Shown one piece after another: positions 1 through 11,573 of a DNA stretch of 11,573 bases (position 1 is its first letter; each line of letters begins with the position of its first letter). The position numbers and the translations under genes were made by a program. The stretch is from the NCBI GenBank assembly GCA_046726415.1, contig JBKPAK010000083.1, positions 1-11,573 on the forward strand, read 5' to 3'. This DNA comes from Candidatus Methylomirabilota bacterium. GTDB taxonomy: Bacteria > Methylomirabilota > Methylomirabilia > Rokubacteriales > CSP1-6. Below the pieces are notes generated by a model that did not search any database, was not told the origin of the DNA, and saw nothing but the letters and a program-made list of their open reading frames with translations.

Positions 1-376
1 TGCGCTCTACTCCGTGGAGCCGCACGTAGACCGCTCCGCCGACTACGTCAATGAGCTCCACGTCGATGCCGTGGTCGTGGAGGTGCCCGCGCACTGCGTC
101 GAGCGCCTCCTCGGCGACGAGCCGGCGATCCACCGCCAGCAGGTCGTACGACATCAGGAGGAGGCGGATGGCCGGATCGGAGGTCAGCCGGTTGATGAAG
201 GCCTCTCCGGCCATGCCTTGGATCGCCGCGACCAGACGCGTCAGCGCGGCGCGGTGGATTGCGTCGATGCCCTGGAGCAACGCTGTCACGCGAGCGCTGA
301 CGGCGGGATCGGAGTGCGACTCCAGGTCGGCGATGATCCGCCCGACCTCGTCGAGGAGATCGCGCTCCTGGCTCAC
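1..376 (-). CDS. NifU/NfuA-like domain protein (hydrogenase-associated Fe-S carrier-like), 3' end outside the window
   Basis: Not in the ORF track; translated by hand. GTG at 376-374 overlaps the protease TGA (GTGA) and the frame is open to the edge: MSQERDLLDEVGRIIADLESHSDPAVSARVTALLQGIDAIHRAALTRLVAAIQGMAGEAFINRLTSDPAIRLLLMSYDLLAVDRRLVAEEALDAVRGHLHDHGIDVELIDVVGGAVYVRLHGVER. The segment EEALDAVRGHLHDHGIDVELIDV..GAVYVRL.G matches the NifU_C pattern (EEALDxVRPxLxxHGGDVELVDVxxGxVxVRLxG). Confidence 0.8.
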   Translation of the reverse strand, partial: MSQERDLLDEVGRIIADLESHSDPAVSARVTALLQGIDAIHRAALTRLVAAIQGMAGEAFINRLTSDPAIRLLLMSYDLLAVDRRLVAEEALDAVRGHLHDHGIDVELIDVVGGAVYVRLHGVER

Positions 377-930
377 CGCGTCTTGACTCCGGTCTGGACC
401 GTGCCGCCAAGGGGGGCACGCGGCAAACGCGCGGCGGCGCCGTCGTCGCTGGCCAGTCTCACCACCAGATCGCACACCGCGTCAAAGCCTCGAGCCACCA
501 CGTCGCTGAACGCCTCGCCGAACTCGTGAATGGCCGGTTCGACTTCCACCACGACCACGTCGACGGGCAGGGCGCGGAAGTACCGTGCGACAATCAGAGT
601 GTTGTCGAGCGCGATGACGCCCGTCACCGCCTCGGCCACCGCGCGCTGGATCTCGTCGTTCCCGGGAAGCACGCCATCCCAGCGGTAGGCCGCCATCGTG
701 CCGGCTGACCGCCCTTCGCGCTCGACGCTCCCGACGACGACGGCTCGAGTGAAGCGCCGTTCCGGCGGCTCGTCCTCCAGCCACTGGACGACCGCGATGG
801 GGTTGTAGCTCAGATCCTCCACCACGATGTCACCGCTCCAGGTGCGAGTGGCCAGGCGGTCGGTCACGGCCACTCCGACGGAGTGATCGCGAAGGTTGCG
901 GTATCCCACGCCGGCCACCAGGACGCGCAC
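373..930 (-). CDS. Hydrogenase maturation endopeptidase-like protein (HybD/HyaD fold, degenerate active site)
   Basis: Likely GTG start at 930, 1 nt after the large-subunit stop (the ORF track start at 1209 overlaps the large subunit). N-terminus VRVLVAGVGYRNLRDHSVGVAV resembles the protease motif xLVxGxGNxLxxDDGxG. C-terminal VVVVEVEP...FGEAFSDVV resembles the family's 'v.v.g.eP....g..lS..v'. 185 aa. Confidence 0.8.
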   Translation of the reverse strand: MRVLVAGVGYRNLRDHSVGVAVTDRLATRTWSGDIVVEDLSYNPIAVVQWLEDEPPERRFTRAVVVGSVEREGRSAGTMAAYRWDGVLPGNDEIQRAVAEAVTGVIALDNTLIVARYFRALPVDVVVVEVEPAIHEFGEAFSDVVARGFDAVCDLVVRLASDDGAAARLPRAPLGGTVQTGVKTR

Positions 931-931
931 G

Positions 932-2839
932 CTACCCCGCGCCGTCCTCCGCGCCACAGGCGCAGGTGTTGACCTCACGGGTGATGACGCCGGCGTCCGT
1001 GTGGATGTGGGTCGTGCACGGCATGCACGGATCGAAGCTCCGGATCGCGCGGAGGACGTCGATGCCCTTGAACTGTCGCGGATCGTCCGTCTCCTCGAGG
1101 AGCGGAGTGTTGAGCACGGCCTCCTCGTAGGGCCCCGGCTGCCGCCAGCGATCGCTCGGGGAGGCATTCCAGGTCGAGGGCGTGAGGATCTGGTAGTTCG
1201 CCACCGCACCGCGGTCCAAGGTCAGGTGATGCGTCAGGTAGCCGCGCCCGGCCCCCCAGAACCCCACGCCCCGCTGCTCACCGCGCTTGGGAATCTCGAA
1301 GGGCGTGCTGGTCCGGGTGTCGCCGAGCTTCAGTCGAGCCATCGCCGCGAGCCAGTTGTTGAGGGCGACCAGCGCGGTGAAGCCCGTGCAGTACGCGCGG
1401 GCGCGGTTGCGCTCGAACGCGTTCCACACCGCGGGAACGCGCCACTCGACCTCGAGCTCCGGAAGGGCCCCCTTCGGCAACCGGAGCTTCAGGGACGTGC
1501 CCGTGGCCTCGATGAAGGGATTGTCGGGCAGCTTGCGCCCGGCCGCCGTGGTCCAGAGCCGGGCATAGGCGCCGGCTTCCATGGACTGGCGGTCCCAGCG
1601 GGGGGTGGTGTCCCAGGTGTACTTCTCCTTCCAGTTCTGGCCCTGGGGGCGAGGCTTGGTGACCTTGTTCCACGGGTGATAGGGCGAGAGCGGGTTGCCG
1701 ACCGGGTCGCTTGGGAAGCGCTGCCGCTGCCCGTGGCCCGCCCACTCCTCGTAATAGGACTGGTCAACGAACTCCTCGACGCCGATGTTCAGCGCGTGCA
1801 GGTTCGTGGTGACGAGTTCGCCCTCCATGATGACGCCGGGGGTTGCCCACCGGCGCTCTCCCCACGCGGCGGCATTGGCATAGGTCGCGTCGTAGGCGTC
1901 GGGATGGTCGAAGATGCCGCTGTCGATGAGGTTGGCACGGCGGCTCCCGACCTGCTTGTATGCGGGGTTCGCCTCGTAGAAGAACTCTGTCAGGTCGTCC
2001 CAGATCGCCGCCAGCTTCTTCGAGTAGTCGAAGAACTGGGCGAGCCGGGTGAACATCTCGTTCATGACGGTCAACGTGATCGTCGAGCTCATGCCGCCGG
2101 GGACGACGGTCTGCGGATGGGGGTACTTGCCGCAGATCAGCACGTAAGCCTCGCGTGCCACGCGGGTCATGTGCAGGGCCTCGAGGTAGAGCTTGCCGCT
2201 GAGCGGGTTCAGATCCTCCATCAGCTCGGCCATCGTCCGGAACCCGTGGATCTCGGCGTGCGGGGCTTCAGTCGACCGTGCGCGCCCCAGCAGCGATGGA
2301 TTGGTGGGGCCTACCATCGCCGCGGAGTAATCCGGTCCCGCCAGCAGGTGGAGATGGAGCGGATGATCGTAGAGAAACTCCAGCGCGAGGGCGAGGTTGC
2401 GGATGAGGACGCCAAGCGGAGGCGGCACACAGCCGATCGCCATCTCGATGGCCATCGCGGAGGTCACCGAATGGACGCCGCCACAGACACCGCAGGCCCG
2501 GCTCGTGATGTAGATCGCATCGCGCGGGTCGCGCCCGATCATGATGACCTCGTAGCCGCGGAAGAGCGTGGCGATCGAACGCGCTTCGAGGACCTTGCGC
2601 CCCTGAAAATCGGCCACCGTGTGAAAGGCCAGGGCCCCGGCGACGCGGGTCACGGGATCGAAGTCGAGAGACTTGATGTATCCGTTGCGAGCGAGCAGGT
2701 CCTCGATCCGCTCGGCGGTGAGCTGGGCCGGCGCGCCGCGCGGGATGGCGGTCGACGGCGCGTAGGGATCCGCAATGCCGGCGCGGAGGAACGGCTTGCC
2801 CTGCGCGTCGAACTCGATGGGAAGGTTCTTGAAGCACAT
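932..2839 (-). CDS. hylL: [NiFe]-hydrogenase large subunit, probably group 1l (Hyl)
   Basis: 635 aa. DPVTRVAG and FRGYE N-terminal motifs, L1 SRACGVCGGVH (2471-2503), HPLHLHLL, GKYPHP, AGRGYLTH, PSTWN, GPYEEA and L2 RSFDPCMPCTTH. RBS GAGGA upstream. The subgroup call rests on gene arrangement and on L1/L2 differing from group 1h (RICGICGDNH / DPCLPCGVH). Confidence 0.93.
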   Translation of the reverse strand: MCFKNLPIEFDAQGKPFLRAGIADPYAPSTAIPRGAPAQLTAERIEDLLARNGYIKSLDFDPVTRVAGALAFHTVADFQGRKVLEARSIATLFRGYEVIMIGRDPRDAIYITSRACGVCGGVHSVTSAMAIEMAIGCVPPPLGVLIRNLALALEFLYDHPLHLHLLAGPDYSAAMVGPTNPSLLGRARSTEAPHAEIHGFRTMAELMEDLNPLSGKLYLEALHMTRVAREAYVLICGKYPHPQTVVPGGMSSTITLTVMNEMFTRLAQFFDYSKKLAAIWDDLTEFFYEANPAYKQVGSRRANLIDSGIFDHPDAYDATYANAAAWGERRWATPGVIMEGELVTTNLHALNIGVEEFVDQSYYEEWAGHGQRQRFPSDPVGNPLSPYHPWNKVTKPRPQGQNWKEKYTWDTTPRWDRQSMEAGAYARLWTTAAGRKLPDNPFIEATGTSLKLRLPKGALPELEVEWRVPAVWNAFERNRARAYCTGFTALVALNNWLAAMARLKLGDTRTSTPFEIPKRGEQRGVGFWGAGRGYLTHHLTLDRGAVANYQILTPSTWNASPSDRWRQPGPYEEAVLNTPLLEETDDPRQFKGIDVLRAIRSFDPCMPCTTHIHTDAGVITREVNTCACGAEDGAG

Positions 2840-2854
2840 GGGATCCTCGCAGTC

Positions 2855-3118
2855 TCAGTGAAGCCCGAACACCCGAGCGGCCCGCCCGACGTGACTGTCG
2901 GCCGCTTCGAGACCGCCGAGCAGTGCCCCGAGCGCGCCGTTGATGATGGTGAGCTTCTGGGGCAGGGGGGCTGTGTGCCCCTGCACGAGCTCCAGCACGT
3001 CAGCGATCGCCGCGACGCTCCGCCGGGTGTCGAGGAGGGCCCAAGCGATGGCGATCAAGTAGCCGGCCAGAACGAGCACGACGGTGGCGACGGTGACCAG
3101 GGTGAGCGTCAGCAGCAT
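2855..3118 (-). CDS. Short single-pass membrane/coiled-coil protein (TM5 of 5)
   Basis: 87 aa. RBS GAGGAG. Hydrophobic N-terminus LLTLTLVTVATVVLVLAGYLIAIAWAL, followed by a heptad-like helix that aligns without gaps to TM3. Confidence 0.85.
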   Translation of the reverse strand: MLLTLTLVTVATVVLVLAGYLIAIAWALLDTRRSVAAIADVLELVQGHTAPLPQKLTIINGALGALLGGLEAADSHVGRAARVFGLH

Positions 3119-3128
3119 CGGCGGCTCC

Positions 3129-3437
3129 TCATTGGCACCGCTCCTCGAGCACGGTGGCCACCGTGTCGAGCTTCCGTTCGACGGCGCCGGCGGCGGTCAA
3201 CATGCCGCCCGCGACCTCGATCGTGGCGTTCAGCGCGGCGATGTTGGTCGTGTTGCGGGCGATGCCACCGGCCGCCTGGAGCGCCTCGGCGGCATAGCGC
3301 TGGATCGATCGAGCCGCACGCCAGGTGCGATGCAGGAGGTAGACGGCCAGAGGGACGAAGACGACCAGCGTGACCATCAAGCCGATCCACCAGATCGTGT
3401 AGACGGCTTGGGGAACGGCCGGGCCCGCCGGGCTCAT
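3129..3437 (-). CDS. Short single-pass membrane/coiled-coil protein (TM4 of 5)
   Basis: 102 aa. ATGA overlap with the TM3 stop. TM segment IWWIGLMVTLVVFVPLAVYLL, then ARSI...I..NT..I..L..T shared with TM1 and TM2. Confidence 0.85.
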   Translation of the reverse strand: MSPAGPAVPQAVYTIWWIGLMVTLVVFVPLAVYLLHRTWRAARSIQRYAAEALQAAGGIARNTTNIAALNATIEVAGGMLTAAGAVERKLDTVATVLEERCQ

Positions 3438-3742
3438 ATGCGACCCTGGCGGGAGACCGCCGCAATGAACGTCGCCAGGTTCGCGTCGATCGCCCTCAAG
3501 CCGTCGAGGATGTTGCTCAGGCCGCCGTTGAGCTTGGTCACGTAGGGGCCGAGGGCGTCGGTCTGCCGCTCGATGGCGCGAAGGCCAACACGGATCTTCG
3601 ACAGGTAGTTCACTGGCGCCACAAAGCGTGTCGCGGGGCCGCCGATGTCTTCGAGCTCCAGGGCGATGGCGCGCAAGAACAGCGCCAAGGCCACGAACAG
3701 GGCGGCGACGCCGACGACCGAGATGACGGTCAGCCCGACCAT
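3434..3742 (-). CDS. Short single-pass membrane/coiled-coil protein (TM3 of 5)
   Basis: Start placed at ATG 3742, 5 nt after the TM2 stop, rather than 3787; 102 aa. TM segment LTVISVVGVAALFVALALFL, then a heptad-like helix that aligns with TM5. Confidence 0.8.
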   Translation of the reverse strand: MVGLTVISVVGVAALFVALALFLRAIALELEDIGGPATRFVAPVNYLSKIRVGLRAIERQTDALGPYVTKLNGGLSNILDGLRAIDANLATFIAAVSRQGRI

Positions 3743-3747
3743 GACGT

Positions 3748-4080
3748 TTATCGCGACCGCTCCATGCCCAACACGCAGGCCGGACACCCCGGGCAGTGCT
3801 CGGCGTGCGCGATCAGGCGGGCGGAGGCGGCAACGATCCCCTTGGCGGAGTCCAAAATCTCGCCGGCAATGTGATTTGTCGTGTCAAGCAGGGCGATGTG
3901 GATCGTGTTGTTCGCGATCTGCTGTCCGACCGTCCAGATCGCGGACGCTCGCGATCGCACCTCCCGGGCCCCGCGAAGAATGAGCGTCAGCAGCGCGGCC
4001 ACGACCACGAGAACGACGGCGTACACGACAAGACTCACGACCCACATTTGCTGGATGGTGTCGGCGCCCACGTCAGTCAT
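3748..4080 (-). CDS. Short single-pass membrane/coiled-coil protein with C-terminal HxxHCxxCxxC (TM2 of 5)
   Basis: Start at ATG 4080 (ATGA overlap with the TM1 stop); 110 aa. TM segment WVVSLVVYAVVLVVVAALLTLIL. Ends LIAHAEHCPGCPACVLGMERSR. Confidence 0.85.
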   Translation of the reverse strand: MTDVGADTIQQMWVVSLVVYAVVLVVVAALLTLILRGAREVRSRASAIWTVGQQIANNTIHIALLDTTNHIAGEILDSAKGIVAASARLIAHAEHCPGCPACVLGMERSR

Positions 4081-4376
4081 GCTCTGCCGGCGGCGGCGTG
4101 GCTCTCGAGCGCCTCGACCAGCCTTCCGCACTTCGCCTCAATGGCGCGCACAGTGTCGAGCAGCTCTTCGGCCACTTCGTTGGTCGTCTCCAGCTCCCAG
4201 ATGGCTCGGGTGTTCGCGCGTATCGCCTCCGCCGCCCGGAGCGCGCGTGTCGCGTGGGCGACGATGCTTCGCGCGGTCAGCCAGATCGTGACGAGCAGGG
4301 CGGCGGCCACGAGGACGACCACGCCGGCCACGATCATCCAGAGCCGCCAGGCGGCCCAGAGCTCAGCGTCGGTCAT
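4077..4376 (-). CDS. Short single-pass membrane/coiled-coil protein (TM1 of 5)
   Basis: Start at ATG 4376 (MTDAELWAAW) with RBS GAGGA, overlapping the small-subunit end by 14 nt; 99 aa. TM segment LWMIVAGVVVLVAAALLVTIWL. Confidence 0.85.
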   Translation of the reverse strand: MTDAELWAAWRLWMIVAGVVVLVAAALLVTIWLTARSIVAHATRALRAAEAIRANTRAIWELETTNEVAEELLDTVRAIEAKCGRLVEALESHAAAGRA

Positions 4377-5667
4377 GGGTGTCCTCGCGGGCGGCGCTCT
4401 CATCGAGGTAGTCCCGGCGGGACCCGGGCCGATCGGCACCCCAGAAGCGTTCTTCTTCCCCGGGCGGCCGTCCCGGTTTCTTCGAACCCATCTGCTGCCA
4501 CTTGGTGTAGAAGAACTTCATGGCCCGGTCCGTTAGGGTCTGGGCCTGGACATGGGCCCATCCGCTCGGGACTTCTTGTAGCACGTCCCAGCGATGCTCG
4601 CGGTTCGCTTCGCGGTTCGACAGTCGCCGGAGCCGGCGCACGACGCCACCCACCCCCTTCGCCGCGAACGTCGAGAAGATCGCGCCCGGCGGAATCTTGT
4701 AGAACGGGCTGAACTTGTCCGGAAAGCCGGGCATCGTGCACCCGATGCAGATGCCCCCGGCCCGCATGCACCCGCCGATGTGGTTGATGGCGCCTCGCTG
4801 CACGATGTTGCAGTTGACGACGGGGCCCCAGCAGCCGATCTCCACCAGGCACTGCGGGTCGCCGTAGTGCTTGGCGAAGATGCCCTCCTCGTAGAACCCC
4901 GCTCGCGTGCAGCCCTGGTGCACGGTGTCGCGAAAGAGCCAGGCCGGCCGTCCCAGCTCGTCGAAGGTCGGCAGGGGCCCGAGCCCCTGCAGGAAGAGCA
5001 GCACGGCGAAGACGGTCTCCGTGAAGTTGTCGCCCTGCGGGGCGCACCCCGGGATGTTGATGACCGGGAGACCGAAAGCGCTCAGGTAGTCCTTGCCGAG
5101 GAAGTCCATGACGCTCATAGCGCCGGTGGGGTTGCCCTCGGCGGCCGGCACGCCGCCCCAGGTGGCGCACGTGCCAATCGCGATCGTCGCGGCGGCTCCC
5201 GAAGACAGGCGCCTCAGCCAGGTGGCCGTCGGCACCGGCCGATCGCCCTCCGTATCCGAGACGGTCTCGACGCCCATGGCACAGAAGTAGCCGCCTGTCC
5301 GCGCGGCAATACGCTCGTCGGGCACGGATCCCTCATAGACAACGACGTAGGGAGCACCTAGCTTGCCCTCGTATGCATCGCGGAACGACTTCACGAACTC
5401 CGCGCCCGCCTCGACGGACAGGACCGGATGATGAAGGATGACTTTCGGCATCGCGGGGACCGTTCCCGTCAGGAGCCCCTCGATGCCCGGATTGGTGGCC
5501 CCGGCCACCGAGATTGTGCAGCCGTCACAACTCATGCCGGCCAGCCAGTAGACGTGGATCGTCTTGAGGGGGCCCAGCGGAAGGTGTTGAACTCTCGGTT
5601 CCGGCTGCGTCTCGGGGATGGGCGGCTGCCCTCCCTCGATGACCTCGCGTTCCACCACGGTGGCCAT
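4363..5667 (-). CDS. hylS: [NiFe]-hydrogenase small subunit, probably group 1l (Hyl)
   Basis: 434 aa. RBS AAGGAG. Proximal ligands WLAGMSCDGC, YEGS, GTCATWGG, PGCAP; distal ligands TVHQGC...CL...GC; medial ligands NCN...GGC...GICIGC; PGFPD. No RRxFLK Tat peptide. Confidence 0.93.
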   Translation of the reverse strand: MATVVEREVIEGGQPPIPETQPEPRVQHLPLGPLKTIHVYWLAGMSCDGCTISVAGATNPGIEGLLTGTVPAMPKVILHHPVLSVEAGAEFVKSFRDAYEGKLGAPYVVVYEGSVPDERIAARTGGYFCAMGVETVSDTEGDRPVPTATWLRRLSSGAAATIAIGTCATWGGVPAAEGNPTGAMSVMDFLGKDYLSAFGLPVINIPGCAPQGDNFTETVFAVLLFLQGLGPLPTFDELGRPAWLFRDTVHQGCTRAGFYEEGIFAKHYGDPQCLVEIGCWGPVVNCNIVQRGAINHIGGCMRAGGICIGCTMPGFPDKFSPFYKIPPGAIFSTFAAKGVGGVVRRLRRLSNREANREHRWDVLQEVPSGWAHVQAQTLTDRAMKFFYTKWQQMGSKKPGRPPGEEERFWGADRPGSRRDYLDESAAREDTHDRR

Positions 5668-5686
5668 GGCTGGCTCCTTCGCTGCG

Positions 5687-6748
5687 CTAACAGATTCGCG
5701 GAAGCTGATCGCCCTGCAGCATGTCTACGATTCTCCGCCCGCCTACCCTGGTTCTCAGAACGATGAGGCAGGCCCCGTCCTCGACCACTTCACCCACCAC
5801 CCGCGCCTCGACGCCCTGCGGATGCTCGCGCATGGCTCCGATCACCCGGGCAGCATCCGCGCGCGCGACCACGGCCAGCAGTTTGCCCTCGTTGGCGACG
5901 TAGAGAGGGTCGAGACCGAGCAGTTCGCAGACTCCCCGCACGGGTTCGCGGACCGCGATGGCTTCCTCCTCGAGGACCATCCCGACGTGCGATCGCTGCG
6001 CGATCTCGTTCAGAGCGGTCGCCACGCCTCCGCGCGTGGGATCGCGCAGGCAGTGGATGTCGGCGCCGGTGGCCAGAATGGCCTGCGCGAGCCGGTGCAG
6101 GGGCGCGGTGTCGCTGGCGATGGGGGTCTCGAGCTCGAGCTCGGCGCGGGCCGCCATGATGGTCATTCCGTGGTCGGCGATAGCCCCACTCAGGATGACG
6201 ACATCGCCCGCCCGGGCGCGGTCCGCGGAGATGGGCTGGCCGTGCTCGACTACGCCGATTCCGGTCGTGGTAATGAAACAGCCATCCGCCTTACCCCGAT
6301 CAACGACCTTCGTGTCCCCCGCCACGAGGAGGACACCGGCGGCCTCCGCCGCCGCGCGCATCGACGTCACGATTCGCTGGAGGTCAGCGAGCGGGAACCC
6401 CTCCTCGAGAATGAAGGCGGCCGCGAGGTAGAGCGGCCGAGCCCCTGCCGTGGCGAGGTCGTTGATCGTGCCGTTGACGGCGAGCGTACCGATATCGCCC
6501 CCCGGGAAGAACAGCGGGGTGACGACGTAGGCGTCGGTGGTCAGAGCGAGGCGGGTGCCGCCGACACCCACCACCGCCTGATCGTCGAGCCTCTCCAGAT
6601 ACTCGTTGCGGAACGCGGGCAGGAAGCAGCGCGTGATCAGCTCGGCCGTCATCGTGCCGCCGCTTCCGTGACCCAGCATGATGCGGTCGGTGTCGCCGAG
6701 GGGCAGCGGACAGCTGAGGGTGAGTGGCATAGCGAGATCAGAGGACAT
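5687..6748 (-). CDS. hypE: Hydrogenase maturation carbamoyl dehydratase HypE
   Basis: GHGSGG, TTDAYVVTPLFFPGGDIG, NGTINDLA, GDTKVV, RDPTRGG, ANEGK and the C-terminal LPRIC with its terminal Cys. The start may be 6748 or 6730. Confidence 0.97.
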   Translation of the reverse strand: MSSDLAMPLTLSCPLPLGDTDRIMLGHGSGGTMTAELITRCFLPAFRNEYLERLDDQAVVGVGGTRLALTTDAYVVTPLFFPGGDIGTLAVNGTINDLATAGARPLYLAAAFILEEGFPLADLQRIVTSMRAAAEAAGVLLVAGDTKVVDRGKADGCFITTTGIGVVEHGQPISADRARAGDVVILSGAIADHGMTIMAARAELELETPIASDTAPLHRLAQAILATGADIHCLRDPTRGGVATALNEIAQRSHVGMVLEEEAIAVREPVRGVCELLGLDPLYVANEGKLLAVVARADAARVIGAMREHPQGVEARVVGEVVEDGACLIVLRTRVGGRRIVDMLQGDQLPRIC

Positions 6749-7319
6749 CGTCTTCCCCGAGCGCGACGTGAACCAGATCCCACACCACGTGATAGAGCGC
6801 GACGTGCGTCTCCTGGATGCGGTGAATGCTGAACGACGGCACGATGAAGCCGTGGTCGGCCAGGGCGGCCAGACGTCCCCCGTCCTTGCCGGTGAAGGCG
6901 ATGGTCAGCGCGCCTAGCTCACGCGCGACCTCCAGACCATGGACGAGGTTGGGGGACTGACCGCTCGTGCTGAGGGCCATGGCCATGTCGCCGGGCCGGG
7001 CCAGCAGACGCAGCTGATCGCCGAAGACCTTGGCGAAGTCGCGGTCGTTCGAGATCGCTGTGAGGAGCGCGTTGTCGGTGGTCAAGGCGATGGCCGGCAA
7101 CGGCCGGCGCTTCTCGAGGATGGGATGGCAGAACTCCACCGCGACGTGCTGGGCGTCCGTGGCGCCGCCCCCGTTGCCCATGACATAGAGCCGGCCGCCC
7201 TGCTGGAAGGAGACTGCCATGACGCGGACGAGGGCCTCGATCCGGTCCGCCTCCGCACGGAAGAATTGCTCCTTCACCTGGGCGCTTTCATGAGCCTTGC
7301 GAAGGATGGCAGACGTCAT
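6738..7319 (-). CDS. gmhA: GmhA-like SIS-domain protein (phosphoheptose isomerase family)
   Basis: 193 aa. [43 protein letters not shown] and RIQETH...H are GmhA/DiaA family motifs. ATGA overlap with hypD. The family call is solid; the actual function is uncertain. Confidence 0.88.
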
Positions 7320-8734
7320 TTGGACTGGGCACGGGCTCCCGGGCTATCGCCACGCCCGTGCCCCGCCGGAAGCACCGGCAGCGGTCGGTCATTCGCCCGA
7401 TCAGAGTCCCTACTACCGGTGTCGCCACGCCCGTGCCCCGCCGGAAGCACCGGCAGGGGTCGGTCGTTCGCCCGATCAGAGTCCCTACTACCGGTGTTGC
7501 CACGCCCGTGCCCCGCCGGAAGCACCGGCAGCGGTCGGTCATTCGCCCGATCAGAGTCCCTACTACCGGCGTCGCCACGCCCGTGCCCTGCCGGAAGCAC
7601 CGGCAGGGGTCGGTCGTTCACCCGGTCAGCGTCCGCCTCGCCGGCGTCGCGATGGCGACCGTATGCGTAGTAAGCGGCGCAGGCGCCCTCCGCGGACACC
7701 ATCGTGGCCCCGAGCGGATGCGCCGGAGTGCATCGCGTGCCGAACGCCGGGCAGTCGGGGGGCTTGCGGAGGCCGCGCAGGATCTGCCCGCTGATGCACT
7801 CAGCCGCCTCGTGCGTCTCGAGTGTCCCCACGTCGAAGCGGCGCTCGGCGTCGTACTCGCGGAACTCGTAGCGCAGCCTCAGGCCGGATTTCGGGATCGT
7901 CCCCACCCCGCGCCACTTCCGGTCACAGACTTCGAAAACGGACCACAGCAGCCGCTGCGCCGCGACGTTGCCGGCGTGGCCCACCACTCGGGAGTACTGG
8001 TTCTCCACCCCCGCCATTCCCGCTTCCAGCCGCCGCACCGTCCGGAGGACGCCGTCCAGGAGATCCACGGGCTCGAAGCCCGTGATCACGATCGGCACCC
8101 CGTAATGCCGGGCGATCGCCTCGTATTCGCGATAGCCCATGACCGTGCACACGTGGCCCGGGCCGAGGAACCCTCGCACCCGGTTCCCGGGCGATTGGAG
8201 CACTGCGGCGATGGCCGGGGGAACGAGCACGTGGGACACCAGCACCGTGAAGTTCGCCACCCCGAGCGCCCTGGCCCGCGTGACGGCCAGGGCGTTCGCC
8301 GGAGCCGTGGTCTCGAAACCGATGGCGAAGAACACGACCTCGCGAGCGGGATTGTCCTGGGCCAACCGCACGGCGTCGAGCGGCGCGTAGACGATGCGGA
8401 CGTCCGCGCCGGCCGACTTCAGCCGCAACAGATCGGTGTGAGAGCCCGGCACGCGCAGCATATCCCCGAACGAGGTGAAGATTACTTCGGGCCGTCGCGC
8501 GATCGCGTGCGCCTTGTCGATCTGCTCCAGCGAAGTGACGCAGACCGGGCATCCCGGACCGTGGACCAGCTCGATCTCGGACGGGAGGAGCCGATCGATG
8601 CCGTGCTTGACGATCGAGTGCGTCTGCCCGCCGCAGACCTCCATGAGCGTCCACGGTCGGGTGGTGACGCGCTGGATCTCGCGCAGGATCTTCCCCGCGA
8701 CCCGGCCGTCGCGATACTCATCGAGGTACTTCAT
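7316..8734 (-). CDS. hypD: Hydrogenase maturation protein HypD with a repetitive C-terminal extension
   Basis: True start MKYLDEY at ATG 8734 (ATGA overlap with the hypC stop); the ORF track start at 8986 overlaps hypC. Motifs [25 protein letters not shown] and C-terminal C..C..C..GACAAYY. 472 aa, including about 110 extra C-terminal residues. Confidence 0.96.
7351..7650. repeat. In-frame tandem repeat, 4 x 75 bp (25 aa) at the 3' end of hypD
   Basis: CACGCCCGTGCCC(C/T)GCCGGAAGCACCGGCAG recurs at 7351, 7426, 7501 and 7576. It encodes DR(A/V)[15 protein letters not shown](D/N)(T/A)GSRDS. The copy nearest the HypD core degenerates towards 7650. Confidence 0.97.
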
Positions 8735-8988
8735 GGGTCTGACTGCGGCACGCCGAGCTCCCCGAGCTGATCGAGCTCCTCGAGAAACCGGTACGTTCGC
8801 TCGGCCTCCTCGGGATCGACTCGGCTCAAGGCGAAGCCGACGTGGACGAGCACGTAGTCGCCCACGCCCGCCTCGGGCAGATGCTCCACACAGACCTTCT
8901 TGACGGTCCCCCCGAAATCCGCGCGGGCCATACGCAGTCCGCGGTCCTCGAAGATCTCCAAGACCTTTCCGGGAATGGCGAGGCACAT
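8731..8988 (-). CDS. hypC: Hydrogenase maturation chaperone HypC/HupF
   Basis: 85 aa. MCLAIPG and [17 protein letters not shown] overlap with hypF. Confidence 0.97.
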
Positions 8989-11303
8989 CAGGCGGGGTCC
9001 CTCAAGTTTAGGCGTCGCGCCGCGACCGCGGCCTGGCCGAGCGCGAGCCCGCCATCATTGGCCGGCACGTGACGATGAGAGTAGACCTCGAAGCCACGGG
9101 CCGCGAGGGAGTCCACGGCCGCCTCGAGAAGCCACACGTTCTGAAAGACGCCGCCGCTCAGAGCCACCGCCGACACGCGCAGCCGCTCGCGGATTCGCTC
9201 GCAGACTCGCGCGATCACGTCGGCCAGGGTGGCGTGGAACCGGGCCGCGATCCGGGCCGCTGGCACTTCGCCCAGCAGGTCATCGACGACGCCGCGAATC
9301 ACGTCTGGGGTGCGCACGACGATGACCCCTCCGTCCTCGGCCAGCGCCGTCGAATAGACGACGTCCGCTTGGCGCTCGGCCAGCGCTTCGAGCTCCATGG
9401 CCGCTTGTGCCTCGAACGCAATGCGGTCGCGCAGGCCGAGAAGGCTGGCCACCGCATCGAAGAGCCGGCCGGCGCTGGACGTCAATGGCGCGTTCAGCCC
9501 GTGGTCAATGGCGCGACTCAGCACGCGCCAGGCGGCGCGATCGAGGCGGCGCACGAAGGCCAAGTCGAGACCCGACATCCCCTCGCCATACGCCGCCCTC
9601 AAGAACGCCGCTGCCATGCGCCAAGGCTCGCGCACCGCGGCGTCGCCACCGGGCAGCGGCACCGGCTCGAAGTGACCGACGCGTTGGAAGTCGGCGAGGC
9701 CTCCGAGGAGGAACTCGCCTCCCCACACCGCTCCATCCCGCCCGTAGCCGGTGCCATCCCAGGCGACACCGATCACGCGCCGATCGACACCGTTGTCGGC
9801 CAGGCAGCTGGCGATGTGCGCATGGTGATGTTGGACGGCCATCGTCTCCACGCCTTCGAGCGATTGGGCATAAAGCGTTGAGCGGTACGCGGGGTGGAGA
9901 TCGTGCGCGGCGATTTTCGGCGAGCAGGCGAACAATGTTCGAAGATGGTCGATGGCATCGAGGAACGCGCGGAATGCGCGCTCGTCGGAGAGATCGCCCA
10001 GGTGCTGGCTGAGGAAGGCCTCATGGCCCTTGACGAGCGCCACGGTGCTCTTCAGCTCGCCCCCGCAGGCCAGGATGGGTCGCGGCGCCGCCACCGGCAG
10101 GCGGATGCCGAGCGGCACGTAGCCACGCGAACGACGCACGAGGCGCGGCGTATGCCGCACCACGCGCGCGACGGAGTCATCGCAGGGCGTCTGGATAGGT
10201 CGATCGTGCACGAGGAACAGATCGGCCACGCCGCGCAGGCGGTTGAGCGCGTCTTCGTCCGTGTATGCGATGACCTCCGCGCTGGCGTTTCCGCTGGTCA
10301 TGACGAGGGGCCGCTCCACGGCCTTAAGCAGCAGGTGATGGAGCGGCGTATAGGGGAGGAGAATCCCGAGGTCGGGGCTGCCTGGCGCGACCTCGCCCGC
10401 CACCGGTGCCTCACCGCGCCTGCTGACAAGCACGATCGGCCGCGCCGGCGATGTGAGAAGCTGCGCCTCCGCCTCGGAGATGCGGCACAGCGCGTGACCC
10501 ATCGCGAGGTCCCTCACCATCACGGCGAGCGGCTTCGCGTCGCGCCGCTTCCGCCGGCGGAGCTCGGCAACGGCGGGGCTGTTCGTCGCGTCGCACGCCA
10601 GATGGTATCCACCGACGCCCTTGACGGCGACAATCCCGCCAGCAATGACGGCGCGGGCAGTGGCCCCGACTGGGTCCGCGCACGCAACCGGGTCGCCGTC
10701 CGGTCCATGGAGGGTCAGCACCGGCCCACACCGCGGACAGCTGATGGTCTCGGCGTGAAGGCGGCGATCCTCCGGGTCTCCGTGCTCCGCCTGGCACAAT
10801 GCGCACATCCGGAAGGCGGCCATCGCCGTGCGTTCTCGGTCGTAGGGCAGCGTGCGCACGATCGTGAATCGGGGGCCACATGCCGCGCACGTCACGAATG
10901 GGTAGCCATAGCGGCGATCAGCTGGATCCGCGAGCTCACGCAGACAGTCGTCACAGGTCGCCAGGTCCGGGACGGGACACAGCTCGCCCACGCCGTCGCG
11001 AGTACTGGCCTCGATGGAAAACGAGGTCCGGGCGCGGGGCTCTCCCCACGTCACCGAGCGTCGGTGCGGTCGGCTTGCCGGCGGCGAGGCCTTATCCAGA
11101 TCGTCGAGGAAGTTCTTGACCGCATCCTCGTCACCTTCGACGTCGGCGACGACGCCCTGGAGGGAGTTCCAGACCGATCCAGTTAGCGCGTGATGGACAG
11201 CCAGCCGGTAGAGGAATGGCCGGAACCCCATGCCCTGGACGACCCCTTCAATGGCGATCGTGCAGCGCCGCATGCGAGCCGAATCACCCCAGCGGGCGAC
11301 CAT
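8988..11303 (-). CDS. hypF: Carbamoyltransferase HypF
   Basis: 771 aa. Acylphosphatase-like [11 protein letters not shown]; two zinc fingers (CDDC...CAACGPR and CALC...CPRCGP); YrdC-like [10 protein letters not shown] and RRSRGY; Kae1-like HDLHP, QHHHAH, DGTGYG and [23 protein letters not shown]. Confidence 0.97.
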
Positions 11304-11354
11304 GGAGTTCCTTCTCCACTCCTGAGCGTAGAAAACCTCTCGGCCGGTGACATG

Positions 11355-11384
11355 ACTCTAACGGGGTGGCCTGTAGGAGGTCAA
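11355..11384 (-). promoter_or_regulatory. Putative sigma70-type promoter for the hyp/hydrogenase operon
   Basis: The minus strand reads TTGACC (11384-11379), an 18-nt spacer, then TAGAGT (11360-11355), about 50 nt upstream of the hypF ATG. Confidence 0.5.
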
Positions 11385-11401
11385 TCCAGGCTCGGTGAGG
11401 G

Positions 11402-11472
11402 TTCGAAAAATCGAAGTGATCGCGCCTGTGTCGATCACGACCGGTGTCGCCTTCGGCTTCAAGGGCGACACC
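11402..11472. promoter_or_regulatory. Cluster of inverted repeats upstream of the promoter (operators or RNA hairpins)
   Basis: TTCGA-AAAA-TCGAA (11402-11415), GTGATCG-N9-CGATCAC (11416-11438) and GGTGTCGCC-N12-GGCGACACC (11443-11472). The repeats are directly visible; their function is unknown. Confidence 0.4.
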
Positions 11473-11553
11473 AGCATCACAGCGATGGACGGCTGATCGA
11501 TCCGAAGTATCCAACGACCGCCACGTATGACGGGCATCACCAGGAGAGCAGTC

Positions 11554-11573
11554 ATGCCCATTGCGTATCTCGA
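11554..11573 (+). CDS. Probable 5' end of a divergently transcribed gene (MPIAYL...), truncated by the window
   Basis: AGGAG at 11542-11546, 7 nt before ATG 11554, and the frame is open to the edge. Only 6 full codons are visible, so no product can be assigned. Confidence 0.45.

Follow-up and report, generated by a model that had tools for sequence, protein, structure and literature searches.

The accessory protein HucM of the group 2a hydrogenase Huc (Mycobacterium smegmatis) is a coiled coil through which a hydrogenase that is soluble, insensitive to oxygen and of high affinity is connected with quinone in the membrane. HucM is one protein, with a homo-oligomeric C-terminal tube. In respiratory group 1 hydrogenases, the coupling of enzyme to quinone is the role of Ni_hydr_CYTB (PF01292) anchors. 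CoxG of Mo-CODH is described as an accessory protein, tethered to the membrane, that supplies a soluble trace-gas oxidoreductase with quinone (PMC12202499). Group 1l hydrogenases, reported as the most abundant atmospheric-H2 oxidisers of Antarctic desert soils, have the HylTM1-5 proteins as their reported hallmark (Ortiz et al., 10.1101/2020.08.06.239558; PMC9561532). Their best solved relative is reported to be group 1h, and an AlphaFold3 model of Hymenobacter HylTM1-5 shows a tube-like scaffold directed towards the quinone pool (PMC13554262, Nat Commun 2026). Group 1m clusters are reported to contain two unnamed small single-helix proteins (PMC9561532).

We analysed a window of 11,573 nucleotides, which is the whole of contig C83 (JBKPAK010000083.1) of a Candidatus Methylomirabilota genome. 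Between positions 5667 and 932, its minus strand carries a hydrogenase small subunit gene (SSU), five small genes (TM1-5) and a large subunit gene (LSU), in that order. The relevant features are listed below; for TM1-5, the start positions are likely starts.

4366..5667, minus strand: HylS, [NiFe]-hydrogenase small subunit, 434 aa; Pfam PF01058 and PF14720
4080..4376, minus strand: HylTM1 (family A), 99 aa; ATG at 4376, stop codon at 4077-4079
3751..4080, minus strand: HylTM2 (family A), 110 aa; ATG at 4080, in an ATGA overlap with the TM1 stop
3772..3807, minus strand: TM2 C-terminal motif H92-x3-C96-P-G-C99-P-A-C102-V103
3437..3742, minus strand: HylTM3 (family B), 102 aa; ATG at 3742
3132..3437, minus strand: HylTM4 (family A), 102 aa; ATG at 3437, in an ATGA overlap with the TM3 stop
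2858..3118, minus strand: HylTM5 (family B), 87 aa; ATG at 3118, GAGGAG upstream
935..2839, minus strand: HylL, [NiFe]-hydrogenase large subunit, 635 aa; Pfam PF00374
373..931, minus strand: hydrogenase maturation protease (TIGR00072, E 1.2e-9)
2..475, minus strand: NifU-like ORF (PF01106), cut by the contig end

The first-pass annotation had described five coupled ORFs of 87-110 aa within 2855-4376, and all five lie there on the minus strand. The TM1 start and the small-subunit stop overlap by 14 nt. TM1-5 share a transcript with hylS and hylL and are translationally coupled to them. In related loci, neighbouring genes overlap or stand no more than 20 nt apart in 34/48, 42/48, 46/46 and 43/45 pairs. 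A profile search of the window's own genome returned three family A and two family B matches, every one within the window, and the genome has a single [NiFe] large-subunit gene, which matches PF00374 in two pieces.

HylS carries ~70 extra C-terminal residues (366-434). Its best PDB match was 5AA5_A (E 2.5e-108), in an alignment confined to residues 25-365, and HylS residue 25 aligns with residue 11 of this cytosolic group 1h small subunit; neither a twin arginine nor a Tat signal was found at the HylS N terminus. HylL matched 5AA5_C best (E 6.9e-157) and is 88-93% identical to its counterparts in Rokubacteria/Methylomirabilota MAG loci and 79-80% identical to those in MGR_bin MAG loci. Searches with cytochrome b family PF01292 gave no matches among the window ORFs or in the whole 98%-complete genome, and control genomes were positive. 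The first-pass picture of a cytoplasmic hydrogenase, with a Tat-less small subunit and no cytochrome b gene in the window, therefore stands, and PF01292 also revealed no cognate cytochrome b elsewhere in the genome. The missing Tat signal, the lack of a PF01292 match and the cytosolic nature of the closest solved enzyme point to a need for a membrane anchor. Although the HylTM proteins would share the role of PF01292 anchors in coupling hydrogenase to quinone, they have one helix each and match no haem-binding family, and their enzyme is cytoplasmic, not periplasmic.

The window genes are the already described HylTM1-5 system: as in group 1l, five single-helix proteins are encoded between the subunit genes of a Tat-less, 1h-like hydrogenase. 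MGR_bin286, 258 and 9 (L007, L008 and L011), MAGs of the study that defined group 1l, contain 1:1 orthologs of all five (phmmer E 1e-17 to 1e-47), and the MGR_bin label is the one used in the preprint (10.1101/2020.08.06.239558). The earlier recognition of the short TM ORFs as the group 1l hallmark agrees with the literature (10.1101/2020.08.06.239558; PMC9561532). For the large subunit, the identity to MGR_bin counterparts and the group 1h enzyme as best solved relative are indirect signs of a probable place in group 1l. The host lineage is another than in the known system, which comes from Hymenobacter roseosalivarius and Antarctic MAGs. Unlike the MGR_bin MAGs, the window's nearest relatives, Rokubacteria/Methylomirabilota MAGs, are unnamed in the preprint text (10.1101/2020.08.06.239558). 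The window itself is no new kind of system, and the idea of a stalk that reaches quinone is already in print. The main texts on group 1l make no mention of paralogy, the Cys motif or selenocysteine, on which their supplements may bear. Within the literature searched, four features described below are not mentioned: the A/B paralogy, the two-gene, four-gene and split 3+2 variants, the TM2 motif and the set within a cox cluster.

We consider it fairly probable that these genes encode the HylTM1-5 proteins of a [NiFe]-hydrogenase of group 1l type, cytoplasmic and Tat-less, and that the five form a membrane stalk. The cell would produce equal amounts of the five HylTM proteins, and these would assemble as a hetero-oligomeric stalk of helices that keeps soluble HylSL on the inner side of the membrane. 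With HylSL held there, H2 electrons could reach the respiratory quinone without a cytochrome b subunit. The single 3+2 pentamer proposed in the first-pass annotation is one form that the stalk may take.

To compare the five proteins, we used Smith-Waterman alignment of the soluble parts only, with 500 shuffles. Sequence comparison confirmed that TM1, TM2 and TM4 form one family (A) and TM3 and TM5 another (B). Within family A, z was 11.6 for TM1-TM2, 9.7 for TM1-TM4 and 7.5 for TM2-TM4; within family B, z was 7.0 for TM3-TM5. All four alignments were ungapped, and 0/500 shuffles reached any of these scores. Among the cross-family pairs, 5/6 were not significant and TM1-TM3 was borderline (z 3.8, 1/500 shuffles). 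Profile-profile alignment with hhalign gave 98.4-98.8% within A (E 5e-17 to 9e-15) and 98.6% within B (E 6e-16), far beyond the best of 25 reversed-profile controls (E 1.4e-4). The two gap-free subfamilies proposed from the letters alone therefore hold up under both methods. Between A and B, hhalign gave 93.5% (E 2.4e-7) in an alignment that matches up a threonine motif common to the two families. This suggests that A and B are homologous, although the similarity is just 1-3 orders of magnitude past the best reversed-profile control. The two clear paralog families, together with this suggested link, agree with the first-pass proposal that the five arose by duplication.

The common motif is [IV]-x3-T-x2-[ILV], close to the (I/V)xx(N/Q/H)Txx(I/L) pattern first noticed in all five proteins. 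Its threonine is kept in 48/48 TM1, 48/48 TM2, 45/46 TM4, 46/48 TM3 and 39/47 TM5 orthologs. FastTree with SH-like supports and midpoint roots recovered a TM1 clade, a TM4 clade (support 0.998) and a TM5 clade (support 0.981); we claim no order of duplication beyond clade membership. Neither Pfam nor NCBIfam contains a family for any of TM1-5. The matches that fell short were TM4 with Pfam DUF4381 (E 0.008, below the cut-off), TM1 with NF006399, succinyl-diaminopimelate desuccinylase (partial, E 0.00022; 20.3 bits, where the cut-off is 381), and TM2 with the NCBIfam FtsN model (partial, E 0.063, far below the cut-off). Matches in the ESM Atlas were to clusters named hypothetical protein and to one "Secreted protein family protein", with no Pfam family in common.

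The survey covered 80 related loci, with no Hymenobacter roseosalivarius sequences among them. TM1-TM5 orthologs occur in the same order in 47/48 loci with an inter-subunit gap of 1.36-2.0 kb. According to the record labels, these loci come from Gemmatimonadota, Acidobacteriota, Chloroflexota, Verrucomicrobiota, Gemmatales, Armatimonadota, Meiothermus and Rubrobacteraceae, so that the five-gene synteny spans many phyla. Since 1:1 orthologs extend across phyla, we rejected the possibility that TM1-5 are spurious ORFs. In a 121-genome phylum sample, a large subunit at least 90% identical was present in four genomes, all four of which had three family A matches on the same contig (3/3 without the unpublished genome G029). 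The nine genomes of this sample with only distant hydrogenases gave no A match (0/9), a pattern in favour of an exclusive link to this enzyme type.

One family A protein carries a distinctive feature that the first-pass annotation had missed. At its membrane-distal tip, TM2 contains the motif H-x3-C-x2-C-x2-C (H-x3-C-P-x-C-P-x-C), present in 35/49 loci, whose cysteines are almost the only ones in the five proteins. In nine Rubrobacteria genomes, one of them unpublished (G168), the middle cysteine codon is replaced by an in-frame TGA. Past the TGA, all nine loci retain the reading frame and encode P-x-C-[VA]-L-G-R-G-Q-G. We checked two of these genomes, G121 and G122, for selenocysteine machinery; selB and tRNA-Sec were above the cut-offs in both, and selA was above the cut-off in G122 and partial in G121. 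We therefore regard the Rubrobacteria TM2 orthologs as candidate selenoproteins. Residues that co-vary with the TM2 motif were TM3 Q99, TM4 R100 and TM5 H48, a pattern confounded by phylogeny.

A hairpin of 6 bp with a 4-nt loop begins 9 nt past the TGA and is kept in 9/9 TGA loci. Variation in it is limited to a single wobble substitution and a double compensatory one, which comes from the unpublished genome. We rejected thermodynamic stability as evidence for a SECIS element, as the folding energies were no better than those of shuffled sequences (z -0.27 and +0.18) and similar hairpins are common in the Cys orthologs. An Rfam search around the TGA of one such locus (L061) gave no match.

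The motif is probably a redox-active or metal-binding site. One explanation is that the stalk has an active redox component, with CPxC/CPxU at the TM2 tip serving as a thiol/selenol redox site or as a set of metal or FeS ligands, with a role in passing on electrons, in reactivating the oxygen-exposed hydrogenase or in protecting it. We think this possible, while leaning against it; it is compatible with a role as an anchor. The presence of the motif in otherwise nearly Cys-free proteins, the retained frame beyond each TGA and the accompanying selenocysteine genes all favour such a component, as does the report that thiol redox proteins with CxxU-type motifs account for most Cys-to-Sec conversions (PMC1794560). 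However, the motif is missing from 11 of the 48 five-gene loci and from the four-gene systems, and thus cannot be essential for anchoring. Also, the hairpin is short, without Rfam match and resembled by hairpins in Cys orthologs, and an AlphaFold2 model shows TM2 as non-helical over residues 96-110, with reduced confidence. If the TM2 tip is redox-active or binds metal, the stalk may exceed a passive tether, and the Cys/Sec site indicates which residues to mutate.

Not all loci have five genes, a variation that the first-pass annotation did not include. In L029, one A and one B gene lie between the subunit genes; as this contig is only 3.2 kb long, further genes may lie outside it. Four-gene systems (L077, L079 and L080) have the order A-B-A-B, and in L045 the TM1-TM2-TM3 orthologs form one cluster and the TM4-TM5 orthologs another, with the enzyme genes between the two. 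These two-, four- and split-gene sets suggest that the A+B pair, not a fixed 3+2 set, is the basic unit, and the variable gene number does not imply a single obligatory pentamer. Possibly, then, the proteins form separate A-B heterodimers or sub-complexes, such as TM1-TM2-TM3 and TM4-TM5 modules that dock separately. The split, four-gene and two-gene loci would fit such modules, although L029 is weakened as an example by its short contig, and both the tight coupling of the five genes and the published model (PMC13554262) fit a single assembly. We therefore find separate sub-complexes rather doubtful. For a membrane stalk, the two protein families, the A+B pair as its likely unit and the natural two-, four- and five-gene variants provide experimental handles.

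L045 is a probable group 1m locus, as judged by gene content. As described for group 1m clusters, its subunit genes are adjacent and are accompanied by genes for a TPR protein, a CooC-like ATPase, NifU and a protease. Its A/B members include a TM4-like and TM5-like pair; unlike group 1m, it has five members in two clusters rather than two.

The A/B families also occur beside a different enzyme. A cox (CO dehydrogenase) cluster of the actinobacterial genome G336 includes an A-A-B-A-B set, which suggests that one docking solution is common to trace-gas enzymes. We counted this set as support for a HylTM role that would be independent of the partner enzyme. The same cluster encodes CoxG, which, unlike HylTM, belongs to an unrelated fold and family (PF06240) and has a C-terminal membrane helix (PMC12202499); the passages on CoxG in that paper make no mention of five small genes. 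Tentatively, and with some doubt, the A/B helices may be a general modular docking stalk of soluble trace-gas oxidoreductases (Hyl, probable group 1m and Mo-CODH) that is redox-active in many lineages, with the CPxC(U)PxC tip of TM2, which would be a selenoprotein in Rubrobacteria, as the last electron-transfer or quinone-handling site, or as a protective site, between enzyme and membrane.

Each of TM1-5 has one N-terminal 19-residue window with a mean Kyte-Doolittle value of 2.4-3.2. Lys and Arg are enriched on the C-terminal side of the membrane helix in 43-46 of the 46-48 orthologs per TM group, and the topology is therefore N-out, C-in. The soluble parts have a hydrophobic periodicity of 3.4-3.5 residues, reached by 0-12/1000 shuffles. 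Thus, each HylTM is a single-pass protein whose membrane helix runs on into a cytoplasmic heptad helix of ~60 residues, in agreement with the single TM helix and heptad-like helix originally described. An AlphaFold2 monomer model of TM2 (mean pLDDT 80.6) is a single unbroken helix over residues 6-95, and that of TM3 (mean pLDDT 85) has helices at 2-33 and 46-101 joined by a loop at 34-45. Complex prediction on TM2+TM3+TM4+TM5 (paired alignments A2-A5, with TM5 as the partner) gave scores of 0.32, 0.31 and 0.29, where the mark was 0.32, which speak neither for nor against binding.

The heptads differ between the families. Family B has canonical a/d heptads, with large hydrophobic residues at a fraction of 0.72-0.86 of a/d positions, and family A has a wider hydrophobic face in which small residues are abundant. 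If the helices enclosed a hollow hydrophobic tube, they might act, like HucM, as a conduit that takes menaquinone out of the membrane and up to the distal FeS cluster in HylS. In favour of a conduit are the wide face of family A, the published tube-like AlphaFold3 scaffolds, in which the distal cluster comes to lie close to the membrane domains (PMC13554262), and the precedent of Mo-CODH, whose accessory protein CoxG is established to extract quinone (PMC12202499). Family B profiles also resemble designed multi-helix coiled coils (sc-apCC-6-SLLA, E 1.4e-5; sc-CC-5-24, E 0.003-0.056), but these matches are compositional, and the a/d pattern of family B fits an ordinary tight coiled coil, not a barrel. 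PDB searches with the five TM profiles (E ≤10 for profiles A2 and A3; E ≤1 for A1, A4 and A5) returned no natural relative and none of the Huc entries 7UTD, 7UUS, 7UUR and 8DQV. The likeness to HucM is one of functional analogy only. HylTM draws its five distinct chains from two families, and every chain begins with a membrane helix. A quinone conduit is unlikely.

It is very unlikely that TM1-5 are assembly or targeting factors that act in maturation only and are absent from the mature enzyme: their genes lie amid the maturation genes hypCDEF, the protease gene and the NifU-like ORF, but are interposed among and coupled with the structural genes, not the hyp genes, and the same set lies beside Mo-CODH, an enzyme with different maturation needs.

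Downstream of HylL, the protease domain occupies residues 97-251 of an ORF listed to 1209, so that the true start of the protease is internal. L018, a close relative, has a NifU-domain ORF in which NifU is fused to a Rieske domain. The window's NifU-like ORF is probably the N-terminal part of such a NifU+Rieske (HylE-like) protein, a Rieske-type partner that the first-pass annotation had missed. Rieske-type HylE, encoded beside the hydrogenase genes in relatives, represents another possible route for electrons.

Every gene of the window is on the minus strand, with the five small genes TM1-TM5 (HylTM1-5) placed between the two subunit genes of a group 1l-type hydrogenase. In gene order, the features are:

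11303-8988, minus: hypF, first in the window
minus, after hypF: hypC, hypD, a SIS-domain gene and hypE, in that order
5667-4366, minus: [NiFe]-hydrogenase small subunit, after hypE
minus, between the small and large subunits: five small ORFs, TM1-TM5
3772-3807, minus: Cys motif of TM2 (H92, C96, C99, C102)
2839-935, minus: [NiFe]-hydrogenase large subunit, after the five small ORFs
minus, after the large subunit: maturation protease, then a NifU-like ORF truncated at the contig end

The contig, which is the entire window, belongs to a 7.6-Mb genome that is 98% complete. From their likely starts, TM1-TM5 are 99, 110, 102, 102, and 87 amino acids long, in agreement with the coordinates in the first-pass annotation. 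TM1/TM2 and TM3/TM4 overlap at ATGA, and the remaining spacers are 5-15 nt.

As that annotation had proposed, each protein contains a single strongly hydrophobic segment, at the N terminus, followed by a heptad-like amphipathic helix; the hydrophobic periodicity of the soluble parts is 3.4-3.5 residues, matched by 0-12 of 1000 shuffles. Lys and Arg are enriched C-terminal of the helix in 43-46 of the 46-48 orthologs per group, which puts the C-terminal domain on the cytoplasmic side. In family B (TM3 and TM5), clean a/d heptads extend over some eight repeats; in family A (TM1, TM2, and TM4), the a position is strong and small residues are abundant at d/e. AlphaFold2 monomer models predict one helix for TM2 (residues 6-95) and a helix-loop-long helix for TM3. 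Searches of Pfam and NCBIfam detected no curated family for the five proteins, and their profiles found no solved relative in the PDB.

The division into two gap-free subfamilies held when the soluble parts alone were aligned (z 7.5-11.6 for TM1/2/4 and 7.0 for TM3/5, each reached by 0/500 shuffles). Five of the six cross-family pairs were not significant, and TM1-TM3 was borderline (z 3.8, 1/500 shuffles). Using hhalign with profiles of 46-48 orthologs, within-family probabilities were 98.4-98.8% for A and 98.6% for B; among 25 reversed profiles, the best E value was 1.4e-4. The relation between families was weaker: TM1 versus TM5 gave 91-93.5% (E 1e-6 to 2.4e-7, 79-84 columns), and TM3 versus any A profile gave 4-12%. 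A motif said to be common to all five, [IV]-x3-T-x2-[ILV], is conserved in every group (Thr in 39/47 to 48/48 orthologs) and is superposed in the TM1-TM5 profile alignment. At one related locus (L017:5281-5619), where four genes remain, the N-terminal half of TM3 runs straight into the C-terminal half of TM4, with the junction precisely at the I-x3-T motif. This apparent chimera supports a common A/B register, with the caveat that it comes from a single MAG and could be an assembly error.

To survey relatives, we scanned with the large subunit, which gave 727 relatives, and retained the best 80 loci. Both subunit genes were visible in 56 sequences, including the window, and 48 of these had a gap of 1.36-2.0 kb between them. 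TM1-TM5 orthologs occupied this gap in the same order at 47 of the 48 loci, the exception being the L017 chimera, and adjacent TM genes overlapped or were at most 20 nt apart in most loci. Other loci carried variant sets. Three from Blastocatellia/Pyrinomonadales (L077:2487-3862, L079:3189-4542, and L080:2778-4122) have an A-B-A-B set upstream of subunit genes that adjoin each other; in a tree, the one TM1/2-like A gene of each groups next to the TM2 clade, together with the A gene from L029. At L029 itself, on a contig of just 3.2 kb, a single A gene and a single B gene separate the subunit genes (539-1229). In two actinomycetotal loci, 1:1 orthologs are split on the opposite strand, as TM1-TM2-TM3 and TM4-TM5 in L045 (3500-4461 and 11333-11919) and as TM1 and TM2 only plus TM4-TM5 in L009. 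By gene content alone, L045 resembles group 1m as described in sections of PMC9561532, and it is probably a group 1m locus. No A or B gene was seen within the DNA examined at L006 and L048.

Cysteine is nearly absent from the five proteins except in H-x3-C-P-x-C-P-x-C-V at the TM2 C terminus, found at 35 of 49 loci, which we read as a candidate redox-active or metal-binding site. Because it is missing from 11 of 48 five-gene loci, the motif is an addition rather than part of the core function. In two Rubrobacteraceae loci, the apparent TM2 stop is a TGA exactly at the middle Cys position (L061:5051-5053 and L072:5061-5063), and readthrough regains P-x-C-V-L-G-R-G and ends just ahead of TM3. 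Among 81 genomes of the class Rubrobacteria, 14 carried TM2. Nine of these, one unpublished (G168), keep C-P-[GM]-TGA-P-x-C-[VA]-L-G-R-G-Q-G; of the others, one unpublished genome has an odd form and four lack the motif. Both TGA-form genomes checked encode selA, selB, and tRNA-Sec in one cluster. The TGA-form TM2 is a candidate new selenoprotein. A 6-bp hairpin begins 9 nt past the TGA in 9/9 genomes; it shows one wobble change and, in the unpublished G168, one double compensatory change. Its tetraloop includes the G and U that matter in the fdhF element of E. coli. Since hairpins of this kind often occur in Cys orthologs too and its folding energy does not stand out, the hairpin alone is weak evidence. 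In the portions consulted, Zhang et al. (2006; PMC1794560) count Rubrobacter xylanophilus among Sec-decoding organisms and report that most Cys-to-Sec conversions affect thiol redox proteins carrying CxxU-type motifs. A literature search on selenoproteins with Rubrobacter plus hydrogenase or transmembrane retrieved no paper describing the TM2 motif.

The A and B genes of the host genome are confined to the window, and the genome has one [NiFe] large-subunit gene. Among 121 sampled genomes of the phylum, family A matches occurred in five. Where the large subunit was at least 90% identical, three A matches lay on the same contig in all four genomes (3/3 without the unpublished G029), and 0/9 genomes with only distant hydrogenases had a match; in G111, the match lies at a contig edge and the large subunit was not found. 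More broadly, 2147 of 8000 candidate clusters scored matched family A at E ≤ 1e-5. The best 120 of the 2147 contained no Pfam domain, and those with names were mostly hypothetical proteins.

One A/B set lies away from the hydrogenase genes. In an actinomycete (G336), the single match to the TM2-derived profile at E ≤ 1e-6 is away from the hydrogenase, which is on contig C5. At L120 (G336:C9:286000-304000, about 5190-6500), five small membrane genes in A-A-B-A-B order sit inside a cox cluster of this one genome, flanked by a coxM-coxS pair and by coxM, coxS-coxL, coxD, coxE, and coxG. The sections seen of the CoxG paper (PMC12202499) do not mention such genes. If this pattern is general, the module's role would be in coupling to membrane and quinone rather than in maturing the hydrogenase.

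Among solved hydrogenases, the best match to both window subunits is by a wide margin the cytosolic group 1h enzyme 5AA5: E is 6.9e-157 for the large and 2.5e-108 for the small subunit, against about 1e-50 and 5e-45 for the respective runners-up. The small subunit carries some 70 additional residues at its C terminus. The reported lack of a cytochrome b gene extends to the host genome (98% complete), where PF01292 was not found. L018, a close relative, has a NifU+Rieske fusion (8622-9314) after the large subunit and before the protease. The order is different in the window, where the protease directly follows the large subunit; the NifU-like ORF (2-475, minus) is next, running incomplete off the contig end. 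Given the L018 fusion, the window ORF is probably the start of a Rieske-type HylE, a candidate electron carrier that the first-pass annotation overlooked.

In its available text, the Ortiz et al. preprint (10.1101/2020.08.06.239558) is where group 1l is defined and its five interposing proteins are given the names HylTM1-5; PMC9561532 restates this, and PMC13554262 reports an AlphaFold3 model; a full-text search for "HylTM" returned only these three among relevant papers. The mechanism first suggested, a stalk linking a cytoplasmic hydrogenase to quinone, is therefore already in print as a prediction: the observations stand, and the interpretation holds in part and is mostly published. In what is accessible of their main texts, supplements aside, these papers mention neither paralogy, the Cys motif, nor selenocysteine. 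What makes the present finding useful is the set of handles it gives for comparison: the A/B unit, the naturally occurring variants, the Cys/Sec tip of TM2, and the link to cox genes.

Two further features concern the hyp genes. At its 3′ end, the hypD ORF carries an in-frame tandem repeat of 75 bp (7347-7634; 3.8 copies, 93% matches) that lengthens the ORF by ~100 residues past the HypD domain; the L018 relative has no such extension. The SIS-domain (GmhA-like) gene (6738-7319, minus) sits between hypD and hypE, as it does at L018:300-2087, and adjoins hypE at L045:1871-3109.
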